Notes: generated from the letters alone by a model not told the origin. Shown: positions 1 through 64,000, counted from the first letter of the stretch. The stretch is DNA of 64,000 nt from Faecousia sp. (GCA_045611945.1 JAZKYA010000017.1:264-64263), one strand, 5' to 3'. Numbers and translations are program-made.

Positions 1-66
1 CAGGAGTTGAGGGATTCGATTAAATCAATGTGTTGCCGCTACCGGGTTGTTGGATTTAGAGCGGTT
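1..66. repeat. tRNA-3'-end-like repeat, copy 1 (truncated by window edge)
   Basis: 62/66 identical to 741-806. It begins CAGGAGTTGAGGGATTCGA, 16/19 identical to the 3' end of the tRNA-Gln read on the + strand (1207-1225). Confidence 0.85.
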
Positions 67-154
67 TAAACCGCCCCACCACTACAAATTAAAAACCCAA
101 CCACAGATGCGGTTGGGTTATAAATGGCAGGATTGAACTAAAATATATAGAAAC

Positions 155-379
155 TTATTTTCTTTTAAAAGATACAGGTTTGTTGACAAGTCCAATTACA
201 TAGTCGGCTGAAAGCTCATAAAAACGACACAGTGTAATCAGATCATCGATTTTTAACTCTGCACGGCCACTTTCAATGTGATTATAACCCTGTTGGCTCT
301 TATTCAGCAACCGGCCGATTTCCGCCTGTGTCAGCTCCCGATCTTCCCGAATGTTACGAAGCCGCTCTCTGTAATCCAT
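155..379 (-). CDS. Xre/Cro-C1 helix-turn-helix transcriptional regulator (74 aa)
   Basis: RLRNIREDRELTQAEIG...YNHIESGRAE...LCRFYELSADYVIG. RBS GAGGAGGG precedes ATG at 379. Confidence 0.9.
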   Translation of the reverse strand: MDYRERLRNIREDRELTQAEIGRLLNKSQQGYNHIESGRAELKIDDLITLCRFYELSADYVIGLVNKPVSFKRK

Positions 380-418
380 AGTACCCTCCTCTAACTGTTG
401 ATGACAGCATCTTAGCAT

Positions 419-463
419 ACTCATAATTTGAGTGTTGACATTTACTCAATGTTTGAGTAAAAT
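419..463 (+). promoter_or_regulatory. sigma70/SigA promoter with two palindromic operators
   Basis: TTGACA(435-440)-17 nt-TAAAAT(458-463). ACTCA-N5-TGAGT occurs at 419-433 and 444-458. Confidence 0.8.
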
Positions 464-489
464 AATAAAGACAGCATGGAGGTATTTGT

Positions 490-750
490 ATGAGTAATCA
501 GTGTTGTGCTAATTGTTTCTATTATTTAAGGCATTATACATTTGATCAGCGCAAAATATTCCGTGTATATTGCGGTCATTGTACATTTTCCCGGCCAAAG
601 CAAAAGAGACCGGATGCAAAAGCCTGTGAGAATTATGTTGCAGGCACGGTAAAAGAAAACTCGTTTGTAACAAAGGAATATCTCAGTAAGGAGTTGCTGC
701 AATATATGCTCCGCCTGGAACTGCTCCCCGAAATAGAGGACGGGAGTTGA
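490..750 (+). CDS. small Cys-rich hypothetical protein (CxxC...CxxC...C)
   Basis: Consensus promoter and GGAGGT RBS upstream. The stop codon lies inside repeat copy 2. Confidence 0.75.
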   Translation: MSNQCCANCFYYLRHYTFDQRKIFRVYCGHCTFSRPKQKRPDAKACENYVAGTVKENSFVTKEYLSKELLQYMLRLELLPEIEDGS

Positions 751-816
751 GGGATTCGATTAAATCAATGTGTTTCCGCTACCGGATTATTGGATTTAGA
801 GCGGTTCGAATCCCTC
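741..816. repeat. tRNA-3'-end-like repeat, copy 2, with terminal inverted repeat
   Basis: Direct repeat of 1-66. GAGGGATTCGA(749-759) pairs with TCGAATCCCTC(806-816). Confidence 0.85.
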
Positions 817-832
817 TATCCGGGGTGGTATT

Positions 833-1047
833 TTCAGAGCGTCAAAAACCCCTGGCGTAGTAGGTACACCCAAGGCTCCCTCTGACGAGGGAGCTGTCGC
901 CGCAGGCGACTGAGGGAGAGAAAATGTTTGAATTTTACTGTAATTTCTTATATTATACAAACCTTTCATCCACATCTCTCCCCCCAGTCAGCTTCCCTGA
1001 CCCCTCGTCAGAGGGGGCTTGGTGCGTACCTTCTTCTTTGACAGTCT
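833..1047. mobile_element. MITE-like element carrying an inverted REP-like doublet
   Basis: Ends TTCAGAGCGTCAAAAA / TTTGACAGTCT. Internal inverted pair 862-920 (AGGTACACCCAAGGCTCCCTCTGACGAGGG) and 976-1031. Confidence 0.55.
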
Positions 1048-1073
1048 CCGCTTTGCGAAGCAAAGCTGCCGTT

Positions 1074-1165
1074 TCTTTTATCTCTTCACTCTTATCTTTT
1101 CTCTGGAAACGGCAATTTGCGTAAAGAGAGAAGAATGAAAAGAGAAAAGTGAAGAGAACAAAAAG
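1074..1165. repeat. 7-nt periodic pyrimidine/purine inverted tracts
   Basis: TCTTTTA TCTCTTC ACTCTTA TCTTTTC followed by complementary AG-rich heptamers. Confidence 0.5.
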
Positions 1166-1203
1166 AAACCACAACTTTCTTGCCGAAAATTGTCGTTTCT
1201 ATT

Positions 1204-1277
1204 TGGCAGAGGATGAGGGATTCGAACCCCCGCAAACGGAGTCAGAGTCCGGTGTGCTACCGTTACACAAATCCTCT
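1204..1277 (-). tRNA. tRNA-Gln(CTG)
   Basis: Reverse complement gives acceptor stem AGAGGAT/ATCCTCT, anticodon loop CT-CTG-AC, T loop GGTTCGAATCC and an encoded CCA. Confidence 0.97.
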
Positions 1278-1297
1278 ATATGCTTGGCACGGATATT

Positions 1298-1325
1298 ATT
1301 ATACGCGCCGCAAGAAAAAAGTCAA
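1298..1325 (-). promoter_or_regulatory. tRNA promoter
   Basis: TTGACT-16 nt-TATAAT on the minus strand, about 20 nt upstream of the tRNA. Confidence 0.7.
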
Positions 1326-1394
1326 GAAGTTTTTTCCTGTTTTTGCAGAAATTTTTCTCTTCCGCAGACATAGAATACCCACCGTCCGGGGAAA

Positions 1395-1943
1395 TTATTC
1401 TTCCCAGGGAAATGGTTTTTCTTTCAGAACGCAGCGGCGCAGATAGCGGAAAGTCTCCTTCTGACCCTGGTCACGGAGCATGGTCAGAATATACCCAAGC
1501 TGCTGCCGGGTATCCGGGTGCATCAGCTTCTTTTCGGCGCTTTTATCAAAGTAGATCAGCGCTGATGCGTCGGTATAGTTTTTTCCCTGGTAGGTCTTGC
1601 AGGCGGCGATCCGGTCCATGACCATCTCTACCAGATATTTTCTGGGCATGGGAACGGACTCATATACCCGGGTTTCCCGGTTCATATCCGTCCAGTATTC
1701 ATAGTGGTGGCGGTTGCGGCCCTTGTGGTGCATCCAGGCTTCGCTGTAACCCTTTTCCTCACGCTCGGCGGCGTTGGGACTGCGGTTGCCCTGAAAGTAG
1801 CGGGCGCCTACCAGAAATTCTGTGGGGGAGTATTTGGAAAGATCGTGGGTAAGGCCCTGCCAAATAAGGCCCACCCGGAAGCAGCCGTCCATGACCAGCA
1901 GCCTGTGATGGGTAATGGTTTTCAAATGATTCCAGAATTTCAT
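1395..1943 (-). CDS. DUF5662-like HD-type hypothetical protein
   Basis: HLKTITHHR...GLTHDLSKYSPTEF...AWMHHKGRNRHH...EMVMDRIAA. Start moved to MKFWNH. Confidence 0.75.
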   Translation of the reverse strand: MKFWNHLKTITHHRLLVMDGCFRVGLIWQGLTHDLSKYSPTEFLVGARYFQGNRSPNAAEREEKGYSEAWMHHKGRNRHHYEYWTDMNRETRVYESVPMPRKYLVEMVMDRIAACKTYQGKNYTDASALIYFDKSAEKKLMHPDTRQQLGYILTMLRDQGQKETFRYLRRCVLKEKPFPWEE

Positions 1944-1975
1944 AGCGTACTGCCCCCTTATATACACAGTATATA

Positions 1976-2359
1976 TCAAACCGGGGGAAAATGCAAGCCG
2001 GCCTTGGGATCGATCCGCTGCCATGGTCCGCTGTCCTTTTGCAGATAGTCGTGATAGATCTGGCGGTAGGTAGTATGCTCGCCGTCAGAGTAGTAGAGGG
2101 TAAAGGTGTAGCTGTCAGAACGGAAGGAATCCGGCTCGTATTCTGTTTTGACCCTTGGAGCGGTCAGGCGCAAGTAGGTCAAAATTGATTCCAGTTCGTC
2201 ATCACCGGTATAGACTTTTTCGGTGGATTGCCCATCATGGACAGTGGTGATCTGGATCTGTGTCACCACCCGGCTGGTATCGGTCTGGGTGGGTTCGGCG
2301 GCATGACCGGGACTGAGAAAAGAGGTCAGAAGGACCAGTAAAAAATGAATCAGGCGCAT
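1976..2359 (-). CDS. secreted hypothetical protein
   Basis: N-terminal signal peptide-like segment and GGAGG RBS. Confidence 0.65.
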   Translation of the reverse strand: MRLIHFLLVLLTSFLSPGHAAEPTQTDTSRVVTQIQITTVHDGQSTEKVYTGDDELESILTYLRLTAPRVKTEYEPDSFRSDSYTFTLYYSDGEHTTYRQIYHDYLQKDSGPWQRIDPKAGLHFPPV

Positions 2360-2475
2360 TTTCGGTTTCCTCCTTTGCTGTTAGCTTGTACCGCAGCAAA
2401 GGGATTATGGCCGGAAAAATGCAGAAAAATAACGAAAATAAACCTGCGCTGAAATTTTCAGCGCAGGTTCTGTAA

Positions 2476-3867
2476 TTACAGTTCGCAGTTGCCAACGGTT
2501 CTGGGGAAGGGGATCGCGTCTCGGATGTTCCCGATGCCGGTCAGGTACATGACGCAGCGCTCAAAGCCCAGGCCAAAGCCGGCATGACGGCAGGAGCCGT
2601 ACTTACGCAGGTCCATGTAGAAGCCGTAATCCTCGGGATTCATGCCCAGCTCTTCGATACGGGCCTTCAGAACCTTGTAGTTATCCTCACGCTGGCTGCC
2701 GCCGGTAATCTCGCCGACTCCGGGGACCAGGCAGTCCACGGCGGCAACGGTCTTTCCGTCGGGATTCAGCTTCATGTAGAATGCCTTGATGTCCTTGGGA
2801 TAGTCGGTAACGAACACAGGCTTCTTGAAGATGACTTCCGTCAGGTAGCGCTCATGCTCGGTCTGCAGGTCGCAGCCCCATTCTACCTTGTACTCAAAAT
2901 TGTCGTTGTGCTGCTGCAGCAGCTCCACAGCCTCGGTATAGGTGATGCGGCCGGACTGGTTGTTCAGCACATTGTTCAGCCGGTCCAGCAGGCCCTTATC
3001 CATAAACTGGTTGAAGAAAGCCATTTCCTCGGGAGCGTGCTCCAAAACATAGGAAATGATGTATTTCAGCATATCTTCCTCTACCCGGAGCAGATCGTCC
3101 AGATCGGCAAAAGTCACCTCCGGCTCGATCATCCAGAACCCGGCCGCGTGACGGGTAGTATTGGAATTTTCAGCACGGAAGGTGGGGCCGAAGGTGTAGA
3201 TGTTGCGGAAGGCCATGGCAAAGGTCTCGCCGTTGAGCTGGCCGGAAACAGTCAGGTTGGTGGGCTTGCCGTAGAAGTCCTGAGAGAAATCTACCTTGCC
3301 GTCCTCGGTCTTGGGGATGTTGTTCAGATCCAGCGTGGTGACCTGGAACATTTCGCCCGCGCCCTCGCAGTCAGAGCCGGTGATCAGGGGTGTGTGGACA
3401 TACACGAAGTCCCGGTCCTGGAAGAACTGGTGGATGGCCATAGCAGCCAGGCTGCGAACACGGAACACGGCCTGGAAGGTATTGGTCCGGGGACGCAGGT
3501 GGGTGATGGTACGCAAGAACTCCATGGTGTGGCGCTTGGGCTGCAGGGGATAGTCACCGGTGGAGGGGCCTTCTACCGTAATGGCGCTGGCCTGGATCTC
3601 AAAGGGCTGCTTGCCGTCGGGGGTCAGCTCCACCACGCCCTTGACGATCAGGGCGGCACCAATGTTGATCTTGGAAATTTCCTGGAAGTTTTCCAGGGAG
3701 TCGTTATAGACCACCTGAACGGGGGTGAAATAAGTACCGTCGTTCAGAACGATAAAACCAAACTGCTTACTGGGACGGCGGTTACGAACCCAGCCGCCGA
3801 TCTCTATTTCCCTGCCTGCGTAGGCAGCGGTGTTTTTGAAAAGCTCACGAACAGAAATCAGTTCCAT
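2476..3867 (-). CDS. asnS: asparagine--tRNA ligase
   Basis: OB-fold [44 protein letters not shown]. Confidence 0.97.
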
Positions 3868-4130
3868 GACACATTACCTCTCCTGATGATAATATAGAAA
3901 AGTATACGCCAATCCAGCGGATTTTACAAGAGGAAATATTCCGTTTTATGCACTTTTTCTAAAAAAACAGGAAAGACGCATTGCGTTTGCGTCCCCGGAG
4001 TGTTATAATCTTTCCCATCTCCATAGAAAATAAGAAAATCTTAAGGAACTTCGACAGTTGTCTTTATATTTTTGTTACAAACCAATGCTAGTATTGTTTT
4101 GGAATATGCGGTAAAGGAGTGTGCGCCCAT

Positions 4131-6029
4131 ATGGGAAAGAAGCACCGGTATTTGAAAGAGAAACCACGCGCAGCCTGGTCGATGCCCTTCTGGACTGTCC
4201 CGGCAGCGTTCTTCTTGATAGAGGTATTCGCCTTTGTATTTTTGCGGACCCAGGAACCGAACTGGTGGCCGCTGGCTTTCGGCCTGCTGTGGGCCGGAAT
4301 CCTGTTTGGACTGCTTCGGGCTTTGCCGGCGAAGGTAAGCAGGATATTGTTCGGTGTGCTGTATTTTGTGGCGGTTGCCTATACTGCCGCGGAAACCGGA
4401 TACTACATTATGTTCAGTCAGATGCTCTGGGTATCGGAATTCCGCTATGCTTCGGAAGGATCGGAATTCTTCGATGTGCTGCTCCAGTACCCAATCGGCT
4501 GGTGGCTGTTCCTGGCAGGGCTTATTGTCCTCGGCGTAGTGCTGGTATGGCGCTTTCCCTGGCGAAAGCACCAGTGGCAGCGCAGCGTGGCAGGCGGACT
4601 TGTCTGCGCGGCGTGTATCTGCGGCGCGGTGCTGCTGCCCCAAGCAGTATTTCAGCATGACCGGCAGATCCAGTACGCGGGCTCTGACTATGGCCGGGCC
4701 CAGTCGGCGGAGGCGGCCTATGAAAATATGTTTAATGCCCACAGGCTTTACCGGGTCTGCGGTATTTATCAGACGGCGGTAAAGGATGTATACCGGGAGT
4801 TTATTTACCCCATTCTGCCAGGCTATGCCCAGGCCCAGGCCCAGGCCCAGCAGCAGATCGACAGCTATTTCGAAAGCCGGGGCCAGCGGCAGGACAATAC
4901 CATGACCGGCATCTTTGAAGGCAAGAATGTGATCCTGGTACTGATGGAGTCTATGGACGATTTTGCTCTGGGTGAGCATACGCCTACCATCAACCGTCTG
5001 ATGGAGGAGGGTATCAGCTTTACCAATTTCTACACCCCCGGTTACGGCGGCGTGCGTACCTTCAATTCGGAGTTCTGCGGCAATACCGGCTCGTTTTTAA
5101 CGACCAGCGGCGGCTATGCCTTTGATTATATTACCAATGACTACCGGCAGTCTCTTGCCAATGTACTGCGGTCCGAGGGCTACAGCGCCAAGGTCTATCA
5201 TTACAATTCTCCCGATTTTTACAGCCGGGGCGTATTCTCTCCTGCCATGGGTTACGAGGAATATGTGTGTTACGAGGATTATGTGGAGGTAAAAACGGAT
5301 AAGGACCTCTACAGCGACCAGTTCCTGTTCGATGATACAGAGGTTGCGGATGATTTCTTCCGGGATGGTCCGAAGCTGAACTTTATCATCACCCGCTCTG
5401 CCCATCTCAGCTATAAGTACAATGAGGTGCTGAGCTATTACGCCTTAAAGCAGTATCCGCAGTTTCGTGGCATGACCGGTGACGAAGAGCTGGATTGCTT
5501 GTATGTAAAGGCCAAGCTGGTAGACGATATGTTCGCAAGGCTTTTGGAGGAATTGGAGGCCAATGGGGAACTGGAAAACACCGTGATCGTGGCCTATACG
5601 GACCACTATGCCTACGGTTTTAAAAATGAGGAGCTGATGTTGGAAGAGTCTGGCGTGGAGGATGTCCTGCTTCTGGAAAAGACGCCTTGCTTCATCTGGA
5701 GCGCTGACGGCCCAGATATGGAGGTGGAAAAAACACTGAATACTTCTGATCTGCTGCCCACTGTGCTGAACCTGCTGGGTGTGGATTCCCCCTATGAGTA
5801 TATCGGCCAGGATGCCTTTGATGACCGGTATGACGGTTATGCTCTGTTCCCCAACGGAAGCTGGGTCTGCGACGGTGTGGCTTACTCTGCCGCGTCGGGT
5901 AAGGTGTTCAGTCTGGAAGAGGGAAAGACTGCCGACCAGGCACGGATGGAAGCCATGGCCAAGTATGTTAATGACTTTGTCCGAATCAATAACCTGATTC
6001 TGGAAACCGACTATTACAAGAATCAATAA
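4131..6029 (+). CDS. LTA synthase / sulfatase-like membrane protein
   Basis: N-terminal TM helices, NVILVLMES, catalytic-Thr region GGVRTFNSEF, YTDH. Confidence 0.85.
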   Translation: MGKKHRYLKEKPRAAWSMPFWTVPAAFFLIEVFAFVFLRTQEPNWWPLAFGLLWAGILFGLLRALPAKVSRILFGVLYFVAVAYTAAETGYYIMFSQMLWVSEFRYASEGSEFFDVLLQYPIGWWLFLAGLIVLGVVLVWRFPWRKHQWQRSVAGGLVCAACICGAVLLPQAVFQHDRQIQYAGSDYGRAQSAEAAYENMFNAHRLYRVCGIYQTAVKDVYREFIYPILPGYAQAQAQAQQQIDSYFESRGQRQDNTMTGIFEGKNVILVLMESMDDFALGEHTPTINRLMEEGISFTNFYTPGYGGVRTFNSEFCGNTGSFLTTSGGYAFDYITNDYRQSLANVLRSEGYSAKVYHYNSPDFYSRGVFSPAMGYEEYVCYEDYVEVKTDKDLYSDQFLFDDTEVADDFFRDGPKLNFIITRSAHLSYKYNEVLSYYALKQYPQFRGMTGDEELDCLYVKAKLVDDMFARLLEELEANGELENTVIVAYTDHYAYGFKNEELMLEESGVEDVLLLEKTPCFIWSADGPDMEVEKTLNTSDLLPTVLNLLGVDSPYEYIGQDAFDDRYDGYALFPNGSWVCDGVAYSAASGKVFSLEEGKTADQARMEAMAKYVNDFVRINNLILETDYYKNQ

Positions 6030-6035
6030 CCAGCG

Positions 6036-6066
6036 GGCGCGGCAAAAGCCGCGCCTCCGGTTTTTT
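6036..6066 (+). terminator. intrinsic terminator
   Basis: GGCGCGGC-AAAA-GCCGCGCC followed by a T-run. Confidence 0.7.
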
Positions 6067-6151
6067 GGTTGTGAATGGTTGGAAAAAGAAATCTTTTCTT
6101 TTTCTCTGTTTCGTGGTATGATACCATCCGGTAATTGGAAAGGAGCGCGTT

Positions 6152-8302
6152 ATGAGAACCATTGCTGAGATCCTGGCCGAAGAACTGGGCCAGAAACTGG
6201 AATATGTTGAAAATGTAATTGCTTTGATGGACGAGGGAAATACCATCCCCTTTATTGCCCGCTACCGTAAGGAAATGCACGGCGCGATGGATGACACCGC
6301 CCTGCGTACCCTGGAGACCCGCCTGACCTATCTGCGGAATCTGCAGGCAAGACGGGATGAGGTGAAATCTGCCATTGAAGCCCAGGGCAAGCTGACAGAG
6401 GAATTATCCGCTGCCATTGATGTTGCCGCTACCCAGGCGGAGGTGGAGGACCTGTACCGTCCTTATAAGCAGAAGCGCCGCACCCGGGGCAGCGTAGCGA
6501 GGGAAAAGGGCCTGGAGCCTTTGGCGCAGGCAATCTTCCTTCAGGACGGCAGCGACCCAGCAGCACTTGCGGAAAATTATGTAAACCCGGAATTGGGGGT
6601 GGAAACGGTGGAGGACGCTCTGGCAGGCGCTTCCGACATTATTGCGGAGGACCTTTCTGACGACCCCGCCATCCGTAAAAGCCTTAGAGATTTGATGAAC
6701 CGCCGGGCGGTACTGACCTCCAAGGCTGCCGATCCGGAAAATGACAGTGTCTACCGGCTGTACTATGACTTCTCCGCTCCCATTTCCCGTTTGCAGGGTC
6801 ACCAGGTGTTGGCGCTGAACCGGGGTGAGAAGGAAGAATTTCTGAAGATCACCATCAGCTTGCCCGGCAACGAGGGCGCTGCCCTGGTATGCCGTCACGC
6901 CTTAAAGCCCGGCCTGACCATTTCCGCCTTTGTACGGGCGGCGGCAGAGGATGCCTATGAGCGGCTGATCCTGCCCTCTGTGCAGCGGGAGACCCGCAGC
7001 GACCTGACGGACATGGCCAGCCAGGGCGCGATCCACAATTTTGCCTTGAACTTAAAGCCCCTGCTGATGCAGCCGCCGGTGAAGGGCTTTGTGACCATGG
7101 GCCTGGACCCCGGTTACCGCAACGGCTGTAAGGTGGCTGTGGTGGACGGTACCGGCAAGGTGCTGGATACTAATGTGGTATATCCAACTTTCAGCCAGCG
7201 CAAGAAAGAGGAGGCCATTGAGATTTTGGGCCGTATGATGCGCCGCCATGGAGTCAGGCACATTGCCATCGGCAACGGCACTGCTTCCAGAGAGACAGAG
7301 GCCATGACCGTGGAGCTGCTCAGGAGCTTTCCCGATGCCAGCTACGCCATCGTCAACGAAGCCGGCGCGTCCGTATATTCCGCATCGCCTTTGGCAGCGG
7401 AGGAATTCCCGGAATTTGATGTGAATCTGCGCTCTGCTGTATCCATTGCCCGCCGTCTGCAGGACCCTTTGGCGGAGCTTGTCAAGATCGACCCCAAGGC
7501 CATCGGTGTTGGCCAGTACCAGCATGACTGCCACCAGAAGGAGCTGGATGCGGCTTTGGGCGCTGTGGTAGAGGACTGCGTCAATGCTGTAGGTGTTGAC
7601 CTCAATACCGCGTCCCAGAGCCTGCTCAGGCAGGTGTCCGGCCTGACCGCCGCCACTGCCAAAAATATCGTTGCTTACCGGGAGGAGAACGGTGTATTCA
7701 CATCCCGGACTCAGGTGAAGAAAGTGCCCAAGCTGGGACCCAAGGCCTTCCAGCAGTGCGCGGGTTTCCTGCGTGTTCCCGAAAGTAAAGAGATCCTGGA
7801 CAATACGGGCGTGCATCCGGAATCCTATGAAGCGGCCTATCAGCTTTTGAAGCTGTGCGGCTATGATAAGAAGGATATTCCCGGAAAACTCTCAGATCTG
7901 CCCCTGCGGATCGAGGAACTGGGAATCGGCAATCTTGCCCGGCAGTGCGGTGTAGGTGAACCGACCCTCCAGGATATCGCTAAGGAACTGCTAAAGCCAG
8001 GCCGTGACCCCCGTGATGAGCTGCCCGCGCCCATTTTGCGCAAGGATGTATTGGAGATGAAGGATTTAAAGCCCGGTATGGTGCTGACCGGTACGGTGCG
8101 CAATGTGATCGATTTCGGCGTGTTTGTGGATATCGGTGTTCACCAGGACGGCCTGGTGCATATCTCCCAGGTGGCAAACCGCCGCCTGCGCCATCCCAGC
8201 GAAGCGGTGAAGGTGGGCGATATTGTGAAGGTAGCGGTGCTGGAGGTGGATGAAAAGCGCCACCGCATCAGTCTGACTATGAAGAATATTCCCAAGGAAT
8301 AA
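6152..8302 (+). CDS. tex: Tex family RNA-binding transcriptional accessory protein
   Basis: EGNTIPFIARYRKE, GLDPGYRNGCK, NEAGASVYSAS, RRLQDPLAELVKI, C-terminal S1 domain. Confidence 0.95.
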   Translation: MRTIAEILAEELGQKLEYVENVIALMDEGNTIPFIARYRKEMHGAMDDTALRTLETRLTYLRNLQARRDEVKSAIEAQGKLTEELSAAIDVAATQAEVEDLYRPYKQKRRTRGSVAREKGLEPLAQAIFLQDGSDPAALAENYVNPELGVETVEDALAGASDIIAEDLSDDPAIRKSLRDLMNRRAVLTSKAADPENDSVYRLYYDFSAPISRLQGHQVLALNRGEKEEFLKITISLPGNEGAALVCRHALKPGLTISAFVRAAAEDAYERLILPSVQRETRSDLTDMASQGAIHNFALNLKPLLMQPPVKGFVTMGLDPGYRNGCKVAVVDGTGKVLDTNVVYPTFSQRKKEEAIEILGRMMRRHGVRHIAIGNGTASRETEAMTVELLRSFPDASYAIVNEAGASVYSASPLAAEEFPEFDVNLRSAVSIARRLQDPLAELVKIDPKAIGVGQYQHDCHQKELDAALGAVVEDCVNAVGVDLNTASQSLLRQVSGLTAATAKNIVAYREENGVFTSRTQVKKVPKLGPKAFQQCAGFLRVPESKEILDNTGVHPESYEAAYQLLKLCGYDKKDIPGKLSDLPLRIEELGIGNLARQCGVGEPTLQDIAKELLKPGRDPRDELPAPILRKDVLEMKDLKPGMVLTGTVRNVIDFGVFVDIGVHQDGLVHISQVANRRLRHPSEAVKVGDIVKVAVLEVDEKRHRISLTMKNIPKE

Positions 8303-8303
8303 A

Positions 8304-8329
8304 AAAGTGGCAGTGAAAACTGCCACTTT
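8304..8329. terminator. bidirectional terminator
   Basis: AAAGTGGCAGT/ACTGCCACTTT between convergent genes. Confidence 0.75.
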
Positions 8330-8331
8330 CT

Positions 8332-9483
8332 TTATTCCTTTGCCATGGCTATACGGCGCAGGACCTTCCCAAAGATCTGCCAGTAGGTCAGCCGGGGCAC
8401 GGCTTCTTTGGCGGTCATGGGGACCTGGGCCAGGACTTGCTCGCCGGCTTTGATGGTCATAGTTCCCACACGCTGTCCAAGGCTGACCGGGGCAGTGACG
8501 CTCTCATCCAGGGTCACCTCTGTGGAGATCAGGCCCTTTTGGGTTTTGTCGATCAGCAGTGCTGTTTCCTCACCGGGAATGGCGCTGACAGATCCTGCTG
8601 TGCCCAGCTTTACGGGAATGGAAGCCTCACTGTCAAGCTGAGGGGTCACCAGGGCAAAATTGGCAAACCCATAATCCAGCATGCTCTTACAGGCGGCGAA
8701 ACGGTCCTGGGAGGTTTCACAGCCCATGACCACCGCGATCAGCTCCATGCCGTCCCGCTGGGCTGAAGCGGAAAGACAGTAGCCCGCCCCGGAGGTAAAG
8801 CCGGTTTTCAGCCCTGTAGCGCCGTTATAAAACCGGACCAGCTTGTTGGTATTGGAAAGTCCAAAAGTCCCATCCCGGACGGTGTCCATCCATATCGTCG
8901 TAAACTGCTTGATGGCAGGATGGTTCTTTAACAGCTCCCGGCTCATAATGGCAATGTCATAGGCGGAGGTCAGATGGGCCTTGGCTTCTTCACTGTCATC
9001 CAGGCCGGTGCAGTTTACAAAGTGGGTATCGTTCATCCCCAGCTCCTTGGCCCTGCTGTTCATCAGCTCCACGAAAGCGGATTCTGACCCGGCCAGATGC
9101 TCCGCCATGGCGCAGGCGCAGTCATTGGCGGAGGAAACGGCGATGGATTTGACCATATCAGACACGCTCATGGTTTCTCCCACTTTCAGATACACCTGGC
9201 TTCCGCCTTTGGCAGCGGCGGATTCTGAGGTGGTGACCATGTCGTCCCAGCCAATCTTTCCGGAATCGATGGCTTCCATGATCAGCAGCATGGTCATGAC
9301 CTTGGTGACGGAAGCCGGTGCAAGGGACTCATGGGCGTTGTGTTCATACAGAACTGTGCCGGTAGCCACATCCATCAATAGGGCGCTTTTGCCTGCCACA
9401 TTCAGATCCACCGCCTCTGCCTGCAAGGGAAACACCCCTATCAGCAGCGCGCAAACCACCATCAACCATACCGTCCGCTTCAT
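8332..9483 (-). CDS. D-alanyl-D-alanine carboxypeptidase (S11, DacF-like)
   Basis: PASVTK (SxxK), SAND (SxN), KTG motifs and a signal peptide. Confidence 0.93.
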   Translation of the reverse strand: MKRTVWLMVVCALLIGVFPLQAEAVDLNVAGKSALLMDVATGTVLYEHNAHESLAPASVTKVMTMLLIMEAIDSGKIGWDDMVTTSESAAAKGGSQVYLKVGETMSVSDMVKSIAVSSANDCACAMAEHLAGSESAFVELMNSRAKELGMNDTHFVNCTGLDDSEEAKAHLTSAYDIAIMSRELLKNHPAIKQFTTIWMDTVRDGTFGLSNTNKLVRFYNGATGLKTGFTSGAGYCLSASAQRDGMELIAVVMGCETSQDRFAACKSMLDYGFANFALVTPQLDSEASIPVKLGTAGSVSAIPGEETALLIDKTQKGLISTEVTLDESVTAPVSLGQRVGTMTIKAGEQVLAQVPMTAKEAVPRLTYWQIFGKVLRRIAMAKE

Positions 9484-9541
9484 ACCGATCCCTCCAAACA
9501 TTAGTGCTATAGACTATGTGTGAGGATGTCCGAATATGAGA

Positions 9542-9568
9542 ACCGCCGCAGGGAAATCCTGCGGCGGT
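9542..9568 (-). terminator. terminator hairpin
   Basis: ACCGCCGCAGG/CCTGCGGCGGT just after the permease stop. Confidence 0.65.
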
Positions 9569-9572
9569 ACGG

Positions 9573-11270
9573 TTATTTTTCGGGGTTTTCGGTTTCCCTG
9601 TATTTCTCCCAGGCATCGGCGTAGATACCGTGAGATTCAAACCAGGTGACCAGATTTGCGCAATCGCTGCTGGCGCGGATGGAACGGTAAGCTCTGATAT
9701 CCGAGGGCAGTTCACATTCTGCTTCCAGCCAGAACTGATAGTCCGCATCCTCCGTGTAGTGCCAGTCCTGACCCATGTTGCCTGCCTTGGCATCGGCGAT
9801 GATGGCATTCAACAGGCTTTGAATTTCAGCAGGGTCGGTGATCTTGATATCAGCTTCCGGCACTTCGATGCGATCTACCTTCCACTGCCCGGTATAGATC
9901 TTGCCCAATACAATCTCCGGGCTGCTCATATAGGTTTTCAGCAGCCGTCCGGCGTCGGTATCGTGGTTGATATAGTATTCCCGTTTCCGCTGGGAACCGT
10001 CCTTCATATAGTAGGTGATAAAGAACCTTATATCTGCCTCGCCGTCGCTGCCTTCGTAGCGGTTGGCAATGCCATGACGATGGATCGACAGGATATCCTC
10101 TATCATAGCCGGATCGGTCAGAGAACCGTTCCAATCATCGAAACCGTAGCTTCCGCTTGTGCTGATTGCCACGCCTGTGACCCGGCTGGCCTTGGGAACC
10201 CAGCGGGTGATACCGAACAGGTCTGCCTTTACGGCAATGAAGCTCAGGGAGAAGGCCAGCATAAACGCGCCGAAGCCAAGGAATGTCTTTTTACGGAATA
10301 TCCGTACTGTCCGGTCCAGCAGCATCCGGCCTGTGAAGAAACCGATCACAAAGCCCAGGATCAGGAAAATATAGTTTTCCTCGCCGATGAACAGAGAGCA
10401 GAAGCCGTGGAAGCAAGCGCCGCCGCAGAGGGTATACAGGGTGAGGAAAATAGGGGAGAGCCATTTGATGGCAATAAAATCACCGGCGCACTCCAGATTC
10501 CGCTTCCGGTAAGCAGCCAATGCCAAAGCCAGCAGGCCGATACCAATGGCGGCGCAGATGCCCAGATAGCCCCAGCCTTCCCCGAAATACCAACGGGCAA
10601 AGGCGTAGCCGCCTTGTTTTTCGACCATCAGGTACGCATCCATAAGGGAAACCATCTTGACTACCGGGGAAAGGGTGAAGAATATGTCATCACGAATGAT
10701 AACGCCGTACATCAGAGGCGCGTACATGGTCTCCACCAGCCAGTAGGCGATAATGGAAAAACCATTGATAATTAAGTAGACCAAAGCCATGGCAAAGCGG
10801 TTGCCCACGCAGTAGGATGCAAGCACTGCTGTGCCAAAGAAGAACAGGTATTGCAATGTGACCGCGGCCAGCCATAAAAAGGGGATGATCAGAAGGTCAC
10901 CTGCCAGGGGAAGGCAGAGCATGGCAAATGCTGTGTTGGGAACCAGGGATAATAACAGACCGGTGACCGTATTGGTGCAGAACCAATCCTCCCGGCGCAG
11001 GGGCATGGCGTGCAGGGCGTTGCACATACGGCTGCTATACAGGTCGCCGAACAAAAGCTGAGCGCATAAAGGCGCATAGAAGAAATTGACAATGGCAAAG
11101 AGCCCAATGGAAGATGCGATGTTGCTGGCGAAGTAAAAGCTTTCGTTATCTACAGCCAGAAGTACCATGAGCATCAGCAGAAACACACTGTACAGCGCCC
11201 AGACAGGGGCAAAGCGGGTGATGTTTTTCTTAAAAACAGTGACATTAAAGAACGATGTTCTTGACTTCAT
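9573..11270 (-). CDS. ABC transporter permease (YtrC-like)
   Basis: Many TM segments. Overlaps the ATPase gene; start at MKSRTS. Confidence 0.8.
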   Translation of the reverse strand: MKSRTSFFNVTVFKKNITRFAPVWALYSVFLLMLMVLLAVDNESFYFASNIASSIGLFAIVNFFYAPLCAQLLFGDLYSSRMCNALHAMPLRREDWFCTNTVTGLLLSLVPNTAFAMLCLPLAGDLLIIPFLWLAAVTLQYLFFFGTAVLASYCVGNRFAMALVYLIINGFSIIAYWLVETMYAPLMYGVIIRDDIFFTLSPVVKMVSLMDAYLMVEKQGGYAFARWYFGEGWGYLGICAAIGIGLLALALAAYRKRNLECAGDFIAIKWLSPIFLTLYTLCGGACFHGFCSLFIGEENYIFLILGFVIGFFTGRMLLDRTVRIFRKKTFLGFGAFMLAFSLSFIAVKADLFGITRWVPKASRVTGVAISTSGSYGFDDWNGSLTDPAMIEDILSIHRHGIANRYEGSDGEADIRFFITYYMKDGSQRKREYYINHDTDAGRLLKTYMSSPEIVLGKIYTGQWKVDRIEVPEADIKITDPAEIQSLLNAIIADAKAGNMGQDWHYTEDADYQFWLEAECELPSDIRAYRSIRASSDCANLVTWFESHGIYADAWEKYRETENPEK

Positions 11271-12126
11271 AATCAACACCTCCCAGCTCATAAATAAAGA
11301 TCTCCTCCAGGGAAAGGGGCAGCACATCAAAATAGGCAGGGTTTGCGGCCTGTACACGCTGGGCGATCTCCTCAGCACTGCCACGAATGACCAGAGTCCG
11401 AAGCCTGCCGGAGCTGCTCTCGTGGAGCACTTCCAGCTCCTTGGGTACATCGCCTACGATCTGCAGCTTGTGGGTGGCGCCCTGCATATCCGCAAGGCTC
11501 TTCTCCAGCAGCATTTTGCCGTGGTCCATAATGCCCACATGGTCGCAGATATCCTCCAGCTCCCGCAGGTTGTGGGACGAGATCAGCACCGTAGTTTCCC
11601 GCTGGGCAACATCCGAAAGGAGCAGACTCCACACCTGCCGCCGCATCACCGGGTCTAATCCGTCCACCGGCTCATCCAGAATCAGCATATCCGGCCGTGT
11701 ACAGATGCTCAGGTGGAACGCGGCCTGCTTCTGCATACCCTTGGAGAACCGGCGGATGGGGCTTTTTTTGGGAAGCTGAAATACTTCGTAAAGCCTAGCA
11801 AACAGCCCGTCGTCAAACTGGGGATACAGCCCTTTATAATAGCTGTGCATATCTTCCAGGGTCGCGGAGGGGAAGAAGAAAATATCATCCGGAATGGAGC
11901 CGACGCGGGTCTTGACCCCGGGATTTTCGTAAACAGGCTGGCCATCAAAGGTGACGCTGCCGCTGTCCGGACGATACACACCTACCGCATGGCGGATGGC
12001 AGTGGATTTGCCAGCGCCGTTGGGGCCAACCAGACCGTAAACAGCGCCCTTGGGGACGGTCATGGTCAGATCGTCCAACGCTTTAAAACTGCCAAAGGTC
12101 TTGGTAATGTTTTTTAGTTCAAGCAT
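11245..12126 (-). CDS. ABC transporter ATP-binding protein (YtrB-like)
   Basis: GPNGAGKS, FSKGMQ, LILDEP, SSH. Confidence 0.93.
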   Translation of the reverse strand: MLELKNITKTFGSFKALDDLTMTVPKGAVYGLVGPNGAGKSTAIRHAVGVYRPDSGSVTFDGQPVYENPGVKTRVGSIPDDIFFFPSATLEDMHSYYKGLYPQFDDGLFARLYEVFQLPKKSPIRRFSKGMQKQAAFHLSICTRPDMLILDEPVDGLDPVMRRQVWSLLLSDVAQRETTVLISSHNLRELEDICDHVGIMDHGKMLLEKSLADMQGATHKLQIVGDVPKELEVLHESSSGRLRTLVIRGSAEEIAQRVQAANPAYFDVLPLSLEEIFIYELGGVDYEVKNIVL

Positions 12127-12487
12127 GGTGTTTTCCTCCTTGCTGCAGTCGCCCGACGAGCGCCTCGGTGGTGATGCCGGAAGCAATCAGCGCTTCCGTC
12201 ACCTGGTCAAACTGGTGCAGCAGCGCCTGCTGCTCCTGCGCAACCTCGCCGGGTGTTCCGCAGACGAAGCATCCTTTGCCCGGTACAGTGGCGATCCAGC
12301 CAGCCATTTCCAGTTCCCGGTAGGCCCGCTGGATGGTGTTGGGATTGATGGCAAGCTGACTTGCCAGTTCCCGTACACTGGGCAGCCTGTCGCCGTTTTG
12401 CAGGACACCTGCCGCGATCTGGCCGCGGTAGGTATCAATGATCTGGGCGTAGATGGGCCGCGCGTCCCGGTAATCCAAATTTACCAT
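12119..12487 (-). CDS. GntR family regulator (YtrA subfamily)
   Basis: PIYAQI...LPSVRELASQLAINPNTIQRAYRELE...GKGCFV. Confidence 0.93.
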   Translation of the reverse strand: MVNLDYRDARPIYAQIIDTYRGQIAAGVLQNGDRLPSVRELASQLAINPNTIQRAYRELEMAGWIATVPGKGCFVCGTPGEVAQEQQALLHQFDQVTEALIASGITTEALVGRLQQGGKHHA

Positions 12488-12513
12488 AGGCACTCCCTCC
12501 GTATGAAGCGTAT

Positions 12514-12561
12514 TAACTGTATTAGTACAGTTATTGTATATGATAAATGCTTGTTTGTCAA
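12514..12561 (-). promoter_or_regulatory. promoter with palindromic operator for the GntR-ABC operon
   Basis: TTGACA(12561-12556)-17 nt-TACAAT(12538-12533). Palindrome TAACTGTA-TTAG-TACAGTTA at 12514-12533. Confidence 0.8.
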
Positions 12562-12579
12562 TACTCTAATATAGCAAAG

Positions 12580-12845
12580 AATGATCGTTTGGCGGCCCAA
12601 AGTCCAAATGTAAAATGTAAAATGCATAATGCAAAATTGAGGGGAGCGATGCGAGCGCTGCCAGTGGCAGCGCTTGGCAAAACGCAAGCCTGCTTCGACA
12701 GGCGAAGCGGCTGCCGGGCACCGCAACAGGGCTTTGCTAACGCAAATGGTTTTAAATAGTCGGCGCAGCCGACACCTTAATTTTGAATTTTGGATTTTGA
12801 ATTTTGAATTCAGCAACGCAGGTTGCGCGTGTAAACGATCATTTA
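12580..12845. mobile_element. MITE-like composite element
   Basis: TIRs AATGATCGTTT / AAACGATCATT(TA), heptamer arms and a GC-rich palindromic core. Confidence 0.6.
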
Positions 12846-12905
12846 TCTGGTTGAAAAGGGAAAATTCCCCCCACAGTGGCACTGTGGAGGGAAAGTATGG
12901 AAGTA

Positions 12906-13760
12906 TTATTTCTTTGCAGCGGCGGCGATCTCCGCAGGTGTGCCCTCCATGGTATCCACGATTAGCTTCTTGGGACACACATCAGCGCACAGACCGCAGG
13001 AGTCGCACTTGCTGTAGTCAATGACCGCCAGATTCCGGTCGATAGAGATGGCATCCTTGGGGCATACCTTGACACAGATCGAGCAGCCGATACAGCCCTG
13101 AGTACAGCCCCGGACGGTGACAGCGCCCTTTGCGTGGGAAGCGCAGGCGATGCGTACATGCTTATCATACTCAACAGGTACAATGATCTGCCGGGGGCAG
13201 ACCTGGGTACAGGCCATACAGCCTACGCATTTTTCACTATCTACCTTGGCAACACCGTCCACCACATGAATGGCATCGTACTTGCAGGCCTTGGTGCAGG
13301 TGCCATAGCCAAGACAGCCGAACTTACAGCTCAGCGGGCCGTTGCCGCCGACCTTGGAAGCGGCTACGCAGTCGTGGAAGCCTTCGTACTGGCCCTTCAG
13401 CTTGGCACCCAGCTCCTTGCCGCTGGCATCCACGCTGCGGTAACCGGAGCAGCGGACCAACGCTACCTTACGGATCATGGCCTCCACCTTTACGCCCATG
13501 ATGGCAGCCATGGCCTGGGCGCATTCATTACCGCCGGAGGCGCATTTGCCAATGGGCGCTTCGCCTTTCAGTACCGCTTCAGCATAGCCGCCGCAGCCGG
13601 GATAGCCGCAGCCGCCGCAGTTGGCACCGGGCAGACATTCGTTGAGCTGGTCCAGCCGGGGGTCAGTCTCTACATAGAACACCTTGGAGGCGGCGGCCAA
13701 TACCAAACCGAAAATCAGACCCAAGCCGCCTAAAATCGCGATTGCAATTACAATTTCCAT
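12906..13760 (-). CDS. rnfB: Rnf complex subunit B
   Basis: LPGANCGGCGYPGC plus several CxxCxxCxxxCP motifs. Confidence 0.95.
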   Translation of the reverse strand: MEIVIAIAILGGLGLIFGLVLAAASKVFYVETDPRLDQLNECLPGANCGGCGYPGCGGYAEAVLKGEAPIGKCASGGNECAQAMAAIMGVKVEAMIRKVALVRCSGYRSVDASGKELGAKLKGQYEGFHDCVAASKVGGNGPLSCKFGCLGYGTCTKACKYDAIHVVDGVAKVDSEKCVGCMACTQVCPRQIIVPVEYDKHVRIACASHAKGAVTVRGCTQGCIGCSICVKVCPKDAISIDRNLAVIDYSKCDSCGLCADVCPKKLIVDTMEGTPAEIAAAAKK

Positions 13761-13772
13761 AGCGCGCCCTCC

Positions 13773-14363
13773 TCAAAAGATCTTCAGGCCCGAAAAGCCC
13801 ATGAAGGCCAGGGCCATCAGACCGGCCGCCACCAGGGTAAGGGGGAAGCCCTTAAAGCTGTCGGGACTTTCGGCCTTGTCTACACGCTCACGGATGGACG
13901 CGAACAGCACGATGGCGAGGGTAAAGCCAAGGCCGCCGCAGGCACCATTGAGGACGCTCTGCAGGAAGTCGTAGCCCTTCTGCACATTCAGCAGGGCAAC
14001 ACCCAGCACAGCACAGTTGGTGGTGATCAGGGGCAGGAAGATGCCCAGCGCCTGGTACAGAGCGGGAATGGCCTTCTTCAGGAACATTTCCACCACCTGT
14101 ACGATGGAAGCGATCACCAGAATAAAGGAGACTGTCTGCATGAACTCCAACTGGAAGGGAACCAGCAGGAAGTAGTATACCGCATAGGTAGCGGCAGAGG
14201 CCAGGGCCATAACAAAGGTAACGGCCATGCCCATGCCCAGAGCGGTATCGATTTTTTTGGAAACGCCCATGAAGGGGCAGATTCCGTAGAATTTCACCAA
14301 AATGAAGTTTTCAGAGAGAATGGCAGCCACCAGGATGCCAATCAAAGCCTGTATATATTCCAT
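13773..14363 (-). CDS. rnfA: Rnf complex subunit A
   Basis: GICPFMGVS, LPLITTNCAVLG. Confidence 0.95.
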   Translation of the reverse strand: MEYIQALIGILVAAILSENFILVKFYGICPFMGVSKKIDTALGMGMAVTFVMALASAATYAVYYFLLVPFQLEFMQTVSFILVIASIVQVVEMFLKKAIPALYQALGIFLPLITTNCAVLGVALLNVQKGYDFLQSVLNGACGGLGFTLAIVLFASIRERVDKAESPDSFKGFPLTLVAAGLMALAFMGFSGLKIF

Positions 14364-15007
14364 TACTTTGCTGCCTCCTTTTCTGCCTTTTTCTTATGAA
14401 GATACTTGGTAAACCACTGAAAACCTGCCATAATAAAGCCCAGGGTCAAAAAGCCGCCAACAGGCATGACCATCATCATAGCGCCATACCCCTCGGGGAT
14501 GATGCGGATACCCTCGCCGCCGTTCAGAATGCCGCCGCCGAAGGTGCCGTTGCCTAAAAATTCACGGACAACGCACATGATCACCAGCGCCACCGTATAG
14601 CCGATACCCTGGCACAGGCCGTCCACCGCGGAGGCCAGCACACCGTTCTTGGACGCAAAGGCTTCTGCCCGGCCCAGCACGATGCAGTTGACAACGATCA
14701 GAGGAATGAATACGCCCAGACTTTCGGAAAGGTCCGGCAGAAATGCCTGCAGCAGCAGATCCACGATGGTAACGAAAGCGGCAATGATGTCGATGTAAGC
14801 CGCAATGCGGAACTGAGTGGGAATGACCTTACGCAGAGCGGAGATCAGCACATTGGAGCAGATCAGAATGAGGGTAACACTCAGACCCATGCCCAGGCCG
14901 TTGAAGAGGCTGGTGGTAATGGCCAGCACAGAGCACATGCCCAGCATCTGTGCCAAAACAGGGTTCTTGCTCAGCAGGCCTTCGTTAAGCTGTTTCTTAA
15001 AATTCAT
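14363..15007 (-). CDS. rnfE: Rnf complex subunit E
   Basis: NPVLAQMLGMC, FIPLIVVNCIVLGRAEAFA. Confidence 0.95.
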   Translation of the reverse strand: MNFKKQLNEGLLSKNPVLAQMLGMCSVLAITTSLFNGLGMGLSVTLILICSNVLISALRKVIPTQFRIAAYIDIIAAFVTIVDLLLQAFLPDLSESLGVFIPLIVVNCIVLGRAEAFASKNGVLASAVDGLCQGIGYTVALVIMCVVREFLGNGTFGGGILNGGEGIRIIPEGYGAMMMVMPVGGFLTLGFIMAGFQWFTKYLHKKKAEKEAAK

Positions 15008-15019
15008 AGCCATACCTCC

Positions 15020-15571
15020 TTAACCGTTTTGCATGGCACAGGCTACGGCAGCGTTGATGCCTTCGCAGATGGCCCGGGAAGTGATGGTAGCGCCGGTGAT
15101 GGAATCTACCTCGCCGCCATCCTTGGTGACAGCCAGATCGCCGGAAAGCCCCACAAACTGACCGCGGAAGGCTTCACCGGCGGCGTTCTTGGCGGCTGCC
15201 ACAGCGCCCAGACCGGCGGGTTCCGTGTGGGAGATGATGCTGATGCCCAGGATATTACCTTCCCGGTCAACACCCACCATCATAGTGATGGCGTTGTCAA
15301 AACCCACCGGTTCGACCTGGACAGCATAACCCAGCTCAGAAGCGTAGACATTGGTGACAAGACCGGTACCGTCTACAAAACAATAGACTTCTTCACCGCC
15401 GCCGGGAAGTACCTCACTGACGGCCTTTTGAATCTTTTCTGCCCGAAGCTGGGCGATGCGGGGGGCGGTGATCTTGTTGACCAGGGCCAGAGCGCCTGCC
15501 ATGATAGAGGTGATCAGCAGCAGGGTAATGGCCAGCCGCAGGATATATAAAACCGTATTCTGTTTTTTCAT
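15020..15571 (-). CDS. rnfG: Rnf complex subunit G
   Basis: Single TM helix and FMN-attachment motif DSITGATITS. Confidence 0.93.
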   Translation of the reverse strand: MKKQNTVLYILRLAITLLLITSIMAGALALVNKITAPRIAQLRAEKIQKAVSEVLPGGGEEVYCFVDGTGLVTNVYASELGYAVQVEPVGFDNAITMMVGVDREGNILGISIISHTEPAGLGAVAAAKNAAGEAFRGQFVGLSGDLAVTKDGGEVDSITGATITSRAICEGINAAVACAMQNG

Positions 15572-16566
15572 CTTCCGGCCACCTCCTTCTTAGGACTGCC
15601 GAACTTCTTGGGCCGGCCAATGCGGTCTAAGAGGACTACGCAGCAGTTCATGATCAGAATGGCGTAGCTGACACCCTCGTTATAACCGCCGAAGTAACGG
15701 ATGACGATGGTCAGAACACCGCAGCCGATGCCGTAAATGATCTGGCCCAGCTTGGTCACCGGGCTGGTCACATAGTCGGTGGCCATGAAGATAGCGCCCA
15801 GCATCAGACCGCCGCCGCAAAGCTGCGCGGCGCACCAGGCAAAGGGGTTGTTGCCCATGGGGAACAGCAGGCTCAGCACAGCCACAGTGCCCACATAAGC
15901 CAGAGGGATCCGCAGGGTGATGACCTTCCGGGCAAGCAGATAGATAAGACCAACGAGCAGCAGCGCAACGGAAGTTTCACCGATGCAGCCGCCCACATTA
16001 CCCACGAATAGATCCAGCAGGGATTCCTGGGGCATCTGGCCCTGGTGCATGGCAGCCAGGGGGGTAGCGGCTGTGACAGCGTCAGCGGTGGAGAGAATAC
16101 CGGCGGCATTTTCAAAGCCAACCTTGACCCAGTGAGTCATCAGCACCGGCCATCCGAAGAGGAATGCCCGGGCAGCCAGGGCGGGGTTGACAAAGTTCTT
16201 GCCAATACCGCCGAAAAGCATTTTAACCACAATAATAGCGAAGAAGTCGCCGATGATGATGCACCAGTAGGGGATCGTCACCGGGCAGACAAAGGCGATC
16301 AATACGCCGGTAACAGCAAAGGACAGGTCATACACCTTGCAGGGCATCTTCATCATTTTGCACCAGCCCCATTCAAACAGCAGGCAGGCGGCAACGCTGA
16401 CCAGCGTGACCATCAGCGCACGGAAGCCAAAGAAGTACACACTGCCAATGAGGGCAGGGGCAAGGGCAATAAGGACATCGCGCATAATGGTTTTGGTAGT
16501 GACCTTGGAATGGACATGGGGAGAGCTGGAAATCGTCAGCTCATAGAAATATTTCATAACAGCCAT
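15568..16566 (-). CDS. rnfD: Rnf complex subunit D
   Basis: SSSPH, FGGIGKNFVNPA, DAVTAATPL, FMATDYVTSP. Confidence 0.95.
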   Translation of the reverse strand: MAVMKYFYELTISSSPHVHSKVTTKTIMRDVLIALAPALIGSVYFFGFRALMVTLVSVAACLLFEWGWCKMMKMPCKVYDLSFAVTGVLIAFVCPVTIPYWCIIIGDFFAIIVVKMLFGGIGKNFVNPALAARAFLFGWPVLMTHWVKVGFENAAGILSTADAVTAATPLAAMHQGQMPQESLLDLFVGNVGGCIGETSVALLLVGLIYLLARKVITLRIPLAYVGTVAVLSLLFPMGNNPFAWCAAQLCGGGLMLGAIFMATDYVTSPVTKLGQIIYGIGCGVLTIVIRYFGGYNEGVSYAILIMNCCVVLLDRIGRPKKFGSPKKEVAGR

Positions 16567-16581
16567 CAGATATCCACCTCC

Positions 16582-17919
16582 TTAAAGCTTCTGGGCGGCA
16601 GCTTTTTGGGCAGCCTCCGCTATGCGGATATGATGCTTTGCGGCCTTGAACGACAGCACCAGGGGGACACAGGCAGGACAGGTATAAGCGCAGCAGCCAC
16701 ACTCAATGCAGTCCATCAGATTCTGGGCCTTCATTTCCTCTACATCGCCGGAGTACAGGCTCTTGTACATCAGAATCGGCATCAGATGCATGGGGCAGAC
16801 ATCAATACACTTGCCGCAACGGATGCAGCGGGACTGTTCTACCACATACTTATTCCGTTTGCCCAGGATGGTAACGGCGTTGGTACCCTTGATTACCGGA
16901 ACTGCCAAGTCGTACTGGGCAGCGCCCATCATGGGGCCGCCGGAGAGGACCTTATAGGGATTTTCGCTGTGGCCGACAGCCCGGATCATATCGTTGAAGC
17001 CCACACCGATGGGGACCATCAGATTCATAGGCTTCATGGCAATATCACCGGAAACGGTAACCAGACGCCGGATCAGGGGCATACCCTCGTAGACAGCGTC
17101 GTGGATGGCCTTGCAGGTCGCGGCGTTGAACACGGCGCAGCCAACAGCAGCCGGCAGACCGCCGGAGGGTACTTCCCGGCCGGTCACCGCGTAAATGAGC
17201 TGTTTCTCCGCGCCCTGGGGATACTTGGCAGGCAGAATGTCCAGCACGATGCCGTCCTTGGGATCGATCTCCCACTTCAGCGCCTTGGCAGCGGCAGGCT
17301 TGTTATCCTCGATGGCGATGTGGGCACGGTTTAAGCCCAGGATCTTCATAATGATCTTCAGACCGGAGATTATCTGGATGGGGTAGTAACGGCAGAGGAT
17401 ATCATCGGCAACTATGTAAGGTTCACACTCGGATACATTGACGATGATGGTATCCACCTTGCCCAGACCGGAGGAAAGCTTCACATGGGTGGGGAAGGCA
17501 GCGCCGCCCATACCTACAATACCGGCTTCCCGGATAATGGCCATCAGCTCTTCGGCTGTGAGGGCATCTGCCTGGGCTTGTGTCCTGGGCTGGATGGTCT
17601 CGCAGGGGGTATCCAGATGGTCGTTTTCAATGACCACGCTCATAACCATGGTACCGCTGGTGTGGGGACGGGGTTCTACTGCTTTCACCTTGCCGGATAC
17701 GCTGGCATGGACAGGAACGCACAGGCCGGCGCTGTCACCGATCTTCTGACCCATGGTGACCATATCACCTTTTTTGACCAGGGGCGTGCAGGGCGCGCCA
17801 ATGTGCTGCTGCATGGGAATGACCACGGTGTCTGTTTCCGGGAAAACTTGCACCGGGGCGTTCTCGGCATAGAACTTATTCTCTTTCGGATGGATTCCTC
17901 CAAAGAAGGAAAACGCCAT
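16582..17919 (-). CDS. rnfC: Rnf complex subunit C
   Basis: QQHIGAP, GMGGAAFPTHVK, ECEPY, GGPMMG, two 4Fe-4S motifs. Confidence 0.95.
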   Translation of the reverse strand: MAFSFFGGIHPKENKFYAENAPVQVFPETDTVVIPMQQHIGAPCTPLVKKGDMVTMGQKIGDSAGLCVPVHASVSGKVKAVEPRPHTSGTMVMSVVIENDHLDTPCETIQPRTQAQADALTAEELMAIIREAGIVGMGGAAFPTHVKLSSGLGKVDTIIVNVSECEPYIVADDILCRYYPIQIISGLKIIMKILGLNRAHIAIEDNKPAAAKALKWEIDPKDGIVLDILPAKYPQGAEKQLIYAVTGREVPSGGLPAAVGCAVFNAATCKAIHDAVYEGMPLIRRLVTVSGDIAMKPMNLMVPIGVGFNDMIRAVGHSENPYKVLSGGPMMGAAQYDLAVPVIKGTNAVTILGKRNKYVVEQSRCIRCGKCIDVCPMHLMPILMYKSLYSGDVEEMKAQNLMDCIECGCCAYTCPACVPLVLSFKAAKHHIRIAEAAQKAAAQKL

Positions 17920-18117
17920 AACTGAATCACCTCTTATATAAAATCCGCGGATTTACAATACGCTATCTATCATAAGGTATCATAAACGATTTTTGAATGT
18001 TTGTCTATATAAAACTATTGGGAATAGGTTAAAAAGCGGAAAAAATACAATATTATCGATATAAAAAGATGGAAAAACAGGAACAAGCTGCCACCTTTCG
18101 TGACAGCTTGCGCTACC

Positions 18118-19038
18118 TTATTGATTGATGCCCAGCTCTGCCGGCTGAAACCGGGGACAGACATTCTCAGAGGAGGTAATGACGGAGGCCGCCAGGATAG
18201 AGCCGATCTCAATGGCCGCATCCATGGTTTTTCCATAGGTCAGTCCAATGGATACGCCGGCGCAAAAGGCATCTCCCGCACCGGTGGTGTCTTTCACCAG
18301 GACCTTTCGGGCCGGACAGATGCCGCTATCTCCATCCTTGGTGGCGTATACCGCGCCCCGGTCACCCATGGTGACCACCATAGAGGGGATCTGGGCCTGT
18401 ATAACCTTTTGGGCAAGGATGTGCCGCATTTGTTCCGGGCTACAGCCGGCATAATCATCCAAAAACAGAAGCCCGGCCTCCTGCTGGTTGCAGATAAAGC
18501 AGTCGAAGCTGCGCAGAAAATCCCGGCGCTTGGCGGCGATGTTCATATTGGACACCACACCAAAGACCTTGACATTGTGCTTGCCTGCAAGCTCCAGGGT
18601 CAGCTTGACGATCTCCTTGTCTAGGTCTACCTCCATGACTACGGAATCCGCCTGGGAGAAGATCTCATCACCCTTTTGCTCCAGCAGATCCACGATGGGC
18701 AGCATATTGGGCCGCTGGGAGATAGAACCGGCTACATCGCCGTTGTTATCGAATACTGCCAGCCAGGTTCCCATGCCGCCGGGAATGGTCATTACATACT
18801 GGGTATTGACCTTGTGATTATTCAGCTTCTGCAGAACATCCGCGCCCATGGGCGTGTCATCTACAATGCCCAGAAAGGTAGGCCGCAGCTCTGCATTGGC
18901 AATATCCTCCACCACATTCCGGGCCACGCCGCCGTGAATGTACTCTACCCGGCCCACATTACGGCCTGTGGGCAGATACGCGTCCTCCGGAAAACCCTTG
19001 ATATCCACAAATGTTGCGCCAATGACTACGATCCCCAT
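18118..19038 (-). CDS. PfkB family carbohydrate kinase
   Basis: GGVARNV, DTTGAGDAF. Confidence 0.9.
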   Translation of the reverse strand: MGIVVIGATFVDIKGFPEDAYLPTGRNVGRVEYIHGGVARNVVEDIANAELRPTFLGIVDDTPMGADVLQKLNNHKVNTQYVMTIPGGMGTWLAVFDNNGDVAGSISQRPNMLPIVDLLEQKGDEIFSQADSVVMEVDLDKEIVKLTLELAGKHNVKVFGVVSNMNIAAKRRDFLRSFDCFICNQQEAGLLFLDDYAGCSPEQMRHILAQKVIQAQIPSMVVTMGDRGAVYATKDGDSGICPARKVLVKDTTGAGDAFCAGVSIGLTYGKTMDAAIEIGSILAASVITSSENVCPRFQPAELGINQ

Positions 19039-19176
19039 AGCATTGCCTCCTGCTTTTCTTTTTTTGTCATAATATCATAGAATACCCGTATCCGCAATTC
19101 CCAAGCTGCGAAAATCCTCTGGACAAAGAAAGGCCGCAGCGGTATAATATGGTGCAAGAAAGAATGAGGGATTGCA

Positions 19177-20361
19177 ATGGATAAAAAATATCAAAAAACC
19201 ATATATGCCTGCTTTACGGGCTATGTCGTTTTGGCAATCGTCAATAACTTCGCGCCGCTGCTGTTTCTGACCTTTCAGAATACCTACGGTATTTCCTGGA
19301 GCAGCATCTCCGCGCTGATCACCATTAACTTTTGCGTGCAGCTCAGTGTGGATCTGGCGGGCGCAAAATTCATCGACCGGATCGGTTACCGGGCATCCAT
19401 GCTGGTGGCCCACGGCGCGGCAGCTTTGGGCCTGACCGGCATGGCGGTTCTGCCGGATATGATGCCCGATCCTTTCTGGGGGCTGGTGATATGCGTCACT
19501 GTCTACGCAATCGGCGGCGGTATTTTGGAGGTGCTGGTCAGTCCCATTGTGGAGTCCTGCCCAACCACCAACAAGGAAGGCTATATGAGCCTGCTCCACT
19601 CCTTTTACTGCTGGGGCCATGTGGCGGTGGTGCTGCTTGCCACGCTGTTCTTTACAGTGGCAGGCGTTGAAAACTGGCGGATCCTCAGTTTGCTGTGGGC
19701 GCTGGTGCCGATCGTCAATGGCATCGTATTTATAAAAGTGCCCATTGCAACGCCGGAAACCACGGGGCAAGCAGGAATGCCCATCCGGAAGCTGCTGAAA
19801 AACGGCCTGTTCTGGGTGATTCTGGTGATGATGCTTTGTTCCGGTGCCAGTGAGCAGGGCATCAGCCAGTGGGTCTCAGCCTTTGCGGAAAAGGGGCTGG
19901 ACATCCCCAAGACCGTTGGTGACCTGGCAGGGCCGCTGACTTTTGCGGTGCTGATGGGCATTTCCCGGGCAGTATACGCCAGATTCAGTGACAGAGTCAC
20001 TTCGGATAAGGTGCTGACGGTCTGCGGCATCCTTTGTACTGTGAGCTATCTGCTGGCAGCCTTGTCGCCCAATGCCGCCCTTTCCTTTGTGGGCTGCGCC
20101 CTGTGCGGCCTGTCGGTGGGTATCATGTGGCCCGCTACCTTCAGCATCGGCGCGGCAGAGTTAAAGGGTGGTACGGCGATGTTCGCGCTGTTCGCTCTGG
20201 CGGGTGATTTGGGCTGCTCCGCTGGCCCCACGCTGGTGGGTACGGTATCGGATGTATTCGGAGGCGATCTGAAACCCGGCATTCTGACAGGGGTAGTATT
20301 TCCTGTGGGATTGCTGGCGGCGATCTTTCTGCGCCGGATATATAAAAGAAAACATGTTTGA
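19177..20361 (+). CDS. MFS transporter
   Basis: About 12 hydrophobic segments, DRIGYR loop, LLHSFYCWG. Confidence 0.88.
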   Translation: MDKKYQKTIYACFTGYVVLAIVNNFAPLLFLTFQNTYGISWSSISALITINFCVQLSVDLAGAKFIDRIGYRASMLVAHGAAALGLTGMAVLPDMMPDPFWGLVICVTVYAIGGGILEVLVSPIVESCPTTNKEGYMSLLHSFYCWGHVAVVLLATLFFTVAGVENWRILSLLWALVPIVNGIVFIKVPIATPETTGQAGMPIRKLLKNGLFWVILVMMLCSGASEQGISQWVSAFAEKGLDIPKTVGDLAGPLTFAVLMGISRAVYARFSDRVTSDKVLTVCGILCTVSYLLAALSPNAALSFVGCALCGLSVGIMWPATFSIGAAELKGGTAMFALFALAGDLGCSAGPTLVGTVSDVFGGDLKPGILTGVVFPVGLLAAIFLRRIYKRKHV

Positions 20362-20395
20362 TATAAACGCCGTCCAATGACGGCGTTTATATTTT
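20361..20395 (+). terminator. terminator hairpin
   Basis: ATATAAACGCCGTC/GACGGCGTTTATAT. Confidence 0.65.
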
Positions 20396-20431
20396 GTCAC
20401 AAACAGCGCATACTATCACCGGGGTGAAAGT

Positions 20432-21730
20432 ATGACGAATTCCCTTTGGAAAGAAACAGCAGCTATGCCGGCATTTCCTGCCCAGCAGGGCAGCGCCAGA
20501 ACGGATGTGCTGATCATTGGCGGCGGTATCGCCGGGATCCTCTGCGCCCATATGCTGTCTCAAGCTGGAATTGAGTATATGCTTGTGGAGGAACGGGAGA
20601 TCTGCAGCGGCATTACGGAAAACACCACCGCGAAGATCACAGCCCAGCATGGGATGGTATTTGACAAACTTCTGCGGCGCTTCGGACAGGAACGGGCCAA
20701 GGGCTACCTACAGGCAAATCTGGAGGCGGCGGAGCTGTACCGAAAGCTTGCGAAGGATGTGGACTGCGGTTTTCAGGAGCAGAATTCCTATGTCTATAGT
20801 GAGGACGAGGGGGAACTGCAAAGAGAGATGGAAGCCCTGGAAAGACTCTCGTATAGCGCCATACTTTCCCGGGAGATCCCTTTGCCGGTGAAATGTTGCG
20901 GAGCGGTGGGATTCTCGTCACAGGCCCAGTTTCATCCTCTGCGGTTTTTGGGCCATATTGCCAAGGACCTGAACATCCGGGAGCATACGGTGGTCAGAGA
21001 GTTGCGGGACTGCACTGCCGTTACCAACGGTGGCCGCATCAAGGCGGACAGGATCATCGTTGCCACCCATTTCCCTTTTTTGAATAAGCACGGTTCGTAT
21101 TTTCTAAAGCTGTACCAGCAGCGTTCCTATGTGCTGGCCCTGGAAGCGGCCCAGAAGCTGGACGGTATGTATATTGGAAGCGAAAAGAATAGCCTGTCCT
21201 TCCGTAGCTATGAAGATATGCTCCTTTTAGGCGGCGGCGGACACCGTACAGGAAAGACAGGCGGCAACTGGGCAGAGCTGAAAAATTTCGCGCAGCTCCA
21301 TTATCCCGGCACCGTTGCCCGGTACCAGTGGGCCACCCAGGACTGCATGACATTGGATGGGCTGCCCTATGTTGGCCGTTACAGCGGCAGCGCAAAGGGT
21401 TTGTATGTGATCACAGGCTTTAACAAATGGGGCATGACCAACGCAATGGCGGGGGCGGTGCTGCTGCGGGATCTGATGCTGGGCAGGGAGAACCCTTACG
21501 CCGATGTGGTATCTCCCGGCCGGAGCATCCTGCGGCCCCAACTGCTGGTCAATGGGGTGGAGGCGGCAGGCAATCTTGTGCGCTTTACAAAAAAGCGCTG
21601 TCCACATCTGGGCTGCGCACTGCAATGGAATGCCCAGGAACGGAGCTGGGACTGCCCCTGCCACGGTTCCCGGTTTGACCAGGAGGGACACCGGCTGAAC
21701 GGCCCTGCCACCGGAGATCTGAAAAAATAA
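20432..21730 (+). CDS. FAD-dependent oxidoreductase with C-terminal Rieske domain (YhfW-like)
   Basis: IIGGGIAG, TTAKIT, GFNKWGMT, CPHLGC...WDCPCHGSRF. Confidence 0.92.
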   Translation: MTNSLWKETAAMPAFPAQQGSARTDVLIIGGGIAGILCAHMLSQAGIEYMLVEEREICSGITENTTAKITAQHGMVFDKLLRRFGQERAKGYLQANLEAAELYRKLAKDVDCGFQEQNSYVYSEDEGELQREMEALERLSYSAILSREIPLPVKCCGAVGFSSQAQFHPLRFLGHIAKDLNIREHTVVRELRDCTAVTNGGRIKADRIIVATHFPFLNKHGSYFLKLYQQRSYVLALEAAQKLDGMYIGSEKNSLSFRSYEDMLLLGGGGHRTGKTGGNWAELKNFAQLHYPGTVARYQWATQDCMTLDGLPYVGRYSGSAKGLYVITGFNKWGMTNAMAGAVLLRDLMLGRENPYADVVSPGRSILRPQLLVNGVEAAGNLVRFTKKRCPHLGCALQWNAQERSWDCPCHGSRFDQEGHRLNGPATGDLKK

Positions 21731-21829
21731 TGTCACGGAAATTTACTTTCCGTGACTTTTTTGCTACAATGGTGTAACCGGAGAAAATTCGTTTGCGAGA
21801 TATACAGTAGCAGCAGAAAGGAGCCCGCC

Positions 21830-22387
21830 ATGGAAGACCAACAGATCGTGGCGCTGTACTGGCAGCGGGACCAGCTTGCCATAGAACAGACAGAGCGTAA
21901 GTATGGAAGTTATCTCAAAAAAGTGGCCTATAACATACTGTATAATTTAGAGGACTGTGCGGAGAGCGTTAATGATACATACATGGCAGCCTGGAATGCC
22001 ATGCCGCCCCACAGGCCCCAGGCTTTGTGCGCCTTTTTGAGCAAGCTGACCCGGCGGATATCCATTGACCTGCTGCGCAAAAAGCAGAGCGCCAAGCGCT
22101 TCGGCGGGGAATATGACCTGTCTCTGGAAGAACTGAAAGGGTGCATACCCGGCGGCGGTGACCCGGAGGAAGCGGTCAATGGCCGGGCATTGGTCAAGAG
22201 CATCGAAAGTTTCCTGCGGCAGCTTCCGGAGAAAAACCGCAATGTATTTATCGGCAGGTATTTTTATATGGACCCCGTGAAGGTAGTGGCCCGGTATTGC
22301 GGCCTGACAGAAAATCATACCAAGGTGCTGCTGCACCGTACCCGTACCGCCCTGCGGGAATATCTGCAAGAGGAGGGATACCTGTGA
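21830..22387 (+). CDS. ECF sigma-70 factor
   Basis: MEDQQIVALYWQRD, ESVNDTY..AW, region 4 RNVFIGRYFY. Confidence 0.9.
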   Translation: MEDQQIVALYWQRDQLAIEQTERKYGSYLKKVAYNILYNLEDCAESVNDTYMAAWNAMPPHRPQALCAFLSKLTRRISIDLLRKKQSAKRFGGEYDLSLEELKGCIPGGGDPEEAVNGRALVKSIESFLRQLPEKNRNVFIGRYFYMDPVKVVARYCGLTENHTKVLLHRTRTALREYLQEEGYL

Positions 22388-22881
22388 ATGAAACCCATAT
22401 TCATAATGCCATAGGGGAACTTTCTGAGGATCTGCTGCCCCCGGTAGAAACGCTTCGCATGAAAAAACGGCATCCTGCTTTGCAGTGGGTGGCGGCTGCG
22501 GCCTGTCTGTGCCTGCTTCTGGGCCTGCCTTTAGGAAAAGGTGACTGGTTTGCGGCAAAGGCGGAAAACGGCAGGTATGACATGTTCGTGGGGTCGCCTC
22601 AGGAAAATATCCTTACTGATACTGTGGATGATTCCGCTTCTTATGTCTCGGTATTGCGGGCAAGGGTACTGGAAGTGCATGACGGGTACATTCTCGTGGA
22701 GCCCCAGGAAGGGAACAATGAGAGTAACAGCAGTGACCGCTGCGAGGTTTCTCTCTCCAAAATAAAAGAAGTCCCTCAAATCAAAGTGGGAGACATTGTA
22801 GAGATCGCCTATGATGGGATGGTCCAGGAGGTATATCCGCCCAGAATCACCGGCGTCCTTTCTATCAAAGTGATTGAATAA
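22384..22881 (+). CDS. putative anti-sigma factor with YobA/DUF3221-like OB domain
   Basis: GTGA overlap with the sigma gene, one TM (WVAAAACLCLLL), KVGDIVEIAYDGMVQEVYPPRI. Confidence 0.75.
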   Translation: MNETHIHNAIGELSEDLLPPVETLRMKKRHPALQWVAAAACLCLLLGLPLGKGDWFAAKAENGRYDMFVGSPQENILTDTVDDSASYVSVLRARVLEVHDGYILVEPQEGNNESNSSDRCEVSLSKIKEVPQIKVGDIVEIAYDGMVQEVYPPRITGVLSIKVIE

Positions 22882-22885
22882 CAAG

Positions 22886-22911
22886 CTCCCGGCAGCTTAT
22901 GCTGCCGGGAG
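22886..22911. terminator. bidirectional terminator
   Basis: CTCCCGGCAGC/GCTGCCGGGAG between convergent genes. Confidence 0.7.
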
Positions 22912-22920
22912 TAATTGGTA

Positions 22921-24207
22921 TTAGGCTTCTTCCAGAGATTGCAGCTCCGGATGCGTGGTTTCGTATTTCTTCCGGTCCCGGCCTGCCAGAACAAACAGGA
23001 GGAGCATCAGTCCCAGAGTGACCACGCCAACGGCGGCCGCGGTCAAGAATATGGGCTTATAAGAACCGATACGGTCATAGATGGCGTTGACCACAGGCAG
23101 GATGATCATGGATGCGGCAGCGGGCAATGCCATGAAAATGCCTACAATGGAACCCTGGGGATGATAGCCAAAAAGCGCGGAGGACAGCAGCGGAATCGTG
23201 ACGGATAACATTACCAGACCAAGGGAGAAAATAAGCACGGCGGCGATTGCGATTGCGTATCCGTTTACACAAGTCAGGAGAATGAGCCCCAGAACGCAGC
23301 AGATCATACATAGAGTGTTCGTAATCTTGATGCCAATATGGTCGCTGAGGAAGCCACACACCAACTTGGATGCGGCTAGACCCAGCATAAGGATGCTTTG
23401 TATGGATGCGGCTTGGGAAGCTGTCATGTCACAGTCCTGCAGATGGGGAACTACCACCATATAGGCCGCATACAGGCAGACATCGGACAGGAAAACCACA
23501 ATGATCGCCAAATAGAAGGTGGGTTTACGGAATACATCCTTTGGTTCATACCCGTACCAATGATCCCGTGTTTCTTTTTTTGGCTTTTTGCCGTGATGGT
23601 TGCCGCTGCCATAGGGAAGCAGGCCCATGCTTGATGGATGGTTTCGTATAAATAAAAAGATTAAGAATGCAGTGGCAGCAATCAGAATTGCACTCAGATA
23701 GTAACTGCCGCGCCAGCCTACAGCTTCAATGCGGTGGGACAGAATTAGGCTCAACAGGCTGCCGCCCAATCCGGTGGCTGCGGCAACTAAGCCCAGAATC
23801 AAACCCTGGTGTGTATGAAACCAGATATTTACCATACGGGAGGCTGCGGCAATGAAGCAGAAACCGTCACTTAGACCTATAATGGCGCAGGCCAAGGCTA
23901 ATGTCCAAACATTCTGGGCGCTGCCGAGAATGACATAGGCGCCTGCAGACACCAGTAAAGCGGTGGAGGCGAGCCGCCGGTAGCCAAATTTTACAAGTAA
24001 AATACCTGAAAAAAGGGTAGAAAGGAAGTTGCACAGGTTACGGGCACTGTATGCCAAGGAAACATTTCCCCGGGAGACTCCCAGTTCCTGAGTAACGGGA
24101 ATCATATAGAGACTGGTCGTGTTGTTGTAAATACCTACACAAACACCCAACTCCAACAGCAACACAGCGGCGATGACCCAATGGTAATTTTTCTTTATGA
24201 TATTCAT
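22921..24207 (-). CDS. MFS transporter (OFA/MCT-like)
   Basis: 12-TM pattern, NIWFHTHQGLILG, GWRGSY. Confidence 0.85.
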   Translation of the reverse strand: MNIIKKNYHWVIAAVLLLELGVCVGIYNNTTSLYMIPVTQELGVSRGNVSLAYSARNLCNFLSTLFSGILLVKFGYRRLASTALLVSAGAYVILGSAQNVWTLALACAIIGLSDGFCFIAAASRMVNIWFHTHQGLILGLVAAATGLGGSLLSLILSHRIEAVGWRGSYYLSAILIAATAFLIFLFIRNHPSSMGLLPYGSGNHHGKKPKKETRDHWYGYEPKDVFRKPTFYLAIIVVFLSDVCLYAAYMVVVPHLQDCDMTASQAASIQSILMLGLAASKLVCGFLSDHIGIKITNTLCMICCVLGLILLTCVNGYAIAIAAVLIFSLGLVMLSVTIPLLSSALFGYHPQGSIVGIFMALPAAASMIILPVVNAIYDRIGSYKPIFLTAAAVGVVTLGLMLLLFVLAGRDRKKYETTHPELQSLEEA

Positions 24208-24270
24208 ATCAATTCTCCCAGGAGATAACTCCTTTAGGCAAACGGAAGGCTTGTACGAGGGCGCGATCCG

Positions 24271-24729
24271 TTATTCGGTGATGTTTACGGGATGCTCCCG
24301 GATATAGGCATCCAGGATGCGGGCCGCCAGCATGACAAGACGGGTACAGGGACGCTTTTGATAGAATTCCTCTGTACGGGGTGTGGGATTGGGGTCGGAG
24401 GGCGGATTCTTCAGGATCTCACGGCAGATGATGCTGCCCGCTTCCGCTTTAAACCGGCCTGCCAGTTCCTGCACGAGAGCATAATGATTCTTTTTGGCAT
24501 TTTCGTCGGCAGACCCGTCGTAGCCATAGAGAATACCGGCTACCATCAGAATGCCGCTGACCGCGCCGCAGACCTCCCGCATACGGCCCATACCGCCACC
24601 GAAGGAGGATGCCATCCGGGCGGAAAAATCTTTATTAAGGCTGGTCACATCGCTGAAGGCAACGGTGATGGCCTGGGCGCAGTTATAGCCGTCCAGAAAC
24701 AGTTGGGCAGCTTGCAGTTCATGATCCAT
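24271..24729 (-). CDS. C_GCAxxG_C_C family redox protein
   Basis: GYNCAQA, FGGGMG, CGAVSG, SIICRE. Confidence 0.9.
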   Translation of the reverse strand: MDHELQAAQLFLDGYNCAQAITVAFSDVTSLNKDFSARMASSFGGGMGRMREVCGAVSGILMVAGILYGYDGSADENAKKNHYALVQELAGRFKAEAGSIICREILKNPPSDPNPTPRTEEFYQKRPCTRLVMLAARILDAYIREHPVNITE

Positions 24730-24824
24730 ATACTTACCTCCATTTTTTCGTTATACTAGCACAGTAATTCTTGATTGGCAATATAAAAATGAGCCGCGGC
24801 ACATTTTGTGCCGCGGCTGGATGC

Positions 24825-27818
24825 TTATTCGGTTCGCAGGGCGATGACAGGATCTTTCTTTGCTGCCAGCTTTGCCGGGATCAGACCGGCGATCAGGGTC
24901 AGACAAATGCTGATCATCACCAGAATGATGGCGGCGTTCAGCGGCAGTACGGCAATATTGCCGATGCCGGTCAGATCCTTGAGAATATAACAGATGGGGA
25001 TATTCAGCAGGGCCGTTACCCCAACGCCCATAAAGCCTGCGGACAGGCCCACGATGGTTGTTTCGGCGTTGAATACCCGGGAGATATCCTTTTTGGAAGC
25101 GCCCACGCTGCGCAGAATGCCGATCTCCTTTGTGCGCTCCAGTACGGAGATATAGGTGATAATGCCGATCATAATAGACGATACCACCAGAGAAATGGAC
25201 ACGAAGGCGATCAGACCGTAGGATACCGCGTCTACCATGGTGGTCACGCCGGACATCAGCAGCGCCACATAGTCGGTGTAGGTGATCTTCTGGGCTTCGT
25301 CTACAGATTCATTGTACTGCCGGATGATTTCGGCAATGGCTTCCTTATCCTCAAAGGTCTTGGCGTAGATATTTACGGTGGAGGGGGTATCGTAATCCAC
25401 TGCTCCCAGCTCGGCCAGGGTGTCGGCCAGGGTAGAGCCGGATACCTTGGAGGGCATATAGGCATCATAGTAGCCGGCCAGGGTAGCCTCGTCGGTGGTC
25501 GCTGCGATCATCTGGTCAAAGGCGGCTGCCACAGCGGCATAGCCCTGGACACCGAAGAGATCACCGGGCTGGGTAGCTGCCGCTTTGATCTGCAGGATCC
25601 GGGCCTGGGCCTGCTCGGCATATTTTTCTGCTGCCATGGCTTCCATCTGCTCTTTCATCAGATCCCGCAGCTCCTGGTCGGTGTAGCCAGCCAGATAGCT
25701 TTCCGCGGCGGCAGCGTCAAAGCCGTAGGCCTGGGCTACCAGTTCGATCATAGAATCCCGGGTGGAATACTGGTCCATAATGGGCTTCACAGCCGCGTCC
25801 AGAAATTCCTGGGTGGGGGTAGAGAGGATGGCGGTATAAACTTCTGTTTTCTGGACTTCGTTGAGGGCCTTGAAATAGGCGGTGATCTCCTTTGCCTTAT
25901 AGGCATCGGTGGGGTCAAGCTCCTCGGTGATGACAAAGGGCAGACCCTTGGTCACATCGAAGTTCTCATTCTCAGCAAGCCGCTGCTGCCTGACGATCTC
26001 GCTGTCGTTAGTCTCGCTGATTACCAACTCTGTCAGAGCCGCGGTGTAGCCGAAAGTACCGGAAATGGATGCGGAGGTGGCATCCGGGTTGGGCTGCAGA
26101 ATGCCGGTGATCTTCAGCTCCATACCGTTCTTGATCACCAGTTCCAGAGAGGCGGCATCATCCCGTACATCCTTCCAGGTGCCGTCGGCATTCTTCGTGT
26201 AGTAATCACAGTTCTTTACCAGCCGGAAGCGGGTGTCCAGGATATCCTCATAACTGACCGAGTGAACCTCTGCTTTGATCTCCTCGCCCTTTGCCACAGC
26301 GGTCATGATCTCATTTACTTCTTCGTCATCCATCAGGCCCAGGGCGTAGAAGGCCATATCGGTGATCTCACCGCTGCTGTCCAGGACCAGCACGATCTCG
26401 TCGGCTGCTTCCGGCCAGCGGCCTGTGACCAGGTCATACTGGTCATATACCATATCAGAGATTAGCTTACCGTCTGTGCCGGGGAGCATCTCGCTGAACA
26501 GGCCCAGCAGACCCATTCTGGAACCCATCATTTCCGCCATGGGGGAATTCTCCATGGCTTCGGTGGGCGCGCTCATGGCTGTGGACAGCTCGGTGCTGTG
26601 ATAGCTGCCATCCATGCCCAGCACATAGGTGTTCAAATCAACGCCATACTGGTACTGAATGGTGGTGACCAGCTCACCCAGGCCGGTTTCGGAGCCAGCC
26701 TCCATTTCCTTGTCCAGATAGGTTTTCAGGGCTTGCAGGTCGTTGACCACATCCTGTCCGGTGAAAGCGGCGTTGAACAGAGCATACATTTGGTTGTTGG
26801 AGTAGACCGTATTCTCCTGCCGTTCCATGGTTTCCTTCTCATCCATAAATTCCTGCCGGGCAGCGATCATGTTGCTGAGGCTGGACTCGCTTTTCAAAAT
26901 CGAGATGGGGTAGGAGGTGAGGGTGTCCTGCTGGATACCGTCGATATAATTCTGGATGCCGGTGGACAGCGACAGAATCAGCGCGATGCCGATGATACCG
27001 ATAGAGCCGGCAAAGGCCGTCAGCAGGGTGCGGCCCAGCTTGGTACGCAGGTTGTTGAAGCTGAGGGAAAGGGCAGTCCAGAAAGACATGGATATCTTTC
27101 TGTGCTTCTTGGGCTGTACGGTGATTTCATCCTCATGGAAGGGGTTGGAGTCGCTGACAATGCGTCCGTCCAGAAGCCGTACGATCCGGGTGGAGTAGCT
27201 TTCCGCCAGTTCGGGGTTGTGAGTGACCATGATTACCAGCTTATCCTGGGCGATCTCCTTCAGAAGCTCCATGATCTGCAGACTGGTTTCACTGTCCAGC
27301 GCGCCGGTTGGTTCGTCTGCCAGCAGAATATCCGGATTGTTGATCAGCGCTCGGGCAATGGCCACACGCTGCATCTGCCCGCCGGACATCTGGTTGGGCC
27401 GCTTGTGCAGGTGGTCCGCAAGGCCTACCTTGGTCAGAACGGCGATGGCCCGCTGCCGGCGCTCTTTTTTGGAGACACCTGCCAACGTCAGCGCCAGCTC
27501 CACATTGGCCAGGACACTCTGGTGGGGGATCAGATTGTAGCTCTGGAACACGAAGCCGATGGAACTGTTGCGGTAGTAGTCCCAGTCACAGTCCTTGTAT
27601 TGCCTGGTGGATACCCCATTGATGATCAGATCACCCTTGGTGTACCGGTCCAGGCCGCCGATGATATTGAGCATGGTGGTCTTGCCAGAACCACTCTGGC
27701 CCAGGATCGATACAAATTCATTTTCCCGGAAATTGATGCTGACATCCTGCAGGGCGTTCTGGGTCAGATCTCCGGTGACATAGGTTTTTACAATGTTTTT
27801 CAGTTGGAGCACGGTCAT
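24825..27818 (-). CDS. ABC transporter ATPase/permease fusion (MacB/FtsX-like)
   Basis: GQSGSGKT, MSGGQ, LADEPTG, SVLERTKEIGILRS. Confidence 0.92.
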   Translation of the reverse strand: MTVLQLKNIVKTYVTGDLTQNALQDVSINFRENEFVSILGQSGSGKTTMLNIIGGLDRYTKGDLIINGVSTRQYKDCDWDYYRNSSIGFVFQSYNLIPHQSVLANVELALTLAGVSKKERRQRAIAVLTKVGLADHLHKRPNQMSGGQMQRVAIARALINNPDILLADEPTGALDSETSLQIMELLKEIAQDKLVIMVTHNPELAESYSTRIVRLLDGRIVSDSNPFHEDEITVQPKKHRKISMSFWTALSLSFNNLRTKLGRTLLTAFAGSIGIIGIALILSLSTGIQNYIDGIQQDTLTSYPISILKSESSLSNMIAARQEFMDEKETMERQENTVYSNNQMYALFNAAFTGQDVVNDLQALKTYLDKEMEAGSETGLGELVTTIQYQYGVDLNTYVLGMDGSYHSTELSTAMSAPTEAMENSPMAEMMGSRMGLLGLFSEMLPGTDGKLISDMVYDQYDLVTGRWPEAADEIVLVLDSSGEITDMAFYALGLMDDEEVNEIMTAVAKGEEIKAEVHSVSYEDILDTRFRLVKNCDYYTKNADGTWKDVRDDAASLELVIKNGMELKITGILQPNPDATSASISGTFGYTAALTELVISETNDSEIVRQQRLAENENFDVTKGLPFVITEELDPTDAYKAKEITAYFKALNEVQKTEVYTAILSTPTQEFLDAAVKPIMDQYSTRDSMIELVAQAYGFDAAAAESYLAGYTDQELRDLMKEQMEAMAAEKYAEQAQARILQIKAAATQPGDLFGVQGYAAVAAAFDQMIAATTDEATLAGYYDAYMPSKVSGSTLADTLAELGAVDYDTPSTVNIYAKTFEDKEAIAEIIRQYNESVDEAQKITYTDYVALLMSGVTTMVDAVSYGLIAFVSISLVVSSIMIGIITYISVLERTKEIGILRSVGASKKDISRVFNAETTIVGLSAGFMGVGVTALLNIPICYILKDLTGIGNIAVLPLNAAIILVMISICLTLIAGLIPAKLAAKKDPVIALRTE

Positions 27819-27926
27819 TCCTCCGATGTTGATGCGTTACTGTTTATCTTATCACTTTTGCATACAGTTTAGTAAACGAAATGTAAATAAAAAGAAAAAG
27901 AGGGGGTATATCCCTCTTTTTCCGGC

Positions 27927-28472
27927 TCATTCTGTTTGGCCCAGGGTCACCATTCTGGGTGCATGGCCCATGGCAGGGATGACGGTATCAATCAGGTCAG
28001 CGGTGCGAAGCCGCAGGCTTGCGGTGTTGACGCAGGGGTGGACACCCAGGTATGGGCTGCCCAGCAGATCTTCATCGATCAAAAGCTGCACCCGGTTGTC
28101 TTTGTCATTCATAAGCCCCAGCACACTCAGTGAGCCGGGGGTGATATCCAGATACTCCTCCATAAAGCTGCCGTCGGCGAAGGACAGCCGGGAACAGCCG
28201 AGCTGCTTCGACAGCTCTTTTGTCTTGAATACCTTGTCACCGGGCAGCATCAGCAGATAGAATTCGGTGCATTGCCGGTTGCACAAAAACAGGTTTTTGC
28301 ACATGCCAGCTTCCAGCGCCCTATCAATGGCGGCGCAGGAAGCCATAGTCATAGCCGCTTCATGGTCAATGCGCTGATAGGAAATGCCCAGAGCATCCAG
28401 AAAATCATAGGTCCGAATTTCTTTGGGAAGCCTGCCGGTACAGTCAACAGGCCGGCCTTGCTGTAATTCCAT
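27927..28472 (-). CDS. prolyl-tRNA editing protein (ProX/PrdX, YbaK family)
   Basis: CKNLFL, SRLSFA, TPGSLS, GVHPCVNT. Start at MELQQG. Confidence 0.88.
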   Translation of the reverse strand: MELQQGRPVDCTGRLPKEIRTYDFLDALGISYQRIDHEAAMTMASCAAIDRALEAGMCKNLFLCNRQCTEFYLLMLPGDKVFKTKELSKQLGCSRLSFADGSFMEEYLDITPGSLSVLGLMNDKDNRVQLLIDEDLLGSPYLGVHPCVNTASLRLRTADLIDTVIPAMGHAPRMVTLGQTE

Positions 28473-28486
28473 AACTGGCCTCCTGT

Positions 28487-28894
28487 TTACCTGGCTGTGT
28501 CCAGGCTTTTGCCGAACACGAAGAACCGCTGGAACAGATATTCTGCTGCGAAATTGATCAGCATGGTCCCGATCAGCACCAGGTATTCGTTCCACATAAG
28601 GCCATAGGCAGGCTCTGTCAGCACTGCGGTCCACCAGGTGGAAAGGGGCGTAAAGACCAGATAGAAGCCTGCCACCTTCAGCATGGCGATGGGTACATTG
28701 GCGGCAGATTTGAAGGTGAATTTCCGGTTGAGGGTGAAGTTCCATACAACGGACAGTGTCAGCGAGATCAGATAGGACACCCAGTAGTTCAAATGCAGCA
28801 ACTCGTTGAGCAGAGTGAAGCTCAACACTTGAATAATGCCCGCACTGACAGAAAACAGAATAAATTTGGCGGTACGCAGCAGTTCGGTTTTCAT
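28487..28894 (-). CDS. GtrA family membrane protein
   Basis: KFILFSVSAG, WNFTLNRKFTF, QRFFVF. Confidence 0.85.
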   Translation of the reverse strand: MKTELLRTAKFILFSVSAGIIQVLSFTLLNELLHLNYWVSYLISLTLSVVWNFTLNRKFTFKSAANVPIAMLKVAGFYLVFTPLSTWWTAVLTEPAYGLMWNEYLVLIGTMLINFAAEYLFQRFFVFGKSLDTAR

Positions 28895-29727
28895 AGGTTT
28901 GCTCCTTTCCTTAGCTGCCAGAAGGCAACGGCACTGGCGGCAGCAACATTCAATGAATCCACATTGTGGTACATGGGGATCTTGACGGTATAATCGCAGC
29001 TTGCGATGGTAGTCTCAGTCAAACCGTCGCCCTCACTGCCCAGGATCAGCGCCAGCTTTTCTTCCGCCATCAGGGCAGGGTCATCAATAGATACGGAATT
29101 GTCACTGAGGGCCAAAGCGGCAGTTTTGAAGCCCATACGGGAAAGGGTATCCATGCCCTTTTCGGGCCAATCAGCGGTTTCCTCCCCCAGATAGGTCCAG
29201 GGGATCTGAAACACCGTACCCATACTGACCCGGGCGCTGCGGCGGTACAGGGGATTGCTGCAGCCGGGGGTCAGCAGCACCGCGTCCATGCCCAGAGCGG
29301 CAGCGGAGCGGAAAATAGCGCCTACATTGGTGGGATTCATTACATTTTCCAAAATGACGATCCGCTTGGCATCCTGCAGAACGCTTTCTACAGAAGGAAG
29401 CTGTGGGCGGCGCATAGCGCACAGAACGCCCCGGGTGAGCTGAAAGCCGGTAAGCTGGGTCAGGATCTCCGGTTCGGAGGTATATACCGGGATGCCGCCG
29501 CAGCGGGCAATGACATCCGCGGCCTGGCCGTCAATGTGCCTGCGCTCCATCAGCAGGGAAACGGGGGTATAGCCTGCGTCCAAAGCCCTGTGGATGACCT
29601 TGGGGCTTTCGGCGATGAACAGCCCCTTTTCCGGCTCAAAGCGGTTTAGTAATTGGCACTCCGTCAGCCGGGCGTATACATCCAGCGCCGGGTCGGAAAA
29701 GTCGGTGATTTCAATGATGTTTGGCAT
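28891..29727 (-). CDS. TrmH/SpoU family RNA methyltransferase
   Basis: NPTNVGAIFRSA, GSEGDGL, IPM..VDSLNVAAA. Confidence 0.92.
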   Translation of the reverse strand: MPNIIEITDFSDPALDVYARLTECQLLNRFEPEKGLFIAESPKVIHRALDAGYTPVSLLMERRHIDGQAADVIARCGGIPVYTSEPEILTQLTGFQLTRGVLCAMRRPQLPSVESVLQDAKRIVILENVMNPTNVGAIFRSAAALGMDAVLLTPGCSNPLYRRSARVSMGTVFQIPWTYLGEETADWPEKGMDTLSRMGFKTAALALSDNSVSIDDPALMAEEKLALILGSEGDGLTETTIASCDYTVKIPMYHNVDSLNVAAASAVAFWQLRKGANL

Positions 29728-29821
29728 AAGCAAAGTCCTTTAGGTTTTTATCTATAGTAGCAGAGAAAAAAGAAAATGTCAAAAAAATAAACCGCCCTCC
29801 GGCGGTGAATATGCGATACAA

Positions 29822-29875
29822 AGAAATAACCCTTGATGACTTAGCTGACCACTCTAAGCATCAAGGGTTATTTCT
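29822..29875. terminator. long perfect hairpin (17-bp outer stem)
   Basis: AGAAATAACCCTTGATG / CATCAAGGGTTATTTCT with inner CTTAG/CTAAG. Confidence 0.55.
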
Positions 29876-30206
29876 GTGAATTCTTGGTATCTAACATCAT
29901 TGATTAACCTCTCTTTCTACAGGCTCGATTCCGGCTTCACGACTAAATTTGAATATTTGTTTTCCCAGGAGTTTTCCTTTGAAGCCTTCCTCTTATAAGA
30001 TTTTACCTGTACATTGGTATCACCTCTTTGTGATTAAAATATATCATAGGGAAACCGTTTTTTCAAGTTGGGATACTTCATAAAATCAAACTGCCATATT
30101 TTTGCAAAAGGTAGAAAATGGGATTTGCGCATAGGTTTTTATTGACATAGGAAGATGGACTGTGATATGATGAATTTGTTGGGGAGTTCAGCGAGCTCCC
30201 CATTTT

Positions 30207-31583
30207 TTATTTGATTTCCGGGTTTATGCCGCAGATCTCAATGCGTTTTTTCAGCCAGTTGCCCCGCAGGTAGACGATGTAAAAGACCAGCGCGGCAAGA
30301 ATCCAGCTGATGGGATAAGCCAGGGCCAGCATCTCTACTGTATGCCACCTGCTTACTATGACCACCACCCACACAATGCGAAACAGGCACGCGCACAGGC
30401 CGGTGATGACAGTGGGAACAGTGGAATAGCCTGTCCCCCGCATCGTACCGGCAAAGACCTCCACCGGCATAAATAACGCATTGAACGGTACGATCCACAG
30501 CATGATGTATGCGCCCACCCGGACCACTTCCGCGTCCGTGGTATAAATGCCCAAAATAAAGTACCTTGCCAAAAGCATCAGAGTGCTGAGGACAGCCATG
30601 AGAGAAACGCTCATACCCATGCAGACCCAAACGCTCTGCCGGATCCGGGCGTATTTCTGCGCGCCGAAATTCTGACCTACAAAGGTGGTGATGGCAACGC
30701 CGAAAGCACCGGAGACCATCCAGGTGATAGCATCGGTCTTGAGATATGCGGTCCAGGCGGCAACGGTAATATCGCCGAAGGAATTGATGCCCGACTGGAT
30801 CAGCACATTGGAAAGGTCGAAGGTGATGAGCTGTAATCCCGCCGGCAGGCCGATGAGCAAGATCCGCTTCAGCAGATCCTTGCAAAGCCGCAGGTTTTTG
30901 ATATGCAGACGGTATTCTCTGGGAAGGCGGCACAGGACAATGAGGATCAGTCCGGCACTGATGATCTGGGAGGTCACGGTTGCCAGGGCCGCGCCTGCCA
31001 CACCCAGCTCCAGAACCACCACACACAGAATATCCATCACGATATTCAGTCCGCACCCGATGACCAGAAAAATCAAAGGCCGCTTGGTGTCACCCATGGC
31101 CCGTAAAATGCCGGAGCCCATATTGTAGACCATGGAGGCAACCGCACCGGTAAAATAGATGCTGGCGTACAAAATGGCGTCTTCCAGACAGTTGGCCGGC
31201 GTTTGGGTAAGCTTCAGCATGGTGGGGGCGGATGCAATGCCGATAAAGGCGGTGGCAGCGCCCAGAATCACCGAAAGGCCGATGCCGTTGTGCAGGGCAT
31301 TGCTGATACCCTGCCGGTCGTTGGCACCGAAAAACTGGGACAGGATCACTGTCGCGCCGGTACTCAGACCAATGAAAAATCCGTTGACCAGATTGACAAA
31401 GGCAGAGGTAGAGCCTACCGCTGCCAGTGCATGGGTGCCGACAAAGCGGCCTACGATGATGGTATCGACGGTATTGTACATCTGCTGAAAGAAAGTACCC
31501 AGCAGAATGGGAAAGAAAAATGTGAGAAGCTGCTTCCAGATCACCCCTTCGGTGATCTGATTACCGGGGATCTTTTGCGGCAT
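30207..31583 (-). CDS. MATE family efflux transporter
   Basis: QQMYNTVDTIIVG, LRAMGDTKRPL, GQNFGA. Confidence 0.93.
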   Translation of the reverse strand: MPQKIPGNQITEGVIWKQLLTFFFPILLGTFFQQMYNTVDTIIVGRFVGTHALAAVGSTSAFVNLVNGFFIGLSTGATVILSQFFGANDRQGISNALHNGIGLSVILGAATAFIGIASAPTMLKLTQTPANCLEDAILYASIYFTGAVASMVYNMGSGILRAMGDTKRPLIFLVIGCGLNIVMDILCVVVLELGVAGAALATVTSQIISAGLILIVLCRLPREYRLHIKNLRLCKDLLKRILLIGLPAGLQLITFDLSNVLIQSGINSFGDITVAAWTAYLKTDAITWMVSGAFGVAITTFVGQNFGAQKYARIRQSVWVCMGMSVSLMAVLSTLMLLARYFILGIYTTDAEVVRVGAYIMLWIVPFNALFMPVEVFAGTMRGTGYSTVPTVITGLCACLFRIVWVVVIVSRWHTVEMLALAYPISWILAALVFYIVYLRGNWLKKRIEICGINPEIK

Positions 31584-31712
31584 TGAAATGCCTCCTTGTA
31601 AAGGGCTACGGGAATTTTACCACGAAAAACAGGCGCTGTCTATGGCTTTTTTACCGATGGGGACGATAGTGAAAGGCCGGAGATGCTTTCTCCGGCCTTT
31701 TGCTGTCAATTT

Positions 31713-33101
31713 TTATTTTGTTCTTTTTCGGTCAAAGATCGCGCCGATACCCATGATCACGGCAAAGACGATCAGGTACCACAGACAGCCAATGCCGTGG
31801 CTCATGATACAGGCCAGGATCATAAAACCGGAACCGCACAGGGCCAGAACCGGCAGAACAAAACGGCGGATCATGCCTTGATCCTTCTCTTTGCGGATCC
31901 ACTGGATGAGGATGGGGAAGTACATCAGATAGATGGTGATGATTGGAAGCTCAGAGGAATCGAACACGAAAGGACCGGTCCACATGCCAGCCAAATTGGA
32001 GCAGTAGAAGTACAGAAACCAGCCGGCGGTGACCATCAGCGCGAAAACTGCCGAGTTGGTAGGCATATTGGTTTCATTATCCAACTGACCGTAGACCTTG
32101 GGCGCAGGACCTTCGTTGCGGGCGGCCATGGAGTACATGCAGCGGCTGCAGCCCAGCATCAGGCCATTGGTAGTACCCAGGCAGGAAATAGCAATAAACA
32201 GGTTCAGAATATTGCCCAGTACGCCGCCAAAGATGTTGGTAAAGGCCACAGTAGCGCCCTGGTCAATGAGCTCCTGGTTGGTGGCACCGCCGGCAACACC
32301 GATATAATACAGGATATATACAGCCGCAATGATGATGCCGCCCAGGGTCAGAGCCAGGGGCAGGTTCTTCTTGGAATTTTTGATCTCCGCGTTAATAGAG
32401 GTGGCGATGATCCAGCCTTCGTAGGCAAAAGCGGTGGCGCAGACAGCAGTGAACAGGGGCGTGCTGGAAATGTCGGCAACCACTGCATTGGAGGTGAAGT
32501 TTTGCTCCAGCATACCGGAGGTAAGGCCATAGATCAAACCAACTACCACCATCAGTCCCAGTGGGATCAGCTTGATGACAGTGGTGCTGGTCTGGAACTT
32601 GCCGGCCAGTTTGGGAGAAAGGGCGTTGAGGGCATAGATGGCGCACAGGTAGAACAGGGTCAGCGCCATGCATTCCGGGCCGATGACGCAGCCGCCTTCG
32701 GCAGCGGGAATGGTCATGGGGAAGTTAGGGTTGGCGGAGGTAATGAATACCAAAGTGTATCTTGCGGATACCCATGCCAGAACGGATGTCATGGCGGGGA
32801 AATAGATGGTAGCGGAGAACCAGCCCATGTAGTAGCCATAGCGGGGACCGACAGTGGCTTCCGCATAGTCAACAAGGCCGTTGACCCGTTCGTATTTCTG
32901 TCCCATAAAGGAAAAAGTCAGCAGGCATACCAGCATGATGGCACCGCCGATAACCCAGGCCAGGACACCCAGGGGCATATCGCCGCCGGTTTTGGTAAGG
33001 ATGGTTTGGGCCTTGAAAAAAACACCAGAACCGATTACAATACCGACGACCATACAGATAGCTGTAAAAAGACCGTATTTTCTTTGCAGTTCGTTGTTCA
33101 T
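31713..33101 (-). CDS. APC family amino acid permease
   Basis: VGIVIGSGVF, FAYEGW, EIKNSKKNLP. Confidence 0.92.
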   Translation of the reverse strand: MNNELQRKYGLFTAICMVVGIVIGSGVFFKAQTILTKTGGDMPLGVLAWVIGGAIMLVCLLTFSFMGQKYERVNGLVDYAEATVGPRYGYYMGWFSATIYFPAMTSVLAWVSARYTLVFITSANPNFPMTIPAAEGGCVIGPECMALTLFYLCAIYALNALSPKLAGKFQTSTTVIKLIPLGLMVVVGLIYGLTSGMLEQNFTSNAVVADISSTPLFTAVCATAFAYEGWIIATSINAEIKNSKKNLPLALTLGGIIIAAVYILYYIGVAGGATNQELIDQGATVAFTNIFGGVLGNILNLFIAISCLGTTNGLMLGCSRCMYSMAARNEGPAPKVYGQLDNETNMPTNSAVFALMVTAGWFLYFYCSNLAGMWTGPFVFDSSELPIITIYLMYFPILIQWIRKEKDQGMIRRFVLPVLALCGSGFMILACIMSHGIGCLWYLIVFAVIMGIGAIFDRKRTK

Positions 33102-33252
33102 AGAGAAACCTCCCCCTTAAAATTATACTATTCAGTCTATCACAATTCGTGCCAATGTGCAAGAAAAACATTTGTCCACGACAGAAAAATATGGACGCAG
33201 ACATATAAATATGGTACAATGCGGCCTAAGAGAAGCTTTTGGAGGTTCTGCC

Positions 33253-34425
33253 ATGACAAAATTGCTGCTTCGCTTGTTTGTAAAGGAATATGATACACCG
33301 AAAAAGCCAAAGGTCCGCGCCGCAGTCGGTAAGCTTTCCGGCGTGGTGGGGATCGTGTGCAATGGGATCCTGTTTGGACTGAAGCTGCTGGTCGGTACGG
33401 TTTCCGGCTCGGTATCCATTACGGCAGATGCCATGAACAACCTGTCCGATGCCGCCAGTGCCATCGTGACGCTGGTAGGTTTTAAGCTGGCGGAAAAACC
33501 GGCAGATGAGGACCATCCCTACGGACATGCCCGGTATGAATACCTGTCTGGTCTGGCTGTGGCAGCCATGATCATCGTCATCGGCTTTGAACTGGCCAAG
33601 ACCTCGGTGCAGAAGATCATTTCTCCTGCGGCGGTGGAGTTTTCCGTGCCCGTGGCGGTGGTACTGGTCGGGTCTGTCGCAGTGAAGCTGTGGCTGTGCT
33701 TGTTTAACAGAAAGCTGGGCAGGCATATTGATTCTTCCGCATTGGCGGCTACCTCCGCTGACAGCCGGAATGACGCGGTCTCTACCGCTGCGGTGCTGGC
33801 AGCAGCGCTGATCGAACTGCTGACACAGTGGAGGATCGACGGGTTTATGGGACTTGGAGTGGCGCTGTTCATTCTTTACAGCGGCGCGATGCTTGCAAAG
33901 GATACCATCAGTCCCCTGCTGGGCGAAACCGCAAGCCCCGAGCTGCGGGAGCTGATCGTGGGCGTGGTGACGGCTCAGCCGAAGGTTTTGGGATATCACG
34001 ATCTGATGGTCCATGACTACGGCCCGGGACAGCGCTTCGCCAGTATGCATGTGGAAATGGATGTGAAGGAAGATCCTCTGGAATGCCATGAGCTGATCGA
34101 CAATCTGGAGCGGGAGTGCCTGAAGATGCACAATGTGCATCTGGTGCTGCACTACGATCCGGTGATCACCGGCGACGAGGAACTGGACCGGCTTAAAGAA
34201 GTGGTACAGCAGCTTCTGCGGCAGCAGGATGAACGGATCAGCATTCACGATTTCCGTATGGTCCGGGGGAAAGGCCACACCAACCTGGTATTTGATATTG
34301 CCCTGCCTGCTGAGCGGATGGCCCAGAAGCGGCAGATCAAAAAGGCGTTGGATGAAGCCCTGGCTGCCCGGGAACCGAATCAGTACTATACCGTCGTTAC
34401 CTTCGATATTGCCACATTTAACTAG
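33253..34425 (+). CDS. cation diffusion facilitator (CDF) transporter
   Basis: ADAMNNLSD, PADEDHPYGH, DSRND, HDLMVHDYGP. Confidence 0.93.
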   Translation: MTKLLLRLFVKEYDTPKKPKVRAAVGKLSGVVGIVCNGILFGLKLLVGTVSGSVSITADAMNNLSDAASAIVTLVGFKLAEKPADEDHPYGHARYEYLSGLAVAAMIIVIGFELAKTSVQKIISPAAVEFSVPVAVVLVGSVAVKLWLCLFNRKLGRHIDSSALAATSADSRNDAVSTAAVLAAALIELLTQWRIDGFMGLGVALFILYSGAMLAKDTISPLLGETASPELRELIVGVVTAQPKVLGYHDLMVHDYGPGQRFASMHVEMDVKEDPLECHELIDNLERECLKMHNVHLVLHYDPVITGDEELDRLKEVVQQLLRQQDERISIHDFRMVRGKGHTNLVFDIALPAERMAQKRQIKKALDEALAAREPNQYYTVVTFDIATFN

Positions 34426-34434
34426 TCATAAAAA

Positions 34435-34461
34435 GGCGGTCCTGCCTAACGCAGGACCGCC
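34435..34461. terminator. terminator between the CDF gene and the small ORF
   Basis: GGCGGTCCTGC/GCAGGACCGCC with an A-run on its left (U-tail for the minus strand). Confidence 0.75.
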
Positions 34462-34474
34462 AAAACTGCAATGA

Positions 34475-34540
34475 TTAGCAGCCGATACCGCACAACTGGC
34501 TCAGAATCTGCCAGATGACGCTGCAATTAATGAAACACAT
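34475..34540 (-). CDS. 21-aa Cys-rich small protein MCFINCSVIWQILSQLCGIGC
   Basis: AAGGAGGT RBS 8 nt before ATG, own promoter upstream, terminator directly after the stop. Too short for the ORF track. Confidence 0.65.
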   Translation of the reverse strand: MCFINCSVIWQILSQLCGIGC

Positions 34541-34623
34541 CTTGCATGACCTCCTTGTGTCAGGGCGCGTTCAAGCAGAGGGCTTGAATGCTGCCGGGAT
34601 TTGTCTCGCGAGGACAGTTAAGA

Positions 34624-34652
34624 TTGTAACCGAATTGTAATCAATATGCAAG
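34624..34652 (-). promoter_or_regulatory. promoter overlapping an OmpR/WalR-type direct repeat
   Basis: TTGCAT-17 nt-TACAAT on the minus strand. TGTAAC-N5-TGTAAT at 34625-34641. Confidence 0.55.
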
Positions 34653-34679
34653 CTGTAAATAATGGCAATGCAGGGAGGA

Positions 34680-35297
34680 CTATTTGATAAAGTTCGTGGC
34701 GATGCCAGGTTCTTTTTCCGGCAGACCGTATTGGGCTTTGCCCAAAGCGATGGCACGCATCAGAAATGTCATGTTCCGGGCCAGGGTGCGCATGGTCTGC
34801 ATGCCCTCTCCGTCCTCCACAGCTTCCCCCGGAAGCCGCCCATGGACGCTGTTCCAATACTGGCTGGACACCACAGGCATACCGCTGATGGTAAAGTATT
34901 TGTTGAGTTGGTCGAAGGTAGCGGAGCAGCCTCCACGCCGGGCCACGGCGATGCTTGCGCCCACCTTCATGGTCTTATTAAAATGGCTGCTGTAGAATAT
35001 CCGGTCCAGAGCGGCGGTGAGGGTGGAATTGGCGGAGGCGTAGTACACGGGGCTGGCAACCACCAGACCGTCACTTTCTCTCAGCTTTTCGGCAAGCTCG
35101 TTGATGCCGTCGTCGTGGACACATTTGCCGGTTTTATAGCAGCAGCGGCAGGCAGTGCAGCCACGGATGGGCCAGGCGCCGATCTGTACGGTTTCGGTCT
35201 CAATGCCCTCCTGGGCAAAGATTTTCTCCATTTCCGCAAGGGCTGCGGCTGTGTTGCCCTTTGGCCGGGGGCTGCCGTTGAGAAGTAATACTTTCAT
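34680..35297 (-). CDS. flavodoxin / iron-sulfur flavoprotein (NADPH-dependent FMN reductase family)
   Basis: NGSPRPKGNT, CTACRCC...C, SPVYY, RRGG. Confidence 0.9.
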   Translation of the reverse strand: MKVLLLNGSPRPKGNTAAALAEMEKIFAQEGIETETVQIGAWPIRGCTACRCCYKTGKCVHDDGINELAEKLRESDGLVVASPVYYASANSTLTAALDRIFYSSHFNKTMKVGASIAVARRGGCSATFDQLNKYFTISGMPVVSSQYWNSVHGRLPGEAVEDGEGMQTMRTLARNMTFLMRAIALGKAQYGLPEKEPGIATNFIK

Positions 35298-35335
35298 AGG
35301 TTTCTCCTGTTTGATAAGGGTGTTGTCCGGCATAG

Positions 35336-36208
35336 CTATAGAAGGTAAGTATTGAGGATCTCTACGCCGGTTTGGGCAGCGGTGGGGTTATCGGTATATT
35401 CCGCCAGAAGGAATGCGTGGTTGGTATTTTCAATGATATGGAAGTCGCAGATGTGACCTTTGCGCTCCATTGCTTTATGGAAGTTCGTGGAATGAAGGAT
35501 ATCCACGGTTGTGTCCTGCGCTCCGTGCATCAGGACAACAGGGCAGATATCCTCACGAATCTGGCAGATGGGGGAGAGATAACGGGCTCTCTCAATAAAA
35601 GATAGCTGGGCCAAGTCGCTGTGCTGCGTCTGTCTGGGAATCATGCGAATAAATTTGTCACAGTGTTCAAAGTCCAGAATCGGGTTTACGAGAAAGGCCT
35701 GCCGGAAGCGGAAGTTTTCATGGGTATAGGCGGTTGCCAGCATACCGGCCAGATGGCCGCCGGCGGATTCTCCAAGAATATAGATGCTGTCGGTATCCAT
35801 GTGGTGTGATGCCGCGTTCTCAAGAATATAATCCATAGCGTAGACACAATCATCGTAGCAGTCGATCAACTGATAATGCTCCCGTTGGAAGTCTTCCGCG
35901 CTAAGCCTGTAGTCAATGCTGACACACACAAAGCCACGGTCTGCGTAATATCTTGCCAGGTATCCAAGGTGATCTCCCTGCCAATGTCCATCTTGATCGG
36001 GGAAGATCTTGTGAGAGCGCCAGCATCCGCCATGGACCAGCACAATGGCGGGGAACTTCTGCCGCGCAGTATCCGCGGGGTAATAAAAGCTCATATAGAT
36101 GGGCTCTCCGGCTACAGTCCGGTAGGAAACGGTAAGGTCTCCGCTGTGGCGCGCCACGCAATCGCTGAAATCAAGGCCGGTTGGTATCAGAGAGTGCTGA
36201 ATTATCAT
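35336..36208 (-). CDS. alpha/beta hydrolase (esterase/lipase)
   Basis: HGGCW, IDYRL, GESAGGHLA, HGAQD, HAF. Confidence 0.88.
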   Translation of the reverse strand: MIIQHSLIPTGLDFSDCVARHSGDLTVSYRTVAGEPIYMSFYYPADTARQKFPAIVLVHGGCWRSHKIFPDQDGHWQGDHLGYLARYYADRGFVCVSIDYRLSAEDFQREHYQLIDCYDDCVYAMDYILENAASHHMDTDSIYILGESAGGHLAGMLATAYTHENFRFRQAFLVNPILDFEHCDKFIRMIPRQTQHSDLAQLSFIERARYLSPICQIREDICPVVLMHGAQDTTVDILHSTNFHKAMERKGHICDFHIIENTNHAFLLAEYTDNPTAAQTGVEILNTYLL

Positions 36209-36380
36209 TTTTTCTCCCCCCAGTGCTTTGAATATACCATAATCAACAGCAAATTGCAATCATCATGACGCTTGTGAAGGAATAAAGGCAAGCCGGGAAT
36301 GCCAATGTTGAAGCTTTTTCATATCATGGATTGTAATTGGTGTGAAGGAGTGCTATAATACGGCAAAAGGAGTGGTGACG

Positions 36381-37166
36381 ATGCTGAAATTTGGAATGCC
36401 CGCGCTGATCGAACTGGATACGGTGGAAGAGCATGCCGCGTTGTGTGCCGAGCTGGGTCTGGATTTTATTGAACTGAATACCAATTTTCCCCTGCAGCAG
36501 ATCCATAAGATGGACCCGGCGCTGCTGAACCGGCTGGCGGAGCAATACGGAATCGGATACACGATTCATCTGAACGATGACCTGCCTGTGGCGGACTTCA
36601 ATCCCGGCGTGGCAAAGGCCTACTGCCAGTCTGTACTGGATGCCATTGTCTTTGCCAAGAAAATCGGCTGCAAGGTGTTGAATCTGCATATTGCCGAGGG
36701 TGCCCATTATACGACTCCAGCCAGGATCGTCTATTTTTATGAAGCCTACAAGGAAGAATATCTGCAGGGCATGGCCGCGTTCCGGGATGCCTGTGAGGCG
36801 GCTGTGGGCAGCAGCGGTATCCGCATCTGCATGGAAAACAGCAAGGCCTACTTCGGTTTCCAAAAGGAGGCCCTGGACCTGCTGCTGGAAAGCCCGGTGT
36901 TTTTCCTGACACTGGATATCGGCCACAACCATTGCTCCGGTTATGCCGATGAACAGTGGATCAGAGCCAGGAGCAGCCGGCTGAAGCATATGCATATGCA
37001 TGATGCCAAGGGCAGCAAGCAGGACCACCAGCCTTTGGGCCGGGGCGAGATAGACATTCCTTCTTATCTGGATCTGGCGCGGCAGTGTGAATGTACGGTG
37101 CTGCTGGAGGTAAAGACCGTGGAGGGCCTGCGTGACAGCGTGGCCTGGCTGCGAGGGCGCACATAA
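36381..37166 (+). CDS. sugar phosphate isomerase/epimerase (TIM barrel)
   Basis: CMEN, LDIGH, HMHDA, LLEVK. Confidence 0.82.
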   Translation: MLKFGMPALIELDTVEEHAALCAELGLDFIELNTNFPLQQIHKMDPALLNRLAEQYGIGYTIHLNDDLPVADFNPGVAKAYCQSVLDAIVFAKKIGCKVLNLHIAEGAHYTTPARIVYFYEAYKEEYLQGMAAFRDACEAAVGSSGIRICMENSKAYFGFQKEALDLLLESPVFFLTLDIGHNHCSGYADEQWIRARSSRLKHMHMHDAKGSKQDHQPLGRGEIDIPSYLDLARQCECTVLLEVKTVEGLRDSVAWLRGRT

Positions 37167-37220
37167 CATATCAGGCGGGCAGCGTCAAAATGGCGCTGCC
37201 CGCTCAGTTTGTTGCTGCGT

Positions 37221-37391
37221 TAAATGATCGTTTCACTGAGCAGTCGCCTAAAACGCGCGTCATTGCGAGCCAGTGATCACACTGGCGTGGCAATCCCGTA
37301 ACACTATGGAAACCTTACGGGATTCCCACGGCCCTAAAGGGCCTCGGAATGACGAGAAGGTTTGGTAGTTCGTGCGCTAAACGGTCATTTA
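37221..37391. mobile_element. MITE-like element carrying a GTCATTGCGAG-type REP doublet
   Basis: TIRs TAAATGATCGTTT / AAACGGTCATTTA. Internal GTCATTGCGAG..GTGGCAATCCC pairs with GGGATTCCCAC..CTCGGAATGAC. Confidence 0.65.
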
Positions 37392-37421
37392 TAATGATAC
37401 GGCCTTGTGGCGGAAAATGAG

Positions 37422-37658
37422 TTACAGGTCCTGCAGGTCTGCCAGGGTCATATCGTTTTCCAGATTGTCCCGGGCCAGGTCGTTGTCTATGATACCGTGG
37501 GCATCGGAAATGGGCCGGTCATGCCAAACTTTCAGATTCGCGCCATAGGTGCCTGCCACAATGGGTCTTGCCTTTCCCTGGATTCTGGGAACAGGGGATA
37601 CATCATTTTTGGGATGGGTCTGGGTCCGGTCCGGCCGGGCCATGCCTTTTTTCGCCAT
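37422..37658 (-). CDS. small hypothetical protein (MAKKGMARP...)
   Basis: GAGGTG RBS and a plausible 78-aa ORF downstream of ftsH. Confidence 0.65.
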   Translation of the reverse strand: MAKKGMARPDRTQTHPKNDVSPVPRIQGKARPIVAGTYGANLKVWHDRPISDAHGIIDNDLARDNLENDMTLADLQDL

Positions 37659-37711
37659 AAAAATCACCTCGGAGAAAGTGTTCCTCCGAGGTGATTGAAT
37701 TATGCGGATTT

Positions 37712-39580
37712 TTATTGCTGCTCAGGGTCCTCCTTGGGTTTGATAAAGGCCATCAGCTCTTCGCCGGTGATCGTCTCCTTGACCAGCAGGTATTCGGAGA
37801 TCTCGTCCAGCAGCGCCCGGTTTTCCGTCAGCAGCTTTTTGGCGTCTGCATAGCACCGGTCCATGATCCCCTGAACGGCCTTATCCACCACAGCGGCAGT
37901 TTCCTGTGAGCAATCCAGGTACGCCTGACTGTCCAGATACTGGTTTCTGACAGTTGCCGGGGCCATGAGCCCCAGCTCGTCACTCATGCCGTAGACGGTG
38001 ACCATGTGCTTGGCAAGGGAGGTGGCCCGCTGGATATCGTTGGCAGCGCCGGTGGTCTGAACACCAAATACGATCTGCTCAGCGGCACGGCCGCCCAAGG
38101 TGGACCGCAGGTCCACCAGCAGCTCGTCCTTGGTGGAAAGGAACTTTTCTTCTTCGGGGGTGTACATGGTATAGCCCAGCGCACCGGAGGTATGGGGCAC
38201 AATGGTGATTTTGGTAACGGGGTCTGTGTGCTTTTCCAAAGCAGCTACCAGCGCGTGGCCCACCTCGTGATAAGCGACCAGGCGCTTTTCAGTGTCGGTC
38301 AGAACGGTATTCTTTTTCTCGGTGCCTGCGATGACGGTTTCAAAGGATGCAAGCAGGTCCTCCTGGGTAACCATCTTGCGGCCCTGGCGCACGGCCCGCA
38401 GGGCAGCTTCGTTTACCAGATTGGCAAGATCAGCGCCCACAGCGCCGGCGGTGGCATGGGCCAATTTTTTCAGATCCACATCCTCTGCCAGCTTGATCTT
38501 GCGTGTGTGTACCTTCAGAGTATCCAGCCGTCCCTGGAGGTTGGGCCGGTCCACTACGATCTGGCGGTCGAAACGGCCGGGACGCAGCAGGGCCTTGTCC
38601 AGTGTTTCGGGCCGGTTGGTGGCAGCCAGAATGACGATGCCCTTGGAGGAATCAAAGCCGTCGATCTCACCCAGAAGGGTATTGAGGGTCTGATCGTTAT
38701 AGCCCAGGCGGTTGTCACGCTTGTGACCCACCGCGTCGATCTCGTCAATAAAGATGATGCAGGGCGCTACCTTCGCGGCCTGCTGGAACAGATCCCGGAC
38801 GCGGCTGGAGCCGACGCCCACAAAGGTGTCGTCAAAATCAGAGCCGGAAAGGGCAAAGAAAGGCACATCCGCTTCGCCTGCCACCGCTTTGGCCAGGAGC
38901 GTTTTGCCCGTACCGGGAGAGCCAACCAGCAGCGCACCCTTAGGCAGCTTTGCGCCGATCTCTGTGTACTTTTGGGGATTGTGCAGGAAATCGATAATCT
39001 CCTGCAGGGATTCCTTGGCTTCGTCCTGGCCAGCCACATCCTTGAAGGTAACGCCGGTCTGTTTTTCCATGTATACCTTGGCTTTGCTCTTGCCGAAGCT
39101 GCCCATCATACCGTCTCCGCTCATGCGCTTGGTCAGCGAACGCATGGACAGGAAAATCACGCCGAACATCATGGCGTAGAGCAAAATGGTAATGATAAAG
39201 GAATTGTCCTCAACGATTGGGTAGGTTACATCCACACCCATGTCCACCAATTCGTCTGCCAGAGCCATGTAGTTGCCGTAGGGGAGACCGGCATAGCAGG
39301 CTTTTTGGTAACGGGGGTCTTTCTCGGCCTCCTCCTTGGTCAGAAACAGCACCCGGTCCGCCCGGATCTCTACCTCTGCCAGCTGGCCGGAGAGCATATA
39401 GTCCCGGAACTGGGAATAGGTGGTTTCTGTGTACATGCCCTTGGAGATGGCATTGAAGATAAAACTGATCAAAAGAACAATGGCAACGGTTGCAAACAGC
39501 GCAATGCCCAGACTGCGCTTCGGCTGCTTGCTGTCCTGGGGTGCGCCATTGCCGGAGTCTTTGTTTTGCTTGGAGTCCAT
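37712..39580 (-). CDS. ftsH: ATP-dependent zinc metalloprotease FtsH
   Basis: Two TM helices, [41 protein letters not shown]. Confidence 0.95.
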
Positions 39581-39794
39581 AGTGTCCCTCCTCGAAATCG
39601 TCTTAGGTATTTTATCCATCATAACACATTTTCTTTCGTGAAGCAATGAATGAGAGGGTAAATTGCCGTAAATTTTCTGTTAATTCGTGGAAAAGGCTTC
39701 CGTCGGTGAAAAAAGCAGTTGTATGGAGAATAATTCTTTGTTATAATAAATCCATACTATGCCCATTTGGACATGATTTTGGAGCTGAGTGACT

Positions 39795-40595
39795 ATGAAA
39801 GATACCAAGCGATTCAACCGGGAAAATCCCCGCCGGAATTTTTCTGCCCCTGAGACAGAGGAAAATGAGGGCCAGATCGAAGGCCGCAACGCGCTGACTG
39901 AGGCGCTGCGCAGCGGCCGTACCATTGATAAGGTGTTCATTGCTGCCGGTGAAACGGACCGGGCACTGCAGCGTCTGGCGGCGGATGCCAAGGAATCGGG
40001 CGCGGTAGTAGTGCCGGTGGACCGCCGGAAGCTGGATGCTATGAGCCAGAGCCATTCCCATCAGGGTGTCATCGCGCTGGTGGCTGCCCGGGCGTATTTT
40101 TCCGTTGAGGACATTTTGGAGGAGGCTGCTTCCCGGGGAGAAGCACCCCTGATCGTGATCTGCGATGAGCTGTCCGACCCCCACAATCTGGGCGCGATTC
40201 TCAGAACGGCGGAGTGCGCCGGAGCCCATGGCGTGATCATCCCCAAGCGCCGCAGTGTTGGATTGACCGCAGTGGTGGCAAAGGCTTCTGCCGGCGCTGT
40301 GGAGTATATGAAGGTGGCGAGGGTAACCAATATCACCGCTACCATTGAGGATTTGAAAAAGCAGGGCGTCTGGATCTTCGGCACAGCGGCCGAAGGCTCG
40401 ATCCCCATGTACCAGGCGGATCTGAAAGGGCCTGCCGCTATTGTGATCGGCTCGGAGGGCGACGGCATGAGCCGCCTGGTCCGCCAGAGCTGTGATGTTA
40501 CTGTGCATATTCCCATGAAAGGCAAGATTTCCTCATTGAACGCGTCCAACGCCGCTTCTATTTTACTGTATGAAGCGGTGCGCCAGCGCCAGTGA
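39795..40595 (+). CDS. rlmB: 23S rRNA (guanosine-2'-O)-methyltransferase RlmB
   Basis: IEGRN, HQGV, DPHNLGAILR, KASAGA, GSEG, SLNAS. Confidence 0.92.
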   Translation: MKDTKRFNRENPRRNFSAPETEENEGQIEGRNALTEALRSGRTIDKVFIAAGETDRALQRLAADAKESGAVVVPVDRRKLDAMSQSHSHQGVIALVAARAYFSVEDILEEAASRGEAPLIVICDELSDPHNLGAILRTAECAGAHGVIIPKRRSVGLTAVVAKASAGAVEYMKVARVTNITATIEDLKKQGVWIFGTAAEGSIPMYQADLKGPAAIVIGSEGDGMSRLVRQSCDVTVHIPMKGKISSLNASNAASILLYEAVRQRQ

Positions 40596-40617
40596 TCTGC
40601 CCAGACAGGAGGTACTT

Positions 40618-42657
40618 ATGAACGAGAATGAAAAGCTCCTCGCGCAGGAAGACCAGGAGTTGGATCTGGAGGATATCCTGAAGGAGTTTGCCCCGGAGGA
40701 AGGAGAAATCCTGGAGGAAGCCCTTTTGGAGGAAATGCCCCAGCAGGTGGAACAGCGGGAAAATGAGCCAGAGGCAGAAATTGAGGTCAGCGGTGATACT
40801 GTGCGCATTGAGCTGCCGAAGCATCAGGCTGCCGCCAATGACATGAGCGATACCGTCCGTCTGGAGAATATTGAACAGCTTGCGAAGGAGACCCAGCAGC
40901 CCAGGGAGGAAAAAAACGAACCCTTTTCTGAGAAGTGGCAGCCGGAATATGAGCAGCCCATTGGGGAGTATGTACCCCCACAGCCCATCATCTTCCACCC
41001 CCGTTCCCGTCTGCGGGAGCTGAAGCGCAAGCTGGTGGCAGGACCGGAACGGCGGTATTATGAGATCAATGAGATCGGCTTTGGCAAGCTGCAGGCGGCA
41101 ATATTCCTAAGTTTTTTGATGGTGGTGCTGACTGCCGGATCTACTGCCATGTACGCGCTGAATATGGTCCAGGACAGCCGCATGAAGCTGCTGGTGTTTT
41201 TCCAGATCTTCGCCATGGTAATGTCCGCCCTGCTGGGCAGCTACCAGCTTCTGGAGGGCATAGGAGATCTGTTTAAGGGCCGCTTTACTTTAGATACGAT
41301 GCTGGTCTTTACTTTCATTGCCTGCTGTGTTGACGGCGTGCTTTGCCTGCAGGAACTGCGGGTACCCTGCTGCGCCGCGTTCAGCCTGCAGGTGACGATG
41401 TCTCTGTGGAGTGCGTACCATCGCCGCAGTACGGAAATGGCTATGATGGATACCCTGCGTAAGGCCACCAATTTAGATGGCATCAAGGCTGTGGGGGATT
41501 ACCACGATGGCTGCGCCGGATTGCTGCGCGCAGAAGGCCAGGTAGAGGACTTTATGGACAGCTACCATAAGCCCTCCCACCCCCAAAAGGTATTTTCATG
41601 GTACGCTTTCTTTGCGCTGCTTGCCAGTATTGGAATCGGCGCAGCGGCAATGATGCTCCATGACTCGGTATCTTTCGGTATCCAGGTGATGTCCGTTTCC
41701 ATGCTGGCAGCGGTTCCGGTCACATCTTTCATTACATTGACCCGGCCCATGGCGATTTTGGAGCGCAGGCTCCATAGGCTGGGTACGGTGCTGTGCGGCT
41801 GGAAGGGAATCGTGGGGCTGAGCAAGCGGGCCGTGTTCCCTATCAGCCACGAGGATCTGTTCCCTGTGGGAAGCTGCAAGCTCAACGGTGTCAAATTCTA
41901 TGGCGGCCGTGACCCGGACCAGGTGGTTGCCTACTGCGCCGCGCTGGTAAGCGCCGACGGCGGCGGATTGGTGCCTCTGTTTGACTACTTGCTGACCAGC
42001 CGCAATGGCCGCCACTATGATGTGGAAAACCTCCGGGGCTACAACGGCGGTATTGGCGGTGAGGTCTGCGGCGAGCCGGTACTGATGGGAACGCTCAACT
42101 GTCTGAAGGAAATGGGCGTGGAGATCCCTGAGGGCACCAGCGTAAGCCAGGCTGTGTACGCCGCCATTGACGGTGAGTTCTGCGGCGTGTTCGCCGTTAC
42201 TTACGCCAAGTCAAGATCCTCCGCGGCAGGCCTTCGCACCATGTGTTCCTACCGGGGTCTGCGGCCCATCCTGGTGACGGAGGACTTTATGCTGACGGAA
42301 AGCTTTATCCGCAGCCGTTTCGGTGTGAACACCCGCCGGGTTTGTTTCCCACAGCGGGAGCTTCGGGCGTCTCTGGCGGCGGTGGAGGCTGACAGTGAAC
42401 AGCCTGCCATGGCGCTGATCACCTCCAAGGGTTTGGCACCTTATGCCTTTGCCGTTACCGGCGCCCGCAGTGTTCGCACCGCAAGCTGGATCGGGGTAGC
42501 GATCCACCTGCTGGGCGGCATCCTGGGCCTGGGTATGATGGCAGTTCTGGCCTATCTGGGCGAAGCGGCGCTTCTGACACCTACGAACCTGCTGCTGTAC
42601 GAAATGGTATGGCTGATTCCGGGCCTGCTGATCACCGAATGGACCCGGTCTGTATAA
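40618..42657 (+). CDS. P1B-type ATPase-like membrane protein lacking catalytic motifs
   Basis: Acidic N-terminus, TM helices and N-domain-like GGIGGEVCGEPVLMG / VYAAIDGEFCGVFAV. No DKTGT, TGES or GDGxND. Confidence 0.6.
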   Translation: MNENEKLLAQEDQELDLEDILKEFAPEEGEILEEALLEEMPQQVEQRENEPEAEIEVSGDTVRIELPKHQAAANDMSDTVRLENIEQLAKETQQPREEKNEPFSEKWQPEYEQPIGEYVPPQPIIFHPRSRLRELKRKLVAGPERRYYEINEIGFGKLQAAIFLSFLMVVLTAGSTAMYALNMVQDSRMKLLVFFQIFAMVMSALLGSYQLLEGIGDLFKGRFTLDTMLVFTFIACCVDGVLCLQELRVPCCAAFSLQVTMSLWSAYHRRSTEMAMMDTLRKATNLDGIKAVGDYHDGCAGLLRAEGQVEDFMDSYHKPSHPQKVFSWYAFFALLASIGIGAAAMMLHDSVSFGIQVMSVSMLAAVPVTSFITLTRPMAILERRLHRLGTVLCGWKGIVGLSKRAVFPISHEDLFPVGSCKLNGVKFYGGRDPDQVVAYCAALVSADGGGLVPLFDYLLTSRNGRHYDVENLRGYNGGIGGEVCGEPVLMGTLNCLKEMGVEIPEGTSVSQAVYAAIDGEFCGVFAVTYAKSRSSAAGLRTMCSYRGLRPILVTEDFMLTESFIRSRFGVNTRRVCFPQRELRASLAAVEADSEQPAMALITSKGLAPYAFAVTGARSVRTASWIGVAIHLLGGILGLGMMAVLAYLGEAALLTPTNLLLYEMVWLIPGLLITEWTRSV

Positions 42658-42690
42658 TACATCAAAAAGGGACGGCTGGGCGGTGCCTTT

Positions 42691-43068
42691 TTCAGTCTGT
42701 CAAAAAACTTGTTTTTTGACAGACTGCCAGAGGTCAAAGGAGCCGCTAAGACAAACAACTCGCTCTCGTCGGCGTACAGGTGGTACGGTAGAGAGCGAGT
42801 TGTGCAGTAAGTCAAAAAGCCTTGCGCAGCAAGCTTTTTCACCCCTCATCCGTCAAAAATCAGAGATTTTTTCCACCTTCCCCCTGGGCCGCGTTGGCCC
42901 GCGCCGCCGGTGGCGGATAAAGCAGGGCATAAGCGTGTGCCGCGGTCAAAATTTTGTGAGCGGACAGCGAACAGAAAATTTTGGGCACCGCAAACGGGGA
43001 AGGCTTCCCTCAAAGACATTCGGGTTATCTCGCTTCTTGACGATTAGCGGCTTTTTTGACACTCTGAA
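42691..43068. mobile_element. nested MITE/REP composite element
   Basis: TIRs TTCAGTCTGTCAAAAA / TTTTTGACACTCTGAA (14/16 complementary). An internal CCTTCCCC...GGGGAAGG hairpin is split by an approximately 110-bp unit. Confidence 0.6.
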
Positions 43069-43098
43069 CAGGCCCGCCCAGGATTGGGCGGGCCTGTT
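43067..43098. terminator. bidirectional terminator
   Basis: AACAGGCCCGCCCA/TGGGCGGGCCTGTT. Confidence 0.75.
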
Positions 43099-43115
43099 AT
43101 TTTGATAAGACATTA

Positions 43116-43964
43116 TTAAATAAACAGAATATCTCCCTGAGCTTGGGTATAGCTGGCTTCCACGCCCAAACGCTCCATCCACATGCGGGTTTCCAGGGTT
43201 TTGTGAGAGCCTTTTCCCGCAGAGTCAGGATCCGTACAGCGGTAATAGTTGTTCTCCCAAAGCCATTGGGGAGCAGCGTACAGGCAGATTCGGGGCTGTA
43301 TGAGCCGGTAAAAGGCTTCATCTACGCCATCCTGACCGTGGTGTGCCATTTGTACGATATCCTTACGGATCAGAGCCGGGTCGTACTTTCTTAAAAACTC
43401 GGCCTGTCCGTGGACATCAAAATCTCCCAAAAACAGCACATCCTGTTTGGGGAAATGGGCTACACAGATCATACTGGTGGAATTGATGTTTGGATATTCC
43501 CTGTAATCTTCCGGCACACTGACGATCTCCATCTCCATACCGCCGCAGGAGATCTTGTCTCCGGGTTTGGGAACGGTTACCGGAATTTGATGACGGAGAA
43601 TCTGCTCCAGAAACCGGCTGTTGATGGAGGACTCCTCTTTCCGGGAGAGCCATTCCCAGTCGGGAAAATTAAAACAGAGGGCTTCGATTTTCAGATCGAA
43701 GGTTTCCAGATTTTCCATCAGCCACAGAAGCGCTCCCAGATGGTCTGAGTGGGCATGGGTGATGACCCAAAGACCTATCCGTTTCCCCCGTTGGGTCAAA
43801 AGGCTGTAGAGGTTTTCCGCATCCTCACGGCAGCAATTTCCGCCGTCGATCATGATGACTTCTCCATCGGGGGTATCGATCAGATAGGACATCATCTGCG
43901 TCAGGGTTCGGTTGGCGACCTGGAGCATACTGCCGCCGCCAAGTCCCAATGTTACGGTCTGCAT
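43116..43964 (-). CDS. MBL-fold metallo-hydrolase (ComEC/Rec2-like domain)
   Basis: MIDGG, THAHSDHLG, LFLGD, QMAHHG. Confidence 0.88.
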   Translation of the reverse strand: MQTVTLGLGGGSMLQVANRTLTQMMSYLIDTPDGEVIMIDGGNCCREDAENLYSLLTQRGKRIGLWVITHAHSDHLGALLWLMENLETFDLKIEALCFNFPDWEWLSRKEESSINSRFLEQILRHQIPVTVPKPGDKISCGGMEMEIVSVPEDYREYPNINSTSMICVAHFPKQDVLFLGDFDVHGQAEFLRKYDPALIRKDIVQMAHHGQDGVDEAFYRLIQPRICLYAAPQWLWENNYYRCTDPDSAGKGSHKTLETRMWMERLGVEASYTQAQGDILFI

Positions 43965-43973
43965 ATCTATAGG

Positions 43974-45035
43974 TCAGTCAAAGAGAACTTCCCGTCCGGT
44001 TTCGGCAGATTCGTAAATAGCATTCATGATCCGGATGATCTGGGTGCCCTGGCTGGCGTTGCAAATACATTCAGTTTTTCCGTTGCAGCTATCCACGAAA
44101 TGACGGATCTCGGGATTAAAGTTGGATTCCCGGGCCTTGGCAATCCAGGGCTTGGTCTCCATAAAGAAGTTGGTATCATCCAGCATCAGAAGCTTTAGAT
44201 CATCGCCGTTGGCCGCCACACCACCCTTGTCGCCGATCAGTTCAAAGCGGCTGCCGGGGTTGGCAGTATTGGCAATATGAGAGGCCTTGATGAAGAGATT
44301 TTTGTTTCCTTCAAATGTAATCATGGCGCTGGCAAAGCTTTCAACGGTTCTGGTAACAGTGGTGTGGGAAGCGGAGGTGTAACCGCGGCTCAGTCCCCGG
44401 ATCCGGTCGGGCAAATCCTTGTTCACATCGTTGGCATAGCCCTTAACACTCTTGACCTTGGGATAGCCCATCAGGTACAACAGAAGATCCAACTGATGGA
44501 TCGCTGCATCCATCAGACAGCCACCGCCAGCTTTGGACTTTTCACGGAACCAGCCGCCAATGTCGGAGCAGTTCTCCATACGGGTTGCTTCCGCGTAATA
44601 GATATCACCCATCCTTCCGGCATCGATGAATTCCTTAAGGAATTGATGGGGGGCGTAAAAGCGCATGACGAAGCCATACATCAGCACTTTCCCGGAGCGT
44701 TTGGCTGCCTCTTCACAATCCAGCGCCTCCTGGTAGGTCAGTGCCGGCGGCTTTTCACACAGAACATGCTTGCCGCTGTTGAGGGCGTCTACCACGATAT
44801 TGCGGTGGGTAAAGGTGGGGGTCACCACGCTGACCGCGTCAATGGTGGGGTCAGCCAGAACTTCCCGGTAGTCAGTGCAGACCTTGGGAATGCCGAATTC
44901 CCGGGCTCTGGACTGGGCAAGCTCTTCGTTCAGATCGCAGATAGCGGCAATAGTAATGCCGGGTGTACTTCTGTAGCCTTCAATATGGACTTTGCAGATA
45001 GAACCTGCACCAATAATAGCAACATTCTTAATCAT
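43974..45035 (-). CDS. Gfo/Idh/MocA family oxidoreductase
   Basis: IIGAGSI, HVLCEKP, GGGCLMDAAIH. Confidence 0.93.
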   Translation of the reverse strand: MIKNVAIIGAGSICKVHIEGYRSTPGITIAAICDLNEELAQSRAREFGIPKVCTDYREVLADPTIDAVSVVTPTFTHRNIVVDALNSGKHVLCEKPPALTYQEALDCEEAAKRSGKVLMYGFVMRFYAPHQFLKEFIDAGRMGDIYYAEATRMENCSDIGGWFREKSKAGGGCLMDAAIHQLDLLLYLMGYPKVKSVKGYANDVNKDLPDRIRGLSRGYTSASHTTVTRTVESFASAMITFEGNKNLFIKASHIANTANPGSRFELIGDKGGVAANGDDLKLLMLDDTNFFMETKPWIAKARESNFNPEIRHFVDSCNGKTECICNASQGTQIIRIMNAIYESAETGREVLFD

Positions 45036-45037
45036 AT

Positions 45038-46066
45038 TCAGTCCTCCCAGTTGATCACAACACACATTGCCTGGCTGCGATCTTTCATCAGCATTTCGTA
45101 GGCAGCGGGGGCGTCCTTGTAATGGAATTCGTGGGTAAACAGATTAGCTACCGGCAGAAGGCCCTTGTCCATCAGGTCCAGCGCATGCTCTGTATCATGA
45201 TGGCGGGTCCAGTAGGAATGGTTATTTTCCCTGGTAGCGTGGGATGTCCAGTTATGGGCGCCGATGATTGACAGGCCGTTACGGCTGCAATAGTCTAAAT
45301 CCACCAGAGATCTGCCCTTAGGGCTGCTGGTGATGATCAGCTTGCCCCGCTCCTTCAGACAGGTGAGCTGCTCCTGCGCCAGGGAAGGAACGCTGGTCAC
45401 TTCAAAAACATAGGGAACACCCTTGCCCCACGGTGTGTGGGCCTTTACAAATTCAGGCACATTGGTTTTTGCGGAATTGATCTTGATAAAGCAGGGGTCA
45501 TCCGGGATCATATCCAAACGGAAGTCGGAAATGTCCGCCACAAAAACCTTGGTAGAACCGGCCAGCTTGGCAAGGCGGGCAACCATCTGGCCCACGATGC
45601 CGGCACCGTAGACCACGCAGGCTTCACCGGGAGCAATATGGGATTCCCGGACACTGGCATTGGCTACACAAATCAAGGTAGCGAGAGTGGCATCTCTGCT
45701 GTCTACACTATCAGGGATCCACAGGTACTGCTCCTCGTTCTTCAATTTGAAGGTGAAGTAGCTCTGATGCCGCGAAGAGGTAAATACACGGCGGCCGATC
45801 AGATCCGGAGATACATCCTTGCCAACCTTAACGATGCGGCCGACATTGCTGTAGCCAGTATGGTAAATGGGGTACTGCATCAGGCTTTCCGCCCAGGGTG
45901 TGCCTTCTTCAACATTTCTCTCCAGCACCGTCAGCTCAGTGCCGGTACTGATCAGGGAGATCTCTGTTTTAACCAGAATATCGTCGTCCTCCATCTCGGG
46001 CATGGGCCATTCAATGAGGGCAGGCTGTTTCGGGGCCATAAAGGCTACTTTGTAATTGGTTTCCAT
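45038..46066 (-). CDS. MDR-family (zinc-ADH-like) dehydrogenase
   Basis: SLISTGTE, GYSNVG, GAGIVG. Confidence 0.85.
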   Translation of the reverse strand: METNYKVAFMAPKQPALIEWPMPEMEDDDILVKTEISLISTGTELTVLERNVEEGTPWAESLMQYPIYHTGYSNVGRIVKVGKDVSPDLIGRRVFTSSRHQSYFTFKLKNEEQYLWIPDSVDSRDATLATLICVANASVRESHIAPGEACVVYGAGIVGQMVARLAKLAGSTKVFVADISDFRLDMIPDDPCFIKINSAKTNVPEFVKAHTPWGKGVPYVFEVTSVPSLAQEQLTCLKERGKLIITSSPKGRSLVDLDYCSRNGLSIIGAHNWTSHATRENNHSYWTRHHDTEHALDLMDKGLLPVANLFTHEFHYKDAPAAYEMLMKDRSQAMCVVINWED

Positions 46067-46120
46067 GTTTAAAATCCTCCATATTACATCTGTAGATTTA
46101 TAGGTTTGTTTGCGTGTGTA

Positions 46121-47992
46121 TTACATCCACCTGCGGGTACAGGAAGAAAGGATGTTGGTGTAGTATGTGGAATCCTGGCATTCCATGGACAGCCGGGGTT
46201 CTTCCAGCTCTTCCAACCGGTCCACCCGTCCGTCCAGGTAGTCCCACAGGCGGGTGATGGCGCTTTCGATTCTGGCCCGGACACCGCCGTAGCGAATATC
46301 GATAACCTCAAAGCCGAAAGGCTTGTTGGTGGCGTACCACATTTTTTGGTGAAGCTTCCGTGTGTTTTCTACCTTCTCAGACAGCTCCGGCAGCAGCCGG
46401 TCTGCGGCAGTCCGCAGATAATCCAGATCCTTTTCCAGGTAGCGGGGTTTGAGCTGTTCCGCAATGGCGCATTTGTCCGCCATGAGGGCGAACAGGCTTT
46501 GCGCGAAATCGATATGTCCCTGAAAACGGCTGTCCTGCTTTTTATATTGGGCAAACCGTTCCGCATACTTCGCGTAATGGCCGGACATGGGCGTTTCCAG
46601 AAGCAGATGATCCTTCATGCCCACCATAATATCCTGCCACAGCAGCTTCTTGCCCACAAAATCATGGACATACAGGTGTCCGTTGGTGTAGGTGGAAAGC
46701 TCGGTGCTGCGGTTGGGGATCATGTTGAATTCTGACATATCCATAAATGCCTGGGCGCTGACACCGACGGTCTGCTCAAACCGCTCCATAATGTGCGATT
46801 CCGCAACCTGGGAATTATATTTGTATTCGGCGTAGATCTGGGCACCGAACAGGCTGAAGAAATGGTTGCACTCACAGCCGTCATCGCCCCAGACTGTACC
46901 GACCATATTCCGGATGCCGTGTTTTTGGCACAGGTCAAAGAAGTAGGCGCATGTATCCAGGGTCAGCCGGTTATCGGGCATGGGACCCATCCATGTCCAG
47001 ATGGGGCCGCAGTACCACAACCGGGATGTATCCCCCTTCAAGAACTCCAGGAAGGGTTCCCTCCTCTTCAAAAAGACTTCCTCAGTAAAGTAGGAGTAGG
47101 CACCTACAAAGGTAATCAGTTCATCCGCGCCGGGAGTATTCATCAACGCAGCAGGGTCCGAGACTTTGCTGGGCTTCGCAACCTGCCACACCATGGGAAC
47201 CCGGTCATATTTTGCCAGAATTTCCAAAACCCTGGTCAGATGCTCCGCAAAGACCTGGGACATGTCCCGCAGACCGTTCTTGTCCATGTAACCGGCAAGG
47301 TTCAGGTCAAAGGCTTCGTCCATGCCCAGGTGGATCCGCCTGGAAGTGAAGCACCGGCTGATGGTGGAGAGCATCTGATCGATCAGGGTATAGGTGTCCT
47401 CAGAGCCTACCAGCAGGGTCCGCTCGGAACAGCGGCACTTCCAGTTCTCGCCCCACTTCAAATAGTGTTCCAAATGGGAGGCAGTCTGGATCATGGGGAT
47501 CACTTCAATACCCAAGGCCGCGCCGTGAGCGTCGATCCGCTTCAATTCATCTTCAGTGTAGCGGCCACGCATATAGCCAAAGTAGGGCAGCCCGGGGATA
47601 GTATAAATATCTTCGATGTAGAGAAGTACATAGTCCAGACCCATCATCGCCATGTACTCCATATATTCCATGACCGCTTCCGGCTTCATAACGCCGCCCC
47701 GGGACAGGTCCAGGGAGATACCGACTTCATCGAAAATAACGGTTTCTTCCAAGTAGAAGGGCTTTCCTTTACTGACCTGTTTCACAAACTGTGTCAGCAT
47801 TCTGGCAAAGGAAACGGTGGAAACGAAGCCAATACGGCCTCCTTTTCCGTCAAAGGATACAGAGGGCTGCTGGGCTGGGAATGCCGTCAGAGGGATTCCC
47901 CGGGGATCCAGGGACATCTGCAGCTTGGTTTGCAGCAGGCTGGCAGCGCGCAGAACCGCCTTGTTCTCCGCGGTCAGGCAAATGGAAATCAT
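46121..47992 (-). CDS. GH20 beta-N-acetylhexosaminidase-like protein
   Basis: DLSRGGV, LYIED, PYFGYMRGRY, IQTASH, HLGMDEA, WGDDG. Confidence 0.9.
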   Translation of the reverse strand: MISICLTAENKAVLRAASLLQTKLQMSLDPRGIPLTAFPAQQPSVSFDGKGGRIGFVSTVSFARMLTQFVKQVSKGKPFYLEETVIFDEVGISLDLSRGGVMKPEAVMEYMEYMAMMGLDYVLLYIEDIYTIPGLPYFGYMRGRYTEDELKRIDAHGAALGIEVIPMIQTASHLEHYLKWGENWKCRCSERTLLVGSEDTYTLIDQMLSTISRCFTSRRIHLGMDEAFDLNLAGYMDKNGLRDMSQVFAEHLTRVLEILAKYDRVPMVWQVAKPSKVSDPAALMNTPGADELITFVGAYSYFTEEVFLKRREPFLEFLKGDTSRLWYCGPIWTWMGPMPDNRLTLDTCAYFFDLCQKHGIRNMVGTVWGDDGCECNHFFSLFGAQIYAEYKYNSQVAESHIMERFEQTVGVSAQAFMDMSEFNMIPNRSTELSTYTNGHLYVHDFVGKKLLWQDIMVGMKDHLLLETPMSGHYAKYAERFAQYKKQDSRFQGHIDFAQSLFALMADKCAIAEQLKPRYLEKDLDYLRTAADRLLPELSEKVENTRKLHQKMWYATNKPFGFEVIDIRYGGVRARIESAITRLWDYLDGRVDRLEELEEPRLSMECQDSTYYTNILSSCTRRWM

Positions 47993-48139
47993 CTTCTGTG
48001 TACCTCCTGTAACAGTGTATTTTGTTGCCCCTTGGCAAGACAATAATATCCCAAGCACCTACAATAGCCAATAAGTAAAAACGGACAAAAGCCCTTATGG
48101 GCAGGTGGTGTCTGCTTTTCCAACCCCATAAAAATTGGC

Positions 48140-48895
48140 CTACACATCCATAATCTTGTAACGGGAACGGTATTCCTGCGGGGTCATACCGGTACGCTGG
48201 CGGAATATCCGGCAGAAGCTATAGGGGGTAGAAAAGCCGCAGCTTTCTCCAATGGCCCAGATTTTCAAAGAACCCTCTGATAGCAATAACCGGGCCTTTT
48301 GAATCCGAAGGTCAATGACAAATTGCTTGGGAGACACCTGGAACTGTTCCTTGAAGAGCCGGCGGAAATATACCTCGCTGATCTGGCAACTCTGGGCTAA
48401 CTGTCCTACAGAAAGCTCCGGCAGGTGGTAGCTGCTGTAGATCTGGTCCACCGCGTTTTGCAGAACCCCCCAACGGTTCCGGGGTGAAAGCTGGTGCAGC
48501 ATATCGTAAAGAATGCTCATGCACTTGGCCTGGTCCTGTGGTTCCAGGAAAAGGCCCTTCAGCGCTTCATAGTTTTCCATAAGAAATTGGGACCCGGGAA
48601 TGTCCAGCGCTGTTACAGTTTCACAAAGAGGGGAAAGGGTTGTGATATTGATGACCGGGAAATCCCCTTCTTTGTCGCACCGCAGGGAGTAGCTCTGCCC
48701 CTGTGGCAGAAGCACCGCGTGCTCCGGGTCTGATACGACTGCCCTTCCGTCATGGAAATAAGTAACCTGTCCACTCTTACACAGAGAAAGGCCGTAGGTT
48801 GCCCGGTTTGTCACTTCCCTTACAGCTCCTTTTTCCAGATGAACGGTGAATACGCCGGTTATGCCTGTGATGACCGTATTTTGCAGTTCCATCAT
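48140..48895 (-). CDS. AraC family regulator
   Basis: ISEVYFRRLFKE...CGFSTPYSFCRIFRQRTGMTPQEYR. Confidence 0.93.
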   Translation of the reverse strand: MMELQNTVITGITGVFTVHLEKGAVREVTNRATYGLSLCKSGQVTYFHDGRAVVSDPEHAVLLPQGQSYSLRCDKEGDFPVINITTLSPLCETVTALDIPGSQFLMENYEALKGLFLEPQDQAKCMSILYDMLHQLSPRNRWGVLQNAVDQIYSSYHLPELSVGQLAQSCQISEVYFRRLFKEQFQVSPKQFVIDLRIQKARLLLSEGSLKIWAIGESCGFSTPYSFCRIFRQRTGMTPQEYRSRYKIMDV

Positions 48896-49051
48896 TTAAA
48901 CTCCCCTGTTAGCTTTTTTTAGCATATCATTTGTGTTTATAAATGTAAAGCTTTTCGGCACAAATGTATCAGAAAGCGCAATGTAGGATTGAAAATGTAT
49001 ATTGAAAAAAACGGTGATTTCTCTTATGGTATAGACAGGAGAGTGATAAAT

Positions 49052-49810
49052 ATGAATCAGCGGTTTTTAGAACAGTCCCAGCCATTGTTGACGGTGATGC
49101 TGCAATGTAACACTCCGGAAACTGCCATTGGCCGTATCCGAAACGCCCTTTGCCAGGGGGCAGAAGCCTTTGGATTGCAAACAGAATCCCTGCTGCCGCA
49201 GTACCGGAACCGGGAAACTCTGGAAAGAATTTTTGGCGAAATGCGGGGCAGGCCCTGCTATGTGACCAACTACCGTAGCGGCAGCAACCGGGAAAAATCC
49301 GAAGAACAACTGGCCCAGGAGCTGTTGGAGATGTCTCAATGGGGACAGCTTCTGTGTGATGTAATGGGTGACCTTTACTGCCCCCACCCGGAGGAACTGA
49401 CAGAAGATCCGGAAGCGATTCAAAAACAGATGGCCCTTATCGATACCCTTCACAGCCAGGGTTCCCAGGTCCTGATGTCCTCCCATATTTTGAAATTCAC
49501 CCCGGCGGAGCGGGTCCTGGAGGTGGCGCGGGAACATCTGCGGCGGGGTGCTGACATTGTGAAGATCGTCACCGGAGCGGAAACGATGGAACAGCAGATC
49601 GAAAATCTGCGGATCACGAACCTATTAAAAGAGGAACTGGGCGCGCCGTTCCTGTTTCTATCTGGAGGGGTGTGCAGCCTTCACAGGCGGCTGGGCATCC
49701 AACTGGGCTGCTGCATGGCGCTGTGCGTATATGAGCACGACATGATCTCCACCGGCACGCAGCCGCTGCTGACCACTATGAAGACCCTTCGGGACAGTAT
49801 CGATTTTTAA
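49052..49810 (+). CDS. type I 3-dehydroquinate dehydratase-like protein
   Basis: YVTNYR, VLMSSH, GADIVKIV (Schiff-base Lys position). Confidence 0.7.
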   Translation: MNQRFLEQSQPLLTVMLQCNTPETAIGRIRNALCQGAEAFGLQTESLLPQYRNRETLERIFGEMRGRPCYVTNYRSGSNREKSEEQLAQELLEMSQWGQLLCDVMGDLYCPHPEELTEDPEAIQKQMALIDTLHSQGSQVLMSSHILKFTPAERVLEVAREHLRRGADIVKIVTGAETMEQQIENLRITNLLKEELGAPFLFLSGGVCSLHRRLGIQLGCCMALCVYEHDMISTGTQPLLTTMKTLRDSIDF

Positions 49811-49822
49811 GGAGGAATCAAT

Positions 49823-50560
49823 ATGGAATTTTCGGGAAAAACCGCACTGGTAACCGGTGCTGCCAACGGCATTGGCCGTGCTACCGCCATTTTGCTGGCC
49901 CAGCGGGGCGCTAATTTGGTTCTGGTGGATATGAACCAAGAAAAGCTGGAAGCCGTAAAAGCGGAACTGGGAGAGGCTGGAGGCCGGACCGTATGCTTTG
50001 GCTGTGATGTAGCAGATATGGAAGCAGTCAATGCTGTGGTGGCTCAGGCAGAGGAACGGTTCGGCGGTATCGATATTCTGGTGAATAACGCCGCCCTATG
50101 GCGGTGCTGGGCGTCCCTTCTGGACACACCCATTGAGGACTGGAAGCGTTTTATTGATGTCAATATTATGGGTGTTGTTTACTTCACCCGGGCCGTCCTT
50201 GGGAAGATGCTTGAAAAGAAATACGGACGGGTCATCAATGTGGCCTCCGTTGCCGGTGTCTATGGAAATGCCAACATGGCCCACTACTCTGCTACCAAAG
50301 GCGCGGTGATTTCTTTCACAAAGGCGCTTGCCAAAGAAGTTTCCCACCTGGGCATTACCGTCAACGCCATTTCCCCCGGCAGTGTCAGCCCTGCCAGAAC
50401 GCCCGACATCAATTACAGCGAAGAAACGGACATGTCTTTCATGGGCAGGACCGGCTCTCCCAGGGAAAATGCGGAACTGATCTGCTTCCTGGCCAGTGAC
50501 AATGCCGGCTATATTTCCGGACAGAATATTCAGATCGACGGATGCCGAAAGAAACAGTAA
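49823..50560 (+). CDS. SDR family oxidoreductase
   Basis: TGAANGIG, NNA, YSATK, VNAISPG. Confidence 0.93.
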   Translation: MEFSGKTALVTGAANGIGRATAILLAQRGANLVLVDMNQEKLEAVKAELGEAGGRTVCFGCDVADMEAVNAVVAQAEERFGGIDILVNNAALWRCWASLLDTPIEDWKRFIDVNIMGVVYFTRAVLGKMLEKKYGRVINVASVAGVYGNANMAHYSATKGAVISFTKALAKEVSHLGITVNAISPGSVSPARTPDINYSEETDMSFMGRTGSPRENAELICFLASDNAGYISGQNIQIDGCRKKQ

Positions 50561-50573
50561 GGAGGTCTTTTCT

Positions 50574-51560
50574 ATGAAAGCGATTCTTGTAAACAACGAC
50601 AGAAGCCTGCGGTGGGACAATGTGCCTGACCCAGTTATAGGAGCGGAGGACTGCCTGGTAAAGATTGCGGCAGCGGCGCTGAACCGGGCGGATCTGATGC
50701 AGCGGGAAGGTGACTACCCTCCCCCTCCCGGCTGCCCGGAGTGGATGGGACTGGAAATTTCCGGCACCATCGTGGACATGGGAGAGGCTGTAAAGGAAAA
50801 ATCCTCCTGGAAGGTGGGCGATAAGGTCTGCGCGCTTCTGGGTGGCGGTGGCTATGCGGAGTATGCAGCCGTAAAATACGACATGCTGATGCCTGTACCC
50901 GAAAACTGCTCCATGATCGAGGCGGCGGCGATCCCCGAAGCCTTTGCTACAGCATATCTTAACCTGTTTGTTGAGGGCAATATCAAGGCCGGGGATACCC
51001 TGCTGATGAATGCCGGTGCCAGCGGTCTGGCCAGCGTGATCATTCCCATGGCCAAGGCCTTCGGTATCCGGGTTATCACCACGGTACTCAGTGATGAGAT
51101 TGGGGAAAGCATCCGGCATCTGCATGCGGACCGGGTAGTAGTTACCGCAAAGGAGGATATCTCTCTGGTTCTGAAGGAAGAGTTGGAGGCCGGACATCCT
51201 GTAGATGTGGCCATCGACTGTCTGGGCGGTGAGATTATGGGCAAGTGCATTCACTATCTAAAGCACGGCGCCCGATGGATCATGATCGCGGCCCTCGCCG
51301 GCCAGTACACCCAGATTGATCTGAAGAACATCTATGTCCGGAATGTGCGGATCATCGGCTCTACCCTGCGGTCCCGTACGCCGGAGATGAAGGCGCGGAT
51401 TCTGGCAAGCCTGGTACGGGATGTGTGGCCCAAAGTAACAACCGGTGAGGTCAAACCCACGATCTACCGGGTCCTTCCCATCCAGGAAGCAGAAAAAGCC
51501 CACGAACTGCTCTATCAAGGCAAAAATGTTGGCAAGGTTGTTCTGTCTGTTTGTGAATAA
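50574..51560 (+). CDS. NAD(P)H-quinone oxidoreductase (PIG3 type)
   Basis: LNRADLMQREGDYPPPPG, GGGYAEY, AGASG, GSTLRSR, GKVVL. Confidence 0.92.
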   Translation: MKAILVNNDRSLRWDNVPDPVIGAEDCLVKIAAAALNRADLMQREGDYPPPPGCPEWMGLEISGTIVDMGEAVKEKSSWKVGDKVCALLGGGGYAEYAAVKYDMLMPVPENCSMIEAAAIPEAFATAYLNLFVEGNIKAGDTLLMNAGASGLASVIIPMAKAFGIRVITTVLSDEIGESIRHLHADRVVVTAKEDISLVLKEELEAGHPVDVAIDCLGGEIMGKCIHYLKHGARWIMIAALAGQYTQIDLKNIYVRNVRIIGSTLRSRTPEMKARILASLVRDVWPKVTTGEVKPTIYRVLPIQEAEKAHELLYQGKNVGKVVLSVCE

Positions 51561-51629
51561 TCAAAAAAGATCGTCTCATACAGTGTTTCCGCCGGCAAGT
51601 CCAGCAGCATCTGCTGGACCTGCCCAAAG

Positions 51630-51761
51630 GCTACAGCGCTTTCCCATCTAGGTCATTACCAGGTAGGTTTCATTGATATGCCCGCACCCATACCGGCCAC
51701 AGGATACCGCAGCAGAACCCACACCAAAGTTGTTCAGCACCCGGACACGCAACTCGTTTAT
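51630..51761 (-). pseudogene. N-terminal remnant of an APH-fold / N-acetylhexosamine kinase-like phosphotransferase
   Basis: Translates as INELRVRVLNNFGVGSAAVSCGRYGCGHINETYLVMT*. ATA stands in place of the start after a GAGGAG RBS, and a TAG lies at 51650-51648. Confidence 0.6.
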
Positions 51762-52083
51762 TTTCTAAAAAACTCCTCATAAATGTACCTGGCATACAAA
51801 CCGCTCATTTCAATCGTTTTCATCTTATAGCGAATTACCAGGAAATGCAATACTACACCCCCAAGAGTGCAGAAATGTATAAATTTTATCGTCTTTTATA
51901 TAAATAAACTTAATTTGTGTACAGGAAGCACCATAAAGGTTTTTCGGAATCAGACGAGGCAGCACCTCTTTCGTAGCGTTTGCAACAGCGGAACTGTGGA
52001 AAAATGTCAAAAACAGCGCACTGACTCTGAGGGGCACAATTTTGTCTCTACCCCAACTATTGACATAGAACCTGAATTTTTTA

Positions 52084-52117
52084 GGGCTGTCTCACTTTTT
52101 GTGAGACAGCCCCTTTT
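52084..52117. terminator. terminator-like hairpin
   Basis: GGGCTGTCTCAC/GTGAGACAGCCC. Confidence 0.55.
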
Positions 52118-52183
52118 CTGCACATCAGTGCTTTGCTGGCGATCGATATAAAAAACTTCAGAATCGCAATATGACAGCAGGCA

Positions 52184-53482
52184 TCATTCGTCCTGCCAGA
52201 GAACCTTCCAATCCTTAGGCGGCTCACCAAGATCGGGAACATCCAGGGTCACACCGCCCTGAAGGGCGGACTGATGGGCCAGAAGGCCGGGAATATTGTA
52301 CCGGGCCACCTCCCAGATATTGGTTGGAGACAGCTTTCCGGTTTCCACAGCACGGCAGAAATCGTCAATCAGGAACTGGTGGGTGCCATTATGGCCGTTT
52401 TCCAGAGCCTTATATTCCTCGGGCAGGCGGTCCACCGGCTGCACAGGGGAAGTCTCCACAGAGGCGGCCTGGCCGATCACATCCGGAATGGGAACATTCA
52501 CCAGCAAGCCGCCGCTGTTGGCAATGGCCTGAATGGCCAGAGGATAGTCCATGGAGATCAGCTTTGCCACATTTGCCGGCTGCAGTTCATTGGTCACATC
52601 CTTCATGATCACCGCACCGGGATTCTCCGGATCCCAGGTGGCAAGATGGTGGTGGGCAACAGAAAACTCATAGCCACCGTCTGTACCATAGAACTGGGAA
52701 ATATAGGTCTCAGGGGCACGCCAGCCCAGGCAGCGGTTTTCACTGACACGGGCAATACCGCCGTTGGACAGTTCCAGCATCATGGCCGTGTTGGAGAAGG
52801 GATTGTTGTAGAGATTCTGACCCTCGGTGCCGTAAATATCCGTTCGGGGACTGCCCCTGTAGCCAAAGGCCACTACCTTTTTGGCATAAACGCCGGGCAT
52901 GGAACTGAGGATCATGGAAGTGGAATGGGTTGGATAGAACATGGGCGGAATGCCGGCATACTGCTTCCAATCCTCTCCGCCGGAGCTGCGGAAGCTCTGC
53001 TCCATGTTACGGATATCGTGATTGTACTGAGACTCGGCGTAGACAAATTTGCCGAAGGTACCCTTGGCAAACTCCCGGCGGCAGAAGCAGGTAGCCGCGC
53101 GGTAGTAGCCGGTTTCACCCATGGAGTAGGTCAGGCCGGTCTCCCGAACCAAACGCTCGATCTCAAAAATATCCTCAATATCCGTAGCACAGGGCACAGA
53201 ACTGTACACATGCTTTCCAGCCTTCAGAGACTGGATCGCCATAGGGCCGTGCTGGGTACGGGTGGTGAAAATACCGATGGCATTAATGTCGCTCCGGCTC
53301 AGCGCTTCCTCGTAAGAATCAATGACCTTTACGCCAAAGCGCTGGGCGTACTCCTCTGCCCGTTCCCGGCGCAGATCGCAGACATATACTTCCTCCACAA
53401 AGGGATGGGCTTTGAAGAGGGGAACAAAAAACTGGCAGAACCGGCCGCAGCCGATCAGGGCGATTTTAATTTTCTCCTTCAT
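52184..53482 (-). CDS. Gfo/Idh/MocA family oxidoreductase
   Basis: IGCGRF, GKHVYSSVP, YSMGET, PPMFYPTHS, GHNGTH. Confidence 0.88.
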   Translation of the reverse strand: MKEKIKIALIGCGRFCQFFVPLFKAHPFVEEVYVCDLRRERAEEYAQRFGVKVIDSYEEALSRSDINAIGIFTTRTQHGPMAIQSLKAGKHVYSSVPCATDIEDIFEIERLVRETGLTYSMGETGYYRAATCFCRREFAKGTFGKFVYAESQYNHDIRNMEQSFRSSGGEDWKQYAGIPPMFYPTHSTSMILSSMPGVYAKKVVAFGYRGSPRTDIYGTEGQNLYNNPFSNTAMMLELSNGGIARVSENRCLGWRAPETYISQFYGTDGGYEFSVAHHHLATWDPENPGAVIMKDVTNELQPANVAKLISMDYPLAIQAIANSGGLLVNVPIPDVIGQAASVETSPVQPVDRLPEEYKALENGHNGTHQFLIDDFCRAVETGKLSPTNIWEVARYNIPGLLAHQSALQGGVTLDVPDLGEPPKDWKVLWQDE

Positions 53483-54458
53483 GTTGCTCCTCCTTAAAAA
53501 TCCAGCTTACCGCATGTTCTCCGGTAACAAACTGCTCTGTACTCAGCTTCCAGTCCTCTTTCTCCCGGAACTTCCGGTTAAAGGACTTACCCAGCAAGCC
53601 CTTTTCCTCCAGGTGGATGTAGCAGGCCCGGTCACAGGCCCTTCCGCAGATGGAGGTACGGTAAAAATGCTTTGCCGGAGGATAGAAATAGATATTTTCC
53701 AGAATGGTTTTCGCTTCCTCGTCGGTAAATTCCGCGGTGCCGTTGATAATATCCATCCGGTTTTCAAAGTCAGAGAAAGCCTCCGGGGGCATGAAGGGGT
53801 TCTTCTCGCCATTGGCACCGTTATAGTAAACGGCACAGCGCCAGGGATTCATTTCTCCGTTTTCCTTGATAGCACGGCCGGGGCAGGCTTTGATGCACTC
53901 CCCACAGTTGTCACAGAGTGTTTCCGTTACCAAGGGCGTCGCCGGTAGCTCCGCGTCAGTGAGGATAAAGCAGAAGCGGATAAAGGGACCGTAATCCTTG
54001 TTCAGCAGAGAACCGATCATGCTCTTTTCGCCCAGACCGCACTGAACAGCGCAGTTCAGGAAATCCAACTGGTTTTCCGCGGTTACGCCCCGGTGGATAT
54101 CCGTGAAGTCCACTTCGGGGTTGGTGGAATTTTCCTCAGCCATGATCAGCTGATTTCTTCTCTGGGGAACGGCTTCAAAGCCTTCCTCCTCCAAAAGATT
54201 GCTTACATTGATCAGTGCCAGGGGCATGACCGTTTCTTCCAGATTCTCTACACCCATGGTGGTGTACTGGTAGTATGTAGTGCCTTCCTCAACGCCCCGG
54301 TAAATGCCACGCAGGACACGGAAGCCCAGACCGATAACGGTTTTTGTTTCCGGGAAGATCCGGAATACCGGATCGTTTTCTGCAAAGCGGGACGCGGGCG
54401 CAAAGCCCACGATGTCCGCGTCATAGCGCTTGGCGCATTCAATGATTTTCTCGATCAC
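53466..54458 (-). CDS. QueG/reductive dehalogenase-like cobalamin 4Fe-4S protein, paralog 3
   Basis: GTG start after AAGGAGG. DADIVGFA, AVQCGLG, YGPFIRF..ILTD, CDNCGECIKACP, WRC, CGRACDRAC. Confidence 0.8.
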   Translation of the reverse strand: MIEKIIECAKRYDADIVGFAPASRFAENDPVFRIFPETKTVIGLGFRVLRGIYRGVEEGTTYYQYTTMGVENLEETVMPLALINVSNLLEEEGFEAVPQRRNQLIMAEENSTNPEVDFTDIHRGVTAENQLDFLNCAVQCGLGEKSMIGSLLNKDYGPFIRFCFILTDAELPATPLVTETLCDNCGECIKACPGRAIKENGEMNPWRCAVYYNGANGEKNPFMPPEAFSDFENRMDIINGTAEFTDEEAKTILENIYFYPPAKHFYRTSICGRACDRACYIHLEEKGLLGKSFNRKFREKEDWKLSTEQFVTGEHAVSWIFKEEQHEGEN

Positions 54459-55357
54459 AGCTTTCCAGCCTCCTTCAAATGACGGTAGCACACGGTCTCA
54501 CAGGCCTTGCCGCAGAGGCAGGGCATATAGCCGAAGTGGGTAGCCGGCAGGAACTTCAGCCGGTCGTAAATTTCCTGAGCAGATTCCTTGTCGAACCGCT
54601 TTTCACCCCGGAGGATCTGTTCCCGCTCCGGATGATCCTTCAGCGTATTCTCATCGGCAAAGGGATTGCTTTCGTGAGCGCCCCGGTAGTAAACACTGCA
54701 CTGCCAGCTGTCTACACCATTTTCGCTGATGGCCTTGCCGGGGCAGGCATTCAGACACTTGCCGCAGCCGTCGCAAAGGTTGCCCGCAAAGGGGGTGTCG
54801 GTTTCCAGGGGCATATCGGTAATGATGTAGAAAAACCGCATGTAGGGGCCGTACTTGGGCACCAGGACCTTGCCATGCATGCCCGGCGCGCCCAGACCGC
54901 AGACCACCGCCGCCTTGTTGAAATCCAGCACCACATCGGGAACCGGCTTTCCGGGGGCTACGGCAGAGGCAAACTGCAGCTCATAGACCTGCTTGACTTC
55001 CGGATTGGTGGACTTGTCGCCCTGGATCTTAAAGCCGGGAACGGTTCGCTGCAGGCAGGCATCGTAGCCCTCATTTTCGATCAGCGCGCCCATCTTCAGC
55101 AGGAAGATCTCCGCAAAGCTTTCGTCGATATACTTCACGCCCAGATTGGTGTAGTTATAGAACTGGCTTTTCCGCTCCATGGCGTTATACAGGCCTCTGG
55201 GCACTTTTACACCGAAGCCGATAATGGTCTTTGCGTTTGGCAGGATCGCAAAGGGATTCCTCTGGGCCGGCTCATTGCGCATCAGCTCCACATCACCGAT
55301 GCCGCAGATAGAAGCGCCCAGTTCCAGGGCCTTCTGTTTGATAAATTCCGCTGTCAT
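54455..55357 (-). CDS. QueG/reductive dehalogenase-like cobalamin 4Fe-4S protein, paralog 2
   Basis: GASICGIG, AAVVCGLG, YGPYMRF..IITD, CDGCGKCLNACP, WQC, CGKACETVC. Confidence 0.8.
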   Translation of the reverse strand: MTAEFIKQKALELGASICGIGDVELMRNEPAQRNPFAILPNAKTIIGFGVKVPRGLYNAMERKSQFYNYTNLGVKYIDESFAEIFLLKMGALIENEGYDACLQRTVPGFKIQGDKSTNPEVKQVYELQFASAVAPGKPVPDVVLDFNKAAVVCGLGAPGMHGKVLVPKYGPYMRFFYIITDMPLETDTPFAGNLCDGCGKCLNACPGKAISENGVDSWQCSVYYRGAHESNPFADENTLKDHPEREQILRGEKRFDKESAQEIYDRLKFLPATHFGYMPCLCGKACETVCYRHLKEAGKL

Positions 55358-55374
55358 ATGCTTTCGTACCTCCT

Positions 55375-56454
55375 TTACCGGTCCATCTTCCAGGCCTTGC
55401 CTGTACGCAGAGGCTCCTGGAACCGGTCGGCCATGCAGCCGCCCTTCTTTTCCAGCATGCTCACGCAGCCACGGATACAGCCGCCGCATTTTGCCATGTT
55501 GTAGCCCACCCAACTGGGGAAATACTTCTCCAGCGCGGTGTAGACCTTCATGACTTCCTTCTCATTCGCCTTGTCGGTGACACCTTCCAGAAGATCCAGT
55601 GAACCGTTTTCATTCTTGTCAAAGACTTCCTTGGGGACGAAGGGATTGAAATAACGGCCGCCGTGGGTATAGAAGGCATAGCACCGCCACATATCGATGT
55701 CGCCCCATTCGCATATCTTGCCCGCCAGGTCCACACGGACAGTCTTGCCGGACTTGATGGAGGGGATGCAGCCGCCGGGGCACTCCCGGACACAGGCGCC
55801 GCACTTACGGCACAGAGGCTCGCCGCTGTACATCTCGTCATATTCCAGTTCCGCGTCTGTGAAAATGAAAGCCACACGCTGCAAGGGACCGAATTCCGGG
55901 GTCAGCAGCATTTTGCTCCAACCGATCTCGCCCAGGCCGCAGGCCACTGCAGCCAGACGGAACTGGAACTGCAGATCCGGGGGTACTTTATCGGGACTCA
56001 CTTCACGGGTATACTGAACACTTCTGTGGTGGGCAGTCTTGCCCTTGGCGTGCTTACTGATCTCGATCTGCTCCTCAGGAGAGAGGGTGTTTCCGGGCGT
56101 TCCGTCCATGTCGGAAACCACGCCACGGGCACCGGTGTTGCGGTATACCACCGCTTCATAGCCTGCGTCCTCAATGACCTTGCCCACATGGTACAAAACC
56201 GCAGGCGCATAGATCTCGTTGATGCCGCCGTAGGCCATGGAGGGGTACTGGTAGAACTGCGTACCCTCTTCAATGCCCCGCTGCACACCCCGGGGGATCC
56301 GGAACGCAAAAGCAATACAGCTCTTGGCATTGGGGAACAGGTACTGGGGATTCATCTCCGGCGGCGCTCCGTCAAACCGGGACATAGGGCCGATGCCGCA
56401 CTTGTCCGCGCCCGCCTCATAGGCGGCTTTTTTGATCATTTCACTTGTCAGCAT
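55375..56454 (-). CDS. QueG/reductive dehalogenase-like cobalamin 4Fe-4S protein, paralog 1
   Basis: GADKCGIG, AAVACGLGEIG..LLTPEFGP.QR..IFTD, CRKCGACVRECP, WRC, CGGCIRGC. Confidence 0.82.
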   Translation of the reverse strand: MLTSEMIKKAAYEAGADKCGIGPMSRFDGAPPEMNPQYLFPNAKSCIAFAFRIPRGVQRGIEEGTQFYQYPSMAYGGINEIYAPAVLYHVGKVIEDAGYEAVVYRNTGARGVVSDMDGTPGNTLSPEEQIEISKHAKGKTAHHRSVQYTREVSPDKVPPDLQFQFRLAAVACGLGEIGWSKMLLTPEFGPLQRVAFIFTDAELEYDEMYSGEPLCRKCGACVRECPGGCIPSIKSGKTVRVDLAGKICEWGDIDMWRCYAFYTHGGRYFNPFVPKEVFDKNENGSLDLLEGVTDKANEKEVMKVYTALEKYFPSWVGYNMAKCGGCIRGCVSMLEKKGGCMADRFQEPLRTGKAWKMDR

Positions 56455-57463
56455 AATCTTCCTCCAACATCATTATCTGGTCTAGTTTCACGAATGCTTC
56501 TTCAAAATTCCCGTAAATTAGTTTTTCATCCCGTATTTCCCGGGAAATGCGCCGGTTTTCCAGCAGCCAGGGATAGAACAGCGCCGTGTGGTTGGGCTCC
56601 AGCAGGTCCAGAATGCTGCCGCTGTAGCTGCCGTCCTCTATGTAGGCTTTCAACACCCGGCTGGGATTGCTGTTGACACGGGTGGCAAGCTTCATCATGG
56701 GAAACAGTTCTTCATAGAGGGCAATATCCTCGGGACGGATAAAGCTGGTTTGTTCCAGTAGGGCCAGGGCGTTTTCCGGCCTGCTTAGATACTCGGCGCA
56801 AATGCCCTGAAAGGCGTAACCGTTGTCCATGGCAGAGATCTCCGATTCGTGGGACACCAGGTTATCATGGAACACATGGGCCGAGCAATGGTTCAGACAG
56901 CCGCCGTTTGCCAGGGCGTAAAGCTTCTTCCCTGCCCCGTCACACCAGTCCTTCAACTCCCGGATCTTTCCAAAGTCCCGGTTGTACTCCCGCTGGATAT
57001 AGAAGCTGTCGAAATACTGCCCCACATAGTCCATGCCGTAAACAGTGCCGATACCCATATTCACCGAAGCCCGGACCTCCAGCTCCGGGAAGTTCTCTTT
57101 GATGAATTTACCGATCAAGGGTGATGTGGTGGTGATACTCTCCAGACCCATGTGGGTACCGATATAGTCCACCGTCTCCCCCACCTTTTGGAAAAAGGCC
57201 CGGGATTGGCTGTCCTTGCCATAGCAGGTGGCATTGAACAGCAGATTGAACCGCAGTCCCTGACCGGCAAGCCAAGTCAGGTCCTCCTCCTGCCGCCGCT
57301 GGGCCTCCCAGGGAGTCAGCCCGGTTTTCCGAAGCTGACTGTTGCGGCCATTGGGAAAGTCCCCCCAGGAGAAATATACCTCCCGGATACTTTCCCTGCA
57401 CCGGGCAATATATTCCAGAAAGTCCCGGTCATTACATAGCTGATAGCCCACGGAATATTTCAT
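56441..57463 (-). CDS. U32 peptidase-family (putative Fe-S) protein
   Basis: FNLLFNATC, FPELEVRASV, QREYNRD, LANGGCLNHC..H, FIRPEDI..Y, KLATR. Confidence 0.7.
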   Translation of the reverse strand: MKYSVGYQLCNDRDFLEYIARCRESIREVYFSWGDFPNGRNSQLRKTGLTPWEAQRRQEEDLTWLAGQGLRFNLLFNATCYGKDSQSRAFFQKVGETVDYIGTHMGLESITTTSPLIGKFIKENFPELEVRASVNMGIGTVYGMDYVGQYFDSFYIQREYNRDFGKIRELKDWCDGAGKKLYALANGGCLNHCSAHVFHDNLVSHESEISAMDNGYAFQGICAEYLSRPENALALLEQTSFIRPEDIALYEELFPMMKLATRVNSNPSRVLKAYIEDGSYSGSILDLLEPNHTALFYPWLLENRRISREIRDEKLIYGNFEEAFVKLDQIMMLEEDYADK

Positions 57464-57821
57464 AGGGTTCCTCCAAATAAAGCGTTTCGGTATTCTGCGC
57501 CGAAACATCGTTGTTTTCCGTAACAAACACAAGGGCATCCTCCGTTACCGCCAGATAATGCCAGGTCCCGGCTTCCACACAGGCTTCCTCGCCGGAAACC
57601 AATTCCGTAATTCGCCGGTTATCTCCATCCGGGTCCATGGTCAGAAGAGTCGCGGAGCCCCGCAGGAGGACGAAAACCTCCGGAGAGGTCAGGTGGCGCT
57701 TCATCACATTCACCTTGCCGTAGGTGTACTGCGCGGCATGGGTGATCCAGGCACACAAAAACCGGTCTGTACGCAGAGCCGGTCGAAAACCGTTACCTCC
57801 AGAGTTTTGTTTCTCTGTCAA
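57432..57821 (-). CDS. cupin-fold protein
   Basis: KRHLTSPEVFVLLRG, VEAGTWH. TTG start after GGAGG. Confidence 0.75.
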   Translation of the reverse strand: MTEKQNSGGNGFRPALRTDRFLCAWITHAAQYTYGKVNVMKRHLTSPEVFVLLRGSATLLTMDPDGDNRRITELVSGEEACVEAGTWHYLAVTEDALVFVTENNDVSAQNTETLYLEEPYEIFRGLSAM

Positions 57822-57925
57822 AGCAGATTCCTCCAGTTCTGTTTTCTGTCTTGATAATATAACAAATTAGCTGTATAATGTATGACAAAGTAAAGCCAAA
57901 ATATAACGAAACAAAGGTGTTCTCC

Positions 57926-58774
57926 ATGGAACTGACAAATTTGAATCCTCATATCCGTTATGCCGCCATTCACGAAAAATACCGCCACAGGCCCTTTGAC
58001 AGCATCTGCTACGACTGCCGCCTTTTTTTCTTCCGGGAAGGCACTGGAAGCGTTACGGCTGCGGGGACCCGGTATCCTTTCAGTAAGGGAACCGTGCTGT
58101 ATTTCCCCCCGGGGACCCGGTACCGTTTCTCCCTGACCAAGGATGAACCGGGGTTTTCGCTGGTGGTAATCAACTTTGACCCCGTCAGTGATTTCAGCGC
58201 CCTCAGCGTTTCTCTGGGTACCGCCACAGCGGACAATTTTGATCCTGCCCGGCTGATGGGCTATCCCCTGCCAGAGCCTCTTTCTCAAATTCTGTACCGG
58301 GAACTGCCTGAGCTGGATACACTGCTTCACCGCATCACCGATGCCTTTCTGGATGCCGGAGCCTATTACCGGGAAACCGCCTCCGCACTTATGAAACTGG
58401 CCCTGTTGGAGCTTCTGCAAAAAGGCCACCGGGACCCGGATACACAGCACGCCCAGCCGGTTCTGGAATATGTCCATGTCCATTACGCCGACCCGGAGCT
58501 AACCAACGGCGCCATTGCCGCAGCTTTCAACTACCACCCCTATTATCTGAGCCAGCTCGTCAAGCAGGCCACCGGCCGGACCCTTCACCAGTACATTCTG
58601 TCTTATCGGCTTCGGATGGCCCGTCAGCTTTTGATCACCACAGATCTTCCGGTCTCCACTGTGGCATGGAAAACAGGCTTTCAGTCCACCGCCTATTTCG
58701 TCAAGCTCTTCAAGCGGGAGCTGGGCATCACCCCCGGCACCTGCCGGAAAAACCATGCACATATTCTATTTTAA
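57926..58774 (+). CDS. AraC family regulator
   Basis: N-terminal cupin, NYHPYYLSQL, GFQSTAYFVKLFKRELGITP. Confidence 0.93.
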   Translation: MELTNLNPHIRYAAIHEKYRHRPFDSICYDCRLFFFREGTGSVTAAGTRYPFSKGTVLYFPPGTRYRFSLTKDEPGFSLVVINFDPVSDFSALSVSLGTATADNFDPARLMGYPLPEPLSQILYRELPELDTLLHRITDAFLDAGAYYRETASALMKLALLELLQKGHRDPDTQHAQPVLEYVHVHYADPELTNGAIAAAFNYHPYYLSQLVKQATGRTLHQYILSYRLRMARQLLITTDLPVSTVAWKTGFQSTAYFVKLFKRELGITPGTCRKNHAHILF

Positions 58775-58780
58775 AAATCA

Positions 58781-58805
58781 GAGGCAGCGCCAACGGCGCT
58801 GCCTC
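58781..58805. terminator. bidirectional terminator
   Basis: GAGGCAGCGCC/GGCGCTGCCTC between convergent genes. Confidence 0.7.
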
Positions 58806-58811
58806 CTTTAT

Positions 58812-60011
58812 TCATTCCGGTTGTTCGTATGGGCCCAGTTCCAGCATTGCCGGTACCCGGTAATCCGGCAGGTTATCCCGATAGGTCAGCACTTCCCGGA
58901 TAGCCTGTAGATACTGGAATCCGTTTTCCAGGCAGGGTGCCACATAGTGCCCCTCAGACCATTCATTCCAGGCATCGATAATCAGAATTTTCCTTCCGAT
59001 CGCGTTTTCAGGAAGCCCGTCTACCAGGGTCTTTACCTGCATCAACAGTTCTTTGTATTCCATTGGCGACAGCCGGAACTGCATGATGGGTCCTCTGGGA
59101 TTGACACCCAACACCGGAAACCAAGGCCGGGAATCCCGCATAGCCGACGCTGTGAACATGGAAAAATACGGATCAAACCCAATTCTATCCCGGATTTTCC
59201 CCAGTTGTTCTTCCACAACCAGCTTTGGGTCCAGCATCAGCGTTTCCAGGTAGGTTTCATACTGCTGCGCCGTCAAGTCCTCAATAGCTACCTGCTGACA
59301 GTACTGGAAGATCGAATCTACCCCCATCTCCCGAACCGCCTCAATAGGCTGGTGCCACTGATTGCGTTCGTGGATCGCCTTATTGCTGTGGGTCACGGAA
59401 ATGTGGATTCCGGGAAAGCCGTGTTTTTCTATTTCCCGGCGAATCAACTGCAGCATCTGGCCTAGCTTCTCCTCAGAGCCCAGCAAGTTCAGCAGATTTC
59501 TCAGGCCATAGATATAGAGTACCGGCTTTCCGTCTATGGTCAGATACTGGGGATCGGAAAAATAATGCTCCACCCAGAAAGGAATCAGATTTTCGGTCAG
59601 ATCCGTCAAATCCTGGATCGTACCCCAGTCGCACTCCCACATGATGGCAAATTTCATGTATTTCTTAAAACGGCAATGAAAATAGGCCTCATGTATGGCG
59701 TGCCCCAGACGCAGATCCTCCAGGTTGATCTTGTGACCTACATTCTCCCGCTTGCGGTACCAGCAGTAGATAAAACAGCCGATACCGTGCTCCACAGCCC
59801 ATTTGATCTCCCAGTCGCAGATCTCCGGATCTTCTTCCCTATAGTAGCCTAAAAGGGGGGTACGCTCCGGATAGTCTGCCAGATCTCCAAAGCCGTTGTG
59901 GATGTCGGTGCCGCCTTTTTTCCATCCCGGATAGTAGTGGCATGCGATCAGCCTGTCCGTTTTTACCGGCTGCGGCTCCGGAATGTAGGGATACAGTTTG
60001 GCAGTTCTCAT
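58812..60011 (-). CDS. GH99-like / WbsX-family glycoside hydrolase domain protein
   Basis: ACHYYPGW, PLLGYY, WEIKWAVEHGI, IDGKPV, DAWNEWSEG. Confidence 0.82.
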   Translation of the reverse strand: MRTAKLYPYIPEPQPVKTDRLIACHYYPGWKKGGTDIHNGFGDLADYPERTPLLGYYREEDPEICDWEIKWAVEHGIGCFIYCWYRKRENVGHKINLEDLRLGHAIHEAYFHCRFKKYMKFAIMWECDWGTIQDLTDLTENLIPFWVEHYFSDPQYLTIDGKPVLYIYGLRNLLNLLGSEEKLGQMLQLIRREIEKHGFPGIHISVTHSNKAIHERNQWHQPIEAVREMGVDSIFQYCQQVAIEDLTAQQYETYLETLMLDPKLVVEEQLGKIRDRIGFDPYFSMFTASAMRDSRPWFPVLGVNPRGPIMQFRLSPMEYKELLMQVKTLVDGLPENAIGRKILIIDAWNEWSEGHYVAPCLENGFQYLQAIREVLTYRDNLPDYRVPAMLELGPYEQPE

Positions 60012-60022
60012 ATATGTGCCTC

Positions 60023-61468
60023 CTATTTGACAATGACAGATTCGATTCCCAGTATATCTCCGATCTTCTTCAAGGTATTGGCATGGTGGCCAACGCCCAA
60101 GGCGTAATGATGGGTCGGCCCTTCCATGACCCACTTCTTGATGAATTCTCTTGTGGTAGGTTCAAAGAATCCCCGGGTGTTGGTGTTTCCGGTAGGCGGA
60201 ATGGAGCCTTTCTTGGAATACCCCTCGCCGATGACGAATTTGAAACCGCCGGAAGCATTCTGCGTAATGCCCAGCATGGTAATGGGACCTTCCTTGATCT
60301 TGAATTCCACGGAAGCGCCCTGGCCGGGCTTACCGTGATATTTGATCAGGCTTCTCAGCACAGGCTTGCCCTGAGCGATCTTGATATGATGGGGGCCATC
60401 GTGGCCCACCAGAATGAAGTCCTCGTTGAAATCAAAGGGATGGAACTCCGCGAAGCTGCCTCCGATGTCCAGCCGGTCCATGATCAGCATGGCGATACAG
60501 GTCTTAATATCAAATTCGCCGCACATGGGAATCCCCTGGGCGTTAAGGATGGAATTGCCTACAATGAAGGAAGTGGCAACCTTTCTTTGGATACTGTCCG
60601 GGCTGCCTTCATAGTAATAGGCCAGGCCGGTAAGGTTGTACTTCTCCACCAATTTATCCAGTGCCACAGCGCTGCGGGCCGCCTGACGCAGATCCTCCGG
60701 TGTCAGCTTCCGGGTAACAGGATCGGAAACCGGAACGGGCGTATCAAACTCCTGCAAAATCAACGCTTCCTTTTCAGCGATTTCCGCCTCGGTCACTGTG
60801 TCATAAAGCCGAACCACATCCTCGATCTCCAGCAGCGGCACATGCAGGCCAAAGGCAGCGGAAACGGCTGTGGGGTCAGCGTGCATATCGTACATAGATT
60901 CCAGCACATGGCCCATAAGACCGATTCTGGCGCCATGCAGATCATGGAGGACCTTGGCAATGTCGCACCACCGGGCCACTTCCGCCATGGCTTCCTCATC
61001 CCCATACAGATGGCCGATGACCACATCCGCTACCTTTTTTCCCATACGGATGGCAACGCCTGTGAACTCAGGTACGGAGCAGATATTGTCATTTTCCAGC
61101 TGCATAAAGGTATTGGCCTGGGTGTAATCCAAACCCTTTCTGGGCTGCAGCGCTATCAGCACCATAGGCACATTGGCCTCCCGGATAATGGGGGCAAATA
61201 CTGATGATGTGGCGTAGGTAACCATATTGCAAAACAGCACATCCACGCAGGCAGCTTTGATCCGGCTGAGCGTATCATATGCCTTTTCGCTGCTGTCCAC
61301 CATACCGAAATCCACAACTTCCACATCCTGCTGTTCTACCATTTCGCAGAATTCTCTGTGGTAGCTCAGGATATTGTCCTCCAGTCCCGAAAATTGTTCC
61401 CAGTAGGTAGCATGGGCCACGGCAAAAATACCGATTCTCGCGGTTCTTTTCTTCTTTCTTTGAATCAT
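60023..61468 (-). CDS. L-fucose/L-arabinose isomerase family protein
   Basis: MYDMHADP, CGEFD, GGSFAEF, GHDGP, GPTHH. Confidence 0.85.
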   Translation of the reverse strand: MIQRKKKRTARIGIFAVAHATYWEQFSGLEDNILSYHREFCEMVEQQDVEVVDFGMVDSSEKAYDTLSRIKAACVDVLFCNMVTYATSSVFAPIIREANVPMVLIALQPRKGLDYTQANTFMQLENDNICSVPEFTGVAIRMGKKVADVVIGHLYGDEEAMAEVARWCDIAKVLHDLHGARIGLMGHVLESMYDMHADPTAVSAAFGLHVPLLEIEDVVRLYDTVTEAEIAEKEALILQEFDTPVPVSDPVTRKLTPEDLRQAARSAVALDKLVEKYNLTGLAYYYEGSPDSIQRKVATSFIVGNSILNAQGIPMCGEFDIKTCIAMLIMDRLDIGGSFAEFHPFDFNEDFILVGHDGPHHIKIAQGKPVLRSLIKYHGKPGQGASVEFKIKEGPITMLGITQNASGGFKFVIGEGYSKKGSIPPTGNTNTRGFFEPTTREFIKKWVMEGPTHHYALGVGHHANTLKKIGDILGIESVIVK

Positions 61469-61580
61469 GAAAGGCCACTCCAATCAAAAGTTTTTCTTTA
61501 TTTTATCTTGGTGGTGTGGTACAATCAACGGAGAAAACCTAGGAGGATTCGTATAAAACACAGATACAGGAGGTGCTGTC

Positions 61581-62441
61581 ATGCAGTTACGGCAGTTGGA
61601 ACCGTTTGTCCGTTACGCCAGAACCAATGAACGGAATATTATGCATGGACCTTTGGCGGCGGCGGATCACCGGATCTTTTATTGCAGCAGCGGAACCGGG
61701 CAGGTAGAAGTAGACGGAAAAAGTTATGCCTTTACCGGCGGTACTGTGATCTACATCCCCGCAGGTGTCTCCTACCGCTTTCTGTTCGGTGATGACATCC
61801 CTGCTTTCGCCGGATGCAATTTTGATTTTTTTCAGCAGCATTCCCATTTGCAAACGCCCATCCCCCCTTGTCCCAGCAACCGTCTTCACAAGGAAGATGT
61901 GCTGGAAAAAGAGATTACCACTTGCAGTGACGGAGAAATGTCTGTTTTTTCCAGATATCTGTACGCGGAAAATGTGAAGTTTCTAGAGAAAACCTTCACG
62001 GAAATCGCATGGGAGTACCGGACCCACAGCCTCTATTACGATATTCGCTGCAGCACACTGCTCAAAGACATTCTGATACAGCTCGCCCGTATGACCGCCG
62101 CGAACAAGCAGGGAATTTCTCTGGAAAAGGCTGACCGCATTCTCCAATACATCCATACCCACTACGCGCAGTCTCTCACAAACCGGGACCTGGCCGAACT
62201 GTTTCATTACAACGAAAATTATATCAGCACACTGGTCCTCAAATACACAGGTCTGACACTGCACCGGTATGTACTGAACTACAAAATGCATGTAGCGGTG
62301 GATTTGTTCCAGACCACCGATCTGTCCGTAGGTGAGGTAGCCCAAGAGGTCGGCATGCCCGACTTGAAGCATTTTTCCAAGTGCTTCAAAAACATTATTG
62401 GCTATCCCCCGTCCCGGTTTAAGCAGAACCGGTACAGGTGA
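61581..62441 (+). CDS. AraC family regulator
   Basis: Cupin domain plus HTH: FHYNENYIS, HFSKCFKNIIGYPP. Confidence 0.92.
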   Translation: MQLRQLEPFVRYARTNERNIMHGPLAAADHRIFYCSSGTGQVEVDGKSYAFTGGTVIYIPAGVSYRFLFGDDIPAFAGCNFDFFQQHSHLQTPIPPCPSNRLHKEDVLEKEITTCSDGEMSVFSRYLYAENVKFLEKTFTEIAWEYRTHSLYYDIRCSTLLKDILIQLARMTAANKQGISLEKADRILQYIHTHYAQSLTNRDLAELFHYNENYISTLVLKYTGLTLHRYVLNYKMHVAVDLFQTTDLSVGEVAQEVGMPDLKHFSKCFKNIIGYPPSRFKQNRYR

Positions 62442-62456
62442 GAAAAACGCATAGAA

Positions 62457-62493
62457 AAGCAGTCGGTTTGCGCTTTAGGCAAACCGGCTGCTT
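62457..62493. terminator. bidirectional terminator
   Basis: AAGCAGTCGGTTTGC/GCAAACCGGCTGCTT. Confidence 0.7.
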
Positions 62494-62508
62494 GTTCTTA
62501 TCTAGGTG

Positions 62509-63573
62509 TTAGCATTCCCCGCTATCCAATGCAGAGAACAGAAAGTCAAAGCCCACATCACTGTCGGAAAGGGTATGTCCGCCCTCCCAAAGATCAAATT
62601 GAAAATGGTCTGCTTTTCCAAAGGCCGCAAAATAGTCCCCTACCCGTTCCACTTCCGGAAGCGCTGACTCGTAGCGGAATACCTCATCCTGCTTGCCGAC
62701 CTGTACAAACAGCTTTCGGGGGGCGCAGAGAGCCGCCACCTCCGCATCCTGGAACAGCAGCGCAGAGTCCTTATAACACCAAGTGGTGAGAGGATACACA
62801 TCCCGGTCATTGAACACCGCCACGCAGTATCCGGCCTTGATCCGGGTATCCGCTGCCATGGTATTCAGCGTAAAGTAGCCGCCGTAGGAGCAGCCCATCA
62901 TACCGATCCGCTCCGGGTCAATTTCCGGAAGGGCGCAGGCATAATCCAGACACCTGCGGATACCGGAGATTTCCAAAGCTGTCAGGCTGCTGCCGAATCG
63001 CTTTAAAGCAATGTCCATCTCCAACCGATCATAGGGTATGGGATGGCAACGCAAGGTTTCTGCCTCTTCCTTGGACCAAACCACGATCTGGGGGGCCAGC
63101 ACCGCCGCGCCCCGTTCCAGCGCCCGCTGGACCATGTGGTTATAGCTGTTTTTTCCGAGAAAATCGCTGCAAAGTTCCGGCGTTCCTCCACCACCGTGCT
63201 GGGCGATCACCAGGGGCATGGGCTTTTTGCCCGCGTGGGGCAGAAGCAAGAGCGCATAGAAGGGAATCTCCTCCGTCACCCATACCGTCAACCGGAAAAT
63301 CCGGCAGACTTGATCCTCTGCTACATACAGGCACTTTACTTCCTTTCCGGGATCTTTTTCAAACAGTTCCAGGCCTATCATTTTCCGGTAAGCGGCCCGG
63401 TAGTTTTCCAAGTTTTCCGGCAGTGCCTCCGGAGGCATCCATTCCCGCCGCCGGTCCTTACATTCCTGATTGAACCTGCGAATATAGTCGGCAATTCCCT
63501 GAACATAGTTCTGCCGGTAAGCATCACCGGCACTCGGCGTATCTTCCCAAAGCTGTTTTCCTTTGTATTCCAT
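62509..63573 (-). CDS. alpha/beta hydrolase (dienelactone hydrolase / carbohydrate esterase-like)
   Basis: QHGGGG, GMMGCSYGG nucleophile elbow, LCAPR, GGH. Confidence 0.82.
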   Translation of the reverse strand: MEYKGKQLWEDTPSAGDAYRQNYVQGIADYIRRFNQECKDRRREWMPPEALPENLENYRAAYRKMIGLELFEKDPGKEVKCLYVAEDQVCRIFRLTVWVTEEIPFYALLLLPHAGKKPMPLVIAQHGGGGTPELCSDFLGKNSYNHMVQRALERGAAVLAPQIVVWSKEEAETLRCHPIPYDRLEMDIALKRFGSSLTALEISGIRRCLDYACALPEIDPERIGMMGCSYGGYFTLNTMAADTRIKAGYCVAVFNDRDVYPLTTWCYKDSALLFQDAEVAALCAPRKLFVQVGKQDEVFRYESALPEVERVGDYFAAFGKADHFQFDLWEGGHTLSDSDVGFDFLFSALDSGEC

Positions 63574-63591
63574 ATCTGTACCTCACAAATT

Positions 63592-63999
63592 TTATTTTGT
63601 ATTTCTCTGGCTCACATACCCAAATAGCCGGCAGCGATACCAGCTAATGGGGAAAGCTTCCTCAAAACAAAAGTCCCGGGTATCCGCGCCCTGGGTATCT
63701 CTGACAAGAATATCCCAGACGGAATTGCGGCCGTAACCGCCGCTGGTCATAAAAACAGAAAGGTCTGAATTCTGATTGCAGTACAGTGGCACACCACGGC
63801 CGCCGATACCAGAATATATGCCAAAGCATTCTGCCCGGGCACCGCCCACATTTTCCACTGCCGTGGTTCCGCCGCGGTCCTCCCAGGATTCTGTTTTCAT
63901 GCCAAGAATCCAGAGGTCAGATCCCTCATTGCGGATCTGGATGTCACCCCGCTCCGGGTTGATATTTTTTGCCCAAACCCGTTGTCCATAGAAAGCGAA
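63592..63999 (-). CDS. C-terminal part of a pectate-lyase-superfamily (beta-helix) protein, 5' end beyond the window
   Basis: The frame stays open to the edge: FYGQRVWAKNINPE...IRNEGSDLWILGMKTE. Confidence 0.55.
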   Translation of the reverse strand, partial: FAFYGQRVWAKNINPERGDIQIRNEGSDLWILGMKTESWEDRGGTTAVENVGGARAECFGIYSGIGGRGVPLYCNQNSDLSVFMTSGGYGRNSVWDILVRDTQGADTRDFCFEEAFPISWYRCRLFGYVSQRNTK

Positions 64000-64000
64000 A

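Follow-up and report, generated by a model that had tools for sequence, protein, structure and literature searches.

The QueG/RdhA class III cobalamin superfamily is recognized by a nitroreductase-like Cbl domain that precedes a ferredoxin domain whose eight Cys residues bind two [4Fe-4S] clusters, and its characterised members carry a Tyr above the corrin (Y101 in QueG and Y246 in PceA; PMC4646009). A base-off corrinoid beside the proximal cluster is a further hallmark. The U32 proteins that have been characterised act as anaerobic, Fe-S-dependent hydroxylases (PMC11574389, PMC10990095), and the Fe-S motif of the U32 oxidases is CX6CX15CX3C (PMC11574389). In the window, that is, the whole stretch of 64,000 nucleotides analysed here, both folds meet in one operon, for which a first-pass annotation of the DNA knew of no characterised counterpart. 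Likewise, no paper describing its core module (X-A-B-C, see below) or a characterised equivalent was found in the literature.

The operon runs from 57821 to 52184 on the minus strand and consists of six coupled genes in the order cupin-X-A-B-C-GFO, with an AraC gene divergent on the plus strand. The features of the locus are listed below.

57878..58774, plus strand: AraC/XylS-family regulator (HTH_18 1.5e-22, HTH_AraC, Cupin_2/AraC_binding N-domain)
57851..57879, plus strand: promoter-like site of the AraC gene, TTGATA-17-TATAAT (11/12 consensus matches, by consensus only)
57822-57925: short divergent control region between the cupin gene and the probable AraC start
57821..57432, minus strand: small cupin, 129 aa, TTG start with GGAGG 8 nt upstream (sub-threshold matches)
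57463..56441, minus strand: X, 340-aa TIM-barrel protein, remotely U32-like, putative Fe-S protein, ATG start
56454..55375, minus strand: paralog A, 359 aa, QueG/RdhA fold (RDH 3.5e-10, QueG 1.1e-6, both far under cut-off)
55357..54455, minus strand: paralog B, 300 aa, QueG/RdhA fold (structure model and phmmer)
54458..53466, minus strand: paralog C, 330 aa, GTG start, QueG/RdhA fold (QueG 4.3e-11, RDH 1.8e-9, both under cut-off)
53482..52184, minus strand: GFO, Gfo/Idh/MocA NAD(P) oxidoreductase, 432 aa, last gene (GFO_IDH_MocA 6.8e-20)
52084..52112, strand unassigned: GC-rich hairpin with a 12-bp stem, 72 nt past the GFO stop, candidate operon end

Recomputed gene models gave overlaps of 32 nt (cupin/X), 14 nt (X/A), 4 nt (B/C, GTGA) and 17 nt (C/GFO) and a single gap of 17 nt, at the A-B junction, exactly as the first-pass annotation had claimed, and a GGAGG-type ribosome-binding site precedes every operon gene. 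The host is a gut Clostridia genome, closest to Faecousia. The hairpin at 52084..52112 is likely to be the end of the transcription unit; its T-tract lies on the plus-strand side, and we infer minus-strand termination there. A terminator hairpin (58781-58805) follows the AraC gene. No operon promoter passed the promoter scan. The true start of AraC is more likely M17 at 57926, giving a protein of 282 aa, because the promoter-like site lies at 57851-57879, an AAGGTG ribosome-binding site is located upstream of 57926 and the orthologs align from residue 17. The protein has the domain structure of AraC/XylS regulators, with a C-terminal double HTH (PF12833/PF00165; HTH_18 80.1 bits, HTH_AraC 53 bits) and an N-terminal cupin-type sensor (Cupin_2 28.8 bits, AraC_binding 24.6 bits).

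Across 80 species-level genomes, in which the 64 loci with all three paralogs were considered complete, the conserved unit was X-A-B-C. Of the other species genomes that hold all three paralogs beside X, 59 of 64 had a colinear X-A-B-C set, a recurrence which indicates that the arrangement is not due to chance, and the four genes were adjacent in 60 of 66 loci with room to judge; A-B-C-X order and a divergent C-B-A / X layout were also seen. X was present in 8/201 genomes of the order; in an unbiased sample of that order, X-A-B-C was adjacent in 5/5 X-positive genomes. AraC was found in 55/64 complete loci, and its orthologs (26-50% identity) were divergent from X in 62/80 loci. Cupin orthologs occurred in 38/64 complete loci, at variable positions (before X, between A and B, after C or GFO, or beyond AraC), GFO followed C in 35/64, and both were present in 25/64, indicating that cupin and GFO are accessories, each found in roughly half of the loci. 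Hence, the expectation that the genes keep together in other genomes was borne out for X-A-B-C plus AraC, and the six-gene composition originally proposed has to be narrowed accordingly. No conserved transporter was found among the surveyed loci; occasional in-operon neighbours encode glycosidase-like proteins (DUF5696/GH101-like, GH3, DUF4874/4832) or a serine hydrolase.

Pfam and NCBIfam models detected GFO_IDH_MocA, AraC/HTH_18 and a weak cupin, as well as Fer4 and weak QueG/RDH matches for A, B and C. The latter proteins scored 27.9, 44.4 and 42.4 bits, respectively, with the QueG model TIGR00276, in matches spanning only model positions about 136-211, and 40.2, 55.8 and 37.9 bits with the RdhA model TIGR02486, below the NCBIfam cut-offs of 200 and 160 bits. 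The family profile retrieved from the PDB sequences PceA (4uqu, 8q4h; 3.5e-23 and 1e-17), QueG (2.4e-14) and NpRdhA (4ras, 6zxu; 3e-13), hhalign of the family against QueG orthologs gave a probability of 99.5% (E 1.2e-22), and phmmer with paralog B found PceA (2e-8) and QueG (1.7e-7). Consistent with these matches, the AF2 model of paralog B (pLDDT 96.2) was closest in VIA to QueG (5d08, 5d6s; Z 17.0, rmsd 2.9-3.7 A, 205-215 residues aligned), followed by PceA (Z 15.7), NpRdhA (Z 14.9) and then CblC (Z 9.6), the range for PceA/NpRdhA being Z 14.7-15.7 with rmsd 2.5-3.1 A. In A, B and C the pattern CX2CX2CX3C...C...CX2CX3C supplies all eight ligands for two [4Fe-4S] clusters in a QueG-like manner, and the order of domains is that of class III. 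In contrast to QueG, A, B and C stop where the ferredoxin domain ends, the structural match is limited to QueG residues 2-253 and the C-terminal HEAT/tRNA-binding domain is missing; the D-Y-H motif of QueG is replaced by I-Y-A (A), S-F-A (B) and T-V-M (C); and there are three paralogs with a U32-like partner under AraC control. Proteins of 750-800 aa with two fused copies of the A/B/C domain also exist. In the tree the A/B/C family formed its own clade on a long branch, with the true short QueG orthologs of the relatives in a distant separate clade, and the grouping with bona fide QueG that had been named as a refutation was therefore not seen. We conclude that A, B and C are old paralogs in a separate branch of the superfamily, neither QueG nor RdhA.

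The first-pass description of three QueG/RdhA-like B12 proteins thus stands for the fold, the superfamily and the eight Cys. Its "B12" part goes further: corrinoid binding is predicted from fold and homology, and retention of the catalytic Tyr is not evident. In the profile alignment, the class III Tyr column is occupied by Y/F (paralog A), F (B) and V (C), which means either an active site unlike that of every characterised member or an alignment that is off by a few residues; two nearby invariant Tyr of A, Y70 and Y75, could serve as substitutes.

The three paralogs differ markedly in constraint. Paralog A has a median identity of 88% across species (84-88%, versus 60% for X), and columns conserved at 97% or more amount to 43% of A, 11% of B, 23% of C and 19% of X. 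It also has conserved A-specific loops and retains an Arg where BsQueG has R141. B and C share its fold and eight Cys, but they are far less constrained and do not have the active-site loops of A; C, with 34-36% identity to A and B, has in addition a deletion of the loop on which the catalytic Asp of QueG is located, seen in alignments both with A and B and with QueG. The 1626 homologs of B are named only "4Fe-4S binding" or hypothetical, with one exception given below. Because constraint is strongest on A by a wide margin and A-type proteins are also found with X alone, in two-gene A-like + X-like modules with AraC, A and X probably constitute the catalytic core, with B and C auxiliary.

Protein X gave no Pfam or NCBIfam match even at E=10, PF01136 (Peptidase_U32) included, its family profile reached only E=0.87 against the U32 structure 5d88, and none of its 3098 homologs is named. 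However, its AF2 model (pLDDT 86) was closest to the U32 peptidase Mk0906 (5d88), the sole solved U32 structure, both in Foldseek (1.3e-11, other barrels 5e-6 or worse) and in VIA (Z 16.7, 220 residues aligned, rmsd 3.0 A, next barrels Z <=12.0), a U32-type TIM barrel with a clear margin over other barrels. X resembles Mk0906, UbiU/UbiV, RlhA and TrhP in its barrel, its Cys set and its anaerobe hosts, but its four invariant Cys (C80, C189, C193 and C222, C...CX3C...X28C) are spaced differently, only the CX3C pair of CX6CX15CX3C being kept, and its partners are class III cobalamin-fold proteins instead of the UbiT or RNA substrates of the U32 oxidases. A conserved HDNLV-H-E / MDNG loop is also present. 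The four invariant Cys, including the CX3C pair, suggest one Fe-S cluster, and X appears to be a remote U32 relative at the fold level only; the earlier label "U32 Fe-S protein" was thus right about the fold and finds no support in sequence models.

Of the accessory proteins, the cupin had only sub-threshold matches (WbuC-family cupin, 28 bits against a cut-off of 42, Ureidogly_lyase and Cupin_2) and a best PDB hit to 3d0j (E=0.007). GFO is a Gfo/Idh/MocA protein by its Rossmann domain (PF01408, 72.4 bits, cut-off 24), and its closest solved relatives are the C-glycoside 3-oxidase DgpA (7xr9, 5e-15), a sugar 3-ketoreductase, GH109 and 1,5-anhydrofructose reductase. It resembles the DgpA-type glycoside 3-dehydrogenases (7xr9, 9m3d), but only its N-terminal Rossmann part matches well, no DgpB/C-type lyase is present and the gene is missing from about half of the X-A-B-C modules.

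Taken together, what best accounts for these observations is that the operon encodes an AraC-induced, cytoplasmic and so far undescribed multi-subunit redox enzyme with X and A as its core, which probably acts reductively and anaerobically on a sugar-derived compound, a proposal to which we give somewhat short of an even chance. The link to sugars, including the sugar or cyclitol deoxygenation suggested at first, is drawn from the DgpA-like GFO, the occasional glycosidase/esterase neighbours and AraC, and it is circumstantial, given that roughly half of the loci lack GFO, a similar share lack the cupin, and there is no conserved transporter.

The net reaction would instead be oxidative if X were the catalytic subunit, a hydroxylase or oxidase independent of O2 that, like UbiU/V, RlhA and TrhP, would act catalytically, adding oxygen to a small molecule or taking it away, with A, B and C as nothing more than its dedicated electron-transfer partners. 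X is nearest to U32 by fold, has four invariant Cys and always accompanies A-type proteins, as would suit the chemistry of characterised U32 proteins (PMC11574389, PMC10990095). On the other hand, it has neither a U32 sequence-model match nor the CX6CX15CX3C motif, the most constrained protein is A and not X, the paralog-specific loops of A would be unexpected in a mere electron wire and some family members have no adjoining X (L110). We consider this rival unlikely.

It is also conceivable that the class III scaffold has lost its corrinoid and that A, B and C are Fe-S proteins forming a polyferredoxin-like redox module or using another cofactor, such as flavin. The canonical Tyr does not appear to be conserved, Pfam detects only Fer4 domains, B and C have degenerate features, and no cobalamin riboswitch was detected in one module-bearing genome that is 95% complete (G083). 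Nevertheless, the strongest segment in common with PceA/QueG lies beyond the ferredoxin part, in the corrin-side core AxxxGLGxxG...GPxxR, and the whole Cbl domain of the B model (residues 1-300) superposes with Z 15-17 over about 205 residues. Moreover, the next-best structural matches are the B12-trafficking CblC and CblD (Z 7-9.6), and flavin nitroreductases reach only Z about 4-5. The host itself makes corrinoids, having CbiD, CobS and three cobalamin riboswitches, so that corrinoid supply is plausible, and such a riboswitch was found in 9/10 other module-bearing genomes checked. Loss of the corrinoid seems improbable in view of this evidence.

Like NpRdhA, the paralogs are cytoplasmic. The profile fits RdhA slightly better than QueG, the near-invariant Arg of GPxxR aligns with PceA R305, and cytosolic RdhA-like proteins have been associated with sugar-degradation genes in metagenomes (PMC12219181), all of which would suit a cytoplasmic catabolic reductive dehalogenase whose substrate is an organohalide of natural or dietary origin and might be a halogenated sugar or glycoside. 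Yet every score is far under the RDH cut-off, the family is a clade of its own and the catalytic Tyr does not appear to be conserved in the profile alignment. Furthermore, to our knowledge the architecture of three paralogs plus a U32-like protein has no precedent among dehalogenases, and we know of no obvious abundant organohalide in the gut or rumen, which makes this reading quite improbable. Respiratory organohalide reduction, which the first-pass annotation had considered unlikely, was rejected: unlike RdhA, the paralogs have no signal peptide, TAT signal, N-terminal unit, fused reductase or other extra domain, their N-termini beginning directly with the core helix, in alignment with PceA residue 142, the overlapping genes leave no room for rdhB, and the RDH scores are 38-56 bits against 160.

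Finally, that the paralogs are divergent QueG isoenzymes completing queuosine synthesis on tRNA has a negligible probability, even with a B homolog labelled "epoxyqueuosine reductase QueG" by one source and no TIGR00276 match above cut-off in the host genome, since queA, tgt and QueH (199.5 bits) outside the operon already cover the step, the paralogs lack the HEAT domain and D-Y-H motif, these are accessory genes under AraC control (X in 8/201 genomes of the order), and the true QueG orthologs of relatives are a distant clade; queuosine synthesis by the operon is thus excluded, as the first-pass annotation had anticipated (A/B/C 26-44 bits, QueG cut-off 200).

Returning to the multi-subunit reductive enzyme, we postulate that A probably binds a base-off corrinoid in addition to its two [4Fe-4S] clusters, that X probably holds one [4Fe-4S] cluster with its four invariant Cys, and that B and C would most likely join them in a complex as scaffold and low-potential electron wire from a ferredoxin-type donor to A. 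In the present genome, GFO would convert a hydroxyl of a sugar or glycoside to a ketone and the cupin would perhaps be an isomerase or tautomerase. The initial reading is partly supported: it holds in setting aside queuosine synthesis and organohalide respiration and in proposing a conserved set, with its core now defined as X-A-B-C plus AraC and its U32 component as a fold-level likeness. The most likely chemistry would be a reductive reaction that cleaves or eliminates a C-O or other C-heteroatom bond in a small molecule derived from a sugar or glycoside, by analogy with QueG, which removes an epoxide, and RdhA, which removes a halide, in a module that recurs in many uncultured gut anaerobes.

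Six minus-strand genes occupy the span 52184-57821 of the window, each of their starts being preceded by a GGAGG-type ribosome-binding site, and the junctions are exactly those given by the first-pass annotation, with overlaps of 32, 14, 4 and 17 nt and a single 17-nt gap. The U32-like TIM-barrel protein is designated X, the three QueG/RdhA-fold paralogs A, B and C, the four together the X-A-B-C module, and the last gene of the operon GFO.

Features of the operon and its 3' side
57821..57432, minus strand: cupin, TTG start, 129 aa
57463..56441, minus strand: protein X, 340 aa
56454..55375, minus strand: paralog A, 359 aa
55357..54455, minus strand: paralog B, 300 aa
54458..53466, minus strand: paralog C, GTG start, 330 aa
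53482..52184, minus strand: GFO, Gfo/Idh/MocA enzyme, 432 aa
52084-52112, 3' of GFO: GC-rich hairpin with a T-tract on the plus-strand side

Because the T-tract of this hairpin faces the other strand, it is only a candidate operon terminator. Divergent from the operon, on the plus strand, lies a gene encoding an AraC/XylS regulator. Given that its annotated ATG (57878) falls inside a near-consensus promoter (TTGATA-17-TATAAT, 57851-57879), within the -10 box, and that the alignment of its orthologs begins at residue 17, the true start is probably M17 at 57926, so that the control region spans about 100 bp. The M17 codon is preceded by an AAGGTG ribosome-binding site.

Profile, fold, cysteine pattern and tree together place A, B and C as old paralogs on a separate branch of the class III (QueG/RdhA) cobalamin superfamily. 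Their mutual identity is 34-36%; Pfam detected only Fer4 motifs in them, and NCBIfam models for QueG and reductive dehalogenases (RDH) scored 26-56 bits over ~75 central residues, the cut-offs being 200 and 160 bits, respectively. A profile built from 56 family members and run against PDB sequences retrieved the reductive dehalogenase PceA (3.5e-23 and 1e-17), QueG (2.4e-14) and the dehalogenase NpRdhA (3e-13), and hhalign of the paralog family with short QueG orthologs from related genomes gave 99.5% probability (E 1.2e-22, 187 columns). The AF2 model of B (pLDDT 96.2) matched QueG residues 2-253, corresponding to its Cbl and ferredoxin domains, with Z 17.0 and an rmsd of 2.9-3.7 Å over 205-215 residues, as well as PceA (Z 15.7, rmsd 2.5 Å) and NpRdhA (Z 14.9), as compared with Z 7-9.6 for the B12-trafficking proteins CblC and CblD and Z ~4-5 for flavin nitroreductases. 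A, B and C all keep the pattern CX2CX2CX3C...C...CX2CX3C, which is the two-cluster-binding motif of QueG (PMC5175355), and the near-invariant Arg of the family's GPxxR motif aligns with PceA R305. In a quick maximum-likelihood tree with SH-aLRT support, 61 family members formed one clade (100%) on a long branch away from QueG, within which the B sequences form a clade (99%), the A-type sequences a large clade of their own (100%, 36 rows) and the C-type sequences a grade.

Proteins of 750-800 aa carrying two, possibly three, tandem QueG/RdhA-like domain copies were also found (P0278, P0282, P0294 and ~30 other protein representatives), and the two-copy fusions fit side-by-side action of paralogous domains. 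One tandem-domain protein (locus L017, 7001-9385) lies among a sugar ABC transporter, a 744-aa FAD oxidoreductase, a URO-D-like protein and a further A-like gene. In the Faecousia genome itself, the end of C (at 84% aa identity) and the beginning of GFO (at 95% aa identity) occur once more on a short contig, C53 (locus L006, 1-1882), which represents either a second strain in the metagenome-assembled genome (MAG; contamination 2.6%) or a second operon copy.

Queuosine synthesis had been considered an unlikely role for the operon, and the content of the genome, a 1.96-Mb MAG in 114 contigs that is ~90% complete, bears this out: among its genes are queA (466 bits), tgt (496 bits) and the one for QueH (199.5 bits), which is the non-orthologous epoxyqueuosine reductase. 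Whereas QueG has a HEAT/tRNA domain and a D-Y-H motif, both are missing from A, B and C, and identification of these proteins as QueG was rejected, the queuosine step being covered by QueH; membership in RdhA was rejected along with it, in favor of their own class III branch. The QueG orthologs of related families (loci L018-L025) are short, with open frames of 266-303 aa, and since they score 120-180 bits despite retaining the D-Y-H and Cys motifs, this short Clostridia form is missed by the curated TIGR00276 cut-off of 200.

The module is accessory. In an even sampling of the order, X was found in 8 of 201 genomes, spread over six families, and family matches pointing to the module were obtained in only 3 of the 18 other genomes of the genus. 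A pattern scan matched at least 599 stretches, and 545 among the matches listed code for a protein related to X. The best 80 species loci taken from the matches listed all belong to uncultured Clostridia (Faecousia, Acutalibacteraceae, Oscillospiraceae, 'Ruminococcus' and Ornithomonoglobus) from human, ruminant and bird guts, the top match among those listed being a Faecousia MAG with 85% identity. In the co-occurrence survey, as proposed in the first-pass annotation, A, B and C were all found in 60 of the 66 loci among these 80 that have at least 3.3 kb after X, and family members directly adjoin X in each of five X-positive genomes from the unbiased order sample. Overall, 64 of the 80 loci hold A, B and C, 59 of them in the colinear order X-A-B-C and the remainder mainly as C-B-A divergent from AraC-X. 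These 64 complete loci include AraC in 55 cases, the cupin in 38, GFO in 35 and both cupin and GFO in 25, with the cupin located ahead of X, between A and B, after C or GFO, or past AraC. No other gene family occurred in more than 9 of the best 80 loci, and no conserved transporter was found among them.

Occasional extras within the operons include a radical-SAM/SPASM protein, a YgjV-type small membrane protein, a DUF5696/GH101-like protein, a serine hydrolase, GH3 and DUF4874/4832 proteins. The radical-SAM/SPASM protein, of 330 aa, is encoded between X and A in loci L079, L092, L093 and L101, and loci L073, L077 and L087 also belong to the subset in which it lies within the module or beside it, sometimes accompanied by the YgjV-type protein; the former could be a maturase and the latter an uptake component.

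Searches of X against Pfam and NCBIfam at E values up to 10 gave no matches, and its sequence profile retrieved from the PDB only 5d88 (the U32 peptidase Mk0906, E=0.87), presumably the only U32 protein with a solved structure. The model of X (pLDDT 86), a TIM barrel followed by a small C-terminal beta domain, is also closest to 5d88, both by Foldseek (1.3e-11, other barrels scoring 5e-6 or worse) and by VIA (Z 16.7, versus 12.0 or less). The earlier designation of X as a U32 Fe-S protein thus stands at the level of the fold, 5d88 being the top match, but not as family membership, since no sequence model matches. Invariant in X are C80, C189, C193 and C222, together with a His/Asp/Glu-rich loop (residues 196-215); model confidence is lowest at residues ~200 to 216, inside this loop, which suggests that the loop may become ordered upon binding a cofactor or partner. 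To our knowledge, anaerobic hydroxylation is the only chemistry known for U32 Fe-S proteins, and X could accordingly be viewed as an anaerobic hydroxylase served by A, B and C as redox partners, which we consider unlikely. U32 oxidases carry the motif CX6CX15CX3C (PMC11574389), whereas X does not.

Conservation differs markedly among the subunits. Identity to orthologs across the 80 species loci is 84-88% for A, 70% for C, 69% for GFO, 67% for B, 60% for X, 42% for the cupin and 41% for AraC, and columns conserved at 97% or more make up 43% of A, 23% of C, 19% of X and 11% of B. A has a conserved loop of ~36 residues where QueG has its catalytic Asp loop, whereas C is without any such loop, and a second conserved insertion of 17 residues in its ferredoxin domain. 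The position of BsQueG R141, under the corrin, is Arg in A, Asn in B and Leu in C. In addition, A-type, X-type and AraC genes occur as stand-alone modules (at loci L015/L016 and L111, at the place of protein representative P0265 and in genome G113). From the constraint on A, its insertions, the Arg at the R141 position and these stand-alone modules, we infer that A and X form the functional core; B and C would be auxiliary, acting as an electron wire or scaffold.

Several observations point in favor of a predicted corrinoid in the paralogs. Their strongest similarity to PceA and QueG extends beyond the ferredoxin part to the corrin-side core AxxxGLGxxG...GPxxR, the next-best structural matches of the B model after class III enzymes are B12-handling proteins, and the genome encodes CbiD and CobS, of de novo corrinoid synthesis, and contains three cobalamin riboswitches. 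A cobalamin riboswitch was present in 9 of 10 other module-bearing genomes checked, a count that does not discriminate as a proxy for B12 use; none was detected in G083, a 95% complete genome with an entire X-A-B-C (contig C3, 69249-73148). All solved class III enzymes share a single active-site residue, a Tyr above the corrin (PMC4646009); profile-profile comparison, in a region of low-confidence alignment, places it at a column that varies in the family (Y/F in A, F in B and V in C). This column and the result for G083 may count against corrinoid binding. That A, B and C are Fe-S-only proteins, as the variable Tyr column would allow, seems to us improbable beside the corrin-side similarity.

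Regarding function, the full-text literature was searched for QueG-like, RdhA-like, class III cobalamin and U32 plus operon, and no paper on the module was found, in agreement with the initial statement that no characterized operon of this composition was known; the paper on 'RdhA-like' clades of cold seeps (PMC12219181) does not report the X-A-B-C architecture. The nearest solved relatives of GFO are the C-glycoside 3-oxidase DgpA, sugar 3-ketoreductases, GH109 and 1,5-anhydrofructose reductase, and the carbohydrate-related neighbors in the window comprise GH20, a WbsX-like protein, a fucose/arabinose-isomerase-like protein, an esterase, two more AraC regulators and several dehydrogenases. 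Together, the GFO relatives, regulation by AraC and the nearby glycosidase and esterase genes point to a small sugar- or glycoside-derived molecule as substrate. The WbsX-like (58812-60134) and fucose/arabinose-isomerase-like (60023-61483) ORFs overlap by 112 nt as listed, and the latter probably starts downstream of its first GTG. An adjoining separate unit under another AraC (48140-51560), whose products are a type I dehydroquinase-like protein, an SDR and a Zn-dependent alcohol dehydrogenase, may serve the metabolism of quinate, shikimate or cyclitols, and has no conserved adjacency to the module in other genomes.

We know of only two chemistries for class III cobalamin enzymes, dehalogenation and epoxyqueuosine reduction. 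A catabolic dehalogenase, which would perform the first of these with proteins set apart from RdhA, is very improbable. By analogy with both reactions, the module would most likely act reductively on a C-O or other C-heteroatom bond, by elimination or cleavage, with GFO and the cupin preparing or tidying the substrate in lineages that possess them. We tentatively propose, as possible rather than probable, that X-A-B-C is a new heteromeric enzyme in which a corrinoid/[4Fe-4S] subunit of an unrecognized class III branch, an Fe-S barrel of the U32-like kind and two degenerate paralogs jointly act on a metabolite derived from a sugar or glycoside, cleaving a C-O bond reductively (deoxygenation or dehydroxylation). 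If true, class III B12 enzymes would gain a third reaction type, and the metabolism of carbohydrates or xenobiotics in the gut a new anaerobic route. The module, whose regulation resembles that of a catabolic operon, pairs the class III and U32 folds in a widespread and tightly conserved arrangement, and its homologs number in the thousands in metagenomes from gut, rumen and digesters. Solving it would probably reveal a new anaerobic reaction and a new B12 demand of the gut community, and assign a function to several thousand 'hypothetical / 4Fe-4S binding' proteins.
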